Assembly: GCA_965116925.1 (NCBI GenBank) | Contig: OZ220744.1 | Span: forward strand, 3,744,001-3,808,000 | DNA: 64,000 bases | From: Candidatus Poribacteria bacterium | GTDB taxonomy: Bacteria; Poribacteria; WGA-4E; PCPOR2b | Direction: 5' to 3' | Shown here: one piece after another, positions 1 through 64,000 of the stretch | How positions within the stretch are numbered: position 1 is the stretch's first letter | Layout: the number at the start of each line of letters is the position of its first letter | Program-made: the position numbers and the translations under genes | The notes under the pieces: generated by a model | Databases searched by the model: none | Seen by the model: the letters and a program-made list of their open reading frames with translations, nothing else | What the model was told of the DNA's origin: nothing

Positions 1-209
1 CAAGCCAAACTGACTTTGTTTTATATGTTCTAAAGTTTGTGCAATTCAGGGTACAGGTGATTGATTGAAACCGCTTTTGGTGATGTTAATCAGTGCTAAG
101 GAATCGTTTTCACTTGACTTTGTAGTATGTTCGAGGAAAGTACTTAATCAAAATTTGGGAAAACGCGGTACATTACGTCTAGTGACAGACTTTTGTTAGG
201 AGCAAAAAA

Positions 210-1613
210 ATGAGCGAAAGACCACTTCACTTCAAAACGATTACTGATGTATCCGAACTAATAAGAGCGAAACATATATCGCCTGTGGAGATTACTACTG
301 CAATACTGGAGCGCATTGACCAACTGGATAGCAGCCTCAAAAGCTACGCCACCGTCATGGCAGACCACGCGATGGTGGCAGCTCAGAAGGCTGAGGCAGA
401 AATCACATCTGGCACGTATCGGGGCCCACTCCATGGAGTACCGATAGCCGTGAAGGATCTGTGTTTCACCAAGGGTGTCCACACGATGGGAGGAACACAG
501 GCACTCGCCGAGCATATTCCTGACTTCGATTCTACCGTTGTTGCAAAATTAGAATCGGCTGGAGCCGTGCTGCTCGGCAAGCTTAATCTTACGGAAGGCG
601 CGATGGGTGGCTACAATCCCAAATTCCAGATTCCCATCAACCCGTGGAACGCTGAACGATTCGCGGGTGCCTCATCCAGTGGATCCGGGGTTGCGACAGC
701 GGCGGGGTTGTGCTACGGTTCTCTTGGTAGCGATACCGGTGGTTCGATTCGCTTCCCTGCCGCAGCGTGTGGCACGGTTGGTCTCAAACCCACATGGGGG
801 CGAGTCAGTCGCTATGGCGTATTGGCTTTGGCGGAATCACTCGACCATGTTGGACCCCTGACGCGAAGCAGTGCCGACGCAGGTATCGTGCTTGAAGCCA
901 TCTCCGGTTTCGATCCCAAGGATCCCACGTCCCTGCCTGCCCCCGTGCCCAACATGCTCGAAGGCATAGACAAGGGTGTGGAAGGTGTTCGTATCGGATT
1001 GGATTTGCAATATGCTACCAAAGACATCGACCCTGAGCTCGCAGAGGCGGTGCTAGCTGGCGTAAAGGTTCTGGAAGATTTGGGGGCTGAGATTGTCGAG
1101 GTGGAGCTGCCGGATATAGACCCATACGTGGCTGCGTGGCCGACGCTGTGTTCCGCCGAAGCGGTTGCCGCCCATGAAGCAACCTACCCCTCCCGAAGAG
1201 ACGACTACGGTCCTTGGTTCCGTGGCTGGCTTGATAAGGGGGCAAAGGTGACAGGGGCGGAATATGCCAAAGCCAACAACTTGCGCGCTGCCTGTACAGG
1301 GCATCTTCGCCGTGTGTTTGAGGAGATTGATGTGCTCGTCTGCCCTTCAACGTCCGCACCGCCACGCCCGGTCACGCCAGAAGAGTTATACGGTCCGATG
1401 CCAGAAAGCCGCGAGCCGAAATTCCAACGGTTCACCGCGCCGTTCGATTTCAACGGGGCACCAACACTGTCCGTGCCGTGTGGCTTCAACAGCGAAGGGC
1501 TTCCGCTAAGCATTCAGTGGGTGGGCAAGCACCTATCAGAACCGCTGTTGTGTCGGGTTGGTCACGCCTACGAAGGGGCAACCGAGTGGCACAATCAGCA
1601 TCCGGCTGTTTAA
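210..1613 (+). CDS. Amidase signature family protein
   Basis: PLHGVPIAVKDL, GASSSGSG and GSDTGGSIRFPAA motifs; AGGAG RBS upstream. Confidence 0.9.
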   Translation: MSERPLHFKTITDVSELIRAKHISPVEITTAILERIDQLDSSLKSYATVMADHAMVAAQKAEAEITSGTYRGPLHGVPIAVKDLCFTKGVHTMGGTQALAEHIPDFDSTVVAKLESAGAVLLGKLNLTEGAMGGYNPKFQIPINPWNAERFAGASSSGSGVATAAGLCYGSLGSDTGGSIRFPAAACGTVGLKPTWGRVSRYGVLALAESLDHVGPLTRSSADAGIVLEAISGFDPKDPTSLPAPVPNMLEGIDKGVEGVRIGLDLQYATKDIDPELAEAVLAGVKVLEDLGAEIVEVELPDIDPYVAAWPTLCSAEAVAAHEATYPSRRDDYGPWFRGWLDKGAKVTGAEYAKANNLRAACTGHLRRVFEEIDVLVCPSTSAPPRPVTPEELYGPMPESREPKFQRFTAPFDFNGAPTLSVPCGFNSEGLPLSIQWVGKHLSEPLLCRVGHAYEGATEWHNQHPAV

Positions 1614-1736
1614 GAATCAGCAACAGAAACCGTAGGGGCGGGGTTCCCCCGCCCCGATTTATCAGGGTTGGGTGACCCAACCCCTACAAAAACCCGGTTT
1701 CTCTTCGTGCTTTGCACTTTCTTTTTACATGAGCCC
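1604..1736 (-). repeat. MITE family A (GGCTCATG ends, one degenerate) with GTAG-type REP hairpins
   Basis: TTTTACATGAGCCC end, GTAGGGGCGGGG..CCCCGCCC and GGGTTGGGTGACCCAACCCCTAC, matching copies at 7781 and 13215 in reverse. Confidence 0.75.
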
Positions 1737-1739
1737 AAT

Positions 1740-2948
1740 TCAAAGCCAATGCGCGAAGGGCCACAGTGTGGCTGACCGGCTAAAAGAGGTGTCCAGAAGC
1801 ATTTCGGTCTCCTCAATCGGATCGTGTCCGTATCGTCGGACAAACTCCGCCTCGATCTGACCCTCTAACTCGGTTGGACTATCCAAGGGCAGTGTCATCC
1901 AAGCGTTTCCCAGACGCGCACTTTCGCGGATAGCAAGGCAGATCTCCCAATCATGTAGTGCGTTTTCGGCACCGTACTGCGGTGTCCCTCCCTGTGTAAT
2001 TGCACGGTGAAAACTGACAAGGATACTCGCCTTCGCAACGTCATCCGGCGAGCCGATGCGATACGATTTGAAGGGATTTTCCCAAACCATCGGCGGGGCG
2101 GTGTCCACCCGGACCGCCTCAAGTATACGTTCTCCATCTATTTCAGTATACTGCTCTATAATATCGTAGGGTTGTGCTTCTCCGTACAACGTGAGCCGGT
2201 TTCGATCGAAGTGCCCCTTTGTGCCCTCGACCTGCCAGCCCGTTGAAAAGGTCTGTTCCCGCAACGGAAAGGCGCGCGGCGGCTTCTCGAACAGGCAGCT
2301 CACACCGTTATCAAACTCAATCACCGCCTGTTCCCATTTTATCGTTGATTCCGGTTCTCCACCGTAGGCAATATACGGTTCAGTTTCCACCTCTCCGCAG
2401 TAGCCGAGAACGCGAGTTGCCCTTGCCCCCAACAGAGACCGGACTCCGTTGAAACCGTGATACTGTCCGGTCAGATACCATAGCCGGGCATGGGTAAGTT
2501 TACCGATACCTCCCGCTTCAATAATCTGTCGCTTGAGACGCTCTGCGGGCCAGAGCCAGACCTGCTCTCCCACCTCCCACAGTACCCCTGCTGACCGGCA
2601 CGTTTCGGCAATTGCTGCGGCGTAGCGTCGTGTCAACGCTACTGGTATTTCTGTGATAATATGTGCGCCGTGCCGCGCTGCGGTAAGGGCAATGACGATA
2701 TGAGAATCCTTTGGTGCCAAGCTGAGTATGACATCTGGCTGCTCTGCATCAAAAAGCGCAGCCACACTTTCGTAGCAGGCTTGGACCTTGTATTGAGTCG
2801 CTACCTCCTGAAGCACTTGGGGATTGCGGTCGCAGATGGCGGCGAGTTCGTAGTGATCGGTCAGGCGTGTGATTGTTTCTATGTACTGACGAGCGCGAGA
2901 GCCGCGGTCAGCTCCTACCCCGATGACAGCAATGCGAAGTTTGGACAT
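1740..2948 (-). CDS. Gfo/Idh/MocA family oxidoreductase
   Basis: N-terminal LRIAVIGVG Rossmann fold; HIITEIPVA (EKP-like) motif. Confidence 0.8.
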   Translation of the reverse strand: MSKLRIAVIGVGADRGSRARQYIETITRLTDHYELAAICDRNPQVLQEVATQYKVQACYESVAALFDAEQPDVILSLAPKDSHIVIALTAARHGAHIITEIPVALTRRYAAAIAETCRSAGVLWEVGEQVWLWPAERLKRQIIEAGGIGKLTHARLWYLTGQYHGFNGVRSLLGARATRVLGYCGEVETEPYIAYGGEPESTIKWEQAVIEFDNGVSCLFEKPPRAFPLREQTFSTGWQVEGTKGHFDRNRLTLYGEAQPYDIIEQYTEIDGERILEAVRVDTAPPMVWENPFKSYRIGSPDDVAKASILVSFHRAITQGGTPQYGAENALHDWEICLAIRESARLGNAWMTLPLDSPTELEGQIEAEFVRRYGHDPIEETEMLLDTSFSRSATLWPFAHWL

Positions 2949-2983
2949 GATCGTTTTTTACCTCAGCCTATTGACCAATGGTG

Positions 2984-3200
2984 CTAGTACTCAGTCATAT
3001 AATTTTTGGAATTATTATATATGTTATCGTTTGCTTTCAATCAGGGCTCATGTAGAAAGTGCAAAGCACGAAAATAAATTGTAGGGGCGGGGTCTCCCCG
3101 CCCTTATTTGCCAGTGCGGGGGTCGGGTCACCCGACCCCTACGAAGTATTATGAGTCTCGATCCATATAGACAATCATAATTTGCCTGACAGTGTACTAG
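2984..3200. mobile_element. MITE family B (CTAG-flanked) containing a nested family A left end and REP hairpins
   Basis: CTAG-TACTCAGTCA...TGACAGTGTA-CTAG; right part nearly identical to 8731-8811; GGGCTCATGTA begins at 3044. Confidence 0.75.
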
Positions 3201-3539
3201 TTTGCAGCTGTTAATAACGTGATACGTGAAAATCATTGGTTTATCAGTTCATTTAGCCCTAGCGGGGCGACATGTGTATCCGAAGGGTGGAACGTAAGAA
3301 GAATGAATGAACCAACCGTTTCAACGAGGCTGCAGATTCCAAATCACTGTATCATATACCTGGAGGGCGGGTCAAGTACGAAACGCTGACGCTCCTTCGG
3401 GTAGTGCACCATCCTTTCCCGCCGATGGTAGATTTAACCTTGACGCTCTTCATGGTGCGTGATATATTTTTGTTGATTGTCGTCATACCGATTTTTAAGC
3501 TATCCGGTGGCACCCGGTGGAATAGTTGAAGGCATGGGA

Positions 3540-4544
3540 ATGAGTCGATTAAATCAGGTAATAGAGGGGGCTGTCAGTGAAACGAGTTTTTCAGGCGTGG
3601 TTTTCGTTAAACTCAATGGAAACGTAAAATTTGAAAATGCCTACGGCTATGCGGATAGGAGCAATAAAATTCCGAATACGATCGACACCCGTTTCGGAAT
3701 AGCGTCAGGAACCAAGTTTCTGACTGCACTTGGAATCGGAAAACTGATTGATCGTGGCGAACTCTCTTTAACTTCAAGATTATGTGACTGTGTAAATATT
3801 GATTTTCCCCATATATCAGAAGATGTCACTATCCACCATCTCTTAACCCATACTTCTGGGGTTTACGACTATTACGATGAAGAACTTATTGAGGATGTCG
3901 ATAATTTTCAGTTGGATATCCCCTGTTTTGACTTAAAGGGTCTCAAGGATTACATACCGCTATTTCGTGACGGGAGAATGAAGTTTAGCCCAGGGGAAAG
4001 GTTTTCCTACTCAAACGGAGGGTTTATTCTACTGGGAATCGTCATTGAAGAAATCTCAGGAACCCCCTATATCGACTTTATACAAGAAAATATCTTTGCG
4101 TTATGCGATATGAGGGATTCGGGATTTTTTGCGATGGATCGTTTGCCAGAACGCACGGCTTTCGGATATATTGACGAGGACGACGGATGGAGAACCAACA
4201 TTTTTACCTTACCAATTATCGGATCGTCTGATGCGGGCGCTTTCACAACGGTAAGAGATATGGACAAGTTGTGGAGGGCATTTTTTGACGAAAAAATCCT
4301 TTCTAAACGGTTGACGAACCTATTTTTGGAAAAGGCGGTCAAAGACAAAGATAACAGATTTTACGGTCACGGTGTCTGGATTGACCATGAGGAGGGCGGA
4401 GATCCAGTTCACTTTCTCATGGGTTGGGATGCCGGCGTTTCTTTCAAGAGCACATGCCTTGCGAAGGATACAATTATAACAGTGATCTCTAATACGTCGG
4501 CGGGTGCATGGGCGGTAAACCGTGAAATCATGAAACAGTTATAG
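3540..4544 (+). CDS. Serine hydrolase, beta-lactamase class C-like
   Basis: SxxK (ASGTK), LLTHTSG and YSN motifs; start may be 3534 or 3540. Confidence 0.85.
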   Translation: MSRLNQVIEGAVSETSFSGVVFVKLNGNVKFENAYGYADRSNKIPNTIDTRFGIASGTKFLTALGIGKLIDRGELSLTSRLCDCVNIDFPHISEDVTIHHLLTHTSGVYDYYDEELIEDVDNFQLDIPCFDLKGLKDYIPLFRDGRMKFSPGERFSYSNGGFILLGIVIEEISGTPYIDFIQENIFALCDMRDSGFFAMDRLPERTAFGYIDEDDGWRTNIFTLPIIGSSDAGAFTTVRDMDKLWRAFFDEKILSKRLTNLFLEKAVKDKDNRFYGHGVWIDHEEGGDPVHFLMGWDAGVSFKSTCLAKDTIITVISNTSAGAWAVNREIMKQL

Positions 4545-4577
4545 AAACCGAGTTTTTTCTTGAAAACTCGGTTTCTG
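4544..4577. repeat. Palindrome directly after the stop codon (REP-like or terminator)
   Basis: GAAACCGAGTTTT-TTCTTG-AAAACTCGGTTTC. Confidence 0.6.
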
Positions 4578-4594
4578 TTGCCCGATTTTTTAAT

Positions 4595-5000
4595 ATGAGC
4601 GAAGTTGTTTATCCTGATATAGCACAAGGCACGGAGTTTGCCCGATAGCGGTTATTTTTTGGGAAATACTTCGTATCTCTTGCCAACATAGGAGACGTGG
4701 ATTCTCGGTCTGCTCAACAGCAAAGCCGTTTTCTGGTTTTACACAAAGACAAGTACACAGATTCGAGGCGGGTTTGTGAGATTTATTGCTCAATATGTGT
4801 CTCAAATCCCTATTCCCTCTATTAAGCCCGCGCAGAAAGCATCTATCAGCAAACTTGTCAATCAGATCCTCGCCACCAAACGCACCAACCCAGATGCCGA
4901 TGTATCCGACCTTGAAAATGAGATTGATCAGATAGTATACTTGTTATACGGTCTTACTCCTGAAGAAATTAAAATTGTGGAGGGAGCGGAAAAGGTCTGA
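4595..5000 (+). pseudogene. C-terminal remnant of a type IIG / TaqI-C-like restriction-modification protein
   Basis: VVYPDIAQGTEFA, frameshift near 4643, DSGYFLGNTSYLLPT*ETWILGLLNSK...QIPIP...ENEIDQIVYLLYGLTPEEIKIVE; TAG at 4689-4691. Confidence 0.75.
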
Positions 5001-5084
5001 ATCACGGATTAAACAGATTACACAGATTGCGCGGATTTTTTAATCCGTGTAATCCCTTAATCTCCGGTAATCTGCGATTCTGAC
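4997..5084. repeat. Palindromic GGATT/AATCC repeat with about 9-nt period (family E)
   Basis: TCTGAATCACGGATTAAACAGATT...AATCCGTGTAATCCCTTAATC...GATTCTGACA; related copies near 5887-5995, 6051-6116, 6159-6201 and 8887-8964. Confidence 0.8.
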
Positions 5085-5117
5085 AATAGGAGGCAAACAG
5101 AGTGAAAGGAGAACACC

Positions 5118-5453
5118 ATGCGAAAAGCAGACCTACAACAGCAAGCAGTTAAGTTAATCAAGCAACTCTCGACAGAAAAACTGAAAGCGGGGGTTGACTA
5201 TCTGAACACTCTGCAAGATAAGGAAGTGGAGAAAGCGACACACGAAGTGGCGACCGATTCAGATATCTCTGAGAATTTAGAGCCGACACCGACGGACAAA
5301 AATCCAATTGCACAACGCATCATTGAAGCCGTCGAAAAATCTCAGGAGGTTACCCTAGAAGATGCAGAGATACTGCTTCAGGTAATTAAGGAAAATCAGA
5401 TGCCTGTGCGGTTTGATTCACCATTTGTGACAAACAAGCAGGGAAGTCAATGA
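5118..5453 (+). CDS. Putative antitoxin partner of the PIN toxin
   Basis: Small ORF with AAAGGAG RBS and ATGA overlap with the PIN gene. Confidence 0.6.
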   Translation: MRKADLQQQAVKLIKQLSTEKLKAGVDYLNTLQDKEVEKATHEVATDSDISENLEPTPTDKNPIAQRIIEAVEKSQEVTLEDAEILLQVIKENQMPVRFDSPFVTNKQGSQ

Positions 5454-5869
5454 CAAAGTATCTCTTGGAAACATCAACATGCAGTTATCTTATGGCGAAT
5501 CACACACGGGTCAAAGATCGTCTCACATCCGCTCAAGTTACCGATTATCCCTTCACCTGCCCGATTGTGCGCGGTGAGATCCTGTTTGGTGTCGAACTGT
5601 TGCCTGTTGGACGGAGACGACAATCTTTAGAGAGTCAAGCCAACAATCTGTTTTCTGGACTGATATGCGACCCAATCCCGGAAAACGCAGGCGATTTCTA
5701 CGCAAAGATAAAACGTGCAGCTCAGGAGCTAGGCACCCCGTTAGATGAATGCGATCTCTGGATTGCTGCGACAACACTGGCGTTAGATGCGATTCTGATA
5801 ACTTCTGACAGCGATTTTCATCGGGTCCAGGGATTATTTGGATTACAGTTAGAAGATTGGACGACGTAG
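5450..5869 (+). CDS. PIN-domain VapC-like toxin
   Basis: YLLETS (usually LLDT), GEI, DLWIAATTL and LITSDSDF motifs. Confidence 0.85.
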   Translation: MTKYLLETSTCSYLMANHTRVKDRLTSAQVTDYPFTCPIVRGEILFGVELLPVGRRRQSLESQANNLFSGLICDPIPENAGDFYAKIKRAAQELGTPLDECDLWIAATTLALDAILITSDSDFHRVQGLFGLQLEDWTT

Positions 5870-5886
5870 CAAGAATGGAGGAGTTC

Positions 5887-6201
5887 GCAGATTCAGCGGA
5901 TAAATTGTTGGATTCACAGATTAAACAGATGAATCGGCTATCACGGATTTTTAATCTGTGTAATCTGTTAATCCGCGCCAATCCGCGATTCTGACAGTGA
6001 GAAGATTGTGGAGGCGTATCGGGGCAGGGATGCCTCTCCTACGTCCAGCGGCGCAGATAGTGCAGATATTTTAATCCGTGTAATTCCCTAATCCGCGATA
6101 ATCCACGATTCTGACAGCAAAAAATCGCTATAGTGGAAAAAACCAACCCATTGTCCCAAAATCCTGAGAATCCTTGAATCCAGTAAATCCTGATTCAGAC
6201 A
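5887..6201. repeat. Cluster of three family E repeats plus a REP half-site
   Basis: Repeated AATC...GATTCTGACA units; ATCGGGGCAGGGATGCCTCTCCTAC at about 6018-6042. Confidence 0.7.
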
Positions 6202-6212
6202 GAGGTAAGAGA

Positions 6213-6893
6213 ATGAACAAGCCACTAAAAGGATTCATTACTTACGCACATAAAAATACAGCAGCTAAAGATGAACTAATAGCGCGCCTTTCTGTGATGC
6301 AGCAGCAAAACAGGCTAGTGACTTGGCACGATGCCGAAATGACCGGAGGCACCAAGTGGCGTGAAGATATTTTCAAACACCTTGCTGATTCGGATATACT
6401 TCTCTACCTCGTCTCCGCCACGAGTCTTGCGTCTAAAAACTGCAACAAGGAATTAGCAGAGGCGTTAAACTCCAAGATAAGGGTCATCCCAATAATTCTT
6501 GAGGATTGTGATTGGCTAAATCATCAACTCAGCGACTTTCAAGCTCTTCCTGACAAAGGCAAGCCTATTAACAAGTGGCAACCTGCAAGCGATGGTTGGC
6601 AAAATGTTGTAGACGATATACGAAAAGCCGCTGAAGAAATGCAAGTTCAGGCGGATTCGCTGTCTAAAGCATCTGAAAGAGAGCTCCGCGCTGAATTAGC
6701 ACTCCAACGAGGTAACGTTTTAATGACGCTTGGGCAAACAGACGAGGCTATAGAAGCTTACTCACATGCAATCAAACTCAACCCGAATAGTGCTGCCCCC
6801 TATGACAATCGCGGGGGAACTTACTTCAACAAAGGCGATTTTGACCGGGCCATCGTAGATTTTACCAATGAAGCTAAATTAGTGGCAAATTAA
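6213..6893 (+). CDS. TIR domain + TPR protein, C-terminally truncated
   Basis: GFITYAH...WHD...LLYLVS...SKNCNKEL TIR pattern; second TPR breaks off at DRAIVDFT. Confidence 0.8.
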   Translation: MNKPLKGFITYAHKNTAAKDELIARLSVMQQQNRLVTWHDAEMTGGTKWREDIFKHLADSDILLYLVSATSLASKNCNKELAEALNSKIRVIPIILEDCDWLNHQLSDFQALPDKGKPINKWQPASDGWQNVVDDIRKAAEEMQVQADSLSKASERELRAELALQRGNVLMTLGQTDEAIEAYSHAIKLNPNSAAPYDNRGGTYFNKGDFDRAIVDFTNEAKLVAN

Positions 6894-6981
6894 GGGATTA
6901 CTAAATACGGAGGGGTTATCAAAGCTTCACTTCTTAGTTTGTGATATGCTGATATGAGATCTTGATTGAAAGGGGGACACT

Positions 6982-7665
6982 ATGCGAAAACATCGAGCAG
7001 CTGAACTAATCGAGCAACTTTCGGCAGAAAAGCTAAAAATGCTCATTGCTAAAGGCGATTATGACCGTGCTCTCCAAGACTCTACTAAAGCGATACAACG
7101 CAATCCCGACGATGCCATCGCCTATAACAATCGCGGTGGGGCTTACTACTTAAAAGAGGAGTATGAATCTGCCATCGTAGACTTCACCAAAGCGATACAA
7201 CTTAAACCTGACTATGCCGAAGCCTATAACAATCGTGGTGTTGCGTACCACTTAAAAGAGGAGTATGAGTCCGCCATCGCAGACTATACCCAAGCGATAC
7301 AATTCAAACCTGATTATGCCGTCGCCTATAACAATCGCGGTAGGGCTTACGGGGGCAAAGGTGAAGTTGACGGTTTGACGCTCCGACTGGAATCGCCGAC
7401 TTCTAAGCGTGCCGTAATCCGTGCCATCAAAGATTATAACCCAGCGATAGGGCTGAATCCTGAGCTTGCCCCGGCGTATTACAATCGTGGCGTGGCGTGG
7501 TTACGCCTGAGAGAATGGGAAAGAGCCAAATCAGACCTGACCCTTGCCAGAAACAAGGGAATAAATATCATTACTACGTTTCGTAATGACTACGAAAGCG
7601 TTGAGAGTTTCGAGCGGAGAAATGGTGTTCAGCTACCAGAGGACATCGCCGCCATGTTGCTTTGA
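6982..7665 (+). CDS. TPR repeat protein with antitoxin-like N-terminus (chimera)
   Basis: AYNNRG TPR units encoded by near-identical 102-bp repeats; first ~20 aa resemble ORF 5118. Confidence 0.75.
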   Translation: MRKHRAAELIEQLSAEKLKMLIAKGDYDRALQDSTKAIQRNPDDAIAYNNRGGAYYLKEEYESAIVDFTKAIQLKPDYAEAYNNRGVAYHLKEEYESAIADYTQAIQFKPDYAVAYNNRGRAYGGKGEVDGLTLRLESPTSKRAVIRAIKDYNPAIGLNPELAPAYYNRGVAWLRLREWERAKSDLTLARNKGINIITTFRNDYESVESFERRNGVQLPEDIAAMLL

Positions 7666-7780
7666 ATCTCGATCTTATCGGTGCTAACGCCACCGTAGGC
7701 ATGAATGTCGACAAACCGATAGCGGTGATGGTAATCGAAACTATGGTGAACACCAAAAATAAATAGACATTAAAAGTAGA

Positions 7781-7912
7781 GGCTCATGTAAAAAGAAAGT
7801 GCAAAACACGAAGCGAAATCGTAGGGGCGGGGTCTCCCCGCCCGCCGTAAGGGTTGGGGGACCCAACCCCTACGAATATTCGGTTTCTTTGCACTAAATC
7901 TTAACATGAGCG
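7781..7912 (+). mobile_element. MITE family A with 8-bp target duplication, carrying REP hairpins
   Basis: AAAGTAGA | GGCTCATGTAAAA...TTAACATGAGCG | AAAGTAGA. Confidence 0.85.
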
Positions 7913-8012
7913 AAAGTAGATAGTCTTTTGTACCACGATCTGTTAGATTGTGATTCCACCCCGCAAACTAACAGTTCGTGCTACTTATGGCAGATTACCC
8001 CGCTCAGAGAAT

Positions 8013-8053
8013 TATAGTGAATTCAGTGTTATTTAATTCTGAAATCTACTATA
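8013..8053 (-). mobile_element. Minimal 41-bp MITE family C (ends only)
   Basis: TATAGTGAATTCA...TTAATTCTGAAATCTACTATA, matching the ends of the 40072 and 45337 copies. Confidence 0.65.
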
Positions 8054-8075
8054 AAAATATTTCAAGGGAGGTGCA

Positions 8076-8333
8076 ATGATGACCAAAATTGTTGTCAATC
8101 CAGAAATTCTTGATGGTAAACCGATTATCGAAGGAACTCGCCTTAGTGTCGAGCATGTGTTGGGGTTGCTTGCCAGCGGCATGTCTAAGGCGGATATTAT
8201 CGCAGACTACCCGGAGTTGAACGAAGAAAACATCCAAGCGGTGCGGGCGTATGCTTCAAAGCGTACATATCCTTCGTGGGCAGTCCGCAATGGAGTGATA
8301 ATCGATCTCCCAACCAACCATGATAGAGCTTAA
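8076..8333 (+). CDS. DUF433 antitoxin-like protein
   Basis: NPEILDGKPIIEGTRLSV...YPELNEENIQA. Confidence 0.9.
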   Translation: MMTKIVVNPEILDGKPIIEGTRLSVEHVLGLLASGMSKADIIADYPELNEENIQAVRAYASKRTYPSWAVRNGVIIDLPTNHDRA

Positions 8334-8335
8334 TA

Positions 8336-8791
8336 ATGCTACCCCCGCTTGTCGCTGACATAGATATTGCAGTTTCCGTCATTCAGTTTTTGCGAGCGCG
8401 AGGGGTTGATGTGGTGGCTGGACGCGAAGAAAACTGGAATAGGTATGAAGACCGAGACATCCTGCGTGAAGCACATGCAATGAACCGATTTGTGTTAACG
8501 CACGATTCCGATTTTGGGACGCTGGCAGTTCATGAGGGACAAACCATTACCGGAATCATCCATTTGCGTCCGGGAAATCGTCCGTCTGCGGCGGTAATTG
8601 CTGACTTGCAAGTTCTCCTCAACACAGAGATTGATTGGACACCTCCGCTGATTGTTGTCTGTGAATCCGGTAAACCGCCTCGGCTCCGTCGCCTAGTACT
8701 CTGTCATATAAGTTTTGCATATCAACAAGGGGGTCGGGTGACCCGACCCCTACGAAGTATTATGAGTCTCAATCCATATAGACAAGCATAA
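8336..8791 (+). CDS. DUF5615 PIN-like toxin with MITE-derived C-terminus
   Basis: ADIDI...DRDIL...VLTHDSDFG; follows DUF433. Confidence 0.8.
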   Translation: MLPPLVADIDIAVSVIQFLRARGVDVVAGREENWNRYEDRDILREAHAMNRFVLTHDSDFGTLAVHEGQTITGIIHLRPGNRPSAAVIADLQVLLNTEIDWTPPLIVVCESGKPPRLRRLVLCHISFAYQQGGRVTRPLRSIMSLNPYRQA

Positions 8792-8811
8792 TTTGCCTGA
8801 CAGTGTACTAG
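8693..8811. mobile_element. MITE family B with CTAG duplication inside the DUF5615 gene
   Basis: CTAG-TACTCTGTCA...TGACAGTGTA-CTAG. Confidence 0.85.
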
Positions 8812-8886
8812 CGGCGATAAACGTTTAGCAGCTACAAGTGACTTTGCCCAAGCAACGAATTGGAATTGTAGACTGAGTAGCAATTA

Positions 8887-8964
8887 TCTGAATCATGGAT
8901 TAAACAGATGACGCGGATAGGCAGGTTTTTTAATCCGTGTAATCCGTTAATCCGCGATTCTGAC
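8887..8964. repeat. Family E palindromic repeat
   Basis: TCTGAATCATGGATTAAACAGAT...AATCCGCGATTCTGACA. Confidence 0.75.
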
Positions 8965-9009
8965 AGAGGTAAGAGTTACACACATGGTCAGAAAATAGGT
9001 TATAATAAT

Positions 9010-9131
9010 CAGGACTTACGCAAATTGAACAGAAAATTGGCATATTTTGCTGAAAGGTCGTTATTGGGTTGCATTTAACCCCCTAAATCCCCCTTATCAG
9101 GGGGACTTTAAGAGGCACTGCGTAAGCCCTA
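9010..9131. mobile_element. MITE family D with 6-bp target duplication
   Basis: AATAAT | CAGGACTTACGCA...TGCGTAAGCCCTA | AATAAT; internal CCCCCTTATCAGGGGG hairpin. Confidence 0.8.
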
Positions 9132-9453
9132 AATAATGCAAATTGCTAGACCGTATTGACCTTTCAGTGGCATCTTACTCATAAATCGAGGCGAATATGG
9201 CAGGTCAGCAGACCTTTCACAGGCAACCGCTTTAGCATAGCACACTTATGTAAAACCGCTCAAGTATAGTGGCCATGGGGGTTCTCGGCACACCCGCCAA
9301 TAATGAGTACCCGTATAGGGCATTGAAAATATTTTTTTTCACCTGTCAGTGCCCTGCCAAACCTGTGAATCGTAATGATGTGCAATGTCCATAGTCAGAC
9401 CGCTATCTGGGGTCAACACCTACATCGGTTAATCTAAAAAGGGAAAATGGAAG

Positions 9454-10056
9454 ATGGCTTATAATCGTTTTACATTAAGTGAAGCTAAAAAGGTCTTTCA
9501 ACTGATTACTGATGAATCAAGAGGTGTCTTTTCCACGGCGGCAGAAGTCGAAATCAGCGATTTTCTTCGCCAGACGCTAGAAAGAAACCTGTCTTTGGGG
9601 ATCGCTATCAATACGGAAAAGGCGCGATCAGAACTGATTGTCGCCCCAGTTTTGGTTGAACTGCTGGAACAGACACATCACCAGATTAGTCTGTTTTCAG
9701 GTAAGGCGTTTAATGTGGACAGAAAAAGAGGGTTGAGCGGCGCGTGCGATTTTATCATTAGTCTCTCCACCGAGCAACTATTTATTACTACGCCCGTCAT
9801 TGCAATCGTCGAAGCCAAAAATGATAACCCTATGAATGGTATCGGTCAATGCGTGGCGGAAATGGTTGCCGCCAGATTATTTAACGAGCGCGAGGAAAAC
9901 AATATCACTACAATCTACGGGGGAATCACAACGGGAAGCGTTTGGAAATTTCTAAAGTTAGAAGAGCAAACCGTCTATATCGATTTGGACGAATATCATA
10001 TCAACGATATCGGTAAAATTCTGGGCATTTTGTTGAGTATGATTCATTCAATTTAA
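9454..10056 (+). CDS. PD-(D/E)xK restriction-endonuclease-like protein
   Basis: CDFII...IVEAK...GQCVAEM...YGGITTGSVWKF. Confidence 0.65.
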   Translation: MAYNRFTLSEAKKVFQLITDESRGVFSTAAEVEISDFLRQTLERNLSLGIAINTEKARSELIVAPVLVELLEQTHHQISLFSGKAFNVDRKRGLSGACDFIISLSTEQLFITTPVIAIVEAKNDNPMNGIGQCVAEMVAARLFNEREENNITTIYGGITTGSVWKFLKLEEQTVYIDLDEYHINDIGKILGILLSMIHSI

Positions 10057-10076
10057 GGGATATCAGTTCAGCGAAC

Positions 10077-10685
10077 ATGAAGATTGCAGTTTTAGCCTCC
10101 GGCAGCGGAACCAATTTACAAGCGTTAATCGATCAGCTTCACCGCGACGAAAATAGTGGAGTTGAAATCGCTGTGGTGATTAGTGATCGGAGAAAAGCTT
10201 ACGCGCTCACCCGTGCCAAGGAAGCGGGTATTTCCACCCACGTAGCGAGGGTGCGAGATTTTCCGGATCGAGATGCGTTTGATGCAGAAATTTCAAAAAT
10301 CCTTGACAGGTACGGAGTAGAGTTAATCGTTCTAGCGGGTTTTATGAAATTGTTCCAACCGGCGTTTGTGCGGAAGTACCGCAACCGTATTATCAATATC
10401 CATCCGTCTCTACTGCCTGCGTTTCCGGGAGCGCACTCCGTACCCGATACACTAGCGTATGGTGCTAAAGTCAGTGGCATAACCGTTTTTTTTATTGATG
10501 AAGGAATTGATACTGGACCTATCATCGCACAAGCTGCGGTGCCTATATTCGACGATGATGATGAAGAAAGCCTGTTTAAGCGGATTCATATTGAAGAGCA
10601 TAAACTGTATCCGCAGGTCGTGCGTTGGTATGCAGCGGGTAAACTCGAAATTGTCGGTAGAAAAGTCCTTGTGAAGGAGTCATGA
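10077..10685 (+). CDS. purN: Phosphoribosylglycinamide formyltransferase
   Basis: VLASGSGTNLQALI, NIHPSLLP, DTGPII. Confidence 0.97.
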   Translation: MKIAVLASGSGTNLQALIDQLHRDENSGVEIAVVISDRRKAYALTRAKEAGISTHVARVRDFPDRDAFDAEISKILDRYGVELIVLAGFMKLFQPAFVRKYRNRIINIHPSLLPAFPGAHSVPDTLAYGAKVSGITVFFIDEGIDTGPIIAQAAVPIFDDDDEESLFKRIHIEEHKLYPQVVRWYAAGKLEIVGRKVLVKES

Positions 10686-10686
10686 G

Positions 10687-11601
10687 ATGTTAGCGATTTC
10701 GACCATGTGGAACGCTTTGAAACGCCCTGATGGAGCGGCACTGCTCGACGAACTCAAGGAACTCGGTTTTGATGCGATTGAACTCAGCCGACACCTGACG
10801 CAGGAACAGATTGAGCAGATTAAACCCCACCTAGCGACGACACGAATCTGCTCGATCCACAACTTTTGTCCCGTTCTGCATGGTCTCCCGCAATCGCAGG
10901 CGGAGAATGATCCGATCCACTTAGCAAGTATTGATGGGGATACGCGAAACGAAGCGGTTAAACAGACGATCCGGACGATGGAGTTGGCGGTCGAGATCGA
11001 GGTCCCAATCGTTGTGCTCCACTTGGGCGAGGTGGATACCTACGACCGCTCCTACTTGATGTACGGTTTCTACGAATACGGTGAACGAGAATTTGAGGCA
11101 TTTGGGGCGAAGGTAGAGGAAGCGACCGAATGGCGTAAACGCAAGGAGGCGAAACATCAGGACGCTGTGCTGTTCAGTCTTGACACGCTGAATGAGATAG
11201 CTTTGCAGATGGAGATCTACTTGGCGATCGAGAATCGTCCGCGCTACCATCAAATCCCTAATTTTGACGAGGTTGGGCTGTTCTTAGAGAAGTTCAAAGG
11301 AAGCAATATGCGGTATTGGCACGATGTCGGACACGCTATGCTTCAGGAGCGGGTGGGGCTCTGTTGGTCGCAGCGTTGGCTAGAAGCGTATGCAGAGAAC
11401 CTCATCGGCGTGAACCTACACGACCTCAAGGATCTTGAAGCCTATCACTCGCCGGGGTCTGGTGATCTTGACTTTGAGGAAATTTTGGCGCAGATTCCGC
11501 AGGACACGCTAGCTGTTTTAGAGGTCCGAGATGCACCGGCGGAACAACTTGTTGAGGTGACGGAAGAGTGGCAGTTATGGCGGAAACCCGAAAAACAGTA
11601 G
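10687..11601 (+). CDS. Sugar phosphate isomerase/epimerase (TIM barrel)
   Basis: LAIENR, HDVGH and LHD metal-binding motifs. Confidence 0.8.
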   Translation: MLAISTMWNALKRPDGAALLDELKELGFDAIELSRHLTQEQIEQIKPHLATTRICSIHNFCPVLHGLPQSQAENDPIHLASIDGDTRNEAVKQTIRTMELAVEIEVPIVVLHLGEVDTYDRSYLMYGFYEYGEREFEAFGAKVEEATEWRKRKEAKHQDAVLFSLDTLNEIALQMEIYLAIENRPRYHQIPNFDEVGLFLEKFKGSNMRYWHDVGHAMLQERVGLCWSQRWLEAYAENLIGVNLHDLKDLEAYHSPGSGDLDFEEILAQIPQDTLAVLEVRDAPAEQLVEVTEEWQLWRKPEKQ

Positions 11602-11697
11602 GACTTACGCAGCACGTTTTTAAGTCCCCCTGATAAGGGGGATTTAGGGGGTTAGCTGTGCATCGGGAGTGTCCCATTAATTCTAAAATCTACTATA
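11599..11697. repeat. Mosaic MITE: family D left end plus family C end
   Basis: TAGGACTTACGCA (supplies the upstream TAG stop)...CCCCCTGATAAGGGGG...ATTAATTCTAAAATCTACTATA. Confidence 0.7.
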
Positions 11698-11940
11698 AAT
11701 AATGAGCGGGGTAACACGATGACATGTGGTTATCCCGACACACTAATTTTAGGGTAAACGACCCCACAAAGCCCACAACGAAACGGTTTTTAACTTGGCA
11801 TCGTTGATGCATATAGACATCATCAATCTATTCTGAAGCTATTTTTTTCCAACTTCGGTATAGGGTTAAACGGGATTCAGAGATTGGCTTCCAATTCAAG
11901 CCGAAGTGAACCGCAGATTCTTACGTTAGGAGAATTCATC

Positions 11941-13206
11941 ATGGATAGACTAATCATCAACGGTGGCAAGCAGCTCGAAGGCACAATTTCAGTCAGTGGT
12001 TCCAAAAACGCAACGCTCCCCATAGCTGTTGCAGCCGCAATTCTGGCAGACAGTTCCAGCGTTATTCACAATGTTCCCAATCTGAGAGATATTGATAGCC
12101 TCTGCGCGGTGCTAGAGGTATTGGGAGCGACGACGAAGTTAGAGAATTCAACGCTCTATATCGAACCGGGGGACCGAGTTGCTTACGAAGCTCCCTACGA
12201 CCTTGTCCGGAAGATGCGAGCATCAATTTATGTGCTAGGTCCCCTCGTGGCACGTTTAGGTATCGCAAAAGTCTCTTTCCCCGGCGGTTGTGCCATCGGT
12301 CCTCGTCCGGTAGACTTGCACCTAAAAGGGTTGCAGCAGCTCGGTGCAGAGGTTGAGATTGACAGTGGCTATATCATAGCACGAACGAATGGATTGATTG
12401 GTGCGGAGATGTATCTGAGAGGACCGCACGGTTCAAGTGTTGGGGCAACCGCAAACGTCATGATGGCTGCAGCCTTGGCGGAAGGCACGACCACTATTCG
12501 TGGAGCCGCCTGCGAACCAGAGGTCGCTGACCTAGCGAATTTCCTCAATGCTATGGGCGCAAATATTGAAGGGGTTGGCACATCTACCTTGACAATAGAT
12601 GGGGTCAAACAGCTTCACGGCACGGAGTATACCATCATTCCAGATCGCATCGAAGCCGGAACATTCATGGTTGCGGGTGCTATTACGAAGGGAGACGTTT
12701 TTGTGAAGGATGCCCCCGCTCAACACCTCGGTGCTACAGCCGAAAAATTAATCGAGGCGGGTGTTCAATTGGATTGGGCAGATGATGGCGTTCGCGTGAG
12801 GACGCCACGAGAATTCCGAGCAGTTCATATCGCCACTGATACATATCCGGGGTTTCCCACGGATATGCAGGCGCAGATGATGGGACTTCTCAGTATCGCG
12901 CCGGGTATTAGCACTATTACGGAAGGCATCTACTTAGATCGCTTCATGCACGCGAGCGAACTCAATCGAATGGGAGCAGATATTCGCGTCGAAGGAAACC
13001 ATGCGGTGATACGTGGTAAGCTCAGACTCAGTGGCGCGCCTGTCATGGCGTCCGACCTCCGTGCGGGTGCGGTGCTTGTTCTCGCTGGCATGGCAGCAGT
13101 AGGCGAAACGGTTGTTTCCCGTATCTATCATATCGACCGTGGATACGAGAACATTGAGCAGAAACTGGCGGGTATTGGCGCAGATATTACCCGGGCGAGG
13201 GACTAA
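11941..13206 (+). CDS. murA: UDP-N-acetylglucosamine 1-carboxyvinyltransferase
   Basis: SGSKNATLP, PGGCAIGPRPVDLH, PGFPTDMQ; AGGAG RBS before ATG 11941. Confidence 0.97.
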   Translation: MDRLIINGGKQLEGTISVSGSKNATLPIAVAAAILADSSSVIHNVPNLRDIDSLCAVLEVLGATTKLENSTLYIEPGDRVAYEAPYDLVRKMRASIYVLGPLVARLGIAKVSFPGGCAIGPRPVDLHLKGLQQLGAEVEIDSGYIIARTNGLIGAEMYLRGPHGSSVGATANVMMAAALAEGTTTIRGAACEPEVADLANFLNAMGANIEGVGTSTLTIDGVKQLHGTEYTIIPDRIEAGTFMVAGAITKGDVFVKDAPAQHLGATAEKLIEAGVQLDWADDGVRVRTPREFRAVHIATDTYPGFPTDMQAQMMGLLSIAPGISTITEGIYLDRFMHASELNRMGADIRVEGNHAVIRGKLRLSGAPVMASDLRAGAVLVLAGMAAVGETVVSRIYHIDRGYENIEQKLAGIGADITRARD

Positions 13207-13214
13207 AAAAAGGT

Positions 13215-13347
13215 GGCTTATGTAAAAAGAAAGTGCAAAATATGAAGCGAAATCGTAGGGGCGGGGTTTCCCCGCCCGCCGTAAGGGTTGGGTGACCCAA
13301 CCCCTACGAAAACTCGGTTGCTGTTGCACGCTTTCTTAACATGAGCC
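13215..13347 (+). mobile_element. MITE family A with 8-bp target duplication
   Basis: AAAAAGGT | GGCTTATGTAAAA...TTAACATGAGCC | AAAAAGGT. Confidence 0.85.
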
Positions 13348-13429
13348 AAAAAGGTAATAGGCATACTCCGTATGCCGTTGCGTAAATCCTAAATCTATAC
13401 GAACATTGACGAGAAACGAGGAATTTTCT

Positions 13430-14728
13430 GTGATCGCCATTCTTGATGCCCACTCGGACGAAGCGGCGGCTTTTATCGAAAAACTTAATCTACGTGGGGG
13501 ATTAGAGGATTCAAACATTCTAAGGACTGTCCGTAGGACTTTGCAAGATGTCCAAAGAGATGGCGACAGAGCTGTTGTTAAGTATACGCGCAAGCTTGAC
13601 GCTCCACGGATCACTGTTGAGGAGATGCGAGTCACAGATGTGGAGATTGACGACGCCTCCGCTCAGGTCGATTCGGAATTCCATGATGCGATCGAGCTGG
13701 CGCGGACGAACATTGAGCGGTTTCATCAGAAGCAGCTACAGAATTCTTGGCTATCCACCGAAGCGGATGGAGTCGTTTTGGGACATCTCATCCGTCCGTT
13801 AAGACGTGTCGGTGTATGTGTCCCGTCCGTAAGTCAGTTGTTGGTTTCTTCGCTGATAATGAATCTGGTTCCTGCGAAAGTTGCGGGCGTTGAGGAGATT
13901 GCGGTCTTCATGGGACCGATGCGAAATCGGAAGATTGACCCGCACATGCTTGTCGCTGCAGCGGCATGTGGTGTCCGCGAGATTTACAAGTGTGGCGGTG
14001 CACAGGCGGTCGGTGCGATGGCTTACGGAACAGACACCATTCCGAAGGTGGATAAGATCGTCGGTCCGGGCAATCTGTATGTCCAACTTGCGAAGAAAGA
14101 GGTCTACGGTCCCATCGATATTGACAAACTGGCAGGTCCCAGCGAAGTCCTCATTATCGCCGATCACACCGCAAATCCCGCCTATGTTGCAGCAGACCTG
14201 ATTTCACAAGCAGAACATAGCGTGGAATGTTCCGCCATTCTCATCACAACATCAAGAGACATTGCGGAGCAAGTTTGTGCTGAGATTGAACGACAGGCTC
14301 AAAAGCTGCCCCGCCAATCTGAACTGACCGGTGCTTTTGAAAACTACGGTGTAGCGTTCATCGTCGCAGATTTAGCCGAAGCGGTAGAGATCACCAACGA
14401 AATCGCCCCTGAACATGTTGAGTTAGAGGTAGAAAATCCAATTGAGTGGGTCGGTGCTATCCGTAATGCGGGTGCGATTATGCTAGGACCTTATACCCCC
14501 GAATCTGTTGGTGATTATATCGCCGGTCCTAGTCACATCCTGCCAACGGGCGGAGCAGCGAAGTACGCCTCCCCGTTGAGTGTCGATGACTTCCTGAAGA
14601 AAACAAGTATTATCTCCTACACCAAAACCGCCTTAGAAAAGGTCACGCCAGCTGTCGTCAAACTCGCTCAAATTGAGGGGCTTCAGGGACATGCGGAAGC
14701 GATGAAGATTCGATCCGATAAACATTAA
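13430..14728 (+). CDS. hisD: Histidinol dehydrogenase
   Basis: KIVGPGN, AGPSEV, SQAEH, APEH, GPSHILPT; GTG start after GAGG. Confidence 0.95.
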   Translation: MIAILDAHSDEAAAFIEKLNLRGGLEDSNILRTVRRTLQDVQRDGDRAVVKYTRKLDAPRITVEEMRVTDVEIDDASAQVDSEFHDAIELARTNIERFHQKQLQNSWLSTEADGVVLGHLIRPLRRVGVCVPSVSQLLVSSLIMNLVPAKVAGVEEIAVFMGPMRNRKIDPHMLVAAAACGVREIYKCGGAQAVGAMAYGTDTIPKVDKIVGPGNLYVQLAKKEVYGPIDIDKLAGPSEVLIIADHTANPAYVAADLISQAEHSVECSAILITTSRDIAEQVCAEIERQAQKLPRQSELTGAFENYGVAFIVADLAEAVEITNEIAPEHVELEVENPIEWVGAIRNAGAIMLGPYTPESVGDYIAGPSHILPTGGAAKYASPLSVDDFLKKTSIISYTKTALEKVTPAVVKLAQIEGLQGHAEAMKIRSDKH

Positions 14729-14755
14729 GCCCCGATTGCCGTCAAATACAAACGA

Positions 14756-15574
14756 TTGGAAGAGAAGAAGGTGGAGCAATCTACCGATCCTTTTTTGCCG
14801 CTCCAATTCCCTATTTCCCATCTCACGCAAAGGAGATTTCTCTGCATGTTGCCTCTCCAGTTTGTCTGTGCGACAATCTATACCGGGATCCTTACCTTCG
14901 CCGGTACAGAATCTCATCCGTCTAATTCTAAAGTGCCTGACCGCCCCATCACAACCTTTTCAATCGTTGGGCGCGATCCGGAGAATGGCGATCTCGGAGT
15001 TGCCGTTCAATCCAAGTTTTTTGCCGTTGGAGCCGTTGTACCGTGGGCAAAGGCAGGCGTTGGTGCAGTTGCGACCCAATCGTGGACAAATACGACTTAT
15101 GGGATAAAGGGCTTAGAACTTCTGGAAAACGGACTTACCGCTCAACAAGCATTGGATCGGCTAGTTGCCGGCGATGATGGGAGATCCCAGCGTCAGGTCG
15201 GTATTATTGATGCAGACGGTAACGTCGCTAACTATACCGGCGATGAATGTCTCGAATGGGCGGGTGTGTGCAGTGGAGAAAATTACTCGGCACAAGGCAA
15301 CTTACTGACCGGTGAGGCGGTGGTTGATGCGATGGGGAAGGCGTTTGAGGAAACAGAGGGAGAACTAGCAGAAAAACTGATGGCAGCACTCATTGCGGGT
15401 CAGGAAAAAGGTGGGGATCGGCGTGGGCAGCAGGCAGCAGCGTTACTTGTCGTACGCGAAAACGGTGGAGAGGGTGGTTTTAATGATCGGTATATCGATC
15501 TACGGGTTGATGACCATAAGCAGCCGATTAAGGAATTACGGCGGCTGCTGAAAATTCAATTGAGTATGCGGTAA
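14756..15574 (+). CDS. DUF1028 Ntn-hydrolase-like protein with signal/anchor segment
   Basis: TFSIVGRD...GVAVQS...GAVATQS...GGDRRGQQAA...DLRVDDH. Confidence 0.85.
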   Translation: MEEKKVEQSTDPFLPLQFPISHLTQRRFLCMLPLQFVCATIYTGILTFAGTESHPSNSKVPDRPITTFSIVGRDPENGDLGVAVQSKFFAVGAVVPWAKAGVGAVATQSWTNTTYGIKGLELLENGLTAQQALDRLVAGDDGRSQRQVGIIDADGNVANYTGDECLEWAGVCSGENYSAQGNLLTGEAVVDAMGKAFEETEGELAEKLMAALIAGQEKGGDRRGQQAAALLVVRENGGEGGFNDRYIDLRVDDHKQPIKELRRLLKIQLSMR

Positions 15575-15631
15575 GACTCGGAAACCATAAAATTATTGTC
15601 AATATACGCTAAATTTTCTGATCATTTGGAA

Positions 15632-16267
15632 ATGAAAACAGCACTCCCCCCTGAAGCCTTCGCACGAATTGACGAAACCGATGATCATCTGTTTTACGCC
15701 GAACCCCGTATCGTCACCCATATTGACGACTACGCAATCGCCGCAATCAAGGAATTCTTCAATCAAACCTTACCGAGAAATGCTGACATATTAGACCTGA
15801 TGAGCAGCGCCTTCTCACACCTTCCCGAAGGATTTCCCGCTCAACGTATCGTCGGATTAGGCTTGAACGCGGTAGAACTTCAGGTCAATCCTGTCCTTGA
15901 CGAGCATGTAATTCATGACCTCAACGCCGATCCAACACTCCCTTTTGGTGATGGAGAATTTACAGCGGTGATCATGACTGTTTCGATGCAGTACCTGACT
16001 AATCCCGTCGAGGTTTTTCGTGAGGTGCATCGCATCCTTCAGCCAGATGGTCCGTTCATCGTCATTTTCTCCAATCGACTGTTCCCAACGAAAGCGGTGT
16101 ATATCTGGCGTGTAACCTCAGACGTTGAACACGCGGAATTGGTGCAGCATTACTTCCGTTTGGCGGGCGGCTATGCAGAAATCACATTTTTGGATTGCAC
16201 CCCACAGACCGATGAATACACGGATCCGGTGTATGTCGTTATGGCGAACAGGGTTGAGGTGCCTTAG
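15632..16267 (+). CDS. SAM-dependent methyltransferase (type 11)
   Basis: FYAEPRIVTHIDD, ILDLMSS, FSNRLFPTKA. Confidence 0.85.
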   Translation: MKTALPPEAFARIDETDDHLFYAEPRIVTHIDDYAIAAIKEFFNQTLPRNADILDLMSSAFSHLPEGFPAQRIVGLGLNAVELQVNPVLDEHVIHDLNADPTLPFGDGEFTAVIMTVSMQYLTNPVEVFREVHRILQPDGPFIVIFSNRLFPTKAVYIWRVTSDVEHAELVQHYFRLAGGYAEITFLDCTPQTDEYTDPVYVVMANRVEVP

Positions 16268-16339
16268 ATATGGCAGACAACATAAATCTTTCACATTCAA
16301 TAATTTGACAAAGTTACGACGAAAGGAGAATTTTGAATC

Positions 16340-18199
16340 ATGGCTGATAGCAACAACACCGAAGAAATCCAAGAATTTGAGTATAAAGCAGAGATGGAGC
16401 AACTCCTGCATCTCATTGTTCACTCGCTTTATACTCACCCCGAAGTCGCCATCCGCGAACTCATTTCCAACGCTTCCGATGCGTTACATAAAATCCGCTT
16501 CAGGCAGTTGACGGATAAGAATATCCTAAATCCTGAAACACCTTTAAGGGTTGACATCGCCGTCGATTCCGATGCACAGACATTCTCGATTACGGATACA
16601 GGCATTGGCATGACCAAGGACGATTTGACCGAAAGAATCGGCACCGTTGCTAGCTCAGGAACGCTAGAGTTTTTGGAGCAGATGAAGGAAGGGGATACCC
16701 CTTTCGACGCCAACCTAATCGGTCAGTTCGGTATCGGTTTTTATTCGGTGTTTATGCTCACGAACGAGATTACTATTGAAACGCGCCACGCAGATGTCGA
16801 CTCAAAGGGATTCCGGTGGCAGTCAACGGGTGAAGGCAAATTTTCCATCAAGGAGATTGAACGTCCACAGCGGGGCACACAAATCTCCTTCAAGCTGAAA
16901 GACGAATCCAAGGAATTTAGCGATTCGTATCGCGTTGAGCAGGTCATCACGAAATACTCCAATTTTGTCGATTTTCCTGTTTCGGTCAATGGTAAGCAGG
17001 TGAACACTGTCAGTGCCTTGTGGCATAAGAATAGGAATGAAGTGACGGAGGAGGAACGGAATGAGTTCTACAAATTCATATCTAACGACCTCAATCCGCC
17101 ACTCGGTCACCTGCATCTTTCTCTCGAAGGTCGCGTGAATTTCAAAGCGTTGATGTTTATACCAGAGACACAACCGCTCAGATTTCTCAGGGAGGAAGAC
17201 CTGAGTTCGCTGCACCTGTATTCGAGCAAGGTCTTTATTCAGGATGATTGCAAAGAACTCCTGCCTGAATACCTTCGATTCATGTCAGGGGTGGTGGATA
17301 CTGAAGATCTACCCTTGAATGTGTCCCGCGAGGTGACACAATCGAGTCCCATCATGACACGCATCCGGGAAACCTTAACGGGCAGAGTGCTCTCTCTGTT
17401 AGAAGACTGGGCGAAAAATGACGCAGAAAAGTACGAGAAATTCTTCAGGAATTTCGGTTTGCTCTTCAAAACAGGACTCAGTTCCGATTTCGTCAACAAG
17501 GATCGGCTGCTTGAGCTCTTGCGGTTTGAGTCAACCAAAACCGAAAGCGGCAAGTTTACTTCGCTGAAGGATTATGTTGCCGGGATGTCGGAGGATCAGG
17601 AGGAGATTTATTATCTGTCAGGTGATAGCAGAACTGCGGTAGAACGGAATCCCAATTTGGAATATTTTAGGAAGGGTGGGATCGAGGTGTTGTTCTTCAT
17701 CGATCCCGTCGATCTGTTCAATACTCCCCACCTACTTGAATATGACGGAAAACCGCTAAAAAGCATCGAAAAGGCGGATATAGATCTCAAGGCGGACGAA
17801 GAAAGCCAAGATGACACCTTAACTGAGGATCCCAACCTGATTTCTGTTTTCAAGGAAGTCCTTGGCGATAAGGTGGAAGACGTGGTCGCCTCCAAACGGC
17901 TGGTTGATTCGGCAGCAACTTTGGTTGTCGGTGAAGAGGGTATGGACGCCCACATGGAGCGGATGATGAAAATGATGAATCAGGATTTCACCGGCTCTAA
18001 ACGCATCTTAGAACTCAACTTTTCCCATCCGTTGATAAAGAATCTCGCACAACTCAACCAGAACCAAGGCGATGAAACCCTTATTAAGAACTGTATTTTA
18101 CAGCTTTACGAAGGTGCGTTGTTGGTTGACGGAAACACCGTGGACCCACCCACATTTGTTGCTCGGATGACGGAGATTATGGAACAAGCAACAAATTGA
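16340..18199 (+). CDS. htpG: Hsp90 chaperone
   Basis: RELISNASDA, DTGIGMT, IGQFGIGFYS, LPLNVSRE. Confidence 0.97.
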   Translation: MADSNNTEEIQEFEYKAEMEQLLHLIVHSLYTHPEVAIRELISNASDALHKIRFRQLTDKNILNPETPLRVDIAVDSDAQTFSITDTGIGMTKDDLTERIGTVASSGTLEFLEQMKEGDTPFDANLIGQFGIGFYSVFMLTNEITIETRHADVDSKGFRWQSTGEGKFSIKEIERPQRGTQISFKLKDESKEFSDSYRVEQVITKYSNFVDFPVSVNGKQVNTVSALWHKNRNEVTEEERNEFYKFISNDLNPPLGHLHLSLEGRVNFKALMFIPETQPLRFLREEDLSSLHLYSSKVFIQDDCKELLPEYLRFMSGVVDTEDLPLNVSREVTQSSPIMTRIRETLTGRVLSLLEDWAKNDAEKYEKFFRNFGLLFKTGLSSDFVNKDRLLELLRFESTKTESGKFTSLKDYVAGMSEDQEEIYYLSGDSRTAVERNPNLEYFRKGGIEVLFFIDPVDLFNTPHLLEYDGKPLKSIEKADIDLKADEESQDDTLTEDPNLISVFKEVLGDKVEDVVASKRLVDSAATLVVGEEGMDAHMERMMKMMNQDFTGSKRILELNFSHPLIKNLAQLNQNQGDETLIKNCILQLYEGALLVDGNTVDPPTFVARMTEIMEQATN

Positions 18200-18278
18200 C
18201 GTGAATTCTGATTTGGCGAATCGTATCCCAATTTATCGGGGCTATACCTACTTTAGGAAGGTTTTGAAGGAGAAATTA

Positions 18279-19364
18279 ATGCATGCAACAATTACCGTAA
18301 TACCCGGAGATGGAATCGGTCAAGAAGTCACAACTGAGGCGATTCGGGTCTTAGATACTATCCAAGACAAATATGGACACCGCTTTGAATATGAATACGG
18401 ACTTCTCGGCGGCTGCGCGATTGATCAGACTGGTACAGCCCTGCCGCAAGAAACGTTGGATCTATGCCGAAGATCCGATGCAATCCTATTCGGTGCGGCG
18501 GGGGGACCGGAGTGGGAAGATGTCCCAAGCGCAGAACGTCCAGAACGCGCAGTCGGAACAGTACGCAAAGAACTTGACCTGTTTGTGAATCTACGCCCGA
18601 TTCGTGGAAGAAAAGCGTTGGCACCCGTTATGCCGGTGAAGGACGAGATCATCGGTGAAGGATTAGACTTTATCGTAATCCGTGAGTTGGCTGGCGGTTT
18701 ATACTACGGCGAGCCTCGTGGCATTGAACCACACGCAGATGGAGAACGCGGCTGCAATACACTTGCTTACACGACACGAGAGATTGACCGTGTGGTACGC
18801 GCTGGCTTTGAACTCGCACGGAAACGGTCTAAAAAACTCACCTCTGTGGCGAAGGAGAACATGCTGGAAAGTTCAAAACTCTGGCGAGAAGTTGCGACAA
18901 AGGTGAGTCAGGATTATCCCGATGTCGAATTAGACCATATCCTAGTTGATGCGTGTGCCTATCATCTCATCCGAAACCCGAGCCAATTTGATGTCATGGT
19001 AACGGGAAATATCTTCGGGGATATCCTCACCGACGAAGCGGGTGTGTTGGTTGGTTCACTCGGTATGTGCCCGTCGGCAAGCTACGGCTATACCAAGCAA
19101 GGCTTCTACGAACCAATTCACGGCACCGCACCGGACATCACCGGACAAGGGGTCGCCAACCCGATAGGGGAGATTTTGTCCGCAGCCCTTCTGCTCCGAC
19201 ACTCCTTCGACCTTGAGACGGAAGCTGCGGATATTGAAAATGCTGTTGACCGTGCAATTGACAAGGGATTCCGTACCATTGATATCCAGCAGCCGGGATT
19301 GAAAACAGTCGGTACTGTCGAAATGACAGACGCCATTATTGCCGAGATTCGATCCGATTCGTAA
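18279..19364 (+). CDS. leuB: 3-isopropylmalate dehydrogenase
   Basis: PGDGIGQEV, NLRP, RELAGGLYYG, NIFGDILTDE, EPIHGTAPDI. Confidence 0.92.
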   Translation: MHATITVIPGDGIGQEVTTEAIRVLDTIQDKYGHRFEYEYGLLGGCAIDQTGTALPQETLDLCRRSDAILFGAAGGPEWEDVPSAERPERAVGTVRKELDLFVNLRPIRGRKALAPVMPVKDEIIGEGLDFIVIRELAGGLYYGEPRGIEPHADGERGCNTLAYTTREIDRVVRAGFELARKRSKKLTSVAKENMLESSKLWREVATKVSQDYPDVELDHILVDACAYHLIRNPSQFDVMVTGNIFGDILTDEAGVLVGSLGMCPSASYGYTKQGFYEPIHGTAPDITGQGVANPIGEILSAALLLRHSFDLETEAADIENAVDRAIDKGFRTIDIQQPGLKTVGTVEMTDAIIAEIRSDS

Positions 19365-19398
19365 AGCGCGAGCGTTAGCCGCGAGGAGACCCATAAAT

Positions 19399-20031
19399 AT
19401 GGATAAACTTCGCAGAGAATATACCGACGCCGGCTTGAACGAGCGGGACTTGGATGCGAATCCCTTTAATCAGTTTGAGAAGTGGTTTCAAGACGCGGTC
19501 GATGCGGAAATTGATCTGCCGGACGCTATGACGCTGGCAACAGCAACGAGGGACGGTATACCTTCGGCAAGGGTTGTACTGCTTCGGGGGCATGATGAGC
19601 GGGGCTTCGTTTTTTACACGGACTACGAAAGCCAAAAGGGGACGGAACTCGCAGAGAATCCGAATGCCGCGTTGGTTTTTTACTGGCGCGAACTGGATCG
19701 GCAGGTGCGTATCACCGGACAGGTGAGCAAGGTCTCTCGTGAAAATTCCCAAAACTATTTTCAGAGTCGGCCTGTCGATAGTCGTTTGGCTGCGTTGGCG
19801 TCAAAACAGAGCGAAGTTATCCCGGATCGAAAGGTACTGGAAGAACGATTCAATCAGTTAGCAGAACAATATCAGGACAAAGAGATTCCGCTGCCGTCAG
19901 ATTGGGGTGGTTATCGCTTATCCCCCAACATGATTGAGTTCTGGAGTGGTCGTCCAAGCCGTCTGCATGACCGGCTTCGCTACACCCGCCAACCTAATGA
20001 CGATTGGCGGATTGAGCGAATTTCACCGTGA
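19399..20031 (+). CDS. pdxH: Pyridoxamine 5'-phosphate oxidase
   Basis: PSARVVLL, RQVRITG, EFWSGRPSRLHDR. Confidence 0.95.
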   Translation: MDKLRREYTDAGLNERDLDANPFNQFEKWFQDAVDAEIDLPDAMTLATATRDGIPSARVVLLRGHDERGFVFYTDYESQKGTELAENPNAALVFYWRELDRQVRITGQVSKVSRENSQNYFQSRPVDSRLAALASKQSEVIPDRKVLEERFNQLAEQYQDKEIPLPSDWGGYRLSPNMIEFWSGRPSRLHDRLRYTRQPNDDWRIERISP

Positions 20032-20058
20032 CGCTTTCTCTTGAATCAGGGCCCTCGG

Positions 20059-20886
20059 TTAAATAACCACGTCGGATTTTTTTGCCTTTTCGGTGGTTTG
20101 CCCGGAGATTTCGTCGCCAACTTGTCGCAGTTGATTAAAGTCGCGTTGGAAGCCTTCGTGTAGAGCTCCCACGTCGGTCTTGTGCAGGACAAATCGGACC
20201 CCTTCTTGAATCCACTTTGTTGATAGCTCGACAGATTGCAGATGGACAGCGACGGGGATATTTCGCGCACCGCATGTGCGAATGACAAAGCGAATCATCT
20301 CCTCAAAATCCGGATGATCATACTGGTCTGGGATACCCATTGTGATACTCATGTCGTTGGGACCTACGAAAATTGCATCAATCCCACCGATTTTTAAGAT
20401 CTCCTCCAAATTATCGGCGGCAGGTACGCTCTCAATCCCAATCATGACAACGGTGTTGCGATTTCTTTCCTGTAAATATTCTTTCGATACCTCGCTTGGG
20501 AATTCCCCCGTCTCCATCACGCGGTCCACGAGCGCGCCTTTCAACGGACGCCATCTTGCTGCTGCGACCACTTCCTGCACTTCCTCAACGGTTTCGCAGT
20601 ATGGGACGAGAACGCCGTGTGCGCCGGCATCAAGTGCCATGGTTACATAGTGAGATGAGGGAATTGGGATGCGGACAATTGTGGTCGTTCCTGTCGTGTT
20701 AATCGCCGAGATAAAATCCGCTACCTCTCCCCGACTGTATGCTGAATGTTCGTTATCAATAATTACATAGTCGAAGTTGAGTTGGCCAATCGCTCTTGCC
20801 CACCGAGGATTACGCGATAGACTCAGCATTGTGCCGTATACGATGCCACCATTTTCTAATTTATTGCGTAGATCTATACCAGCCAT
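20059..20886 (-). CDS. HpcH/HpaI aldolase family protein
   Basis: IIDNEHS, LDAGAHG, IES, FVGPNDMS. Confidence 0.88.
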   Translation of the reverse strand: MAGIDLRNKLENGGIVYGTMLSLSRNPRWARAIGQLNFDYVIIDNEHSAYSRGEVADFISAINTTGTTTIVRIPIPSSHYVTMALDAGAHGVLVPYCETVEEVQEVVAAARWRPLKGALVDRVMETGEFPSEVSKEYLQERNRNTVVMIGIESVPAADNLEEILKIGGIDAIFVGPNDMSITMGIPDQYDHPDFEEMIRFVIRTCGARNIPVAVHLQSVELSTKWIQEGVRFVLHKTDVGALHEGFQRDFNQLRQVGDEISGQTTEKAKKSDVVI

Positions 20887-20927
20887 TTATGTCTCCGTAT
20901 TGGTTTATGAATTAAGAGGTTGTGCGG

Positions 20928-21587
20928 TCATTCAGATTTGGGATTTGGGTTGATTTGTTGTTGCATCTGTTGCCGAATCATGAAGTCGTCGGGGGCAACA
21001 ATTCCGCCTGAAATTAGCATTTTCATGGCAGTTTCAACCTTCATGTTTGTCTCATAGATGATTTCTGGATCACAGAAGAGCAAAACGCCTGTTGTCGGGT
21101 TCGGACTGGTTGGGACAAAGACAGAAGCAACTGGAACGGGATTCCCTTCTTCCTGGAACTCTCCTGTAACGAAGCCGATAACACGTATCGTTGATCCGGG
21201 AGTCTTAACCGCAACCGCTCGTGAGAACCTGTTCGTATTTGAGGTCATCAAAGCCATCTGCACCACCTGCTTGACAGGTGCATAGACCTCTCGCACGAGC
21301 GGAATCTTTGTTAAAATTTTCTCGCCTGCCCCAAGTAATTTTTGTCCCAAAAAATTGGAGACGATTAAACCTACTAAGTAGACGAGCAGGATTGTCGCTA
21401 GTGCTCCCATACCGATGTGATATTTTTCCTTCAACCCCAACTCTAACATTATCGGCGACATTATCGGCTTAAGCCAGCCATCGATTGTAGTGAAGAGGAA
21501 CTTCAGCACAAAGACGGTGACACCCAACGGTATCAGCGTTAAAATTCCTGTGATTAGTTTACTCCTGAAATGTCTTCTAATTCCCAT
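20928..21587 (-). CDS. DUF502 membrane protein
   Basis: KIPLVREVY, VFVPTSPNPTTG, ISGG. Confidence 0.9.
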   Translation of the reverse strand: MGIRRHFRSKLITGILTLIPLGVTVFVLKFLFTTIDGWLKPIMSPIMLELGLKEKYHIGMGALATILLVYLVGLIVSNFLGQKLLGAGEKILTKIPLVREVYAPVKQVVQMALMTSNTNRFSRAVAVKTPGSTIRVIGFVTGEFQEEGNPVPVASVFVPTSPNPTTGVLLFCDPEIIYETNMKVETAMKMLISGGIVAPDDFMIRQQMQQQINPNPKSE

Positions 21588-21990
21588 TTTTTTACTTGTA
21601 TTGATAGGGTGAAGCGAGACAACATGAAATGTCTTTCATTGGTCGTTAATCACGCCATAGAATTAAGAATTTAATAACACAAGTTGACACTTGTACCTCC
21701 GCTTATCATGTCCGTCCGAACTAAGCGGAGTAAGGCTAGTGAATACAACGCAAAACACGAAAAAAAGATGCAAAATATCTCAATTTCCAAGAGGGGTAAC
21801 TTCGATTTTAATACTCTAAATATGATAGCATATACACAGTGCATCGTCAATCAGATTGCTTTTTTCCTCGGTCAAATTAATTGTCGTGAAAGCTTCTCTA
21901 AAATGCGTAAAAGTTGTTGTTATTCAGATCCAATCGCGTTAAAATACGATCGGCTTAACATAAAAATTGATTAAGGGAGGGTGTAAGATC

Positions 21991-23160
21991 GTGAAAATCA
22001 CTAAAGTTGAGACGCTTCGGGCGAGCCGATTCATGTACGTCAAAGTTGAGACGGATGAGGGAATCACAGGGGTTGGTGAACTCCATCCCGCTAGCGGCAC
22101 TGGCGGCACTCCATTTTTGCCGATTGCAGGGGTCGAATATTGTGCCGAGTACCTCGTCGGCAGGGACCCACTACATATCGAACGGCATTGGCAGCATACA
22201 TTCCGTCGCTGTTTATTCCGGGGCGGCGCAGACGTAATGTCCGCCATCGGTGCGATTGACATTGCTTTGTGGGACATCAAGGGCAAGGTGCATGGGGCAC
22301 CAGTTTATGAACTAATCGGCGGACCCACGCGGGAGAAGGTTCGCCTATATACGCATCTGGGCGGAAGCACGCCCGAAGAATTGTCAGAGCAGGCAGCTGC
22401 GCGTGTTGAAGAAGGGTTCACTGCGGTTAGGTTGTATCCGTTCGGTGATTTCGGTGTATTCGATTTCGAGGAGGGACGCGGTCTGGAAAGCATGAGCTAT
22501 ACCACAATGATTCGCAATGCAGAGCAGCGGGTCGGAGCGGTTCGAGACGCGGTGGGGCCGGAGGTAGATGTCATGATTGATGTTGTCAACCGACTTACTC
22601 CAGCGGAAGCCATCGCGGTGGGACGGGCACTTGAGCCGTATGACCTATATTTTTTCGAGGATCCGATCGAACCTGAGAACATGGACGCGTGGGAGTACGT
22701 TGCGGCTAGTGTTCCTATGCCGCTTGCGATGGGGGAACGGCTCTACACGATTTATCAATTCCGAGATCTGCTGAACCACAACGGTGCTGCATTCGTCCGT
22801 CCCGACCTGTCGCTCGCTGGCGGGATCACAAATGTCAAGAAAATCGCGACGCTTGCAGAGGCAAGTTATGTCGGTGTGGTGCCACATAATCCGTTGAGTT
22901 GTGTCCTCACCGCCGCGTGTGTGCAGATCGATGTAGCTATTCACAACCTTGCTGTGCAAGAGTATCCGTTGGGTGAAGACAAATCTCCGAAACGCGATTT
23001 TGTCAAGGAGCCAATTAAGCGGGAAGGCGGCTATTTAATCCCTCCGGACACGCCGGGAATTGGGATTGAACTCAATGAAGAGGCGTTCAAGCATTATCCT
23101 CCTGAGCCGTATGTGCGCCCACCGCTCATTACTCCGGACGGGGGATTGAAGGAGTATTAA
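21991..23160 (+). CDS. Mandelate racemase / galactonate dehydratase-like enolase superfamily enzyme
   Basis: IDIALWDIKGK, FFEDP, GERLY, PHNP; GGGAGG RBS. Confidence 0.88.
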   Translation: MKITKVETLRASRFMYVKVETDEGITGVGELHPASGTGGTPFLPIAGVEYCAEYLVGRDPLHIERHWQHTFRRCLFRGGADVMSAIGAIDIALWDIKGKVHGAPVYELIGGPTREKVRLYTHLGGSTPEELSEQAAARVEEGFTAVRLYPFGDFGVFDFEEGRGLESMSYTTMIRNAEQRVGAVRDAVGPEVDVMIDVVNRLTPAEAIAVGRALEPYDLYFFEDPIEPENMDAWEYVAASVPMPLAMGERLYTIYQFRDLLNHNGAAFVRPDLSLAGGITNVKKIATLAEASYVGVVPHNPLSCVLTAACVQIDVAIHNLAVQEYPLGEDKSPKRDFVKEPIKREGGYLIPPDTPGIGIELNEEAFKHYPPEPYVRPPLITPDGGLKEY

Positions 23161-24440
23161 TTAGTTGGTATGGGCAACCACATCCCACCGGTTTTTCTCG
23201 CTAGTGCCTTTTGCTCACGTTCAGCTTTGAGCGGATCATCGGCTTCGGTTCTATCAGTTACGCCCCCAATTATATCCAATGTTATCTCTGCCGCCCAGCA
23301 TTGTTGTAGCACCTCTTGAATTGTATAGGGACCTGTGCACGGTGCATCGGTAATGAGGATAAAACGCCGTCGTGCCTCCGGGCGGAATTTTATCCTCGAT
23401 ATCGATTTGACAATTGCCTCATAAGCCCGCTCAGCTCCACCACATTTGATGTTTTCGAGGAGGCGTTCATACCGCTGATAATCCTTCGTCGGTTGATGAA
23501 AGTGTTGTACCAGATACTTAAACGGTACGACTGCCATTGTGAAATCCAACTGTTCTGCTCGAAAGACTTCTACCATATCAACCAAATGCCTTCCCACTGC
23601 CCGAATATTATCTTCCATACTGCCGCTGGTATCTAACAGAAAGACAATATCTACGGTTGGCGAATCTTTCCCGCTCGCGATACCGCTGGCGATTGTCTGA
23701 AGCAGAGATCCAATCTGTGCTTCGTGGTCGAGTGATGGTGTCTCAACGCTGTCGATCTGTGGTGTTTGTGTTTGTGAAAGATCGTGTTTAGTTTCGGTGA
23801 ATCTTGATTGAGAAATTTCGGCTACAGTTTCCAATGGTTCGCCAATTGATTCCTGCAAATGCCAATCGTCTTCGGCTGCTTCTGCAAAGGGCGTATCCGA
23901 TGTGGGTAGTAGGTGAGCTGCTGTGTTTAGGGGTTTAGCTGTTGACTGAATTGGTGAAGCCACTTGGTTTACCTGCACTGCTGAAGCCTTTAGGGACATC
24001 AATGGTCTGGAGGGCACACTATTTATATAAGGTTGGTCGGGAACGTTGATATGAAAGACCGGCTTTTTGATATCTACGGGGTGGAGACGTTGGGAGTGAA
24101 ATTCGACCTCAATCAGTTCCGCAACAATCGGATCCGGTGGCGGAGGCGGTCGATACCATCGTGGCAAATTGATGCTAACCATAAGGACCGCTATCAGGTG
24201 CAGTAGCAAGGAGATAAAAAACGAGAAACGTGTGCGACGGTTCGCTCTGGCTCGATTGGACCTCCGAGACCATCGCAGGTTGTCAGGCGTGGGGTGGAAA
24301 GCGTGAGGTTTAGTGTGTTGAAAGTCACCTAGAGCACCGCCTCTATAAAACCTGAAACGTGATGTACGACGCTTAAACATGATTTGCCAATTCATTGAAT
24401 TCCTCGTTCGCCGATTTGCTCGCTGCGATTTTATCACCAA
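23157..24440 (-). CDS. Membrane-anchored vWA-domain protein (start uncertain)
   Basis: SLLLH transmembrane segment, Pro-rich linker, DIVFLLDTSGSM MIDAS motif, LITDAP. Confidence 0.8.
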   Translation of the reverse strand: MVIKSQRANRRTRNSMNWQIMFKRRTSRFRFYRGGALGDFQHTKPHAFHPTPDNLRWSRRSNRARANRRTRFSFFISLLLHLIAVLMVSINLPRWYRPPPPPDPIVAELIEVEFHSQRLHPVDIKKPVFHINVPDQPYINSVPSRPLMSLKASAVQVNQVASPIQSTAKPLNTAAHLLPTSDTPFAEAAEDDWHLQESIGEPLETVAEISQSRFTETKHDLSQTQTPQIDSVETPSLDHEAQIGSLLQTIASGIASGKDSPTVDIVFLLDTSGSMEDNIRAVGRHLVDMVEVFRAEQLDFTMAVVPFKYLVQHFHQPTKDYQRYERLLENIKCGGAERAYEAIVKSISRIKFRPEARRRFILITDAPCTGPYTIQEVLQQCWAAEITLDIIGGVTDRTEADDPLKAEREQKALARKTGGMWLPIPTN

Positions 24441-24594
24441 GTGTTCTGTATGTCAAAGAAAATCCCGCTTGAGATCAAGCTAGTCAAGGGATGGAGAATA
24501 GATATTTTGCTTGCAGGTTCAAAGATGGGTGTGTTACAATAACTTTAATTTTCATGTTTTCAGTAATTTCAGCTTCATAATTGGAACAGGAACC

Positions 24595-25107
24595 ATGGAA
24601 TCAAATGTACTGGTATTAAATGCAAGCTATGAAGCAATCAACGTTTGCAACCTAAGACGTGCAATGAAGATGCTTGTCAAGGGTGTAGCGTGCATGGAGG
24701 AAGTTTCTGATATCGAGATTCGTTCGCCAACCATTTCGATGAAGATACCGTTGGTAATCCGCTTGGTGAACTATGTCCATATCCCTCATTGTGTTGTGAA
24801 ATTTTCACGTAAGAATGTTTTGATTCGAGATCAATACACATGTCAATATTGCGAAGAACATTTTCCACCGTCAACGCTAACAATTGACCACGTCAAACCT
24901 CGTTCGAGAGGCGGAACGACCGTGTGGGAAAATGTGGCGACAGCGTGTAAAAGGTGTAACGCCAAGAAGAGCGATCGCACACCCCATGAAGCCCGTATGT
25001 TCCCCAAGCGTTCGCCCAAGGCACCCTCAATTATCTCCTATCTGCACTTGAGCCGCAATGGTCGGTCCTATGACGAATCTTGGAAAAAGTACCTGTACAT
25101 CAACTAA
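24595..25107 (+). CDS. HNH endonuclease (McrA-like)
   Basis: VLVLNASYE, RDQYTCQYC, TIDHVKPRSRGG, NVATACKRCNAKK. Confidence 0.92.
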   Translation: MESNVLVLNASYEAINVCNLRRAMKMLVKGVACMEEVSDIEIRSPTISMKIPLVIRLVNYVHIPHCVVKFSRKNVLIRDQYTCQYCEEHFPPSTLTIDHVKPRSRGGTTVWENVATACKRCNAKKSDRTPHEARMFPKRSPKAPSIISYLHLSRNGRSYDESWKKYLYIN

Positions 25108-25154
25108 AGTTCTGTCTTGATGGAAATTGACAAGATAAGCCAAAAACGGCAGAT

Positions 25155-25907
25155 GTGATTTCAGCGGAGACAAAATTGTATCTATTGAGAAAAATCGCAA
25201 AGAGTCGCGAATGCTTTTCTGTACCTCCGCTTATGCACTCGTGTGCTCGTGTGTCTGTTTCTAATGCGTTAATATTGAGCCTTCCATTCCTACTGCTGAG
25301 TTGTACCCTACATGCTCCAGAAGATTATTACTATGAGTTTGCCCTGATGGAAGGGTGGGGAAAAACGAACCGACAGAAAACTGGACGACAACTTCATGAG
25401 GTCATACGCCACCCAGAAAACAGTGAACCCCTTGTGATTGCATTTGAAGTTGGGGAACCTCCCGCAGCGTTGCTCGGTTTTATTCCGTATGATGTTCCAG
25501 ATTCACCTGAGGTAGACCAACCACCTACTATCGTGACCCCTAAGGTGCCAATTTCGTTACGGGGTGAAGTCTTGCGGCAACTCTTTAATGAGAAACAAAT
25601 TCGAGTCGTTCATTGGCGACTGAGGAATGGGCGTCTGAGGGAAGATCAGAACGTCGTGATGCTTAACTTTATTCCGTACGCATTCTCCGAACGCGCAATC
25701 AAGGAGGAGTTCCTCATGATTTTTGCGCTTGTGCATGCAGCGCAAACACAGGCGGATACGATTGATGTTATACGGGTGATGGCAGAGGACGAAAACGGTA
25801 CACCGCAGATGAGTTTGGAGGCTCAAGTTGTAAATTATATTGCGTATTTGCAAGGGAAAATTGACGGGCAGCAGTGGGAGCAGCGACTTCGACTCCAGAG
25901 ATTTTAA
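25155..25907 (+). CDS. Hypothetical protein, probable lipoprotein (start uncertain)
   Basis: Hydrophobic stretch ending in an LLSC lipobox. Confidence 0.55.
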   Translation: MISAETKLYLLRKIAKSRECFSVPPLMHSCARVSVSNALILSLPFLLLSCTLHAPEDYYYEFALMEGWGKTNRQKTGRQLHEVIRHPENSEPLVIAFEVGEPPAALLGFIPYDVPDSPEVDQPPTIVTPKVPISLRGEVLRQLFNEKQIRVVHWRLRNGRLREDQNVVMLNFIPYAFSERAIKEEFLMIFALVHAAQTQADTIDVIRVMAEDENGTPQMSLEAQVVNYIAYLQGKIDGQQWEQRLRLQRF

Positions 25908-25908
25908 T

Positions 25909-26259
25909 ATGGCGCGTAAAGTTCATCCGGACAGACTGACGCAGCGTTGGGAATTTCAACGGGGTTATAAAAAGGGGAAAAAGTACTGGAACCGGCATCT
26001 TGTTATCTATGTGTTCAGACAGTCTTTATACTCCACCCGTTTGGGTATCACCGTCAGTAAAAAGATTGGAAACAGTGTTAAACGGAACCGCCTCAAACGT
26101 CTGATCCGGGAATCGTTTAGACTATCACAACAGCAAATATGTCAAGGATATGATATTGTTGCTGTTGGCAGGTCTGCGGCGGTCGGTGTAAAATGTCAGC
26201 AAGTTCAAGCGTCATTCTTGCAACTGCTGCGGCGAGCCAAGGTTTGTAGATCCAAGTAG
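25909..26259 (+). CDS. rnpA: Ribonuclease P protein component
   Basis: RLGITVSKKIGNSVKRNRLKRLIRESFR. Confidence 0.95.
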   Translation: MARKVHPDRLTQRWEFQRGYKKGKKYWNRHLVIYVFRQSLYSTRLGITVSKKIGNSVKRNRLKRLIRESFRLSQQQICQGYDIVAVGRSAAVGVKCQQVQASFLQLLRRAKVCRSK

Positions 26260-26307
26260 TTCAGTGCGTATGTAAACCTGATCGGCTCTGCAAACCTTGT
26301 CAATACC

Positions 26308-26517
26308 ATGAAGATCTTACTCATCTACGCCATACACTGCTATCGTAAACTGATTTCACCTCTCTTTCCGCCAACCTGCCGGTTTTATCCTACATGTTCT
26401 CAATATGCCCTTGAGGCAGTTACAAAATATGGAGCTATAAAAGGAGGGTGGCTTGCGCTTAAACGACTATCTAAGTGTCATCCATATCACCCTGGTGGTT
26501 ACCATCCCCTGAAGTAA
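26308..26517 (+). CDS. yidD: Membrane protein insertion efficiency factor
   Basis: [10 protein letters not shown]...[10 protein letters not shown]. Confidence 0.95.
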
Positions 26518-26556
26518 AATTCTATGTCAAAAAATCGCCACGAGGAGATTTGTTAA

Positions 26557-28443
26557 ATGGAGAAACGTTATGTCTTAGCCCTTGTACTTATGGTTGCTGT
26601 GATGTTTGGTTGGAGTTGGTTTTATGGTCGAAAACTCCCCAAGCCTGAACAAACAACCGAGCAAGCGACTGAGCAATCGAGGGAAGCCTCACCCCTCTCA
26701 CCAGATTCATCGTCAGCTTCCAGTGAACCAACAGTTGATACAATTCAATCAGTGCAGGTAGAGTCCCCATCGCGTCCCCGACAACCGGTTAGAGAGGATC
26801 AAACGGTTCAGGTTGAAACTGCGAAATATCATATTATGTTTTTAGTTGGACGATTCGCTTACGCACATGAATGGGGCCTTAAAGAATATCCGGACAGATC
26901 CGGTGTGGATAAATCGTTGTTTAACCTGATTCCAGAAACAGCCCAAAACTGCTTGTCAGTTCACTTTTTTAATGAGGGGTTGACGGTTGATGCTATGGAC
27001 ACGTTCTGGGAAACAGACAAAACAGAACTCATTCTTACAGATCAAAACCTGCAAGATACCCTTACATTTAGCAAGCAGATTGGAGAAAACCTCAGGGTCC
27101 TTAAAAAATTTACGTTTTATCATGATAGATATTACGTTGACCTCGAATTAACGTTCCAGAATTTATCCAATCAACCGTTGATTTCTCTTGATACGATGAG
27201 CGATAACCGTAACGGATATAAACTCCGTTGGGGTCCTGGGATTAATGCTGACCTTCTTGCACATGAACTCAAAAATGGTCGTGGACGACACAATTCAAAA
27301 AACGAAGGTGCCAGAGCGTTGAGCAGTGGTGCTAGCAAACCGGCTAAAGAATTTGATGACGATCAGACGATGGATCCGGTCTTGTGGGCGGGTATGAATA
27401 ATAAGTATTTTGCTGCACTCATGATTCCGGATGGAGTGATCAACGCGACATACGAACTGGAAACCCTCTCAGACAACGGCACAACGACCCCGGCGACTAT
27501 TACTGCTCCATCGGAAGCCGCGAGCCTCATTGTCCCTGGATTTTCATTGGATTCCAACAACAGTCGGGCAGACCAATTCCGCATCTATGTTGGTCCAAAG
27601 GAGTACAAAGTTCTAAAGAGAATCGAGCCACCGGGAACTCAAGAAGAAGACCTTCAACTCGCTGATATTATCGACTTTGGTTTCTTCTGGTATATTGCGT
27701 GGGTCATGCTCTGGCTCCTGAATTTCTTCTACGGTATCATCAAAAATTATGGAGTTGCCATTATTCTCCTGACTTTATTCGTGAAGGTGATCTCATACCC
27801 GCTGACCCGTAAAGGTTACAAATCCATGCAGGCGATGCAGAAGCTCCAACCCCTGCTTACAGAAATCCGTGAAAAGCATCGAGATGATCCACAGAAGCTC
27901 AATAAGGCGACGATGCAACTGTACAAAGAACACGGTGTTAATCCATTCGGTGGGTGCATCCCTTGGATTCCACAGATTCCGGTCTTCATTGCACTATTTG
28001 CACTCCTTGGCAACGCGGTTGAACTACGGGGGGCCCCTTTCTGTTTATGGATAGATGATCTCGCTTCCCCCGATGTCCTATTCACTCTTCCCTTTACAAT
28101 TCCATTCATCGGGGATGCATTTCGATTACTACCGATTGTCAACGGCTTCACTACCTGGTTACAACAGAAAACATCAGGCGGTATGGCACCTACGACTGAC
28201 AATATGCAAGCGAAGATTATGCAATTTATGCCTGTGCTCTTTGTTTTTATCCTTTATAACTTTGCGTCAGGGTTGGCACTCTATTGGCTATGTAACAATA
28301 TTTTTACCATTGGTCAACAATACTTACCCAAATTGTGGAAATCCGATGAAGCGGAAGAAACAACCCCTGTTAATACCTCATCGACCAAAAAACAACCTCA
28401 ATCCAAGAAACGACAGTCCCCAAACGCGAGCCGTAGGACATGA
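26557..28443 (+). CDS. yidC: Membrane protein insertase
   Basis: YVGPK, IDFG, NYGVAII, NPFGGC, WIDDLASPD, GLALYW. Confidence 0.95.
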   Translation: MEKRYVLALVLMVAVMFGWSWFYGRKLPKPEQTTEQATEQSREASPLSPDSSSASSEPTVDTIQSVQVESPSRPRQPVREDQTVQVETAKYHIMFLVGRFAYAHEWGLKEYPDRSGVDKSLFNLIPETAQNCLSVHFFNEGLTVDAMDTFWETDKTELILTDQNLQDTLTFSKQIGENLRVLKKFTFYHDRYYVDLELTFQNLSNQPLISLDTMSDNRNGYKLRWGPGINADLLAHELKNGRGRHNSKNEGARALSSGASKPAKEFDDDQTMDPVLWAGMNNKYFAALMIPDGVINATYELETLSDNGTTTPATITAPSEAASLIVPGFSLDSNNSRADQFRIYVGPKEYKVLKRIEPPGTQEEDLQLADIIDFGFFWYIAWVMLWLLNFFYGIIKNYGVAIILLTLFVKVISYPLTRKGYKSMQAMQKLQPLLTEIREKHRDDPQKLNKATMQLYKEHGVNPFGGCIPWIPQIPVFIALFALLGNAVELRGAPFCLWIDDLASPDVLFTLPFTIPFIGDAFRLLPIVNGFTTWLQQKTSGGMAPTTDNMQAKIMQFMPVLFVFILYNFASGLALYWLCNNIFTIGQQYLPKLWKSDEAEETTPVNTSSTKKQPQSKKRQSPNASRRT

Positions 28444-28527
28444 GATGCGGAACGCGCATCATAGATTCCAATAACACCATTCAAATAACTATAGATATTA
28501 TGCGGTTATTCGGGAGGATACTGAATC

Positions 28528-29178
28528 GTGCACCAATATATTGAAGTTGAAGAAAATACAACAGAGGAAGCCTTGGAAGCAGCCCTTAAAGAACTTGGTG
28601 TCAGTCGTGATCAAGTGAGTGTGAAGGTTATACATGAACCCACGAAAGGCATCCTTGGCTTAGGGGCAAAGCTTGCTAAAATCCGTGTGACCCTAAAAGA
28701 GGATATTTCTTCGACACCAGAGGCGGTACTTCATGAGATCCTAAGTCATATGGGGCTTGAGGCGGAGATTGAATCTCAAATCATCAATGGAAGTGTACAT
28801 CTTACAGTAAGTTCTGATAACCCCGGCATACTGATTGGTAAACATGGGCAAACACTGAATGCCGTTGAATATTTGCTGAATTGTATTTTGAATAGGTCAT
28901 CTCTCGTAAAGAAAAAGGTCTTCGTTGATGCGGAAGGTTACCGCGAACGTCGTGAACAGATGCTGACAGATCTGGCTTATCGTGCTGCAGCGAAGGTCAA
29001 ACAGACCCATCAAGAAATCGTCCTAGACCCGATGCCGCCTCGCGACCGTCGAATTATTCACGTTACCTTACAATCGGATGAGCATATTCGCACGTACAGC
29101 CGGGGTGAGGGAATAATGCGGCGCGTTGCTGTTACTACACGCGAAAGATATGAGTCAAATTCAAAGCAGTATGATTGA
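28528..29178 (+). CDS. jag: RNA-binding protein Jag/KhpB (KH + R3H)
   Basis: KGILGLG, LIGKHGQTL, RRIIH; synteny. Confidence 0.93.
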   Translation: MHQYIEVEENTTEEALEAALKELGVSRDQVSVKVIHEPTKGILGLGAKLAKIRVTLKEDISSTPEAVLHEILSHMGLEAEIESQIINGSVHLTVSSDNPGILIGKHGQTLNAVEYLLNCILNRSSLVKKKVFVDAEGYRERREQMLTDLAYRAAAKVKQTHQEIVLDPMPPRDRRIIHVTLQSDEHIRTYSRGEGIMRRVAVTTRERYESNSKQYD

Positions 29179-30556
29179 ATGGGATACAATTGCAGCCATT
29201 GCGACACCGCGGGGCGAAGGAGGTGTCGGTATTGTCCGAGTAAGCGGTCGGCTTGCTATTCCCATTGCCTGTCAGATTTTTCGATCGCCTCGCCACATCT
29301 CACCGGCTGAGTTGCCGAGCCACACATTGAATTATGGACATGTTGTCCAATCATCATCGGGAGAGATTATTGACGAAGTAATGCTCGGCATCATGCGGGC
29401 TCCAAAATCGTATACAGCGGAGGATGTGGTTGAATTTAACTGCCACGGCGGTATTGTTCCCCTCAAAGGTGTGCTTGAGCTAACGTTGAAAGCTGGAGCA
29501 CGTCTCGCGGCACCGGGAGAATTTACCAAACGTGCTTTTCTCAACGGGCGACTGGACCTAGCGCAGGCAGAAGCGGTCGTGGACCTCATTCGTTCAAAGA
29601 CCGATCTCACTCGCCAGATTGCAGTAGATCAGTTATCGGGCAAGCTATCCCAAACGATTAACGGACTCAACGATCGACTTGCAAATCTGCTTGCGGAAGT
29701 CGAGGCATCTATCGATTTTCCTGAAGAAGAACTCGATTTCATGGATTTAACGGTGATGCGGCAAACTGCCCAAGACATCCTTGATGACTTGGACCGGTTG
29801 ATTGCGACCGCATCGGCTGGCAAACTCCTGCGGGAAGGTGTGAACATCGCAATACTCGGACGACCAAACGTTGGGAAATCGAGTTTACTAAATACTTTGT
29901 TACAGGAAGATCGAGCGATAGTCACGGAAATACCGGGGACGACACGGGATACAATCGAAGCACCACTGAACCTTGGTGGGATTCCGCTCAATTTAATAGA
30001 CACTGCTGGGATACATCAAACGACAGATGTTGTTGAACAGCAAGGGGTAATGCGGAGCAAAGCCTATCTTGACCGTGCCGACCTGCTTTTAATCATGTTT
30101 GATTCATCCCGGTCCTTAACTGAGGAAGATCGAGAACTACTCCGTGCGGCGAAGGTCCGTAAATCAATCCTGATTCTGAACAAAATCGACCTATCCATTG
30201 TAACAACTCCCGCAGACTTCCATATCGACGCGCCTCAGAGGCCGGTGGTCCAAATTTCTCTCCTTGATGGCAAAGGGGTTGAAGAGTTGAAATCGGCAGT
30301 TCACCAAGAACTTCTTGAGGGAGATGCGATATGGGGGGATTCTCCAATTGTTACAAATGTTCGTCACTACGACGCGCTGCGTCGTGGAAGGCTTGCGCTT
30401 GGGCATGCAATAGAGAGCTTCACCCGACAGATGCCTCCAGACCTTGTAGCGGTCGATCTGCACAGCAGTTTAGATTGCCTCGGCGAAATTGTTGGAAAAA
30501 CAACAACGGAGGATATTTTGGGTAAGATTTTCTCCCAATTCTGCGTTGGAAAGTGA
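29171..30556 (+). CDS. mnmE: tRNA modification GTPase
   Basis: DTIAAIAT, GRPNVGKSS, GTTRD, DTAG, FCVGK. Confidence 0.97.
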   Translation: MIEWDTIAAIATPRGEGGVGIVRVSGRLAIPIACQIFRSPRHISPAELPSHTLNYGHVVQSSSGEIIDEVMLGIMRAPKSYTAEDVVEFNCHGGIVPLKGVLELTLKAGARLAAPGEFTKRAFLNGRLDLAQAEAVVDLIRSKTDLTRQIAVDQLSGKLSQTINGLNDRLANLLAEVEASIDFPEEELDFMDLTVMRQTAQDILDDLDRLIATASAGKLLREGVNIAILGRPNVGKSSLLNTLLQEDRAIVTEIPGTTRDTIEAPLNLGGIPLNLIDTAGIHQTTDVVEQQGVMRSKAYLDRADLLLIMFDSSRSLTEEDRELLRAAKVRKSILILNKIDLSIVTTPADFHIDAPQRPVVQISLLDGKGVEELKSAVHQELLEGDAIWGDSPIVTNVRHYDALRRGRLALGHAIESFTRQMPPDLVAVDLHSSLDCLGEIVGKTTTEDILGKIFSQFCVGK

Positions 30557-30681
30557 AATGAGGCGTTAGAAAGCCAACGTACTGTTATCACAATAGGTAT
30601 TAAACTACAATCCTTTGAAATGTGGCTAAGCATGACCGAGCAACTGCTCATTGACGAAGAATGATGAAGGAGGGATATAAA

Positions 30682-30897
30682 ATGTTGACACAGCAACAGC
30701 AGTGGTGTCCTCGCTGCAAACGTTACGTTGAGACGGAACAGAAGCAGAATAAATTGGGTAGGCGCGGCAATCTAGTGCAACTCGTCACGACCTGCCAAAA
30801 GTGTCGAATAACGCTCAACAGTAAAACAGTTAGTGCTTCAGCTCTTGAGCAGATGCAAACAGAATCTGCTGCTGACCAGCCGATCCCTGGAGAATAA
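30682..30897 (+). CDS. Small putative zinc-ribbon protein
   Basis: CPRC...CQKC; AAGGAGG RBS. Confidence 0.55.
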   Translation: MLTQQQQWCPRCKRYVETEQKQNKLGRRGNLVQLVTTCQKCRITLNSKTVSASALEQMQTESAADQPIPGE

Positions 30898-31018
30898 TTA
30901 ACAAGTAATTTGCAATACAAATTACACTTTTTTTGCTTCTGTTCGTTTAAGATATTAGTAAACTGGCTTGGATTTTTAATTTCTATCCCTAAATTCCTTC
31001 AACATAAGGAGAAGAACA

Positions 31019-31915
31019 ATGTTAAATTCTGTTTGGAGACAAAGACAACCCATCGTGCTTGTTACCCTAGTATTACTTGTTGTTGTGGCTCCAATGGTGC
31101 TGGCAGAGGAGAAGATTGAGTGGGCGGAGTCAATTGAGAAAGGATTGGCAGAGGCGAAAAAAACAGGCAAGCCAATCATGATGGATTTCTACACCGAATG
31201 GTGAGGGTTCTGTAAGCGGCTGGATGCCGAAACGTTTACAGATCCGAAAATCGTTGAACTCTCGAAAAAATTTGTCAACCTCAAGGTCAATCCTGAAGAT
31301 ACAAACCACCCCGAAAATGAGGAAGCCCGTATCAAATACGGTGTCAGTGGATATCCAACGGTTGCATTTGTCAATTCCGAGGGAGAATTAATTGGTCTCA
31401 ATCCGGGCTTTAGTCCTCCAGAAGAATTTTTCGGAGTGATGGAAAGCATCTTCAAAGAGGAGGAGGCATTCACGGAGTTGAAGGTAGCGGTTCAGAAGAA
31501 TCCAAAGGATTTAAAAGCTAACGCTGGACTTGCACTGATTTACATCAAGCGCGGCAAATTTGAACAGGGGAAACCCCTATTTGATAAAGTTGTAAAACAG
31601 GATCGGGATAATAAAACGGGTCTTTTACCTGAGTTATATGTAAATTTTGCGATCTATTATGGGAATAATGCTGGGGGCAACAACGAGAAGGACTATTTCC
31701 AGAAAGCAGAGCAATTTTTCCAGAAGGTGATCGACACCTATCCGGACAGTAAGTTTTACGAAGATGCACAATATTATCTGGGGGTTACCTACGTGCTTCA
31801 AGGGAAATACGAATTGGCGACTGCAATACTTGAGAAGTTAAGTGATTCAGAAAATGAGGAGGTTCGACAACAGGCGGCAATCTGGCTGGAACAGGTCAAA
31901 AGTTCCATGAGGTAG
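31019..31915 (+). CDS. Exported thioredoxin-fold + TPR selenoprotein (Sec at TGA 31202-31204)
   Basis: Signal peptide; MMDFYTEW-TGA-GFCKRL (UxxC); open frame through GYPTVAFV into ORF 31436-31915; 298 aa. Confidence 0.85.
31205..31245 (+). promoter_or_regulatory. Putative bacterial SECIS hairpin
   Basis: Lower stem TCTGTAAG/TTTACAGA, upper stem CGGC/GCCG, apical loop TGGAT 16 nt after the UGA. Confidence 0.7.
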
Positions 31916-32027
31916 TAGGCAGTCAACCTTGCCGCGACAAATTTCGTCGTTGATTCACCGAATAAGCTTGAGATCCCCTCAATTGGTGTGTGAGAGACTC
32001 GTCATAAATTCAAATGCATTCACGGAG

Positions 32028-32070
32028 AAAGCCCATATCCAGTGAGAATTGGTGTGGGCTTTTTTATTTT
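32028..32070 (+). terminator. Rho-independent terminator
   Basis: AAAGCCCATATC...GGTGTGGGCTTTTTTATTTT. Confidence 0.7.
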
Positions 32071-32229
32071 CGTTGAGTAACGAAACCCACACGATTGTGC
32101 TACAGACATTGGTTTAATCACCGCTTGTCAACCGAGACCGCTTCATGCTATAATACCGCCCAATCCAATGCCGTAAAATAAGAGGTTTTACGAACTTTCA
32201 CCACTTCCCATCTTCGGGGCTGGCCAACG

Positions 32230-33741
32230 ATGAACACTTCTACCAAACTCTGGGGCGGGCGATTTCGCTCCGAGGTGTCAACTGAAACTGAAGACTTCAC
32301 ACAGTCCATTGATGTCGATTCACGCTTGGTCCCACATGACATCTGGGGCAGTCAAGTCCACGCTATCATGTTGGCACGGCAAGGAATTATCTCTGATGAT
32401 GATCTCCGGCAGATCTTGCATTGGCTGGGCAAGGCGGAATCGGATTTCCGTGATGGGAAGTTTGTCCTCAAACCTGAAAAAGAAGATGTCCACATGAATG
32501 TGGAGTCCTACCTCATCGAAGGTGCCGGAAGTGAGTATGGCGGAAAACTTCACACCGCTCGGTCTCGAAATGATCAGGTACTTGTCGATGCACATCTCTA
32601 TATCCGCGAACAGCTCCTCGACACACAGCAGGGGGTATCCCATTTGTGTCGTGCGTTTCTCTCTATCGCACAGGAACACACCGAAACGGTCATGCCGGGC
32701 TATACGCATACACAACACGCACAGCCAATCAGCCTTGGGTTTTGGGCGACAGCCTACGTCAGCATGGTTCTCCGGGATCAGAAGCGGTTGAATACAGCTT
32801 ACGACCTTGCCAATCTCAATCCACTCGGCGCTTGTGCGCTCGCAGGGACCTCCTTCTCAATCGATCGAAACTTGACAACCGAGTTGCTCGGTTTTGATAG
32901 GACGCATGAACATGCGTTGGATGTAATTAGCTCCCGCGATTTTATCGCTGAACCGCTTTTTGCGCTGACACTGCTGATGACCACCCTCTCAAGGCTTGGT
33001 GAGGAGATTGTTTACTGGACAACTTATGAATTTAACATCGCAACGCTTGATGATGCGTATGCGACGGGCAGCTCGATCATGCCTCAGAAAAAGAACGCCG
33101 ACATCGCGGAATTGACACGTGGACGGACGGGGAAGGTTTATGCAGCCCTTATGGACCTCTTGACGAATCTCAAAGGGTTGCCTACAGGATATAATCGCGA
33201 TCTCCAAGAGGACAAACCACCGCTGTGGGGTGCGTTTGATGTGGTTCAATCTTGCTTGGGGATTCTGCCCGGTCTTCTTGAGACACTCGACTTCAACACA
33301 GATCGGTTGGAACTGCTCGCCAATGCGAACTTCGCAACGGCAACAGAGCTAGCCAATTTCCTCGTTAGCGAACAGGGCTTGCCATTCCGAGAGTGTCACG
33401 GGATAGTTGGGAGCGTCGTGGAGGGCTTGGCGAAACGGGAGAAAACCTTTGGAGATTGGCAGGAAACGCAAGAGTTGTTGCGTTCCGAAGGTATTGACCT
33501 ATCCATCGCGCAACTCCAGTGCATTCTTGATCCGACACTTTCCCTCCACAATAACCGGAGTCTCGGCGGCACATCGCCCACGGAGGTGAAGCGAATGGTG
33601 GGTGAGTTTGAGAAAAGACTGAGCGAAATCGACAGCCAAATCCGCTCGCGGCAGGAGCAGATTAATACCGCTTACCAGAAAACACTTAGGATTATTGAAC
33701 AGGTGCTAGAGGGTAGAGCGATTGCAGAGGTCAATTTTTAA
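32230..33741 (+). CDS. argH: Argininosuccinate lyase
   Basis: KLWGGRF, HTARSRNDQ, MPGYTH, GSSIMPQKKN. Confidence 0.97.
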   Translation: MNTSTKLWGGRFRSEVSTETEDFTQSIDVDSRLVPHDIWGSQVHAIMLARQGIISDDDLRQILHWLGKAESDFRDGKFVLKPEKEDVHMNVESYLIEGAGSEYGGKLHTARSRNDQVLVDAHLYIREQLLDTQQGVSHLCRAFLSIAQEHTETVMPGYTHTQHAQPISLGFWATAYVSMVLRDQKRLNTAYDLANLNPLGACALAGTSFSIDRNLTTELLGFDRTHEHALDVISSRDFIAEPLFALTLLMTTLSRLGEEIVYWTTYEFNIATLDDAYATGSSIMPQKKNADIAELTRGRTGKVYAALMDLLTNLKGLPTGYNRDLQEDKPPLWGAFDVVQSCLGILPGLLETLDFNTDRLELLANANFATATELANFLVSEQGLPFRECHGIVGSVVEGLAKREKTFGDWQETQELLRSEGIDLSIAQLQCILDPTLSLHNNRSLGGTSPTEVKRMVGEFEKRLSEIDSQIRSRQEQINTAYQKTLRIIEQVLEGRAIAEVNF

Positions 33742-33748
33742 TAAGGGA

Positions 33749-33911
33749 TAGGACTTACGCACTTCAGTAGGGAACGCAGATCTGCGTTCCCTACGAATCC
33801 CTTATGGAATCTCTGTTGTAGTTGCCCGATGAATCGGGCGTTGGGACGGGTGTGCAGAGGCGATAAATCGCCGAACTACAAAACGTTGAACATTCAACTG
33901 CGTAACTCCTA
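33749..33911. mobile_element. MITE family D with 6-bp target duplication and REP cargo
   Basis: AAGGGA | TAGGACTTACGCA...TGCGTAACTCCTA | AAGGGA; GTAGGGAACGCAGATCTGCGTTCCCTAC inside. Confidence 0.85.
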
Positions 33912-33924
33912 AAGGGAGAGAAAA

Positions 33925-35454
33925 ATGAGGATTGGTATCGCTGGTCTTCATCATGAGACCAACACCTTTGCTTTAGAACAGAACGATACTATGGATACTG
34001 TCCATGTCCAGCGTGGAGAAACTCTGATCGCTACACACCCCAAGAATTTTATCGGCGGTTTTGTAGAAGGCGCCAAGCGAGGCGACGTAGAACTGGTTCC
34101 CACCGTCAGAATTGGCTTCGCCCACGGCGGCATCATCCATGCCGAAGTTTACCGGCGCTGTCGTGATATGATTGTGACAGGCTTGCAGCAGGCGGGACCG
34201 TTAGATGGCGTCTACTTCGCGCTTCATGGAGCGATGGTCGCAGAAGCACCCTATACCGATGCTGAAGGCGAACTGGTGCGGGAAGCGCGGCGGGTTCTAG
34301 GGGATATTCCTATGGTCGGTACTTACGACTTTCACGCTATCATGAGTGACGAGGAGGTTGAAGCACTCGTTCCTTTTCCTAATAACACCAATCCCCATAT
34401 TGACGGTTATGAGCGGGGATTGGAGGCGGCGGAATGTCTACTCCAAACGTTAGATGGCAAAATTAATCCGGTTACCCATCGAGTGTTTGTGCCGATCATT
34501 GGCCCCAATATCGGTCAAAGCACTTGGTCACACTTGCCGCAAGAGGAGCAAGGACTGCTACTCTATCAGTTGAACGAAAAGCGAGCGGAGATGGAAAAGA
34601 CCCCCAAGGTAATCAATATCACCATTCTCGGCGGCTACGGGTACGGTGATTCTGCGGATGCCGGTATGTCAATCATAGCGACGACTGACGGCGACCCGGA
34701 ACTCGCCAAACGACTGGCTCAAGAGTTGGCAAGGGATCTGTGGGAGCAACGGGAGCAATTGAAAATGGTGCGCCCGATACAATCTATTGATGCGGGAGTA
34801 AAAATGGCAATGGCTGATCCGCGAAAGCCGATTCTCTTGGTGGACTTAGGTGATGACCCCGGCAGTGCCTGTCCCGCCGATAGTCCGGCCGTGCTGGAAA
34901 GTCTGCTTCGTTGTGGGGCGCAGGATTGTGCACTCACTATCCGTGATGCAGAAGTGGTGCGCGCAGGCATAGCAGCCGGAGTAGGCGCAGAACTCAACAT
35001 CACCGTGGGGGGCAAGATTGACCAACGCTTCTACCAACCGCTGCAAATAACGGCTCAGGTCAAGTCTATTGACGATGGCAGGTACATGATCTGTGGTCCC
35101 ACACATGGTGGTTGGGGTCGTGAAGTCAACGAGGAAGCGTTTCGTGAGGCAAATGTGGGTAAGCGGGTTGTGCTGCGCACCGGGAATAAAATCGACGTTA
35201 TCTGCTCCCAACGAGGGACCGGCAAGGACCGAGATTTTTTCAAGAGTGCCGGTATCCTGTTGGAGGAGAAACAGATCCTCGTTGTCAAATCCAATCAAGC
35301 CCATCGCGCCTCCTTTGATCCGGTCGTTGCTGGCACCATAGAGCTAAACACCCCTGGTGTCAGCACTGTGAACTACGCTAGCCTCCCCTATCGCTACCTA
35401 CACCGCCCGATTTGGCCCATTGATGAGACGATGGATTGGCTGCCTTCTGCGTAG
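33925..35454 (+). CDS. M81 family metallopeptidase (MlrC-like)
   Basis: HETNTF, ALHGAMV, DFHA, PHID, DDPGS, VVKS. Confidence 0.88.
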   Translation: MRIGIAGLHHETNTFALEQNDTMDTVHVQRGETLIATHPKNFIGGFVEGAKRGDVELVPTVRIGFAHGGIIHAEVYRRCRDMIVTGLQQAGPLDGVYFALHGAMVAEAPYTDAEGELVREARRVLGDIPMVGTYDFHAIMSDEEVEALVPFPNNTNPHIDGYERGLEAAECLLQTLDGKINPVTHRVFVPIIGPNIGQSTWSHLPQEEQGLLLYQLNEKRAEMEKTPKVINITILGGYGYGDSADAGMSIIATTDGDPELAKRLAQELARDLWEQREQLKMVRPIQSIDAGVKMAMADPRKPILLVDLGDDPGSACPADSPAVLESLLRCGAQDCALTIRDAEVVRAGIAAGVGAELNITVGGKIDQRFYQPLQITAQVKSIDDGRYMICGPTHGGWGREVNEEAFREANVGKRVVLRTGNKIDVICSQRGTGKDRDFFKSAGILLEEKQILVVKSNQAHRASFDPVVAGTIELNTPGVSTVNYASLPYRYLHRPIWPIDETMDWLPSA

Positions 35455-35602
35455 TGTCTATGGGGAATTTGCTATCATTCAATCAACTCCGGCTGTGTCA
35501 AGAAAATAACTCAGAGTTTGTGCTTTTGGACATTAATTTGTCAGTTCCGATACTGATGCTAACAAGCTAATGATTGTACAGAGTTAGAACAGGAGATTGC
35601 TG

Positions 35603-36430
35603 ATGGAACAGCAACCACGAGAAAAATATCAACTCACCCTTGATCAGCGGCACTTCTTTGGAACACAAGGCTATCTGAAAGTTGAAGGATTGCTGAGTGA
35701 AGAAGACCTTCGTGAACTTGACCGTCATTCGATGGATATGGCGATGGGGAAGGTCGACTTCAGCCAACTGGAAGGAGTTACACCGAGAAGCGAGGGTAAC
35801 ACCCCTGCGGATATGGAGGATAAGTTCTTCCGCTTCATCCAGTTCCACCGGCACTTGACAATCCATGAGCGGTTTCTGCTACATCTCCGCATCCTTGATG
35901 TGCTTGAGACCTTGATTGGTCCCGATGTAATGGCGATGCAGTCAATGCTTTTCCTAAAGCCTCCGAAAAAATCCGGTCAGGCTTATCACCAAGATTCCTT
36001 TTACATCAAAACTGCCCCGGATACGTTGTGCGGAGCTTGGATAGCGATCGATGATTGCGATGAGGAGAACGGCTGCATGTATGTTGTTCCCGGTTCTCAC
36101 CTACACCCAATTTATGAGGAGGTAGCACTACCGGACAATACCGACGATTTTCAGGAAAGGCTGACCGAAATTGTCGGTGTAAAAGAAGGTAGCGAAGTAC
36201 CGGCGACCGCCAATGCCGGAGATGTCATCTTCTTCCATGGTCACCTTATCCATAGATCTAAGCAGAATCGATCAAAAGACCGATTTCGGCGGGCGTACGT
36301 CTGCCACTATGCCAACGCTCGATCTTATACCGAATGGGGCGAGGGCAATCAGAACCATATTCTTGCTCGCGGGTCAACGCATTTGCCGTTTGCGACACCT
36401 CGCTTTGTTACGCATGACCCGCTTGAGTAG
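35603..36430 (+). CDS. Phytanoyl-CoA dioxygenase (PhyH) family
   Basis: YHQD...VPGSH...GDVIFFHGHLIHRS. Confidence 0.9.
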   Translation: MEQQPREKYQLTLDQRHFFGTQGYLKVEGLLSEEDLRELDRHSMDMAMGKVDFSQLEGVTPRSEGNTPADMEDKFFRFIQFHRHLTIHERFLLHLRILDVLETLIGPDVMAMQSMLFLKPPKKSGQAYHQDSFYIKTAPDTLCGAWIAIDDCDEENGCMYVVPGSHLHPIYEEVALPDNTDDFQERLTEIVGVKEGSEVPATANAGDVIFFHGHLIHRSKQNRSKDRFRRAYVCHYANARSYTEWGEGNQNHILARGSTHLPFATPRFVTHDPLE

Positions 36431-36473
36431 CGTTCCAGTTTCGATTTTTAGGTATACCAATTCGCTCCGTTGA

Positions 36474-36640
36474 AACTTGGAAAGGAGATTTCGGTCAGTT
36501 ACCCCGCCCTGAAGGGACGGGGCTTGTTTGAAACGTCCGTCCAACGGGTCTTACAAGGTTCTGCGCTTCTGTCCCCTGACGGGGGATTTCGGGGTCGTTT
36601 GCAACCGACGCACCTCCACGCAAGGCTACAGCAGCCTTTT
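36474..36640 (-). ncRNA. Predicted omega/reRNA of TnpB-1 (5' boundary approximate)
   Basis: Overlaps the tnpB 3' tail and right-end hairpin; the flank gives guide CGAAAUCUCCUUUCCAAGUU. Confidence 0.6.
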
Positions 36641-37721
36641 TGATATTTATCGCGGCGTTATGGTCTCTATTGAGGACCAACCCACAATGGGGGCAATCAT
36701 GGAGACGATCCGACAACTGTTTAGGCACAACTTCATTACAACCGGAGCATTGCTGACTGGTATGGTGAGGTTTCACTTTCGTGAACTGCTTGCCGGCACT
36801 TGCAGCCTTGCTTTGCAGTTTCAATCGAAAGCTACCCCATCCCGCGTCAGATATACTCTTGGCGAGGTAGTGGTTCTTCAACATATTGGTGATGGTCAAG
36901 TTCTCTACAGCGACCTCATCACATCGTTCAAGGAGACGATGGGCTGCCTTGAACTGAAAATCCTTGCGCTGATTCACTATCCGTTCATGGCAACGGGCGA
37001 CAATCTCACGTTGTTTTGCTCGGCGGCGGCTCCCCTTTTTGCGGCGAGACAATACGCATTGATGTTTGCCAAGCTTCTTTTCGGATTTACGATAATGGCG
37101 GAGGTTTGGGATATGTTCGCCATCAGAATCGACAGCAAACGAGTTAAGTCCCACGTCTACGCCAATCGTCGTGTGGACAGGGACTTCTATAGGGGCTGGC
37201 ACTTCGACGCAGATAGTTACATACCAACCGCTGGCTCGCTTGATGACCGTCAGATTCTTGATGTTGCCGTCAGGTAAAGGACGGTGATAACGAATCTTGA
37301 GGTGTCCTATTTTCGGAACAACGACTTTGGCAAACTTACGATGTACACTCCGGACCAGCTGCTTGGACAGGTGGCTAAAGGTCATTGACCGGTATCGCCC
37401 TTCGCCTTTGAAGCGGGGGAAGCCCGGTGCCGCCCCGTTCTTGGCACGGCGGAAGAATGCTTTGTACGCTTTATCCAAACGGCGCATCGCATCTTGGAGA
37501 ACATCCGCGTGAAGTCCTGCAAATGCCTTGGATGCTGCTTTCAAGTCAGGTAAGGCGTTGGCTTGGGTCGTCCATTTGACAGAATCGTTATTTTTCTGGT
37601 AAGCGTCTATCCGCCACGCTAACGCTTGATTGTAGAGATTTCGCAACAAGGCAAGCCAAAACAAAAAAGTATGTCGCTGTTTCGTCGTAGGATAGGCGCG
37701 ATATTCATAAGTCTTTTTCAT
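36495..37721 (-). CDS. tnpB: RNA-guided endonuclease TnpB, canonical RuvC
   Basis: YEYRAYPT helix-turn-helix start, GVDVG, AVENL, TSQQCSGC...CPHCG...RDHNAA. Confidence 0.93.
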   Translation of the reverse strand: MKKTYEYRAYPTTKQRHTFLFWLALLRNLYNQALAWRIDAYQKNNDSVKWTTQANALPDLKAASKAFAGLHADVLQDAMRRLDKAYKAFFRRAKNGAAPGFPRFKGEGRYRSMTFSHLSKQLVRSVHRKFAKVVVPKIGHLKIRYHRPLPDGNIKNLTVIKRASGWYVTICVEVPAPIEVPVHTTIGVDVGLNSFAVDSDGEHIPNLRHYRKSEKKLGKHQCVLSRRKKGSRRRAKQREIVARCHERIVNQRKDFQFKAAHRLLERCDEVAVENLTITNMLKNHYLAKSISDAGWGSFRLKLQSKAASAGKQFTKVKPHHTSQQCSGCNEVVPKQLSDRLHDCPHCGLVLNRDHNAAINIKKAAVALRGGASVANDPEIPRQGTEAQNLVRPVGRTFQTSPVPSGRGN

Positions 37722-37736
37722 GCTGGTTAGCTTTCT

Positions 37737-37812
37737 GGCTTTCATTCCTTTTCTACGAGGTGTAGGGGACATCCCGAAGGGTTCGGGATGGTAGAAATCC
37801 CCTACGAAAGCC
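37737..37812 (-). ncRNA. Pseudoknotted tnpB 5'-leader RNA, copy 1
   Basis: Four perfectly paired helices; same topology as 40272-40346. Confidence 0.7.
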
Positions 37813-37818
37813 ATAAGA

Positions 37819-37847
37819 ACTGTACCATATTTCACACAACTTTTCAA
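37819..37847 (-). promoter_or_regulatory. Sigma70-type promoter of tnpB-1
   Basis: TTGAAA-17 nt-TACAGT with extended TG. Confidence 0.6.
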
Positions 37848-37908
37848 CGAAAAAGGAGCGCAGTTTCCTCCCCGCTCTAAAGAATGGGGGCTCCACTGCG
37901 AAGATTTG

Positions 37909-38760
37909 ATGAACAATCAAGATGTCAAACTGACGGATCAGCAGATCAATTTTTTTCAGACCTTCGGTTATCTAAGCTTCCCCGGATTCTTGGCAGACCG
38001 TAGCGAGGAAATCATCAATGCGTTTGAAGCGGTTTGGGCGGAACGTGGAGGAGGCCATAACGGGAAACCCCACGAGGGGACAGCACGCTCCTGTATCGTT
38101 CCGTTCATCGATCAGAGCGAATATTTATCGTCTCTGTTAGATGACCCCCGTATATTGAGAATAGCGACCACGCTTCTCGGTGACGACTTCAACTATATGG
38201 GCAGCGATGGGAACTACTACGTCGGAGATACGCGCTGGCATTCTGATGGGGGACACAAACCGGAGGATCCTACCCACCTCAAAATTGCATTTTACCTCGA
38301 TCATCTAACCCGTGACACCGGTGCCCTGCGCGTCATTCCCGGCAGCCATCTCTTTGGGGATGGTTACGCGGATCGGCTTCAGGAGGAGATTCGGGAGAGT
38401 GAAGCAGACTGGGGCGTTCATGGCAAGGATGTGCCAGCAATCGCATTCGAGACGCAGCCGGGGGATGTGGTGTGTTTCAATCACAATACCAAGCACGCTG
38501 CGTTTGGCGGCGGCACACGCCGACGGATGTTTACCATGAACCTTTGTGAACGTTATCCCGAAAATCGTTTGGAGGACCTACGCACCTACATCGGCAACTC
38601 AGCGCGGTTCTGGATCGACCGCAAATATGGTCCGAAGATGGTAGGTACTGCGGGCCCTGAACGGATAGTGCACTTAGAACAGGTGATGGCTAACGATGGG
38701 CATCTCGCTGAGCTTTCACGTAAAGCGCAGGAAACAATGAGCGAACCTTCGCGTGGGTAA
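37909..38760 (+). CDS. PhyH family dioxygenase separated from its RBS
   Basis: FFQTFGYL, WHSD, VIPGSH, PGDVVCFNHNTKHA. Confidence 0.88.
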   Translation: MNNQDVKLTDQQINFFQTFGYLSFPGFLADRSEEIINAFEAVWAERGGGHNGKPHEGTARSCIVPFIDQSEYLSSLLDDPRILRIATTLLGDDFNYMGSDGNYYVGDTRWHSDGGHKPEDPTHLKIAFYLDHLTRDTGALRVIPGSHLFGDGYADRLQEEIRESEADWGVHGKDVPAIAFETQPGDVVCFNHNTKHAAFGGGTRRRMFTMNLCERYPENRLEDLRTYIGNSARFWIDRKYGPKMVGTAGPERIVHLEQVMANDGHLAELSRKAQETMSEPSRG

Positions 38761-38814
38761 GTTCTCCGCTAGTGTAGCGCGTTCATCCTCTCATTTCACA
38801 CAACTACGATTTGT

Positions 38815-38853
38815 GTTCAGGGGTTCAAGGGTTGTTAAACCCCTGAACTTTTT
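38815..38853 (+). terminator. Rho-independent terminator
   Basis: GTTCAGGGGTT...AACCCCTGAAC-TTTTT between convergent genes. Confidence 0.7.
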
Positions 38854-38871
38854 GTAGCATTCATAGGTCGG

Positions 38872-39912
38872 CTAAAAAGCTGACTGCACCCTTTCCGCCT
38901 TCCCGCTCCTTGCAGACCGCTCGCAGGCATCTAACACAGCGATGACCTTCGTACCGACCTCTGCGTTAATTAGTGGCTGTTTGTTGTGCTTGAGGCAGTC
39001 TTCAAAATGTAGCATATAACGCACCACTTCACCGATATGTCCAACATCGGCAATCTCATCTGTCCCTATAGAAGCGGCCTCTTCGACGGGGATGATGCTG
39101 CGATGGTCATCATCGAAAATCGCATCCCCATTGACAACACTGCCGGCAGTTCCGTAGACCGATAGCCCTAGCATTGGCATCGGTGCATGACAGAGACCGT
39201 AAAGCCCTAGGACACGGCCGAGCCGCCCATCCTCATAGATTAGATTGACCATCCAGTTGTCGTTGAAATGTCCCTCACCTGACGGATATCGCTCATCAAT
39301 TCCGCTTTCATGGGCAATCGCATGTACGGCACTGGGGAAACCGAGAAACCAGATAATCAGATCCATTGGATGACACAGTCCGCCGTAGAGCGTTTTCTGA
39401 GGCATCTGGTGTCTCCACGGTGTCGCTGTTAGCACGCTGCGCATATCATGGACATAATGGGCTTCGACTGCGACGATATTGCCAAGTTTGCCAGCTTCCA
39501 TTAATCGGTGCGTGTGCATAAAATCTGGTCGAAAGCGGCAGGTCTGTCCAACCATGAGTTTCAAACCGGTTTCCCGCGTCCTCTGCAATACACGAACCGC
39601 ATCGTCAAGGCTGTCAACAAACCCTTTTGTGCAGATTATATGCTTGCCACAATCGAGAGCGTCAAGGCAGTGCTGTGCGTGAAGTGGATCCGGTGTGTAA
39701 ATGCCCACGATGTCGATTTCATCCCGCTGGAGGAGTTCCCGATAATCCATCGTTGCAAACGGAACATTATGTTCTGTACGGATGCTTTCCAGCCGATCCG
39801 CATCTGTATCGCAAATCCCCCGGATTTCCAGATCGGTATCGGGAATCTGTCGAATCCCAAACATCGACTTTCCCATCCCTAACCCAATAATCCCAACGCC
39901 AATTTTCTCCAT
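38872..39912 (-). CDS. Gfo/Idh/MocA family oxidoreductase
   Basis: IGVGIIGLGMG, GKHIICTK; AGGAGG RBS. Confidence 0.85.
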   Translation of the reverse strand: MEKIGVGIIGLGMGKSMFGIRQIPDTDLEIRGICDTDADRLESIRTEHNVPFATMDYRELLQRDEIDIVGIYTPDPLHAQHCLDALDCGKHIICTKGFVDSLDDAVRVLQRTRETGLKLMVGQTCRFRPDFMHTHRLMEAGKLGNIVAVEAHYVHDMRSVLTATPWRHQMPQKTLYGGLCHPMDLIIWFLGFPSAVHAIAHESGIDERYPSGEGHFNDNWMVNLIYEDGRLGRVLGLYGLCHAPMPMLGLSVYGTAGSVVNGDAIFDDDHRSIIPVEEAASIGTDEIADVGHIGEVVRYMLHFEDCLKHNKQPLINAEVGTKVIAVLDACERSARSGKAERVQSAF

Positions 39913-40071
39913 GTCTCTATCGCCTCCTGTTGTAGATGTCAAAATTACCCATTTTTCCCGCGAAAATGCGAAAATTGTTTCCACCTCAAAGTTGAGGATT
40001 ATATCATAGATTATGAATTGCATTACAAACAAAGACATTTTAATTTTATGTTACGAAAAACCCTTTAGGTC

Positions 40072-40177
40072 TATAGTAGATTTTAGAATTAATGAGACAC
40101 TGCAAATCGGCGCAGTTGGAAACAGCGCCTACCAGATGAGGAGCGAAAGTGTCTGTTTATTTTTTAAATTCACTATA
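40072..40177 (+). mobile_element. MITE family C (TATA-flanked) with REP-like cargo
   Basis: TATAGTAGATTTTAGAATTAAT...TTTTTAAATTCACTATA; close copy at 45337-45444. Confidence 0.8.
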
Positions 40178-40236
40178 AATCCCAATCCTTTAGGTTTGGA
40201 GCATTTGGGGCGCAGCCTATACAGATTGCTTTAGCA

Positions 40237-40265
40237 TCGACTTTTCAGGAGAAATATGGTATACT
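40237..40265 (+). promoter_or_regulatory. Sigma70-type promoter of tnpB-2
   Basis: TCGACT-17 nt-TATACT with extended TG; GAAATATGGTA shared with the tnpB-1 promoter. Confidence 0.65.
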
Positions 40266-40271
40266 TGTCCC

Positions 40272-40346
40272 GTCTTTCGGTGGGAAGGTTCGACACCATC
40301 GCACGGTGGTGCTTCCCACACCCTATCGAACAGGAAGACGAAAGAC
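40272..40346 (+). ncRNA. Pseudoknotted tnpB 5'-leader RNA, copy 2
   Basis: Four helices that covary with copy 1. Confidence 0.7.
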
Positions 40347-40362
40347 CGAAAGGACCCTCCCC

Positions 40363-41514
40363 ATGTATACAACCAAGAAGCTGAAATATGATAAGACCCC
40401 TGACTTGGATATGCTTGCTCACGAGTCTGGTCGTTGCTATTGCAAAGTTGTGTCTTTACTCTGGAAAGTCAAGCGGAAGAAAGGGTTTTGGCTATCACAA
40501 GGTGCAGTCCAAAAGTATATGCGTTTGCGTGGCTACAATCTACACTCACAAACGGTACAAGCGATAATCCAATCCTATTTTGATTCGCTCAAGAGTTACT
40601 TTCGGGCTGTCGAGTCAAATCCTGAAGCGAAGCCACCAAAACGGACTCCTCATTTCTACAAGGTGCGTTGGATTCAAAATGGCATCGCCTTCAAAGATGG
40701 TGTCGTCAGGTTGTCTAATGGTAAAGGCAATGCGCCTATTACCCTCAAATCAGATGTCAAACCGGTCTATGTGGAGATGTACTTCCAACGGGGGAGTTAC
40801 TACTTTTCACTTGTCTACAAGGTGCATACACCCCCCAAGTGTGAAACAGACAAAGCGGTTGCGATAGACATGGGTGAGATTCACCCGATAGTTTCTCATG
40901 ACGGACAACAGACCATCATCTACAATGGTCGTGCGTTACGGGCTATCAAACAGTATATCAACAAGTTTAAGGCACATATCCAATCTAAAATGGATAGGTG
41001 TATCAAACGAAGTAATCGCTGGTATCGTCTCAAACGAGTTAAGACCAAGATACTGGCAAAGTTGAACGCTCAACTGAAGGACGCCGAACATAAAATCACA
41101 TCTCGATTTATATCCGACTGCTTAAAGGCGAAGGCGGATACGATAGTGATTGGAGACCTAAAAAGTATCCGGGATAGAGCGAAGTTTTCTAAGAAGTCTA
41201 ACCAGAAGGTTCACCAATGGGCGTTTGCCCGTCTCCAATTCATGATATGCTACAAAGCAGAGTTAGCAGGACTCAAAGTCAAGGTTGTATCCGAGGCATA
41301 CACCTCTCAGACCTGCCCACGGTGTGGCAATCGAAAGAAACCGACAAACCGGAACTATCACTGCAATCACTGTAGCTTTGAATACCACCGAGACGGTGTT
41401 GGTGCAATCAACCTTTGGAACAAAGTATCGGGATTCCTGTTGAGTCCCGTAGTTGGGGCGATGGTGTCCCCGATAGGTGTCAGATTTGATTGGCACCTAT
41501 GTAAATCTGGCTAA
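40363..41514 (+). CDS. tnpB: TnpB with rearranged RuvC-II
   Basis: AIDMG, IVIGDL, VSEAYTSQTCPRCG...CNHC...HRDGVGAINL. Confidence 0.9.
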   Translation: MYTTKKLKYDKTPDLDMLAHESGRCYCKVVSLLWKVKRKKGFWLSQGAVQKYMRLRGYNLHSQTVQAIIQSYFDSLKSYFRAVESNPEAKPPKRTPHFYKVRWIQNGIAFKDGVVRLSNGKGNAPITLKSDVKPVYVEMYFQRGSYYFSLVYKVHTPPKCETDKAVAIDMGEIHPIVSHDGQQTIIYNGRALRAIKQYINKFKAHIQSKMDRCIKRSNRWYRLKRVKTKILAKLNAQLKDAEHKITSRFISDCLKAKADTIVIGDLKSIRDRAKFSKKSNQKVHQWAFARLQFMICYKAELAGLKVKVVSEAYTSQTCPRCGNRKKPTNRNYHCNHCSFEYHRDGVGAINLWNKVSGFLLSPVVGAMVSPIGVRFDWHLCKSG

Positions 41515-41727
41515 CATAGTGGATAAGAATCCCAATGCTTTCGCTTTGGGAGTACGTCAATGGATTTTTAGGGAAAACGCAAGCCTACTGAAGCAATTAT
41601 GTCGAACAATAGAATTTTGCTTGTATAAAAATTTGGTTTGTGCTACAATATGGCAAACTTTTGGAAATTGTCATACCATAAACCATATTCGTTCACTTTA
41701 GAATGAATCTTTTCCGAGGAGGTAACA

Positions 41728-42600
41728 ATGAGAAGTATAACAGGAATAGCGATTGTTAGCATTTTTGTTTTTAGTATTATCCTCAGTGGCTGCGGTAAAT
41801 TGAGCAAAGAAGAGTTTGCCATGGAGATGGATAAATACAACCAAGAAAATACAGCGGCACACACTGATCTGGGTAACCAAGTCTCTGAGCTGAGTGGCAA
41901 GGTTGATGCTCAAGGGGATGCTTTGAGGTCAGAGGTGTCTATGGCAAAAGAAGCTGCCATTACTGCCTCTCAGCAGGGTGATGCGGATACAATTACAGTT
42001 GCCAAAGAGGCAGCTGAAAGTGGGGACGCCAAACTGCGTGAGGAACTTATGCAGACTGCAAATATGGTTGAGGAAAAGGCACAACAGGCCGCCATGTCCG
42101 GAGATCAGAAGCTCCAGGACCAGATTGCTGCCGTTGAGGATACAACCAAAATGCAAGCCCAAAAGATATCCGATTTGGAAGCTGCACTCATGGAGACAAA
42201 AAAGGCACTTGCTGCAACTAAAGAGATGGCTGCTGCCAAACCAATGATGGTGGCTACAGTTCAGTTCCCCAGTGGGAAAGTCGACCTGACTGCAGCTGCC
42301 ATGGAAGCCCTTGATAAAGCAGTGGCAAAGATTCAAGCAGATGCTGAGGCATCGGTCCTCGTCAAGGGTCACGCGGATGGCAGCCCGGTACTCAGGGGAA
42401 GATACCGCAGCAACTGGGATCTTTCTCAAGCTCGTGCAGATTCGGTTGTGCAATATCTCAAGAGCAAAGGCGTAGCGAATACAATTCAATCTCGTGGACT
42501 TGGACATACGGAACCTATCGCTCCAGTTAAGACGAGAGAGGGGCGCGCCCAGAACCGGCGAGCAGAGGTTATTCTCTTGCCGGCTGGCTCGATGATGTAG
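41728..42600 (+). CDS. OmpA/MotB-domain lipoprotein with coiled-coil region
   Basis: LSGC lipobox; KGHAD, SNWDLSQARA, RAQNRRAEV. Confidence 0.88.
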   Translation: MRSITGIAIVSIFVFSIILSGCGKLSKEEFAMEMDKYNQENTAAHTDLGNQVSELSGKVDAQGDALRSEVSMAKEAAITASQQGDADTITVAKEAAESGDAKLREELMQTANMVEEKAQQAAMSGDQKLQDQIAAVEDTTKMQAQKISDLEAALMETKKALAATKEMAAAKPMMVATVQFPSGKVDLTAAAMEALDKAVAKIQADAEASVLVKGHADGSPVLRGRYRSNWDLSQARADSVVQYLKSKGVANTIQSRGLGHTEPIAPVKTREGRAQNRRAEVILLPAGSMM

Positions 42601-42623
42601 CACTTCACACTGTACCTACTTTC

Positions 42624-42668
42624 AGGGAAATTGGGTGGAATCGGCTTCATCCCAATTTCCCTTTTTTT
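42624..42668 (+). terminator. Rho-independent terminator
   Basis: AGGGAAATTGGG...CCCAATTTCCC-TTTTTTT. Confidence 0.8.
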
Positions 42669-42699
42669 ATGATAATTTAAGTTGCTGTTCAAAAAGTGT

Positions 42700-43167
42700 A
42701 TGGCGAGCAAGAACCAACTATTTGAGGCGAAAACGGAATTTATCGGTACACGCGGCGTTAAAGAGTACCGTGAGACCATCCCTGTTTGGGTGAATACAGA
42801 TGATGTTGTGCTAGAAATCGGTTGTGAGTGGGGGACGACAACCGCGTTGATTGCGCCGCATTGTCAGAAGGTCATCGGTACTGACATTAGTCCTAAGTGT
42901 ATTGAGCGTGCCCGGGAAATGCACCCTGACCTGCACTTTGAGGTCCTAGATGGATTCGATGTTAAAGCAGCACTTGAGTTCGGTGAACAGTTTAATAAGA
43001 TTTATATTGATATTTCCGGTTTATCTGGTTACCGGTCTCTGCTTGATACAATTTCGTTACTTATGATGTACGCGACTGTGCTGCGGCCCGAAGCAATTAT
43101 CGTTAAAAGTGGCGCGCTCAAACGTTTTGCTGCACACTGTATTCCGTGGCGGTCAACGTCATCTTAA
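42700..43167 (+). CDS. Small class I SAM-dependent methyltransferase
   Basis: VLEIGCEWG, IGTDIS. Confidence 0.75.
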   Translation: MASKNQLFEAKTEFIGTRGVKEYRETIPVWVNTDDVVLEIGCEWGTTTALIAPHCQKVIGTDISPKCIERAREMHPDLHFEVLDGFDVKAALEFGEQFNKIYIDISGLSGYRSLLDTISLLMMYATVLRPEAIIVKSGALKRFAAHCIPWRSTSS

Positions 43168-43231
43168 TTACCTTTTGAGAGGATTTTTCGTCACCCTAAC
43201 GCTAGACTGACGGATTACCGTTTCACGTACC

Positions 43232-43966
43232 ATGCATCTTCCACAGGGTCCTGTCACTTATAAATATATAGAGGTTGGTAAGACACTCTATCAAGCTGTG
43301 TCAACACGAACACCACGATTTCCGCCTCGTGTTGCGTATGTGATGCTTAATTCACTGTTTGAGGAAGAACGGGAGCCGATTACAGTGTATGATCCGTTCT
43401 GCGGTAATGGCGTCATCCTCTGCACAGCGTACCTTCTTTTTTGGCGGAAAATAAAAAAATTGATCGGGACAGACCTGCATCCGGTTGTGTTAGAAACGGC
43501 ACAGCAAAATTTTCGGTGGATGAAGGAACGAAGTGCCCTTGAGGAGCGATTACATGCGATCGAAGCGTACAAAACCGAGAATGATAAACTGAAAAGAGCT
43601 TATCAGGAACGGTGCCGATTGATCTTTAATCACGCGCAACAGATTCACCTTGATGTAGAACTCTCACAACACGACGCAACTCGGATTCGGGAGCATCTGG
43701 CTTTGATTGATGGGGAAGTCGCCCTCGTCACAGATCCACCTTACGCTCATAATGACCATTGGCATCCGAAGGATGGACCGGAATTAGCGGATTTTGGTCC
43801 TCTTGAACCGTTCCTTCAACAAGTTGCAGAGGCACCGAATGTGGCTACGCTCCTGATCTGTTACCGAGTCGATCAACCAATTCGCAAGTTGTTGGAGACG
43901 TACTTTGTGGTGACGCCGCTCGGCGGAACAAAAGGTAGAGCCATCTATCAATGTCAACCGAGATGA
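43232..43966 (+). CDS. Methyltransferase resembling AviRa-type 23S rRNA methyltransferases
   Basis: FPPRVA, VYDPFCGNGVIL, IGTDL, LVTDPPY. Confidence 0.6.
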   Translation: MHLPQGPVTYKYIEVGKTLYQAVSTRTPRFPPRVAYVMLNSLFEEEREPITVYDPFCGNGVILCTAYLLFWRKIKKLIGTDLHPVVLETAQQNFRWMKERSALEERLHAIEAYKTENDKLKRAYQERCRLIFNHAQQIHLDVELSQHDATRIREHLALIDGEVALVTDPPYAHNDHWHPKDGPELADFGPLEPFLQQVAEAPNVATLLICYRVDQPIRKLLETYFVVTPLGGTKGRAIYQCQPR

Positions 43967-44031
43967 AGCTGATATATGAAATGTAATGACAACCAAAAAC
44001 GGGAATAGGACCGTTGACAATATAACAAGAA

Positions 44032-44745
44032 ATGGACAGATCTTACATAGTTTCTCCACTGCTACTTATAGTGCTTATTGGCTGCTTCGTAGGAAATATC
44101 TCGGTTGGATCGACAGTCGTCTCAGACGCGCCGCCTGAAGGCGAGCGTCCTAATCTACTACATAATGTTGTAGGGCGTAGCGTCGAATCCGCATCGTTCC
44201 ACATCTCTTTCTTTTCTTATAAGCCAAGCTTGGAGCAGCTTACAACGTTGTTGAACAGCCTCGGCGCGCCGGCACTCAACGCCGGGTTGATGCCGGTTGC
44301 TTCTCTGAAACTGAAACACGCGCCGGAGTTATCTTCCCAAATAGCGATTGGGTATTGGACAAATGCTACAGCCCTACCACCACCGACCGCCGCCGACCTT
44401 TCCGCTACCTTTATCCCCATTTCGTTCAGCTTGCTCTATTATCCCGTCCTGCTCCGTGATTTCCTTCCGCTTTACTTTGGGGGCGGCGTGGGGTATTCAC
44501 ACTTGAGTGTTGGTGGCAGTGGTCTTGTCCTATTGGCGCAACAAGGAATCACTCTTGATGATGGGAATTCTGGTTTGACGGGGAATGTTCAAGTCGGATT
44601 AACGTATTTACTTCTCGACGACCAGCTTACCCTTACCCTTGAGGCAAAGCGGATCCTCAAGACTTTCAAGGGGAGCGGTGCGATTCCCTTCGACCTCGAT
44701 TTTGACGGCACTGCGATTGGCGTGGGGATTGGATTGCACTTCTGA
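44032..44745 (+). CDS. Small outer-membrane beta-barrel protein
   Basis: Signal peptide, YFGGGVGY, C-terminal GVGIGLHF. Confidence 0.7.
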   Translation: MDRSYIVSPLLLIVLIGCFVGNISVGSTVVSDAPPEGERPNLLHNVVGRSVESASFHISFFSYKPSLEQLTTLLNSLGAPALNAGLMPVASLKLKHAPELSSQIAIGYWTNATALPPPTAADLSATFIPISFSLLYYPVLLRDFLPLYFGGGVGYSHLSVGGSGLVLLAQQGITLDDGNSGLTGNVQVGLTYLLLDDQLTLTLEAKRILKTFKGSGAIPFDLDFDGTAIGVGIGLHF

Positions 44746-44769
44746 AAGGAATGAATCAGCAGATGGAGA

Positions 44770-45294
44770 TTGGAATTGAACGTAGATTTCTTAAAAGATA
44801 AAACAGTCGGAAAAATTTTGCCTTGGCTCGCTTGGGGATGTCTAGTCGTAATTTTAGGTTGTGAGACCGGTACAATAGACAATTTCGGAGGTATCAAGGT
44901 TGAAACTAATTTTCGGTTTGATCGGATTGAGTTCGACATTTTCTTGCTGAATGAAAACGGTCGTCCATTAATCCAGACCGGAAGTATCTTGACACCGGGA
45001 ACTGGGCCCAGGAGCCTCTCGGAGTCCAAATTCACGGCACATGTCGAGATCTACTCAATGCGGAATGGTGCTAGAAGCAAAAAAGTCTACGATGGACGTC
45101 CCATTGATTTGCGATGGGGGGCACTCGGTGGAAACCGCAGGGTCCTTTTTGCGGAAATACCCCATCGGTTGATTGAAAAAGATGAGCAACGTGACACGAG
45201 GATGGGCGTGATTATTGTCACATTGCAAACGGACAAACAGGGCCCATTTAAGGATACTCTGGAAGATACGCGAATTTATAGCCTAGCCCCCTAA
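44770..45294 (+). CDS. Hypothetical lipoprotein
   Basis: ILGC lipobox. Confidence 0.55.
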   Translation: MELNVDFLKDKTVGKILPWLAWGCLVVILGCETGTIDNFGGIKVETNFRFDRIEFDIFLLNENGRPLIQTGSILTPGTGPRSLSESKFTAHVEIYSMRNGARSKKVYDGRPIDLRWGALGGNRRVLFAEIPHRLIEKDEQRDTRMGVIIVTLQTDKQGPFKDTLEDTRIYSLAP

Positions 45295-45336
45295 TAGGAT
45301 CGACAATTTTCGATCTTTTCTCTCCTTATATTTATT

Positions 45337-45444
45337 TATAGTAGATTTTAGAATTAATGAGACACTCTAAATCGGCGCAGTTACAAACAGCGCCTACCAA
45401 ACATGGGGAGCGAAAGTGCCCGTTTATTTTTTGAATTCACTATA
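45337..45444 (+). mobile_element. MITE family C
   Basis: TATAGTAGATTTTAGAATTAATGAGACAC...GAATTCACTATA. Confidence 0.8.
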
Positions 45445-45562
45445 ATTAACCCACCCGAATGCCTATCGCACAATTTTGGTTAATCCCTTCCTCTCCTTTT
45501 TCGTCATTCTAATATCTAAATATACGCTGCATCTCAACACCTAAGTACCAAAAGAAGGAAGT

Positions 45563-47791
45563 ATGAGTTTCAATCTGCATCAATTCCCTGAAATTAGAAA
45601 ATACCTATTTCTTTTAAGTTTTATATTCTTATTTCCGATTTGTATAAGTTCCGCCGCTGAACCGATAGAATACCGAGCCGAGGCGTATCGAACTTTTCAG
45701 AGCATTGAGATTGACGGGGATTTCAGTGAAACCGACTGGCAGCATGCAAAGCGAATAAATCAATTTGTCCAAACCGAGCCCGATGAAGGGGCCCCGATAA
45801 CTGAATCAACAGAGGTCCGTATCCTTTACGATGAGAAAAACATCTACTTCGGTTTTACCTGTTCAAGTTCCGGTCGTGATAACATTGTTGCCAACGAAAT
45901 GCGTCGAGATGCAGAAAATTTGCGTGAGAATGATAACGTTTTCATCCTTTTGGACACCTACAACGATAAGCGGAGTGGGGTTTTCTTCCGCATCAATCCA
46001 TTAGGTGCAATGCAGGATATAGCGTTGACAAACAGCGGAGATAGCCAGAACAGGAGTTGGGATGCTGTATGGAACTGTCGCTCCAAGATCAATGATACCC
46101 ATTGGACAACGGAGGTTGCCATTCCTTTTAGCCAACTCCGTTTCAACAGAAGCGATTCGATGGTCTGGGGCTTGAATTTTGGACGAACCATCCGGCGAAA
46201 GAACGAGGAAGCCACGTGGGTTCCGGTATCGAGACAGTATGGGAGTCGATCGAAATATCGAACCGCTAACCTCGGTAACCTAGTTGGTTTGGCAGGCATT
46301 GGCTCGTCAAGACGGCTTGAGTTTCTGCCTTATGTCCTACCGGGGGTTAGTCGAATCGAGGGTGATGAGGGCACCGATGGGGTATTCGACATGGGCTTGG
46401 ATCTGAAGTACGGTTTAACCTCGAACCTTACCGCAGATCTAACGCTTAACACGGATTTTGCTCAAGTTGAGGCGGATCAGGAACAGGTCAACTTGACGCG
46501 CTTTAGTCTGTATTTCCCGGAGAAGCGCCCCTTCTTCTTGGAGGGTGCCGGACTATTTGATTTCGGTATTCCTCGTCCGAGTTTCTTTAGTCCGCCTCCG
46601 TTACTCCTCTTTTATAGTCGTCGCATCGGTCTTGAGGAGGGTTACGCCATCCCGATTATCGGTGGGGGCAAGATTACGGGGAAGGTGGGACCTTACGGCA
46701 TTGGCCTGTTGAATGTGTTGACGGACGAATTTCAGACCGATTCATCAGTTACGGATCAAGATGAAATTGTTGATCTGTCTAGGACAAATTATTCGGTGCT
46801 GCGTGTCACACGGGATATCTTCAGTGGCTCTAGCATCGGAGCGATTGCGATTAATAAACAGGATCCGGATACATACAACCGTGCGGGAGGATTGGACTTC
46901 GCATATCGCCCAAACGACAGTATTGATGTTCGTGGATTGTGGGCACGAACTTACGAGGAGAATGTTTCTAGCAAGAATGATGCGATGTACTTTGGCGGTA
47001 CTTGGCGAAACAGTCTACTCCGATTCAATGGAACATATACGTTCATCGGTGAAGATTTCAACCCTGAAGTCGGCTTCGTCCGCCGTCAGGGCAGCCGACG
47101 ATTCCGTGGACAGATACGTTTCACCCCCTGGCCCAGAAAATTCGGAGTACGACGCATCTTCATGGGACCGGATGTTGACTATATTCTTAACCAAGATGAT
47201 GAGCTGGAAACGCGGGAATTTTCACTCACTAATTGGTTTCAGCTTGAGCAGGGGAGTTGGATCAACGTTGAGATTCGACGAACCTCCGAATTTCTTGACG
47301 AGGATTTTGAAATCCGTGATGGCATTATCATACCGGTTGACGATTACAACTTAACTACCCTCAGAACGATGATCGATACGGATCAGGGGCGGAAGATTTC
47401 CGGTCGATTCGGGGCAAATTACGGCACCTTTTTTAATGGTACAAATCGCGGGTTTGATATCCAGGCGAACTTCAAACCGAGCGGACGCCTCGCCTTTGAA
47501 ACGCAATATCAATTTAACCGGGTGAATCTCCCGAACGAAGATCCTTTCAATGTGAATATTTTCGGGAGTCGCATTGTTTATGCTTTTACCACAACCCTTT
47601 TTGCGAAGTTGTTCGCCCAATGGAACAGCGACGATCAAGTGATTTCCACTAACTTTTTGCTCAACTACATCTACCGTTCCGGCAGCGATTTTTACCTCGT
47701 TTTCAACCAGACTTATGATAGTGATGGTGCGAAAACAGAACTTGAAGAATCAACAGTTGTTGCGAAGATGACTTATTGGTGGAATCCGTAA
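45563..47791 (+). CDS. CBM9-like + DUF5916 exported protein, paralog 1
   Basis: IEIDG..E.DW, LDTYND, IPFSQLRF, NTDFAQVEAD, FPEKRPFFLEG, TYWWNP. Confidence 0.85.
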   Translation: MSFNLHQFPEIRKYLFLLSFIFLFPICISSAAEPIEYRAEAYRTFQSIEIDGDFSETDWQHAKRINQFVQTEPDEGAPITESTEVRILYDEKNIYFGFTCSSSGRDNIVANEMRRDAENLRENDNVFILLDTYNDKRSGVFFRINPLGAMQDIALTNSGDSQNRSWDAVWNCRSKINDTHWTTEVAIPFSQLRFNRSDSMVWGLNFGRTIRRKNEEATWVPVSRQYGSRSKYRTANLGNLVGLAGIGSSRRLEFLPYVLPGVSRIEGDEGTDGVFDMGLDLKYGLTSNLTADLTLNTDFAQVEADQEQVNLTRFSLYFPEKRPFFLEGAGLFDFGIPRPSFFSPPPLLLFYSRRIGLEEGYAIPIIGGGKITGKVGPYGIGLLNVLTDEFQTDSSVTDQDEIVDLSRTNYSVLRVTRDIFSGSSIGAIAINKQDPDTYNRAGGLDFAYRPNDSIDVRGLWARTYEENVSSKNDAMYFGGTWRNSLLRFNGTYTFIGEDFNPEVGFVRRQGSRRFRGQIRFTPWPRKFGVRRIFMGPDVDYILNQDDELETREFSLTNWFQLEQGSWINVEIRRTSEFLDEDFEIRDGIIIPVDDYNLTTLRTMIDTDQGRKISGRFGANYGTFFNGTNRGFDIQANFKPSGRLAFETQYQFNRVNLPNEDPFNVNIFGSRIVYAFTTTLFAKLFAQWNSDDQVISTNFLLNYIYRSGSDFYLVFNQTYDSDGAKTELEESTVVAKMTYWWNP

Positions 47792-47846
47792 CGCATGAAA
47801 CATAGGACATTTGTAAATATTTGTTTTTTTTCAAAGGAAACCGTCT

Positions 47847-50084
47847 ATGATTTGCCATTTTAACAGAGTACCTATCACGTCACGGTGTGGAAAATCTTTT
47901 CTTATTCTGTCTATGTGCTGTCTGCTGTTTCCGTTCACTGTGAATGCAGATTCGGACGCTATGGAATACCGCGCTCAAGCATATCGAACCTATCAGAGCA
48001 TTGAGATTGACGGAGAATTCAACGAGGAAGACTGGCAGAACGCAAAAACTATCACTCGACTCATCCAGTATGAACCCGTCGAGGGAGAGTTGATTTCGCA
48101 ACCTACGGAGATACGCATCCTTTATGACGCTGAGGAGATTTACTTCGGTTTTACCTGTTTTGACTCTGATATGTCCAAAATAGTTGCCAACGAGATGCGC
48201 CGAGACGGCAGTGGTCAGGACGGATTGCGTGAAAACGACCACGTCTCTATCCTTCTGGATACCTATAACGATCGGCGCAATGGATTTTACTTCCGTGTCA
48301 ATCCGCTAGGAGCACAGGAAGACATGGCTTTAATAAACAGCGGAGAGAGTCGAAATCAGGCTTGGGATGCGATCTGGGAATGTAGCACCAAAATCAATGA
48401 TAACCATTGGACAGCGGAGATAGGTATTCCTTTCAGCCAACTCCGTTTCAGTAAGAGTGACGATATGACATGGGGGCTAAATTTGGGACGAAGCCTTATG
48501 CGCAACCAAGAGGATGCAACATGGGCACCACTCTCCAGAGCGCATGGATTCTTTGCGCGATACCGCACCGATGTCATCGGCAGTTTAGTCGGTTTGGAAG
48601 GGATTACTCCCCCACGGAATCTGGAACTGCTGCCCTATATCCTGCCGGGGGTGAATCGTATCGAAGAAGATAAACAAACCGACGGGGTATTTGGCTACGG
48701 TTTGGACCTCAAGTACGGTATTACCTCCAATCTTACTGCGGACCTGACATTTAACACCGATTTTGCACAGGTCGAGGCGGATCAGGAGCAGGTCAACCTT
48801 ACCCGCTTCAGCTTGTTCTTCCCGGAGAAGCGTCCGTTCTTCTTAGAAGGGGCAGGACTGTTTGATTTCGGTATTCCACGCACTAGCTTCCGCCGTCCGC
48901 CGCCGTTGCTGCTGTTTTATAGTCGCCGCATCGGTCTTGAGGAGGGACGTGCCATCCCGATTATCGGTGGAGGCAAAATTACGGGCAAAGCGGGACCTTA
49001 CGGCATCGGAATGCTAAATGTAGTAACGAATGAATTTTATGATGAGAGCGATCCGGATGAAATTATCGATCTGTCGCGTACCAATTATACCGTGTTGAGG
49101 TTGACACGTGACGTTTTCAGTGGCTCACGCATCGGGTTAATCGGCATCAACAAGCAAGATACTGACACATACAACCGGGCAGGTGGATTTGACTTCACGT
49201 ATCGGCCAATCGATAGCCTCGATGTACGTGGGCTCTGGGCTCGCACGTTTGAATCAGACATCTCCGGTCAGAACAATGCCTTATACGTGGGTAGCACCTG
49301 GCGAAACAGGGATCTTCGCTTGGAGGGTTCATATACGGACATTGGTGAAAACTTTAACCCTGAAGTCGGATTTATCCGGCGGGAGGGAATCCGCCGAATC
49401 AACAGTCAAGTGCGTTATAGTCCCCGGCTCGGCAAATTTGGGATTCGTCAAATCTATACAGGCCCGGAGTTTGATTTTATCCTCAATCAAGACAACCAGT
49501 TGGAAACTCAAGAGATCACATTGACCAACTATTTTCGGTTTGAAAGCGGAAGCTACATTGGTTTTCTACCTAAACGAACCACAGAACACCTTGATGAGGA
49601 TTTTGAAATCCGAGATGGGATTATTATCCCGCCGGGCGAATACACCTTCACTGAAATGATGATTAGAGGTTCCACCGATGATACGAAAGCACTTGCAGGG
49701 CGATATAGTGTGAATTTTGGCAACTTCTATAATGGAAGCAGGTGGGGATTTACCCTCGACGCGAGTTTCAAACCAAACGGGCGTTTGAATGTTGAGCCTA
49801 TATTTCAGTTTAACCGTGTAACGCTTCCGCAAGACGCATTCAATGCGAGCATTTTCGGTGCTCGTGTGGGCTACTCCTTTTCGACAACGCTTTTTGCAAA
49901 AATATTCGCGCAATGGAACAGCGACGATGACATAATCGCCACTAACTTTCTGTTGAATTATATCTACCGTCCCGGGAGCGACTTTTACCTCGTTTTCAAT
50001 CAGATTTATGACACTGGCGGCACAAAAACCGCACTTGACGAATCCACGGTTGTCGCAAAAATGACTTACTGGTGGAATCCGTAG
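47847..50084 (+). CDS. CBM9-like + DUF5916 exported protein, paralog 2
   Basis: Same motifs; signal peptide. Confidence 0.85.
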   Translation: MICHFNRVPITSRCGKSFLILSMCCLLFPFTVNADSDAMEYRAQAYRTYQSIEIDGEFNEEDWQNAKTITRLIQYEPVEGELISQPTEIRILYDAEEIYFGFTCFDSDMSKIVANEMRRDGSGQDGLRENDHVSILLDTYNDRRNGFYFRVNPLGAQEDMALINSGESRNQAWDAIWECSTKINDNHWTAEIGIPFSQLRFSKSDDMTWGLNLGRSLMRNQEDATWAPLSRAHGFFARYRTDVIGSLVGLEGITPPRNLELLPYILPGVNRIEEDKQTDGVFGYGLDLKYGITSNLTADLTFNTDFAQVEADQEQVNLTRFSLFFPEKRPFFLEGAGLFDFGIPRTSFRRPPPLLLFYSRRIGLEEGRAIPIIGGGKITGKAGPYGIGMLNVVTNEFYDESDPDEIIDLSRTNYTVLRLTRDVFSGSRIGLIGINKQDTDTYNRAGGFDFTYRPIDSLDVRGLWARTFESDISGQNNALYVGSTWRNRDLRLEGSYTDIGENFNPEVGFIRREGIRRINSQVRYSPRLGKFGIRQIYTGPEFDFILNQDNQLETQEITLTNYFRFESGSYIGFLPKRTTEHLDEDFEIRDGIIIPPGEYTFTEMMIRGSTDDTKALAGRYSVNFGNFYNGSRWGFTLDASFKPNGRLNVEPIFQFNRVTLPQDAFNASIFGARVGYSFSTTLFAKIFAQWNSDDDIIATNFLLNYIYRPGSDFYLVFNQIYDTGGTKTALDESTVVAKMTYWWNP

Positions 50085-50183
50085 TTCGTGAAACGTAAAA
50101 CGTGAAACCTATAAAGCAAGCAAACAACATCAGGACTTGCTCAATAGAATCAATTCTGGAGCCATTTTGAAAGGAGACCGTTT

Positions 50184-52433
50184 ATGATTCATTACCTCAA
50201 TTTTTGGTGTCAGTTTTCAAGTGGTGGTATTCTGCGACACGGAAGCTATTTTTTCCTGTTAGCGATCTGCTATCTGTTACTTCCATTCGCTGTGTGTGCT
50301 AACTCCGGTCAGATGGAGTACAAGATTGAAGCATACCGAACATTTCAGAGCATTGAAGTCGATGGTGATTTTAATGAGTCTGACTGGCAGCACGCGAGTC
50401 CGATTAATCAGTTTTTCCAAATTGAGCCTAATGAAGGTGAGTCGATAAGCGAACCGACGGAGGTCCGCATCCTATACGACGATAAGAATATCTACTTCGG
50501 TTTTACCTGTTTCGACACAGATATGTCCAAGCTGGTTGCCAACGACATGCGTCATGACGCACGAGACCTGCATGAAAACGACAACGTCTTTCTGATATTA
50601 GACACTTATAACGATCAGCGCAACGGGTTTGCCTTCCGCATCAACCCGTTGGGGGCATACCAAGACAGAGCCGTAACGAACGGTGGAGACAGCTTAAATC
50701 GGAGCTGGGATGCGGTTGTGACGTGTCAGGCGAAGATCAATGGTGACCACTGGACAGCCGAACTCGGTATACCGTTCAGCCAACTCCGTTTTGACAAAAG
50801 TGACAGGATGACTTGGGGGATGAATGTGGGCCGGGGCGTTCGCAAGAACAATGAGGAAGCGATATGGGTGCCGGTGCCTAGGCAGTATGGGGGGATGGCG
50901 AAATACCGTCTCGGTAATCTCGGCAGCCTTGCGGGTTTAGAAGGGATTGCCCCATCTCGGCGTCTGGAACTGCTGCCTTATGTATTGCCGGGGATGAGTC
51001 ATACCGAAGGAGATGCCGGCACCGATGGGGTATTCGATGTCGGCTTGGACCTCAAGTACGGTATCAACTCTAACCTTACAGCGGATCTGACGTTTAACAC
51101 CGACTTTGCTCAAGTCGAAGCAGATGAGGAACAGGTCAACCTCACGCGCTTCAGCCTATTCTTTCCTGAGAAGCGCCCGTTCTTTTTAGAAGGAGCAGGG
51201 TTGTTTGATTTTGGCATTGGTCGTACTAGCTTCCGCCGTCCACCGCCGCTGCTGCTGTTTTATAGCCGCCGCATCGGTCTTGAAGAGGGGCGTGCCATCC
51301 CAATTATCACAGGTGGTAAGATCACCGGCAAAATGGGACCTTACGGCGTCGGTATGTTGAATGTGTTGACGAATGAATTGCACGATGATACAGATCCGGA
51401 GGACATTGTTGATGTCTCACGCACCAATTACTCCGTGTTGAGGTTGACGCGGGACCTTTTCAGCGGCTCACGTATCGGATTAATTGGTATCAATAAGCAA
51501 GATGGAGATGCCTACAATCGCGCTGGCGGATTCGATTTTTCATACCGTCCGGTAGACAATTTTGATGTACGTGGACTATGGGCGTATACTGCCGATTCGG
51601 ATGAGGCAGATGGGAGCGATAATGCGTGGTATATCGGCAGCACTTGGCGAAATGACCGGTTTCGGGTGGGTGGTTCATATACCGACATCGGTGAGAACTT
51701 TAACCCCGAAGTTGGATACATCCGGCGGGAGGGTATGCGTCAAATCCGGAGTGATATACGTTTTACCCCTTGGCCCAGAAAATTTGGGATTCGCCGCATC
51801 TGGACGGGTCCGGAATTTGACCTTGTCCTCAATCAGGACGGTGACTTAGAGACCCGTTCTATCCGCTACAGCAACTGGTTTGAACTGGAGAAAGGTGGTC
51901 GCTTACAATTTGAGGTGCGGCAGACTGCTGAACACCTTGAGGAGGATTTTGAAATCCGAGATGGTGTTATCATCCCCATTGATGAGTATAGCTTTGCATC
52001 TGCTAGGGTAGGGATTCAGACCGATGAAAGTAAAATGCTTGCTGCGGAATTTGATGTGGATTTTGGCCAGTTCTACAACGGCAATAGGCGAGGTTTTGAC
52101 ATCGGGGCAACCTTCAAACCGAGTGGACGTTTCGCCCTCGAATCTCAATATCAATTTAATCGGATAACCCTCCCCGGGGAAGAACCCTTCAATGCAAATG
52201 TCTTTGGCGGTCGTTTCGCCTATTCCTTCTCGACTCAACTCTTTGCGAAACTGTTTGCCCAGTGGAACAGCGACGATAATGTGGTCTCCACCAACTTTCT
52301 GCTCAACTACATCTACCGTCCAGGCAGCGATTTCTACCTCGTTTTCAACCAGATTTATGACAGCAACGGTGGGGGCGTCAGTCTTGACGAATCTACACTT
52401 GTTGGAAAGCTAACATATTGGTGGAATCCGTAA
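50184..52433 (+). CDS. CBM9-like + DUF5916 exported protein, paralog 3
   Basis: Same motifs; signal peptide. Confidence 0.85.
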   Translation: MIHYLNFWCQFSSGGILRHGSYFFLLAICYLLLPFAVCANSGQMEYKIEAYRTFQSIEVDGDFNESDWQHASPINQFFQIEPNEGESISEPTEVRILYDDKNIYFGFTCFDTDMSKLVANDMRHDARDLHENDNVFLILDTYNDQRNGFAFRINPLGAYQDRAVTNGGDSLNRSWDAVVTCQAKINGDHWTAELGIPFSQLRFDKSDRMTWGMNVGRGVRKNNEEAIWVPVPRQYGGMAKYRLGNLGSLAGLEGIAPSRRLELLPYVLPGMSHTEGDAGTDGVFDVGLDLKYGINSNLTADLTFNTDFAQVEADEEQVNLTRFSLFFPEKRPFFLEGAGLFDFGIGRTSFRRPPPLLLFYSRRIGLEEGRAIPIITGGKITGKMGPYGVGMLNVLTNELHDDTDPEDIVDVSRTNYSVLRLTRDLFSGSRIGLIGINKQDGDAYNRAGGFDFSYRPVDNFDVRGLWAYTADSDEADGSDNAWYIGSTWRNDRFRVGGSYTDIGENFNPEVGYIRREGMRQIRSDIRFTPWPRKFGIRRIWTGPEFDLVLNQDGDLETRSIRYSNWFELEKGGRLQFEVRQTAEHLEEDFEIRDGVIIPIDEYSFASARVGIQTDESKMLAAEFDVDFGQFYNGNRRGFDIGATFKPSGRFALESQYQFNRITLPGEEPFNANVFGGRFAYSFSTQLFAKLFAQWNSDDNVVSTNFLLNYIYRPGSDFYLVFNQIYDSNGGGVSLDESTLVGKLTYWWNP

Positions 52434-52595
52434 AGTGAAACGTGAAACGTAAAACGTGAGGCGTATAATTGAACACACCACATTCCAAGCAAGCGAACAA
52501 CATCGGGACCTGGTGAAAGATTGCCCATGTAATGAGATACTTTCCTTTGTTAATTCTTTTTTCCCGAACCCTATTTTGAGAAGGGAGCACTTCCT

Positions 52596-53531
52596 ATGAG
52601 CCAAGAGACGGTTTGGTTACTATCAGAAGAGGGCATCTTAGACTTCAACGGTGAACCAATCGACGATGCTCCATTTCAGCCTGCATCAATCACTTCGGGA
52701 GATGTGGGGCAAGATCGGTTGTCTATTATCGCTAATGGCCATGAGGTTTGGACGTATGCTTCGGGGACGTGGAATCAGCAGATATCAACGGACATCACCC
52801 TGAACTGCGTTTGTTGGACATCTGATGATCGGTTACTCGTGGGCACGGAACGCGCTCGGCTCGCATGGGTCGCCGATGGTGAGTTAAATTTTATCGACAG
52901 TTTTGACGCGGTGCCAGAACGTAGGCTGTGGAAAACGCCGTGGGGTGGACCTCCGGATGTACGCTCTTTGGCGGTCTCTACGGACGGAACCATCTACGCG
53001 AACATTCATGTCGGTTGGGTTGTCCGCTCATGTGACGGTGGCAAGACTTGGGAAAACCTTCAGAAAGGGTTGGAGATGGATGTACATCAGGTTGCTACGC
53101 ATCCATCCGATCCAGCGACCGTCTTCGCTGCGACCGCTAGCGGGTTCTATATCAGTAGGGACTATGGCGATACGTTTGTGCACCAGCGGAGTGGTATGCC
53201 CTACTATTATCAACGGGCATGCGCTTGCTTCCCTGAAAGCGATGTATACCTAGTTTCCACATCGCGAGGTCCCCACAGCAGGGTAGATGCCCAACTCTAC
53301 CGAAGCGATGACGCAGGCGAAAGCTGGGCGTTGGTCGCTGGTCTGCCTGAACAGATTGGTGAGAATATTGACACCTTTCAGATTATTATCGTTGGCGGGC
53401 TGGCTGCGTTGGTAGTTGTGGATGACACCGTTCTATACCAAACCGATGACTGTGGGCTAAATTGGCAAAAGGTAGCCGATTATCCGAGGTTGTTCGGTGG
53501 ACTCGTCGTTCAAATGCCACAAGCGGCTTGA
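52596..53531 (+). CDS. BNR/Asp-box beta-propeller protein
   Basis: RSCDGGKTW, SRDYGDTF, RSDDAGESW. Confidence 0.8.
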   Translation: MSQETVWLLSEEGILDFNGEPIDDAPFQPASITSGDVGQDRLSIIANGHEVWTYASGTWNQQISTDITLNCVCWTSDDRLLVGTERARLAWVADGELNFIDSFDAVPERRLWKTPWGGPPDVRSLAVSTDGTIYANIHVGWVVRSCDGGKTWENLQKGLEMDVHQVATHPSDPATVFAATASGFYISRDYGDTFVHQRSGMPYYYQRACACFPESDVYLVSTSRGPHSRVDAQLYRSDDAGESWALVAGLPEQIGENIDTFQIIIVGGLAALVVVDDTVLYQTDDCGLNWQKVADYPRLFGGLVVQMPQAA

Positions 53532-53590
53532 GATTTGGTTTTTCTTTTGCTTAGCTTCCACAAATCTACCCGTAGGAGAAACTAATACCG

Positions 53591-55900
53591 TTGGTACATC
53601 AAGAGATGTTAGATACATTACCTACTTCAATAGAAACAGCTTTAAGGACGACGAACATTTCTTTAGACAAGGTAAGGTTCGCCGCACAGAGCGATCTCAA
53701 TCCCGATGGTCTGTTCGGTGAAAGTTGGTTCGTCCTGACCGAGACAGAATTCTTAGCACTTGATGCAGCAGGCGTTGTTCTCCATCGCGTGCCATATAGC
53801 GAAGTGATCGAGGTGCGCTCAGAAGCGGTCGTTGACGGGGGAATTCTCGTTCTGGAGATGATGGGGGATGCCCTTGATCTCATCCGTTACTCAAATGGGC
53901 TGATACCGAAGTTTGGGTATATAGCGAAATTTCTCAGTGAGGAGATTGAGCACCGGCAAGGGAAACGCGACGAAGCACCGATGTGGGAGTACGAAGAAGA
54001 GCAGAAGTTCTGCAAGGCATGTGGCTTACCGCTGCCCGATGTGTTTCTGCCGTGTCCGGCGTGCACTAAAAAACATCGTGTTATGCTGCGCATTCTCTCC
54101 TATCTCAAGCCACATAAGAAGCGGGCGGCTGTGGTGGTGTTGCTCATGCTTGTCTCAACACTGATTGCGCTCATGCCTCCCTATTTTACAAAGATCCTCA
54201 TTGACGATGTGTTGAAGTTAAACGAAGACCTCGCAGCAGCGCAAGGTGCTGCAAAAACGGCGGTGGGTCAATTCTTTCGGTCGTTTGAGACAGCAGCACT
54301 TGCGTTGACGGTTGCCGTCGGTTGTCTTATAGTGGCGCATATCCTCACCCATATCCTTGATATTTTTCGCGGGCGTTTGGCCGCATGGCTGACCTTCCGC
54401 ATGATAGCAGACATCCGTGACCAGATTTACGAGCGACTGCATGGGCTTTCCCTTCGATTTTTCGATAAACGCAAGACTGGGACTGTTATCTCTCATATCA
54501 CAGAGGATAGTACGCGCCTACAGTGGTTTCTATTGGATGGACTCCAGTTCCTTGTTATCGACCTGTTGATGCTCTTTGGCATTGGTGCTTTCCTATTTTC
54601 GATGAACTGGAGGTTGGCGTGCTTTATCCTAATTCCAATCCCATTGGTAGTTCTCGGCGCAAGGTGGTTCTGGAAGAAGGTTCGTGGACTCTGGCATCGG
54701 GCGTGGCGGCGAAGATCGAAGATGTACGATATTGTGAACGACTCGGTCTCCGGTATCCGTGTTGTTCGGGCGTTTGGTCAGCAGAAGAGTGAGGTCGGAC
54801 GGTTTTCCTATACGAACGAAGATGCCCGCAATTACGACACGGTTGCCGAAAAGGTTTGGGCAACCTATTATCCGTTGCTGCAGTTTGCTGTTCAGTTAGG
54901 AACGATTATCGTCTGGTATGCTGGGGGATTGCAGATTCTCACTGACGGAATGACATTCGGCACATTGATGGCGTTTCACTTTTATTTAGCGATGTTCTAC
55001 GGACCGTTACGGCATTTGAGTCCAATGGTTAACTGGGCATCGCGAGCGATGACAGCGGCGGAACGGATCTTTGAGGTCATCGACTCCGAGCCAGAGCAGT
55101 TAGATGACAGTAGGCTCGTCTCAAAATCAAAACTCCAAGGAGAGGTCAAATTCCACAATATGACCTTCGGCTATGATTCGCATAAGCCTGTCCTCCGAGA
55201 CATCAACCTCCACGTCAAACCGGGTGAGATGATCGGCTTAGTTGGGCATTCTGGAGCAGGCAAATCGACACTGATTAATCTGATTTGCCGGTTTTACATA
55301 CCGGATTCAGGGAGCATCACCATTGATGGTATAGATATAACGAAAATTCGCCTTGAGGACCTGCGACAGCAGATTGGCGTCGTACTCCAAGAACCGTACC
55401 TTTTCAATGGAACCATTGCGGAGAACATCGCCTACGCCAAGCCGGGAGCGGGGATGGAAGCTGTCATTACCGCCGCAAAGGCTGCCAACGCCCACGAGTT
55501 CATTGTGAAATTTCCTGACGGATACGACACAGAGGTTGGCGAGCGGGGTGGTAGGCTGTCCGGCGGAGAACGGCAGCGGATATCAATTGCACGGGCAATT
55601 CTGCATAATCCACGCATCCTGATTCTTGATGAGGCGACTTCGTCGGTTGACGTTCAGACGGAGCGCAAAATCCAACAGGCGATTGATCGACTTGTTCAGA
55701 ACCGAACGACTTTTGCCATTGCCCATCGGCTCTCCACACTGCGGAATGCAGATCGCCTCTTCGTCATAGATAAGGGGCGGGGTGTCGAATGTGGATCGCA
55801 TGAGGAGTTGATGGAGCAGAAGGGAATTTACTACAACCTCGTTGAAACACAGCGGCAAGCCTCCGAGATTCGCTCAGAGGCGCAAGCTGTTGAGAGGTAA
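53591..55900 (+). CDS. Fused ABC exporter (TMD+NBD) with N-terminal extension and zinc ribbon
   Basis: CKAC...CPAC; GHSGAGKST, LSGGERQR, ILDEATS. Confidence 0.92.
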   Translation: MVHQEMLDTLPTSIETALRTTNISLDKVRFAAQSDLNPDGLFGESWFVLTETEFLALDAAGVVLHRVPYSEVIEVRSEAVVDGGILVLEMMGDALDLIRYSNGLIPKFGYIAKFLSEEIEHRQGKRDEAPMWEYEEEQKFCKACGLPLPDVFLPCPACTKKHRVMLRILSYLKPHKKRAAVVVLLMLVSTLIALMPPYFTKILIDDVLKLNEDLAAAQGAAKTAVGQFFRSFETAALALTVAVGCLIVAHILTHILDIFRGRLAAWLTFRMIADIRDQIYERLHGLSLRFFDKRKTGTVISHITEDSTRLQWFLLDGLQFLVIDLLMLFGIGAFLFSMNWRLACFILIPIPLVVLGARWFWKKVRGLWHRAWRRRSKMYDIVNDSVSGIRVVRAFGQQKSEVGRFSYTNEDARNYDTVAEKVWATYYPLLQFAVQLGTIIVWYAGGLQILTDGMTFGTLMAFHFYLAMFYGPLRHLSPMVNWASRAMTAAERIFEVIDSEPEQLDDSRLVSKSKLQGEVKFHNMTFGYDSHKPVLRDINLHVKPGEMIGLVGHSGAGKSTLINLICRFYIPDSGSITIDGIDITKIRLEDLRQQIGVVLQEPYLFNGTIAENIAYAKPGAGMEAVITAAKAANAHEFIVKFPDGYDTEVGERGGRLSGGERQRISIARAILHNPRILILDEATSSVDVQTERKIQQAIDRLVQNRTTFAIAHRLSTLRNADRLFVIDKGRGVECGSHEELMEQKGIYYNLVETQRQASEIRSEAQAVER

Positions 55901-55902
55901 AC

Positions 55903-56478
55903 ATGAACACGGAAAAAGAAAAGATGTCTAAGGGTATCGCCGCTTTGGAATCGGGTCCTCCACTCCCAATCGGAGTTGAAGATGATGATTTCACGCCGAG
56001 ATATTTGGATCCGGAGAAGATACGCCTGTTTCGGTCGCCGATGGGTGCTCCTCGTCTGGAAATCCTAGAGGAGGTCTGCTACACTCGCGTGGCGGTGCGT
56101 CGCATTCTCCCGTTGAGTGATCCCGATCGTTATATTTCGCTTGGGATTGGAGAGGAGGTGGAGATCGGCATCATTGAGGATCCATCACGACTCAACTCCG
56201 AAAGCCGCGAAATCCTTCGCGAGGAGCTCGATAAGCGATACTTTACACCTATCATACAGAAGGTTCATCGCGTCAAGGAGCGATTCGGCATCCATGACTG
56301 GGAGGTTGAAACATCGCGCGGCCGGATCACGTTCTCTGTACAGGGGCTCCATCAGAACGTTAGGCAGTTTCCACCTGCCCGACTGCTTGTAACAGATGTC
56401 CGTGGGAATCGGTACGATATTCCAGACTATCATAGACTCGATTCGCACAGTTTTAATCAGATTCAGCGACACCTGTAG
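55903..56478 (+). CDS. DUF1854 protein
   Basis: RRILPLSDPDRYISL, KRYFTPII, WEVETSRG, TDVRGNRY. Confidence 0.85.
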   Translation: MNTEKEKMSKGIAALESGPPLPIGVEDDDFTPRYLDPEKIRLFRSPMGAPRLEILEEVCYTRVAVRRILPLSDPDRYISLGIGEEVEIGIIEDPSRLNSESREILREELDKRYFTPIIQKVHRVKERFGIHDWEVETSRGRITFSVQGLHQNVRQFPPARLLVTDVRGNRYDIPDYHRLDSHSFNQIQRHL

Positions 56479-56586
56479 GTTGATGAATGGACTGGTGCTT
56501 TGAACTGTTTTGAACAATCAAAGCAGCCTGAACCTCCGCATGGAAAACTTTGCCCGAAGCTTAGGATTCGTTACGGGAGACAAGTT

Positions 56587-58836
56587 ATGACTGACCATTT
56601 TAGTTTTTGGAACCAATTTCCACTCTGTAGAATTACCCATAACGGCAAATTATTTCTCTATCTGGCTGTTTGCTTTTTGTCAGTTCCATTGATTGTAAAT
56701 GCAAGCCCGGATTCTATAGAGTATACAGCCGAAGCATATCGAACCTTTCAAGCCATTGAGGTTGATGGAGATCTTACCGAATCTGATTGGCAGAACGCCA
56801 AGCGGATCGGTGGGTTTGTGCAAATGGAACCGGACGAGGGGCAGCCGATGACGGAAGCAACGGAGGTCCGAATTCTTTACGATGAGAAAAATATTTACTT
56901 CGGTTTTACCTGTTTTGACTCGGATATTTCTAAGGTGGCTGCCAACGAGATGCGCCGCGACGGCAATCTATGGGACAACGACAACGTCTTTGTACTTTTA
57001 GATACCTATGACGACCAACGGAGCGGATTTTTCTTCCGCGTCAATCCGTTGGGGGCAATGGAAGATGTCGCTATAATGGACAACGGAGACAGTCGGAACG
57101 AAAACTGGGATGCCGTCTGGGACTGTCGCACAAAAGCCAATGAGAAGTACTGGACAGCGGAGATTGGTATTCCGTTCAGTCAACTCCGTTTCAATCAAAG
57201 CGATGTAATGACATGGGGAATGAACATGGGACGGAGCGTCATGCGAAATCAGGAGGAGGGGATGTGGACGCCGATTTCCAGAGCACATGGTTGGCAAGCC
57301 AGATATCGCACTGCCAACATTGGTCGTTTGGTGGGTTTGAAAGGAATTGCGCCCTCCCGGAATCTAGAATTGTTGCCTTACGTTTTGCCGGGGGTGAGCC
57401 GAATTGAGGCAGACAATGATACGAACGGGGAGTTTGAAGTTGGTCTTGATGCCAAGTATGGGATTACCTCAAATCTTATCGCCGATCTCACCTTCAATAC
57501 CGATTTCGCTCAAGTTGAAGCGGATGAGGAACAGGTCAACTTAACCCGTTTCAGTCTGTTTTTTCCAGAGAAACGGCCTTTCTTCTTAGAAGGTGCCGGG
57601 CTGTTTGATTTCGGTATCCCACGCACCAGTTTCCGTCGACCGCCTCCATTGCTCCTCTTTTACAGTCGCCGTATTGGCCTTGCGGAAGGGCAGGCGGTCC
57701 CGATTATTACCGGCGGCAAGATTACCGGCAAAGTGGGACCTTACGGAATCGGTCTGTTAAATGTGTTTACGGACAAGTTTCACACCGATCCCTCTGTTAC
57801 TGATCCGGATGAAATCGTTGATGAACCACGCACAAACTACTCCGTATTGCGGATGAGACGGGACTTCTTTAAAGGTTCCACCGTTGGACTGATTGCGGTC
57901 AATAAACAAGACGCTGACACATACAACCGCGCAGGTGGATTTGACGTTGCGTATCGTCCTGCCGATAATATCAACTTCCGTGGGCTCTGGGCTCGTACTT
58001 TTGAAGATGATGTGTCAGACCAAAGGGATGCTTTGTACTTTGGGGGTGATTGGCGGAATGAGAATTTACGTTTGGAGGGTTCATACATAGATATTGGCGA
58101 GAACTTTCACCCCGAAGTCGGATTTGTCCGTCGGCAGGATGTTCGCCGCTTCCGCGGTGAGATGCGATTTACACCTATACTTGCTAAATTTGGGATTCGT
58201 CAAATTTGGGCGGGACCGGAATTTGATTTCATTCTCAATCGAGATAATGAGCTAGCAACCCGAGAGTTTACATACATGAACTGGTTTGAGCTAGAGGGTG
58301 GAGGCTGGTTTGGTTTTCAGGCACAGCGAACCTTTGAACGTCTCGACGAGGATTTTGAAATTCGCGATGATATAACGATCCCGGTTGACGAATATCATTT
58401 CAATTCCTTCCGGGTGTCGATTAACACCGATGATACGAAAATAGTGTCTCTCCAATTAGGAACGAATTTTGGGGGGTTCTTCGATGGGGAAAGGGTCGGT
58501 TTTGATATCGGACCGGATTTCAAGCCAAATGGGCACTTCAGTCTTGAGCCGCGTTTTCAATTTAATCGGGTTACCCTTCCTGCGGGTTCATTCAATGCGA
58601 GCATTTTCGGTACGCGTGTGAGCTATTCCTTTTCCACAAGATTCTTTACTAAATTGTTTGCCCAATGGAACAGCGATAGCAATGTATTTTCCACCAACTT
58701 TCTACTCAACTACATCTACCGCCCCGGCAGCGACTTCTACCTTGTTTTCAACCAAATCTATGACAGCAACAGCTCAAATGCTAAACTGGCGGAGACCACA
58801 TTTGTCGGAAAGATGACTTATTGGTGGAATCCGTAA
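56587..58836 (+). CDS. CBM9-like + DUF5916 exported protein, paralog 4
   Basis: Same motifs; ends TYWWNP. Confidence 0.85.
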   Translation: MTDHFSFWNQFPLCRITHNGKLFLYLAVCFLSVPLIVNASPDSIEYTAEAYRTFQAIEVDGDLTESDWQNAKRIGGFVQMEPDEGQPMTEATEVRILYDEKNIYFGFTCFDSDISKVAANEMRRDGNLWDNDNVFVLLDTYDDQRSGFFFRVNPLGAMEDVAIMDNGDSRNENWDAVWDCRTKANEKYWTAEIGIPFSQLRFNQSDVMTWGMNMGRSVMRNQEEGMWTPISRAHGWQARYRTANIGRLVGLKGIAPSRNLELLPYVLPGVSRIEADNDTNGEFEVGLDAKYGITSNLIADLTFNTDFAQVEADEEQVNLTRFSLFFPEKRPFFLEGAGLFDFGIPRTSFRRPPPLLLFYSRRIGLAEGQAVPIITGGKITGKVGPYGIGLLNVFTDKFHTDPSVTDPDEIVDEPRTNYSVLRMRRDFFKGSTVGLIAVNKQDADTYNRAGGFDVAYRPADNINFRGLWARTFEDDVSDQRDALYFGGDWRNENLRLEGSYIDIGENFHPEVGFVRRQDVRRFRGEMRFTPILAKFGIRQIWAGPEFDFILNRDNELATREFTYMNWFELEGGGWFGFQAQRTFERLDEDFEIRDDITIPVDEYHFNSFRVSINTDDTKIVSLQLGTNFGGFFDGERVGFDIGPDFKPNGHFSLEPRFQFNRVTLPAGSFNASIFGTRVSYSFSTRFFTKLFAQWNSDSNVFSTNFLLNYIYRPGSDFYLVFNQIYDSNSSNAKLAETTFVGKMTYWWNP

Positions 58837-59003
58837 CGTAAAATTTTCCACTTGGTAGACTCTCACGCTTAACCAGGCGAACCTCCTTTCAAATTTACCA
58901 ATTCCCCATCCTCGGCGTATTTTTGCGGTTGACAGTTTATGTTGGCATAGATTGTGCTTGTTTAAAAATCGTATTTTTACGTTTAACGTTTCCGGGGGAT
59001 ACC

Positions 59004-61325
59004 ATGAAACGCTTAATTTTATCGCTTTCAGTTTTTTTCGCTGTCCTTTTCTGTGTAAACAGCTATGCTGAGTTTCCACACCAATTTCTGTTCGGACATA
59101 CAGGCCGTGCGCTTGCCGTTGCGTTTAGCCTTGATGGAAGGTGGCTTGCCTCCGGCGGTGCGAATGAGATTCTCATCTGGGAGCCCGGTGCCGATGAGCC
59201 AATTTACACACTCACTGGACACACAGGAAAAATCCAAGACCTTGCTTTCCGCCCCAACGGCAATCTAGCATCTGCTTCAGTTGATGGGACGGTACGGTTG
59301 TGGGATATATCGACACAACAACAGATTCGTGTGTTCGAGGGGCACGCTGGACAAGTCACATCTGTAGATTTTAATTCCTCTGGCAGACGCATTGTTTCTG
59401 GTTCGCGAGATCGAACGCTCAAGCTATGGGAAACCGACACCGGTAAACTTCTAGCGACGTTTGAAGGGCATACAGACGTTGTCTGGTCCGTTGCGTATAG
59501 CCCAGATGGCAGCATAATCGCCTCCGGATCAGAGGATGGCACTGTGCGTCTTTGGAATGCCTCAAATGGTTCACCACTCCACAGCTTGACTGGACATACA
59601 CAAGGGGTTCTTTCTGTTGTGTTCCATCCCCATAGCAACCTCATCGCGTCAGGGGCTAGGGATGGAACTGTTCGACTCTGGCACATCAATTCGCTAGAAT
59701 CCAGCGATCCTATTGGGGATGCAGAGCCATTTGCGACCTATGACCGCCAAGTTATGTCAGTCCGTTTTAATCCGAGCGGACGAATCCTCGCCATTGGTCT
59801 GCTGAATTCACCGACTGACAACACCCTTAAACTGTGGGATGTCCCCACCCGCTTTGAACTCCAATCTTTCGATACGCAAATCGTACATGATTTATCTTTC
59901 AATCCAACTCATCCGCAACTTGCAGTTGTGGGGTCAGTTGAAGGAACGATTACGATTTGGAATTCGAGTTATCCAAGGCCGGTGCTCCTTGAACCGCAAA
60001 GGGGCGAGTTGGTCAATCCCTCACAAATCAACTTGAGATGGGAAGCCGTTGAAAATGCAGTTTACTATGATGTCGAAATTTCAAACAATTCAAATTTTAC
60101 TGCGGCAAGCACGCAGTTTATGACTGTTACCGCCAACGAGTTATCCTTTGAGGGTAAGAACAATATTTCCCACTATTGGTGGCGTGTAAGTGCCGGTAGT
60201 TTCGGTAGGGTCAGTGATTGGTCTGAGGTCCGAGATTTCCGAGCCCCAAGTTGTGCGGTGAGGATCGTACCGTCGGCTCGACGGATCAATTTAGGAGAGG
60301 AGTTTGCAGTCGACGTTTTCGTCGAATCTGTTATCGACTTAAGAGGATTTGAGTTTGATTTGCAATGGACCAATCCTGATGTACTTACGTTTGTGACTGT
60401 CACCAAGTTCCGAACTGTTTTTGGAGAATCTGGAATTGGGCATCAGCCGACAGAGCCACCAGACCAGATAAATGGGATATACAAAGATGTCAGTGCTGCC
60501 AAAACCGGAGCTAGCGGAGTAACTGGTAGCGGCATCATGTTAGGTGCTTCATTTCGGGCAAAAGCTGTTGGATCGAGCAAAATTCAGTTGCAAAATATGA
60601 TTCTTGTCGACTCAAATGAAGAGCGACTCGACTGTGAAATTCACGAGTTAAAAGTGATGGTCGAAGACCCTGTCCGCCCTTGGGATGTCAACGCCGATGG
60701 GGTTGTAAACATTTTCGATCTTAGCATTGTCGTGCGATCCATAGGGCAGCCAATTCCGACACATTCGGATATTTATCCAGATGTCAATGGTGACGGCGTT
60801 ATCGATCTCAATGATTCTCTGCTGGTAAGTGCACATTTTGGTGAGTCTTATCAGATTGGTGAAACCCGTGCTGCTCCGCAATCCGCTGGTGAATCCCTGT
60901 ACTTAATTCCACCATCGATACGCAAGCAGCTTGAATCAATTTACCACGAACTCCTGTTGATGCCTAATAATTCCCCGGAGTTTATTCGGGCTAGACAGGT
61001 CTTGCAATATCTCCTTTTCCCATCTGTCCCAGCGCATAATCAGTTGCTGCAAAACTATCCAAATCCATTCAATCCAGAGACGTGGATTCCCTTCCACATC
61101 GCTTCAGCCGGTCAGGTCACGATTGGGATTTATGACGCTGCTGGGGCACTGATTCGTCAACTTGACTTGGGATACCTGAAGCCCGGACGCTATCTGACTC
61201 GAGGAAGCGCAGCGTACTGGAACGGGAAGAATGTATACGGTGAGTCCGTCGCCAGCGGGATCTATTTCTACACCCTTTCCACAGCGTCCTTCCAAGCAAC
61301 CCGGAAAATGATTATCAGTAAATAG
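59004..61325 (+). CDS. Secreted WD40 + FN3-like + cohesin + dockerin protein with FlgD/T9SS-A-like tail
   Basis: GH...WD repeats; WEAVENAVYYDVEIS; DLRGFEFDL; DVNADGVVNIFD and DVNGDGVIDLND; LLQNYPNPFNPETWIPF. Confidence 0.85.
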   Translation: MKRLILSLSVFFAVLFCVNSYAEFPHQFLFGHTGRALAVAFSLDGRWLASGGANEILIWEPGADEPIYTLTGHTGKIQDLAFRPNGNLASASVDGTVRLWDISTQQQIRVFEGHAGQVTSVDFNSSGRRIVSGSRDRTLKLWETDTGKLLATFEGHTDVVWSVAYSPDGSIIASGSEDGTVRLWNASNGSPLHSLTGHTQGVLSVVFHPHSNLIASGARDGTVRLWHINSLESSDPIGDAEPFATYDRQVMSVRFNPSGRILAIGLLNSPTDNTLKLWDVPTRFELQSFDTQIVHDLSFNPTHPQLAVVGSVEGTITIWNSSYPRPVLLEPQRGELVNPSQINLRWEAVENAVYYDVEISNNSNFTAASTQFMTVTANELSFEGKNNISHYWWRVSAGSFGRVSDWSEVRDFRAPSCAVRIVPSARRINLGEEFAVDVFVESVIDLRGFEFDLQWTNPDVLTFVTVTKFRTVFGESGIGHQPTEPPDQINGIYKDVSAAKTGASGVTGSGIMLGASFRAKAVGSSKIQLQNMILVDSNEERLDCEIHELKVMVEDPVRPWDVNADGVVNIFDLSIVVRSIGQPIPTHSDIYPDVNGDGVIDLNDSLLVSAHFGESYQIGETRAAPQSAGESLYLIPPSIRKQLESIYHELLLMPNNSPEFIRARQVLQYLLFPSVPAHNQLLQNYPNPFNPETWIPFHIASAGQVTIGIYDAAGALIRQLDLGYLKPGRYLTRGSAAYWNGKNVYGESVASGIYFYTLSTASFQATRKMIISK

Positions 61326-61345
61326 GAGAAGTATTTCAATGAAGA

Positions 61346-61416
61346 CAGGACTGGCGCAACTTTGGCACATAGGGGTAGATTTTTGATTTTTAACCCCCTA
61401 AATCCCCCTTATCAGG
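61346..61416. repeat. Degenerate MITE family D remnant
   Basis: CAGGACTGGCGCA...AACCCCCTAAATCCCCCTTATCAGG, as at 9010-9131. Confidence 0.55.
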
Positions 61417-61536
61417 CAACTTTCAAGAACAGTGGTTTGATGGTGAAATTCGTCGCACACATGGTTCAAGCGGTTGTTGACCAAGATAACGAATGATAAC
61501 AAAACAATTCGCGCTGTTAGTTTGGACATCTGCACA

Positions 61537-64000
61537 ATGAGCACCCTTCTCTATTTTATTCTACCCCGATTTCCTCATCAACGTATCGCCTTATTTTTCA
61601 AATATAGTTTTCGCTTCCCGTTTTACCTTTCACCTTTTACGCTCTTCCTTATTCTTTTTCTTCTAACACCTGACGCCATATTTGCCCAGCAAAATTTTCA
61701 ATGGCGAAATTTCACACGAAGCGGTGATAATCTGAGCAGCAACAATGTTAGAACCATCACTGAAGATCGATTGGGGCAAATCTGGTTGGGGACGAATAAG
61801 GGATTGAGCCGTTTGGATGGCTTCTGGCACGAGGCCGGCAGGTCGAACGGAGGCCCCCAAGGAGCTGATGTCTTCAAGATTTTTGAAGATACCGCAGGCT
61901 TCATCTGGGTTGCAACGGATGCCGGGGTTTATCGAGGAGTATGGGACAATTCGCGAGGACAGGTTGATTGGTTGCAACATTATACCCAAGGAACGGGATT
62001 GATCGGTATCGGTGGGCGCGTTGTGACAATGATCCAACGCCAAAATGGTGAAATCTGGATCGGGACACCGCTAGGCATCAACCGGTTTGATGGCGCAGTC
62101 TGGGGCACGGTGGATAGTGCGGAGGTTGGACAACTCAATCAAGGTGTGCAGGTCATCTATGAGGATAAGACTGGGGCCCTCTGGTTTGGACTTTCACAGA
62201 GCAATCGCCTCCAAAGCGGAAATCTTATCAGCCGTTTCAATGGCGTCGGGTGGGAAATTTTTAGCGTAAACGATGGCTTACCGAATGGTGATGTGCAAGC
62301 AATTTTGGAAGACAACTTTGGTAATCTCTGGGTCGGTACAACCGCCGGCGCGGCGGTTTACGACGGTTCAACTTGGCATGTTGTAACGGCGCAGGATGGG
62401 CTTCTAATCGGCAGCAATGTGCAAATCATAATGAGTGATCGGGAAGGGACAATCTGGCTTGGGACCACCGCCGGCATCAGCCAATTTTACCCACCGGCAC
62501 AGTTCACCCCGATGGCACTCCGTGATTTAGGACGTTGGCGGCATCTGACAAGAGCAAACGGTTTGGCAAGCAACAATATCCAAGCTCTGCTTGAAACACG
62601 AGCCGGCGAGATCTGGATTGGGACACGAGATAATGGGGTCAATTTTTCAGATCGATCGTGGAAGTCAGTCACCACAGATAACGGATTGAGTCACAATAGC
62701 GTGACAGCAATGCTGAAAGATCAGCGGGGTAGGCTTTGGGTCGGAACGCGTAATGGATTGAGCCTCTATACGCGGAACGGGGTTGAGCTGGTCAGCGGGG
62801 CTCCGGGAAATGAGATTCGCACACTAGCTGAAGATTTTCGGGGCCGAACCTGGGTTGGTACGAACGCTGGCATAGGCGTCTTCAATGGAGTATCATGGGA
62901 AGTCTTCCGGATTCCAGATATTAACGTTAATAGTGTTCAATCGCTTATCGTCGATTCAGGTGGCGATGTTTGGGCTGGAACAGGGTTTTTGCCAACGGAT
63001 GACCTCCCCGGTTTAGATCGCTATGACGGGCAGCAGTGGGAAAGGAATCAATTTCTGGAGATTGACCGGACAATCGTCGTTATGTTCACAGACTCGCAGG
63101 GACGAATCTACTTCGGTACGGTTGGCAACGAAGAGGGTGGTAGCGATCTGTGGGTTTACGATGGGATAGATTTGGAACCAATTTATAGCCTGCCTGAAAA
63201 ATTCTCGGTTCACACGATTTTAGAAGTGTCTAGCGGTGAGATTTGGGTTGGTACAGATACCGGTATTCAGATTTTTGACGGACGAACGTTGGATCCCACT
63301 ATTTCACTGACAACTGACGATGGATTGGTGGATAACCGCGTACAGGCACTTTACCGCGATGGAGATCGGATCTGGGTCGGTACGGCTGATGGTGTCAGTT
63401 TGTTCCAAAACGGTCAGTTTGAACGGATACTGACTGCAAGTCATGGACTCAACAGCAATAACATCTCAACAATTGCGGAAATGAACGAGATGCTTTGGTT
63501 TGGTAGTAAGGATAACGGTGGGTTAAGCATCTTCAGTCCGGAGATGACTCCGCCTCGTACGAGAATTACCGATGATAGCCCGAAAAATGGTGAAGTTGTT
63601 GGGGACACAAGCGTTGTTTTTAAGTTTGAAGGTGGTGATGCTAGTACGCCCGCCGGAGAGCTTCGTTATGTTTACCAACTTGACGACGGACAGTTGATGC
63701 CTACCGACGATGAGAGGGGCATTGCTAAACGCGCTATATTGTCAGGTCTCGAAGAGGGACCGCATCGCTTTACGGTGTATGCCATTGATAGGGAAGGCAA
63801 CCAAGATTTGACGGGGGCAAGCAGGGACTTTGTGGTTGACTCCCTCGCCCCAACCGTGATTATTACTGCGCCAAAGGAGAACGCTGTGATTGGTGGCGTT
63901 TATGAAATCAAAGGTACTGCGATGGATAAAACGGATTTTCTGGATTACCAGATCCGTATCTTTCCCAGTGATTCTACTTCAGATGAACCTCTGCCTCCTT
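61537..64000 (+). CDS. Large secreted Reg_prop beta-propeller + Ig-like protein, runs off the window (absent from the ORF track)
   Basis: Open frame: hydrophobic TLFLILFLL, repeats such as LSSNNVRTITEDRLGQIWLGTNKGL and GLPNGDVQAILEDNFGNLWVGT, then YQLDDG...HRFTVYAIDREGN; start approximate. Confidence 0.85.
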   Translation, partial: MSTLLYFILPRFPHQRIALFFKYSFRFPFYLSPFTLFLILFLLTPDAIFAQQNFQWRNFTRSGDNLSSNNVRTITEDRLGQIWLGTNKGLSRLDGFWHEAGRSNGGPQGADVFKIFEDTAGFIWVATDAGVYRGVWDNSRGQVDWLQHYTQGTGLIGIGGRVVTMIQRQNGEIWIGTPLGINRFDGAVWGTVDSAEVGQLNQGVQVIYEDKTGALWFGLSQSNRLQSGNLISRFNGVGWEIFSVNDGLPNGDVQAILEDNFGNLWVGTTAGAAVYDGSTWHVVTAQDGLLIGSNVQIIMSDREGTIWLGTTAGISQFYPPAQFTPMALRDLGRWRHLTRANGLASNNIQALLETRAGEIWIGTRDNGVNFSDRSWKSVTTDNGLSHNSVTAMLKDQRGRLWVGTRNGLSLYTRNGVELVSGAPGNEIRTLAEDFRGRTWVGTNAGIGVFNGVSWEVFRIPDINVNSVQSLIVDSGGDVWAGTGFLPTDDLPGLDRYDGQQWERNQFLEIDRTIVVMFTDSQGRIYFGTVGNEEGGSDLWVYDGIDLEPIYSLPEKFSVHTILEVSSGEIWVGTDTGIQIFDGRTLDPTISLTTDDGLVDNRVQALYRDGDRIWVGTADGVSLFQNGQFERILTASHGLNSNNISTIAEMNEMLWFGSKDNGGLSIFSPEMTPPRTRITDDSPKNGEVVGDTSVVFKFEGGDASTPAGELRYVYQLDDGQLMPTDDERGIAKRAILSGLEEGPHRFTVYAIDREGNQDLTGASRDFVVDSLAPTVIITAPKENAVIGGVYEIKGTAMDKTDFLDYQIRIFPSDSTSDEPLPP

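What the first reader, a model, noticed from the sequence alone, without database searches (positions are those of the whole stretch)
36474..37915. tnpB element inserted exactly between a Shine-Dalgarno and its ATG; TAM and guide predictable
Seen: deleting 36494-37908 yields AAAGGAG-ATTTCG-ATGAACAAT, a normal start for the second phyH gene, with no target duplication as expected for Y1 peel-and-paste insertion. The target on the element strand is TTCAT, the reverse complement of ATGAA. The right-end pair CAAG/TGAC follows the IS608 guide/cleavage pairing pattern. Inference: TAM is TTCAT and the guide CGAAAUCUCCUUUCCAAGUU covers the anti-SD of the empty allele. This specificity would bias the family toward Met-Lys/Met-Asn starts, leaving ORFs intact while uncoupling them from their RBS, so excision could act as an ON switch. 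The left-end guide looks degenerate (GAGC rather than the expected GAAA).
Basis: partly seen in the sequence, partly recalled or inferred. Interest (0 to 1): 0.7.

Follow-up and report, generated by a model that had tools for sequence, protein, structure and literature searches.

The report
TnpB transposon wedged at start codon
A small jumping gene that carries only an RNA-guided nuclease sits exactly between the ribosome-binding site and the start codon of an enzyme gene, and about half of its sister copies sit at gene starts too, because the short DNA word it needs beside it is the mirror image of the commonest gene start.

Summary
Window 36494-37908 (minus strand, 1415 nt) is a tnpB-only IS200/IS605 element. 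All 12 same-genus genomes fetched have the empty site, and one is letter-identical to the window's flanks joined (GGAAAGGAGATTTCG|ATGAAC). There is no duplication, and the element lies between the SD and the ATG of a PhyH gene.

The TAM and target is TTCAT (core TCAY): 12 of 20 left-end junctions in this genome and 91 of 149 unique junctions in the genus.

The predicted start-codon bias is real. At 10 of 20 junctions here and 68 of 148 in the genus, the ATG or GTG in the reverse complement of the TAM opens an ORF of at least 100 aa. My rough null for non-disruptive sites gives 21-25%.

The kind is known: N|ATGA-target IS605B/ISC transposons (Kapitonov 2016) and the TTCAT TAM of ISGst5 (Meers 2023). 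This scan noted the same start-codon parking on other DNA (e1-7796505).

The ON-switch idea is not supported:
- This genome has no cognate tnpA.
- Genes carrying a shared insertion at their start codon show purifying selection.
- TnpB is expected, from its relatives, to cut the restored site.

The cause of the excess at start codons is open.

The parts
36474..36493 (-). Flank 3' of the right end on the element strand (CGAAATCTCCTTTCCAAGTT). This is the predicted omega-RNA guide. On the + strand it holds the native SD GGAAAGGAG (36479-36487) and the 6-nt spacer of phyH#2.
   Evidence: empty sites in 12 relatives; anti-SD duplex energy -13.3 kcal/mol
36494..37908 (-). tnpB-only IS200/IS605 element (IS1341 / 'IS605B' type), 1415 nt, with no terminal inverted repeats and no target duplication.
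   Evidence: copy boundaries; empty sites; joint skipping 1415 nt
36494..36526 (-). Right-end core: guide tetranucleotide CAAG (36526-36523), hairpin CCCCGTCCCTTCAGGGCGGGG (36522-36502), TAAC, and cleavage tetranucleotide TGAC (36497-36494).
   Evidence: hairpin pairs kept with compensatory changes, (columns 146-162)
36494..36648 (-). Predicted omega-RNA scaffold, overlapping the 3' end of tnpB and the right end.
   Evidence: RNAalifold on 14 diverged copies: 27 pairs, 7 with double compensatory changes. The RNA itself was not observed.
36495..37721 (-). tnpB, 408 aa, intact. Its TGA stop (36497-36495) lies inside the terminal TGAC.
   Evidence: Pfam OrfB_IS605, Cas12f1-like_TNB and HTH_OrfB_IS605; ISDra2 TnpB 8bf8 E 5e-58, with GVDxG, AVExL and RDxNAA motifs aligned
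37722..37908 (-). Left end. +1 is 37908. Guide GAGC at +16 to +19 (37893-37890). Hairpin 37889-37870 inside an outer stem CGCAGT/ACTGCG. Promoter-like site 37847-37819 in front of tnpB.
37909..37913 (-). TAM and target TTCAT on the element strand, which is ATGAA (codons 1-2 of phyH#2) on the + strand.
37909..38760 (+). phyH#2 (PhyH dioxygenase family), intact ORF of 283 aa, now separated from its SD by the element.
35597..36430 (+). phyH#1, the upstream paralogue on the same strand. In the empty allele it lies about 60 nt from phyH#2.

Best explanation
This is a non-autonomous, tnpB-only member of the IS200/IS605 superfamily, of the group whose target is N|ATGA. On the element strand that means insertion 3' of TCAT, here TTCAT.

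Mechanism. A Y1 transposase supplied in trans peeled the top strand out and pasted it 3' of TTCAT on the strand opposite phyH#2. That point is immediately before the gene's ATG, so the SD was displaced 1415 nt upstream without any base gained or lost (shown). The right end is cut after TGAC, positioned by CAAG 5' of the hairpin. The left end and target TCAT is read by the tetranucleotide at +16 to +19 (inferred from the IS608 rule). The 3' part of the element should give an omega-RNA whose guide is the 20 nt beyond the right end. With TAM TTCAT this matches only the empty allele, so TnpB would cut a restored site and favour re-copying of the element (inferred from ISDra2 and Geobacillus work).

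Why so many start codons. TTCAT is the reverse complement of ATGAA, the commonest start pentamer in this genome (991 of 5307 gene calls). Insertions inside genes are purged. As a result, close to half of the family's surviving copies sit exactly at start codons. An excess of about two-fold over my null remains unexplained.

In this genome the copies are probably immobile at present, because there is no cognate tnpA.
For: Element and protein.

Exact seamless junction: (12 of 12 relatives fetched have the empty site, one letter-identical).

TAM: (20 junctions in this genome: TTCAT 12, TTCAC 5, GTCAT 2, CTCAT 1). (149 unique junctions in the genus, 148 of them NTCAY). At non-start sites T at -5 is 65%, against 33% expected from ATGA sites.

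Start-codon occupancy: 10 of 20 in this genome. Pfam families were found for 8 of the 9 other ORFs tested, four with the profile's first position at residues 1-15, plus PhyH for the window's own gene. In the genus, 68 of 148. Of the 50 such sites with a right-end flank, 41 have an SD motif 4-20 nt upstream in the rebuilt empty site, against 15 of 69 at other sites.

Background in this genome: 5.3% of 18,536 ATGAA sites are called starts; 17-19% open an ORF of at least 100 aa; 21-25% among sites that disrupt no called gene. Binomial p is 1e-8 to 1e-11.

Purging of genic insertions: at most 15 of 119 sites lie in a spanning ORF of at least 100 aa, against 72-79% of motif sites that lie in coding sequence.

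Pairing rule: PMC5934647 and PMC3201880 passages. Position 4 of the left guide is G in 15-16 of 17 TCAC-target copies and mostly A in TCAT-target copies.

Omega-RNA: 7 of 27 pairs compensatory.

tnpA: only a truncated IS200-type copy and REP-type Y1 genes in this genome. Autonomous tnpA+tnpB elements with near-identical hairpins occur in G002 and G007.

Known kind: N|ATGA targets (PMC4810608) and TTCAT TAM of ISGst5 (PMC10055086).
Against: - No transposase was shown to act on these ends. The autonomous relatives use TTAT/TCAA rather than TCAT/TGAC.
- The window's left guide GAGC mismatches the T of TCAT, and its hairpin carries an A where most copies have G. The GAGC variant is nevertheless found at three loci, so it did move.
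- No omega-RNA, cleavage or transcript ends were observed. Only contigs could be laid.
- Fold energies of the ends and of the RNA are no better than shuffles.
- The null model uses my own crude gene calls on one genome, while most sites come from relatives. Sites are not fully independent.
- 'TAM plus purging of genic insertions' does not account for the roughly two-fold excess of start sites over other non-coding sites. A position-weight model of the flanks built from non-start sites raises the expectation only to 18-21%.
Confidence: 0.85

Rival explanations
1. Start codons are actively preferred at the insertion step, beyond the 5-nt motif. One possible reason is that the DNA around translation starts is more often single-stranded or unstructured, so the bias is mechanistic rather than a survivor effect.
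For: Start sites make up 48% (50 of 104) of non-disruptive insertions with a known right-end flank, against 21% expected. The excess survives weighting by the flank preferences seen at non-start sites (18-21%). Young copies (at least 97% identical to another copy) are at starts in 15 of 44 cases.
Against: Non-start sites show no anti-SD bias at +7 to +12 and no preference for the 5' side of neighbouring genes (38 against 40). The start fraction is somewhat higher among older copies (35 of 75) than younger ones (15 of 44), as differential survival would predict. My intergenic count may be inflated by uncalled small genes. Replication-strand bias could not be tested because no origin or terminus shows in GC skew or gene-strand skew.
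Confidence: 0.3
2. The insertion works as a reversible genetic switch. The wedge silences phyH#2, and precise excision turns it back on, to the host's benefit.
For: Excision in this superfamily is seamless and leaves the target tetranucleotide in place (PMC3201880 passages). The ORF is intact. The left end offers no SD: -1.8 against -13.3 kcal/mol for the native site. Two terminator-like hairpins face the incoming host transcript, though their number is not above shuffles.
Against: This genome has no cognate tnpA. The copies here are 95-96% identical to one another, not identical. The empty alleles seen in public contigs come from diverged relatives, not the same strain. Genes with shared wedge insertions stay under purifying selection, so the wedge is not a plain OFF state. 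TnpB is expected to cut the restored allele.
Confidence: 0.05
3. The TnpB is a domesticated RNA-guided repressor (TldR-like) aimed at the ribosome-binding region of phyH#2.
For: The guide covers the SD region of the empty allele.
Against: The three RuvC motifs align intact. The element is multi-copy with a different flank at every locus. In the occupied allele the TAM and the guide match lie 1415 nt apart, so there is no target to bind.
Confidence: 0.02

Closest known systems
IS605B / ISC transposons with the N|ATGA target (IS605B-1_MA of Microcystis, ISC1-1_MA, ISC2-1_HM, ISC2-1_MS; Kapitonov, Makarova and Koonin 2016, PMC4810608, passages read)
   Same: tnpB-only or iscB-only non-autonomous elements. 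They insert immediately upstream of ATGA with no duplication. Read on the ATGA strand, the termini are 5'-GT and CG/TG-3'. They have subterminal hairpins and are presumed to be mobilised in trans by a Y1 transposase. The weak HEARO-like hit on the + strand of the right end (20 bits, E 0.83) fits the shared terminus, with tnpB and iscB in opposite orientation as that paper describes.
   Different: Different host lineage and sequence. The main text of that paper holds neither 'start codon' nor 'initiation', so the start-codon occupancy measured here is not discussed there. Its supplements were not read.
ISGst5 (IscB) and ISGst2 (TnpB2) of Geobacillus stearothermophilus (Meers et al. 2023, PMC10055086, passages read)
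   Same: A TTCAT TAM for ISGst5, with the TAM equal to the transposase target. Many tnpA-less copies and gene-less PATE derivatives are predicted to be moved in trans. From the title and abstract, guide RNAs bias the element's own inheritance.
   Different: The TTCAT element there carries IscB, not TnpB. Its TnpB2 uses TTTAT. Nothing was tested experimentally here.
ISDra2 TnpB (PDB 8bf8, 8exa, 8h1j)
   Same: Same length (408 aa). E 5e-58 over residues 3-371. Same Pfam domains.
   Different: From recall, the ISDra2 TAM is TTGAT and ISDra2 carries its own tnpA.
IS608 of Helicobacter pylori (PMC3201880 and PMC5934647, passages read)
   Same: The guide tetranucleotide lies 5' of each hairpin foot. 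The left guide is at +16 to +19, with the foot at +20. The pairing scheme fits CAAG/TGAC here.
   Different: IS608 cuts at TTAC and TCAA. Its right cleavage site is 10 nt from the hairpin (8 nt here). It is autonomous.

Membership tests
IS200/IS605 superfamily (IS1341 / IS605B, tnpB-only) | Insertion without target-site duplication and without terminal inverted repeats | tested here: met
   The empty site in L047 equals the window's flanks joined, and 12 of 12 relatives fetched are empty. A joint skips 1415 nt.
IS200/IS605 superfamily (IS1341 / IS605B, tnpB-only) | Insertion 3' of a fixed 4-5 nt word that stays next to the left end | tested here: met
   148 of 149 unique junctions have NTCAY, 91 of them TTCAT. 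In this genome 20 of 20 do.
IS200/IS605 superfamily (IS1341 / IS605B, tnpB-only) | Subterminal imperfect hairpins at both ends | tested here: met
   Related hairpins, CCCC(G/A)TTCTTTAGAGCGGGG at the left end and CCCCGTCCCTTCAGGGCGGGG at the right end. Right-end pairs are kept with compensatory changes. Fold energy alone is not above shuffles.
IS200/IS605 superfamily (IS1341 / IS605B, tnpB-only) | Guide tetranucleotide 5' of the hairpin pairs with the cleavage tetranucleotide (IS608 scheme) | tested here: inconclusive
   Right end CAAG/TGAC fits at all four positions. Left end GAGC/TCAT fits at positions 1 and 2 but not at 4 in the window copy. The family majority GAGA/GAAA fits, and GAAG goes with TCAC. 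The scheme was taken from passages. No biochemistry was done.
IS200/IS605 superfamily (IS1341 / IS605B, tnpB-only) | Y1 (HUH) transposase TnpA available | tested here: not met
   None in the element. The genome has 5 Y1_Tnp hits: one truncated IS200-type gene, two REP-associated, two distant. Autonomous relatives occur only in other species. This is the accepted state of non-autonomous IS1341-type members, so it does not exclude membership.
TnpB RNA-guided nucleases | OrfB_IS605 RuvC domain with zinc-ribbon TNB domain and intact catalytic motifs | tested here: met
   Pfam PF01385 (1.7e-25), PF07282 (2.5e-21) and PF12323 (3.2e-9). GVDxG, AVExL and RDxNAA align.
TnpB RNA-guided nucleases | Structured omega-RNA over the 3' end of tnpB and the right end, with the guide read from the flank | tested here: inconclusive
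   The conserved structure has 7 of 27 compensatory pairs. No Rfam family reaches threshold. No RNA ends were observed.
TnpB RNA-guided nucleases | TAM-dependent, guide-dependent DNA cleavage | not testable with these tools
   Needs a TAM depletion or plasmid interference assay.
IStron (group I intron fused to an IS200/IS605 element) | Group I intron in the sense of the host gene | tested here: not met
   No intron family on either strand at E up to 1 in 35000-43000. tnpB is antisense to phyH#2.

The most novel reading that the evidence does not exclude
Families of IS200/IS605 elements that target ATGA use start codons as preferred landing or parking sites. They do so beyond what the motif's frequency, its flank preferences and the loss of gene-disrupting copies explain. 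The host genes keep working although their Shine-Dalgarno sequence is moved 0.15-1.5 kb away. That would imply an unrecognised way of expressing genes across such a wedge, or SD-independent initiation in these bacteria. It would make these elements a common, seamless and potentially reversible modifier of translation starts.
Probability: 0.3. Interest if true: 0.7.

Novelty: new member of a known kind. Interest (0 to 1): 0.5.

Why it matters
The case gives an exactly resolved insertion with a natural empty allele, so TAM and guide can be read directly for an untested TnpB. It also shows on about 150 sites that a transposon's 5-nt target can place half of its surviving copies between ribosome-binding sites and start codons. 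That bears on three things:
- how such elements avoid killing their hosts;
- how genome annotators should treat 'orphaned' start codons;
- whether genes can still be expressed across the wedge.
If insertion itself prefers start codons, the single-strand transposition field would have a new target determinant to explain.

Tried and rejected
- **Rfam, both strands, 35000-43000.** Only a sub-threshold HEARO hit on the + strand. No group I intron, so the element is not an IStron.
- **Substitute SD at the left end.** Rejected. The anti-SD duplex is -1.8 kcal/mol for the window and for the median of 149 copies, weaker than random positions (-2.9).
- **Translational coupling through the UGAUG made by the junction.** The 31-codon frame that ends there has no ATG, GTG or TTG.
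- **Looping out by pairing of the two termini.** By eye, CAAATC and the reverse complement of the right-end terminus are not complementary. No call was made.
- **Extended target motif as the cause of the start bias.** It raises the expectation only to 18-21%.
- **Preference for 5' regions of genes at non-start sites.** 38 against 40.
- **Age proxy.** Noisy: at least 99% identity 6 of 9 at starts, 97-99% 9 of 35, 93-97% 19 of 43, under 93% 16 of 32.
- **Replication-strand bias.** Cumulative GC skew is monotonic and gene-strand skew is patternless, so no origin or terminus could be placed.
- **tnpA inside fetched elements.** tblastn found none.
- **First RNAalifold run on 24 mixed subfamilies.** It gave only 4 pairs. 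The 14-sequence subset was used instead.
- **Fold energies.** Not above shuffles.
- **Reads.** All four runs laid were contigs, so no RNA ends, strand or allele frequencies could be read. The short joints in X1 and X2 (sides 26 and 30 nt, one extra letter) cannot be assigned to a strain.
- **Paper searches.** For a published link between this target and start codons. For TnpB in Poribacteria. None found in the library searched. One search failed on a term format. PMC7290912 and PMC8024623 held nothing relevant in the passages returned.
Full report
**1. What is in the sequence**

The minus strand of window 36494-37908 carries a 1415-nt element. Its only long ORF is a 408-aa TnpB (36495-37721). 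Pfam finds OrfB_IS605, Cas12f1-like_TNB and HTH_OrfB_IS605. The protein matches ISDra2 TnpB chains 8bf8, 8exa and 8h1j at E 5e-58, with the GVDxG, AVExL and RDxNAA motifs aligned. The ISDra2 residue numbers are recalled only.

On the + strand the element is flanked by two PhyH-family genes, 35597-36430 and 37909-38760.

**2. Boundaries and empty site**

A search of the window's own genome (6.47 Mb, one contig) gave:
- four more full copies at 95-96% identity;
- one truncated copy;
- four copies at about 70%;
- short end-only derivatives.

Similarity to the window starts exactly at 36494 and ends at 37913. Beyond those points the flanks are unrelated. The last five shared letters are ATGAA, which is TTCAT on the element strand.

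In relatives the two flanks are adjacent. I fetched 12 such loci and all 12 lack the element. Each has GGAAAGGAG or AAAGGAG, 5-6 nt, then ATG. One of them (L047, G014) is letter-identical to the window's flanks joined.

Public assemblies also hold an empty form. A 3542-nt contig of run X5 joins 36492 to 37908, with 12 and 27 differences in the flanks, so it comes from a relative. A contig of X4 crosses the right-end junction, which is the occupied form. These are contigs, so they say nothing about excision within one strain.

**3. Ends**

Right end (element strand): CAAG, then the hairpin CCCCGTCCCTTCAGGGCGGGG, then TAAC, then TGAC. The tnpB stop codon TGA lies inside that last TGAC.

Left end: TTCAT | CAAATCTTCGCAGTG GAGC CCCC...GGGG. 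The four letters GAGC are at +16 to +19 and the hairpin foot is at +20. That is the geometry given for IS608, where the guide is four bases 5' of the foot and A+16 pairs with T-3 and A+17 with T-4. IS608 has left guide AAAG with cleavage site TTAC, and right guide GAAT with cleavage site TCAA (PMC3201880 and PMC5934647, passages).

Read with that scheme (1 with 2, 2 with 1, 3 opposite 3, 4 with 4; the last two inferred by me from the printed IS608 sequences):
- CAAG/TGAC fits fully.
- GAGC/TCAT fails at position 4.

Across the family, the four letters 5' of the C run as one search printed them were:
- with TCAT targets: GAAA 43, GAGA 28, GGAG 23;
- with TCAC targets: GAAG 10.

Counting the mis-registered rows of that table by eye, position 4 is G in 15-16 of the 17 TCAC-target copies. 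GGAG precedes a run of five C, so I re-registered it by eye as GAGC. The window's variant is therefore a tolerated mismatch. It occurs at three loci in this genome.

Fold energies of the ends are not better than shuffles. The support for the hairpins is their conservation and the compensatory changes in the right end.

**4. TAM and target**

I located left ends independently of their flanks.
- This genome: 20 junctions, TTCAT 12, TTCAC 5, GTCAT 2, CTCAT 1.
- The genus: a left-end search hit 19 of 20 genomes, with 150 rows shown, 70 not shown, and two genomes capped at 40 matches.

I used the 28 loci the search returned for relatives, plus 109 listed rows fetched with their flanks. I left out the unlisted rows and two rows at contig ends. 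This gave 137 junctions. With the 20 from this genome that makes 157, or 149 after merging likely orthologous sites.

Unique junctions by TAM: TTCAT 91, ATCAT 17, CTCAT 16, GTCAT 7, TTCAC 10, CTCAC 4, ATCAC 3, GTTAT 1.

At sites that are not gene starts, T at -5 is still 65% (33% expected from ATGA sites), A or T at -6 is 84%, and T at +1 is 52%. So the core is TCAY, with a real preference for T before it. TTCAT is right for this copy.

TTCAT is already the experimentally shown TAM of the IscB element ISGst5 (PMC10055086, passages). N|ATGA is a published target of IS605B and ISC transposons (PMC4810608, passages).

**5. The start-codon bias**

In this genome the ATG or GTG inside the reverse complement of the TAM opens an ORF of at least 100 aa at 10 of 20 junctions. 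Of the nine besides the window, eight have Pfam families. In four of these (TPP_enzyme_N, GFO_IDH_MocA, PMSR, RraA-like) position 1 of the profile falls at residues 1-15.

In the genus the figure is 68 of 148. Of the 50 such sites where the right end was found, 41 have an SD motif 4-20 nt upstream in the rebuilt empty site, against 15 of 69 at other sites.

Background comes from my own simple gene calls on this genome (5307 calls, 83% coding):
- ATGAA is the commonest start pentamer (991 genes).
- Of 18,536 ATGAA sites, 5.3% are called starts, 22% are non-coding and 72% are coding.
- 17-19% of motif sites open an ORF of at least 100 aa.
- Among sites that break no called gene, 21-25% qualify as starts.

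The observed 46-52% exceeds these nulls, with binomial p from 1e-8 to 1e-11. These are not true probabilities, because sites come from related genomes and the null comes from one genome.

At most 15 of 119 insertions lie in a spanning ORF of at least 100 aa. Genic insertions are therefore strongly depleted, as purifying selection would predict.

**6. Why the excess?**

| Test | Result |
|---|---|
| Flank model built from non-start sites | Expected start share rises only to 18-21% |
| Anti-SD bias at non-start sites | None |
| Preference for the 5' side of the nearest gene | None (38 against 40) |
| Share at starts, copies at least 97% identical to another | 15 of 44 |
| Share at starts, older copies | 35 of 75 |
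| Replication-strand bias | Not testable; no origin or terminus visible |

The age result fits some enrichment by survival, but young copies are also above the null. I leave the cause open: survivor effect, insertion preference, or both.

**7. Consequence for the gene**

The native site pairs with the 16S tail (…CACCTCCTTTCT) at -13.3 kcal/mol. The left end offers -1.8, like every copy in the family. Two terminator-like hairpins face the incoming host transcript, though their number is no higher than in shuffles. A loss of expression is therefore plausible for phyH#2.

Yet one gene carries a derivative of 427-484 nt at its start codon in at least G002 and G004. In G011 the same site carries the left end, but the right end was not found. 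The derivative itself is 89% identical between G002 and G004 while its flanks are 94-96% identical, so the insertion is probably ancestral. That gene differs at codon positions 1/2/3 by 3/0/44 and 9/5/106 over 367 codons. A second case with a full-length element gives 16/6/106. There the elements are more alike (95.7%) than the flanks (86-88%), so its history is less clear.

Such genes are evidently still needed and expressed. How they are expressed is unexplained. A substitute SD and stop-start coupling were tested and rejected.

**8. Mobility**

No element of the family that I fetched holds a tnpA. This genome has only a truncated IS200-type tnpA, two REP-type Y1 genes and two distant ones.

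Autonomous tnpA+tnpB elements occur in G002 and G007. Their left end starts CAAAATCTTC and their hairpin CCCCGTCTTTTAAGGCGGGG matches some family members. They use TTAT and TCAA, with GAAT 5' of the right hairpin. Because cleavage sites are set in cis by the guides, that transposase is the likeliest helper (inferred).

For the window's genome this means no present route to excision. Together with section 7 and the expected cutting of the restored site by TnpB, this argues against the ON-switch idea.

**9. Omega-RNA**

The last 155 nt of 14 diverged copies give a consensus of 27 pairs, 7 with compensatory double changes. No Rfam family reaches threshold. The guide is then the 20 nt after 36494 on the minus strand. 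The RNA itself was not observed.

**10. Comparison and verdict**

This is a new member of a known kind: a non-autonomous IS200/IS605 element of the N|ATGA / TTCAT target group.

I did not find the link to start codons in the papers I could search. The main text of the 2016 paper holds no 'start codon' or 'initiation'; its supplements were not read. Earlier notes of this scan report the same parking at start codons for an IscB-type family in other bacteria (e1-7796505), and an analogous case with an SD-like TAM (e1-6486398). I did not check those counts.

Earlier notes also call this genome a sponge-associated Poribacteria. Several runs that hold the stretch are labelled sponge metagenome. I did not check the taxonomy.

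Noticed in passing
window 40306-41514 (+): A second tnpB of a different family (402 aa, Pfam OrfB_IS605 and TNB). In G005, G006 and G018 a tnpB with a closely similar N-terminus directly follows a 144-aa tnpA (L200-L202). The window copy is therefore probably another tnpA-less derivative.
   Followed up: partly
G000:C1 about 4082733 (outside the window): One family copy (TAM CTCAT) seems to have landed inside the left end of that other IS family. Its upstream flank matches the sequence in front of tnpA in L200 and L202.
   Followed up: no
L059/L172, L112/L121, L126/L180: The same target site is occupied in sister species by clearly different subfamily members. Examples: flanks 98-99.5% identical but elements 81% identical, or a full-length element against a 476-nt derivative. 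This could be independent re-use of a site or replacement by recombination between copies. I estimated informally, with no call, that a few such coincidences could arise by chance.
   Followed up: partly
window 36494-36498 (-): The tnpB reading frame stays open to the very end of the element. Its TGA stop is part of the right-end cleavage tetranucleotide TGAC.
   Followed up: no
window 36486-36493 and 37901-37908: The native spacer (AGATTTCG) and the outward end of the element (AGATTTG) are nearly the same. That is why alignments of the empty site overrun the junction by 7-8 nt. The left end still has no SD.
   Followed up: partly
G000:C1 4161432-4161828 and 4433296-4433692: Two 392-nt gene-less derivatives (left end plus right end) sit at the start codons of an HtrA-like protease gene and a TPP-enzyme gene. 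In the genus, short derivatives are at starts more often than full elements: 24 of 41 short derivatives with a TCAY target against 26 of 78.
   Followed up: partly
G014:C49 27808-29226 (L189): In the relative whose empty site is identical to the window's, another family copy (TAM ATCAT) lies about 30 nt from the 3' end of the same phyH#2 gene.
   Followed up: no
G000:C1 about 5955107, 701269 and 328972: A distant Y1-like gene is followed by an ORF that looks like Cas2 by eye. Two REP-type Y1 genes are flanked by repeated palindromic units.
   Followed up: no
whole genome G000: Cumulative GC skew rises almost monotonically over the whole contig, and gene-strand skew shows no two-arm pattern. 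No replication origin or terminus can be read from composition.
   Followed up: no

Follow-up and report, generated by a model that had tools for sequence, protein, structure and literature searches.

Two tnpB genes of a Candidatus Poribacteria bacterium are preceded by a pseudoknotted 5′ leader, the first strand of which can pair with either of two tandem repeats, and the second repeat lies at the ribosome site. We give an even chance to the reading, drawn from sequence, that this leader acts as a bistable translation gate on TnpB, with both pairing registers placed over the ribosome site. By comparison of related sequences, the helices and the pseudoknot are established at the sequence level, as are both registers, the placement of the motif with respect to promoter and start codon, and its character as a cassette. 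The leaders were analysed in a window of 64,000 nt (OZ220744.1 of assembly GCA_965116925.1, forward strand, positions 3,744,001–3,808,000), and all coordinates refer to this window (Table 1).

The initial annotation had placed the motif in two divergent tnpB elements. Both leader sequences read exactly as first given and both elements carry the motif, but it is common to hundreds of elements, not two, and its core of about 76 nt heads many tnpB genes of sponge-associated Poribacteria. The two TnpBs are divergent as claimed (24% identity over 215 residues); Pfam matches were OrfB_IS605 (1.3e-25), Cas12f1-like_TNB (2e-21) and HTH_OrfB_IS605 (2.6e-9) in copy 1, and Cas12f1-like_TNB (8.2e-22) and OrfB_IS605 (2e-13) in copy 2. 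The copy 1 element has five further copies at 95–97% identity (blastn, query span q1 388–1807), and its empty site, with 36492 joined to 37908/37909, is present in contigs of runs X1, X2 and X5. The ends of the copy 2 element are less certain than those of copy 1: similarity to other elements begins at q2 277 on the left and ends at q2 1661–1663 on the right (blastn), and contigs change at 40178 and 41561.

Table 1. Features of the two leader-bearing elements in the 64,000-nt window.
Feature	Position	Strand	Basis or remark
tnpB-only element, IS200/IS605-type, copy 1	36493..37907	-	about 1415 bp
Left-end region, copy 1, subterminal hairpin CCCCCATTC TTTA GAGCGGGG	37848..37907	-	separate from leader
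Promoter-like site, copy 1, TTGAAA-17-TACAGT, TG before -10 box	37819..37847	-	consensus scan
Leader core, copy 1	37737..37812	-	fold, models R1 and R2, covariation
P1 5′ strand, copy 1	37812-37806	-	
P2, copy 1	37805-37798 paired with 37769-37762	-	
Pseudoknot 5′ strand, copy 1	37797-37791	-	
P3 hairpin, copy 1	37790-37770	-	
Pseudoknot 3′ strand, copy 1	37756-37750	-	in P4 loop
Repeat 1, copy 1 (P1 3′ strand)	37743-37737	-	
Repeat 2, copy 1, GAAAGCU, Shine-Dalgarno-like, 7 nt before ATG	37729..37735	-	three-way covariation
tnpB, copy 1, 408 aa	36495..37721	-	Pfam
tnpB-only element, IS200/IS605-type, copy 2, approximate ends	40179..41561	+	blastn, contig changes
Promoter-like site, copy 2, TCGACT-17-TATACT, TG before -10 box	40237..40265	+	consensus scan
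Leader core, copy 2	40272..40346	+	fold, models R1 and R2, covariation
P1 5′ strand, copy 2	40272-40278	+	
P2, copy 2	40280-40287 paired with 40312-40319	+	
Pseudoknot strands, copy 2	40288-40293 and 40326-40331	+	
P3, copy 2	40294-40311	+	
Repeat 1, copy 2	40340-40346	+	
Repeat 2, copy 2, GAAAGGA, Shine-Dalgarno-like, 8 nt before ATG	40348..40354	+	
tnpB, copy 2, 383 aa	40363..41514	+	Pfam

Promoter and leader form a discrete cassette of ~105 nt. The TG-extended -10 box reported upstream of both copies was recovered by the consensus scan and ends 6 nt before P1 in each, and in 63 of 88 related sequences a TAnnnT hexamer ends 5–8 nt upstream of the 5′ strand. An opposite-strand promoter was found at neither leader by the same scan, which is a weak test. 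The copy 1 left-end region can be aligned with that of three sister elements devoid of the leader; these share the same left end and tnpB start and lack the whole promoter-plus-leader block, and the leader heads at least five divergent TnpB families, which together bear out the proposed portability.

The covariance-model search for homologs that had been suggested returned 29 copies in this genome and matched 18 of 19 genomes of the genus and 62 of 151 sampled genomes of the phylum; the matches number ~600 in all. Model R1 was built from an 11-sequence subset because a MAFFT alignment of all variants misplaced a gap at the P1/P2 joint. In a set of 185,579 species genomes, the sequence pattern of the main type matched Poribacteria MAGs only, and it had no match in viral contigs. 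A TnpB-type ORF is headed by the leader in 23 of the 29 copies in this genome, and 21 of the 26 TNB-domain hits are leader-headed.

Minimum-energy folds of both copies contained P1, P2 and P3, as first described, together with the small P4 hairpin. The fold energy was -35.4 kcal/mol for copy 1 (shuffles, -18.5 ± 2.9; z, -5.9; none of 200 shuffles as good) and -31.3 kcal/mol for copy 2 (shuffles, -20.0 ± 3.1; z, -3.6; 1 of 200 as good). The helix covariation noted in the two copies is real and holds over 88–89 distinct related sequences. Across 88 of these, 96–99% of cells were paired in P1, P2 and P3; for the nested helices together the value was 95.5%, compared with 72.0% after shuffling and 46.5–59.2% when partners were slid, and both sides changed in 24 of 26 pairs. 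The covariation score of 0.674 (0.226 in the controls) was reached by none of 500 shuffles. Helix cells held 101 G-U and 43 A-C combinations, which fits the sense strand as the folded one. Junction linkers measured 0–3 nt, and in the copy sequences P3 directly abuts P2 on the 3′ side.

The pseudoknot strands described for the two copies are complementary in both (UUUCUAC/GUAGAAA and GUUCGA/UCGAAC). Because loop lengths differ, a single column register failed for the whole set (only 66% of cells paired in alignment A4), and model R2 brought no improvement; the pseudoknot was therefore scored per sequence. Bulge and P4 loop formed at least five contiguous pairs in 80 of the 89 distinct sequences; 55 different strand pairs were seen, and the mean helix was 5.9 bp, compared with 3.9 bp when bulges and loops of different sequences were combined. 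Column-wise scoring was limited to 12 same-register rows, chosen for fitting that one register, in which both sides changed in five of six pairs.

The main new result strongly backs the suggested switch at the ribosome site, since the 5′ strand covaries with both downstream repeats. The second GAAAG was located 9 nt before the ATG in copy 1 and 10 nt in copy 2, as described. Two non-overlapping sites pairing with the 5′ strand at 6 or more of 7 positions were present in 83 of 89 sequences, compared with means of 19 (maximum 30) for shuffled and 11.7 (maximum 20) for swapped-in 5′ strands. This set comprises 49 different triplets and 31 different 5′ strands, such as (5′ strand|repeat 1|repeat 2) GUCUUUC|GAAAGAC|GAAAGAC, CCGUUUC|GAAACGG|GAAACGG, UCCUUCC|GGAAGGA|GGAAGGA, AUCAGGU|ACCUGAU|ACCUGAU and GCGUUGU|ACAACGC|ACAACGC. 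Where the repeats differ, the difference is wobble-compatible (GAAAGCC/GAAAGCU opposite G; GGAAGGU/GAGAGGU), and repeat 2 matches the 5′ strand better than repeat 1 in 13 sequences. The second site is missing in 6 of the 89 sequences, one variant (L102) has a single repeat, and another (L047) carries an identical A-to-C change in both repeats that is uncompensated in the 5′ strand. Covariation cannot separate pairing of repeat 2 with the 5′ strand from a constraint that keeps repeat 2 equal to repeat 1.

By constrained minimum energies, which ignore the pseudoknot and are hence approximate, the two registers differ by 0.02 ± 2.7 kcal/mol on average; the lower energy belongs to P1 in 48 and to P1′ in 33 of the 83 sequences. 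In 48 of the 51 sequences with an ORF start 10–30 nt downstream, 3–9 nt separate the end of repeat 2 from the start codon; in the other three (L076, L077 and L082) the repeat overlaps the AUG. The 16S rRNA ends in ...CACCTCCTTTCT (also given as ...CCTCCTTTCT); this tail makes AGAAAG Shine-Dalgarno-like and GNCUUUC a mimic of the anti-Shine-Dalgarno end. The covarying helix P1′ includes the Shine-Dalgarno site or start codon in 31 distinct 5′-strand lineages, and the mutually exclusive pairing over the ribosome site in the 83 sequences is of the kind seen in riboswitch expression platforms. Two further candidate features were rejected. An upstream AUG at the joint of P4 and repeat 1 was considered as true start or uORF; it is in frame in copy 1 and out of frame in the MKTYKFK family, is replaced elsewhere by ACG, UUG, GUG, AUC or CCG, and follows an AGGA at just 1–2 nt. 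A pyrimidine run before the AUG could pair with the P2 5′ strand in some lineages and does not track P2 changes.

In the mechanism that we propose, the leader would form the tnpB mRNA's 5′ untranslated region, and the cassette, placed between the left-end hairpin and the tnpB start codon, would supply its own sigma-70-type promoter. The RNA would start at or beside the 7-nt 5′ strand and fold as a three-way junction of P1, a long P2–bulge–P3 arm and the short P4 hairpin, which a 5–7 bp pseudoknot joining the P2/P3 bulge to the P4 loop would lock. The 5′ strand, which resembles the 3′ tail of 16S rRNA, could pair with either tandem repeat. In the presumed ON state it would pair with repeat 1 (P1), closing the junction and leaving repeat 2 free; in the presumed OFF state it would pair with repeat 2 (P1′) and bury the ribosome landing site. 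Such a two-state gate would set or limit TnpB translation, provided that the states differ in the way supposed. The order of co-transcriptional folding, a protein or the ribosome itself may shift the balance, and a leader lacking any such shifter would be a fixed attenuator. A bolder version appears rather improbable to us, namely that the leader is a true sensor and a new class of bistable RNA switch, the pseudoknotted junction of which reads a cellular or transposon-borne signal (protein, TnpB–guide complex, ribosome, ion or ligand) and which travels as a plug-in promoter-plus-switch captured by different selfish nuclease genes. TnpB translation would then be released only briefly, e.g. to match one nuclease with the single guide RNA of each mRNA.

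Variants of the leader also precede genes for a helicase, a GIY-YIG nuclease and small secreted proteins. Where the gene is not tnpB, repeat 2 is distant from the start codon (by 20 nt in L128 and 49 nt in L098), and L044 has a separate Shine-Dalgarno site about 20 nt downstream; a ribosome-site gate therefore cannot work there in the same way. ORF-less variants of family f3 keep both repeats with nothing to translate. These contexts fit the view that the leader is a stabiliser or insulator only, a compact 5′-terminal fold that mainly shields the mRNA from 5′-end-dependent decay and gives the cassette a context-independent 5′ end, with repeat 2 merely a Shine-Dalgarno site that resembles repeat 1 as both match the 16S tail. 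The 5′ strand, predicted to begin the RNA, has a partner in either register, and helix sequences vary freely, as expected if shape alone matters. We nevertheless hold this view to be unlikely, if of appreciable weight. Repeat 2 remains complementary even in lineages that are not Shine-Dalgarno-like (GAAACGG, ACCUGAU, ACAACGC, ACUGUGA, GUGUGAU), and its positions 6–7 track positions 1–2 of the 5′ strand, which a match to 16S rRNA does not require; a stabiliser also needs neither the pseudoknot nor the second register. An operator worked by a protein, with TnpB, its RNA complex or a host protein binding the junction or pseudoknot and shifting the register (autoregulation where TnpB is the binder), would agree with the strong link to tnpB, with a conserved shape and variable sequence as in protein-recognised RNA operators, and with near-isoenergetic states that a small binding energy could tip. 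Its probability is small in our judgement: a single leader type serves at least five TnpB families with identity down to 24%, and TnpB autoregulation is weakened by the variants in front of the non-TnpB genes and by the lack of a guide-RNA look-alike. Each 3-kb locus gave a single match to model R2, and the guide-RNA part of the elements gave none, so that mimicry of the TnpB-bound scaffold was not detectable.

The riboswitch and ribozyme readings offered by the initial annotation lost ground, as very few unpaired bases are conserved. For a small-molecule riboswitch, the junction and pseudoknot would be the aptamer and the P1/P1′ choice the expression platform; many aptamers are pseudoknotted junctions, as the leader is, and a P1 strand that pairs alternatively with a ribosome-site copy follows translational riboswitch logic. 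In 87 distinct sequences, only two unpaired columns of the core are conserved at 85% or more, the linkers at the junction are very short, the controlled gene encodes a transposon nuclease and not a metabolic function, and Rfam gave no match, so that we consider this reading very unlikely. A self-cleaving ribozyme, pistol-, hatchet- or HDV-like in role, might trim read-through transcripts. Mobile elements often carry ribozymes, and the pistol ribozyme, in which a hairpin loop pairs with the internal loop of a neighbouring stem, resembles the leader in its loop/internal-loop pseudoknot of roughly 6 bp. Yet no ribozyme model matched even at E up to 10, a conserved unpaired core is almost absent, and the 3′ strand opposite the bulge, where pistol cleaves, has no unpaired bases; the element order also differs from pistol, the leader has a closing P1 with two registers, and a promoter directly in front leaves little to trim. 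This makes self-cleavage slighter still in probability. We rate lowest of all a DNA-level signal, whereby single-stranded transposon DNA would adopt the structure for use in TnpA-mediated transposition. IS200/IS605 transposition uses hairpins of the top strand, which here is the sense strand, and the genome has five Y1 transposase hits. A distinct subterminal hairpin is nevertheless present at the left end; the motif is absent from the three sisters with that end and from two MITE-like derivatives, in which the first 69 nt of the left end stand alone with the right end (blastn). Moreover, the motif is linked in position to promoter and start codon, tolerates G-U pairs and also occurs before non-transposon genes.

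That the leader matches no described motif, as first supposed, was supported by the Rfam search. Against the 4227 models of Rfam 15, 10 kb of the window and seven related loci gave no match at E up to 1; relaxing E to 10 yielded just five noise matches (10.6–15 bits against gathering scores of 36–66), the best of which had 15 bits against 66 and lay on the wrong strand. The leader matched none of the IS605-orfB-I, pistol, hatchet, twister, hammerhead and HDV-like families. IS605-orfB-I (RF03065), given under this name and accession in PMC11701678, is an RNA motif that takes its name from an association with IS605 orfB (= tnpB). The literature search found no paper on TnpB in Poribacteria, and, among the papers listed, none describing a tnpB 5′ leader, as judged from titles and abstract openings. 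The structures of ISDra2 show that omega RNA holds a pseudoknot. The leader is likewise a structured, pseudoknotted non-coding RNA borne by these elements; the omega RNA, which carries the guide, occupies the 3′/right end, whereas the leader is at the 5′ end between promoter and ATG, some 95 nt inward from the left end, and does not reach the ATG. No similar fold was found by R2 in the 3′ parts of the elements.

Transposases of IS10 and IS50 are subject to fold-back inhibition. For IS200, of the same IS200/IS605 superfamily as the leader-bearing elements, PMC4513863 describes a 5′ UTR stem-loop, an antisense RNA and Hfq as limiting tnpA. In these cases a transposon protein is held low by mRNA structure at the translation start, as TnpB would be here; unlike the simple hairpin of IS200, the leader would control tnpB, through a pseudoknotted three-way junction with two registers in a cassette that has its own promoter. 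Mutually exclusive conformations are also described, in PMC11228461, for the type I toxin mRNA timP (RyfA) of enterobacteria, in which the translatable form has a pseudoknot, the other form hides the ribosome binding site, and an antisense small RNA operates the switch. The leader shares with timP the exclusive conformations, the pseudoknot and a product harmful if over-made; it has no sequence or model similarity to timP, and its switch would be a register slip of one 5′ strand between tandem repeats. The likeness to IS200 tnpA, IS10/IS50 and timP is one of working, not homology.

Cas12 descends from TnpB, itself a compact nuclease for genome editing, and the leader bears on how transposons keep TnpB in check. 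Judged by titles, published layers of TnpB control concern the guide RNA, introns and repressors that bind DNA. A small, strongly covarying 5′ RNA device with two competing registers over the ribosome site is carried by hundreds of natural tnpB genes; if translation is gated by it, this would be a new post-transcriptional control layer for RNA-guided nucleases and a compact part (~85 nt), testable by reporters and reusable as a synthetic riboregulator. The leader also illustrates cleanly, in a natural RNA, how three-way covariation can support bistability.

Part of the window was present in 16 runs, 10 of them recorded as RNA, all in the form of assembled contigs. Several contigs end at 37755, within the leader, which is read as assembly breaks in a multi-copy region and not as RNA ends. 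Contigs of runs X1, X2, X5 and X7, which as assembled contigs show no start site, cover tnpB together with the leader.

The leader sequences reported for copies 1 and 2 in the initial annotation were matched exactly on re-reading the window, and the proposed P1, P2, bulge and P3 were seen in the folds of both copies, together with a small additional hairpin (P4). Fold energies were -35.4 kcal/mol for copy 1 (z -5.9; 0/200 shuffles equalled it) and -31.3 kcal/mol for copy 2 (z -3.6; equalled by 1/200 shuffles). The claimed pseudoknot was recovered in both copies as complementarity of the bulge and the P4 loop, and the extended -10 as a promoter-like site with TG ahead of the -10 box, ending 6 nt upstream of P1. 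The second GAAAG was likewise present after both leaders, 9-10 nt upstream of the ATG. The ORFs downstream of both leaders encode TnpB (Pfam), and the two proteins are divergent, with only 24% identity over 215 residues.

The main new result is that the 5′ strand, i.e. the first 7 nt of the leader, is complementary in sequence to repeat 2 as well as to repeat 1. Complementarity to both repeat 1 (closing P1) and repeat 2 was found in 83/89 sequences, a count that falls to 19 (max 30) on shuffling of the 5′ strands and to 11.7 (max 20) when they are swapped in from other sequences. Distinct triplets of the 5′ strand and two repeats numbered 49 and distinct 5′ strands 31, and all three strands were in step across dissimilar lineages (CCGUUUC, UCCUUCC, AUCAGGU, UCACAGU, AUCACAC, GCGUUGU and CAUUGCU). 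Mismatches between the repeats were wobble-compatible, and repeat 2 was the better partner of the 5′ strand in 13 sequences. Among the 51 sequences with a tnpB-type start downstream, repeat 2 ended 3-9 nt upstream of the start in 48 and lay over the AUG in 3. The 16S rRNA gene ends in ...CACCTCCTTTCT; therefore, AGAAAG is Shine-Dalgarno-like and the 5′ strand GNCUUUC is an rRNA-tail mimic in the main lineages. Constrained folding, in which the pseudoknot was left out of the model, gave equal register energies on average (0.02 +/- 2.7 kcal/mol), with P1 lower in 48/83 and P1′ (pairing with repeat 2) lower in 33/83. Leader sequences L047 / L014 (G000:C1:402007-402089, -; contig of the source genome) carry the same A-to-C change in both repeats (GCAAGAC twice) with the 5′ strand unaltered, which hints at a possible joint change of the repeats. 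Most lineages of family f1 of the phylum retain a conserved run of pyrimidines (AUCCC / UCCCC) after repeat 2, just upstream of the AUG (e.g. window 40355-40362), and no co-change of this run with P2 was found.

The alignment to the covariance model R2 (88 distinct sequences) had 95.5% of cells paired vs 72.0% when shuffled and 46.5-59.2% when slid, this alignment being fitted to the model and hence biased toward the structure; 24/26 pairs varied on both sides. The paired share was 95.7% in P1, 98.0% in P2, 99.0% in P3 and 83.7% in P4, and P1-P3 were 97-98% paired in the earlier alignment to model R1. Owing to variable loop lengths, no single column register accommodated the pseudoknot. Measured per sequence, it had at least 5 contiguous pairs in 80/89 (55 distinct strand pairs) and a mean of 5.9 bp vs 3.9 for mismatched bulge-loop combinations; 5/6 pairs varied on both sides in the 12 single-register rows, which were selected for fitting that register. 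Kinship among copies inflates cell counts, and distinct strand combinations were therefore counted as well. G-U cells exceeded A-C cells (101 vs 43), a bias predicted for folding of the sense strand.

The leader can be read as a two-state gate. P1 and the pseudoknot would be formed in the on state, leaving repeat 2 exposed, and P1′ would be formed in the off state, burying the ribosome site. Of the working analogues found, the timP toxin mRNA is the closest, a pseudoknot being present in its active conformer alone (PMC11228461); the IS200 tnpA 5′ UTR (PMC4513863) is an analogue from the same transposon superfamily. Rivals to the gate are a pure 5′ stabiliser, an operator bound by a protein or by TnpB, a riboswitch, a ribozyme and a DNA-level signal. 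The riboswitch-like or ribozyme nature suggested by the initial annotation fits poorly, as only 2 unpaired core columns were at least 85% conserved among 87 sequences, which speaks against a ligand pocket or catalytic core. A TnpB guide RNA was rejected given the wrong element end and the lack of a second R2 match per locus, and a TnpA hairpin because that hairpin is a separate structure and the leader is missing from sister elements and MITE-like derivatives. No Rfam family matched the leader, the searched library including IS605-orfB-I (RF03065), and no description of a tnpB 5′ leader was found in literature search listings.

Coordinates of the elements and their parts (window positions unless G000:C1 is given)
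Feature	Position	Strand	Length
Copy-1 element	36493-37907	minus	1415 bp
Left-end hairpin region, copy 1	37907-37848	minus	
Promoter-like site, copy 1	37847-37819	minus	
Leader, copy 1	37812-37737	minus	
Repeat 2, copy 1	37735-37729	minus	
tnpB ATG, copy 1	37721	minus	
Copy-2 element	about 40179-41561	plus	
Leaderless sister of copy 1	G000:C1:5977452-5977620	plus	
Leaderless sister of copy 1	G000:C1:1037320-1037488	minus	
Leaderless sister of copy 1	G000:C1:4090900-4091350	plus	

In the source genome, nhmmer returned 31 matches (28 distinct) at E-values below 1e-3, and R1, built from 11 leader variants all of this genome, detected 29 copies. Further homologs, for which a covariance-model search had been proposed, were found with R1 in 33/61 related genomes, a set that includes 18/19 genomes of the genus, with as many as 75 scored matches in one genome. 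R1 matched 62/151 genomes of the phylum sample (f1 21/25, f2 35/100, f3 5/10) and gave no match in the 15 genomes searched of families f4-f9, which does not mean absence. Genomes from 185,579 species held 56 occurrences of the main-type sequence pattern, each in a MAG whose title reads Candidatus or uncultured Poribacteria; viral contigs gave zero matches.

At the sequence level, the promoter-leader block is a movable cassette. Three sister elements (~70% identical to copy 1) have the left end and start of tnpB in common with it but lack a ~105-nt block comprising the -10 box, leader and repeat 1; the third also has a ~130-bp insertion within tnpB. TnpB proteins of five or more N-terminal families (MKTYKFK..., MKKTYEYR..., MVKTYQYR..., MLKTHKIAL... 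and MYTTKK...) are encoded downstream of one leader type, which additional families carry in f2. The source genome has 5 Y1-transposase and 26 TNB-domain matches, 21 of the latter headed by a leader as judged by coordinates. Its 29 leaders precede a TnpB-type ORF (23), a UvrD-like helicase gene (1) or no 100-codon ORF (5). The helicase-associated leader, L044 (G000:C1:5833003-5833081, +), has CCGUUUC, two GAAACGG repeats and its own promoter; the Shine-Dalgarno site of the gene (AAAGAGG) is a distinct one lying farther downstream. Leaders L098, L101 and L128 of other genomes lie upstream of a nuclease gene (GIY-YIG/NUMOD3) and two small ORFs of secreted type, one of 74 aa and lipoprotein-like, the other of 119 aa; the f3 variants are remnants without an ORF.

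The copy-1 element has five further copies in the source genome (95-97% identity). Its flanks are joined (36492 to 37908/9) in contigs of three sequencing runs (X1, X2 and X5), and the insertion is therefore missing in some population members. The leaders of the six copies are near-identical, with P1 through repeat 2 identical; one copy has a single base change in the -10 box, and within the segment at window 37722-37728 the last 5 nt before the ATG occur in four versions (CCAGC, CCCCT, CCCAT and CTCAT). A ~108-bp repeat with several hundred genomic copies (80-100% identity) adjoins the copy-2 element on the left (window 40072-40178), and this region has the top summed contig depth in RNA-library runs (bin 40054-40227: 435-1479). 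MITE-like pairs at G000:C1:4433296-4433703 and 4161432-4161828 retain, from the copy-1 element, the initial 69 nt of the left end and the final 60 nt of the right end, without tnpB or leader. An ORF-less element at about G000:C1:4656950-4657340 (-), with a copy-2-like left end, a TTTACT-17-TATACC promoter and a different, strongly folded RNA of ~260 nt in the leader's place, may be a gene-less guide-RNA element.
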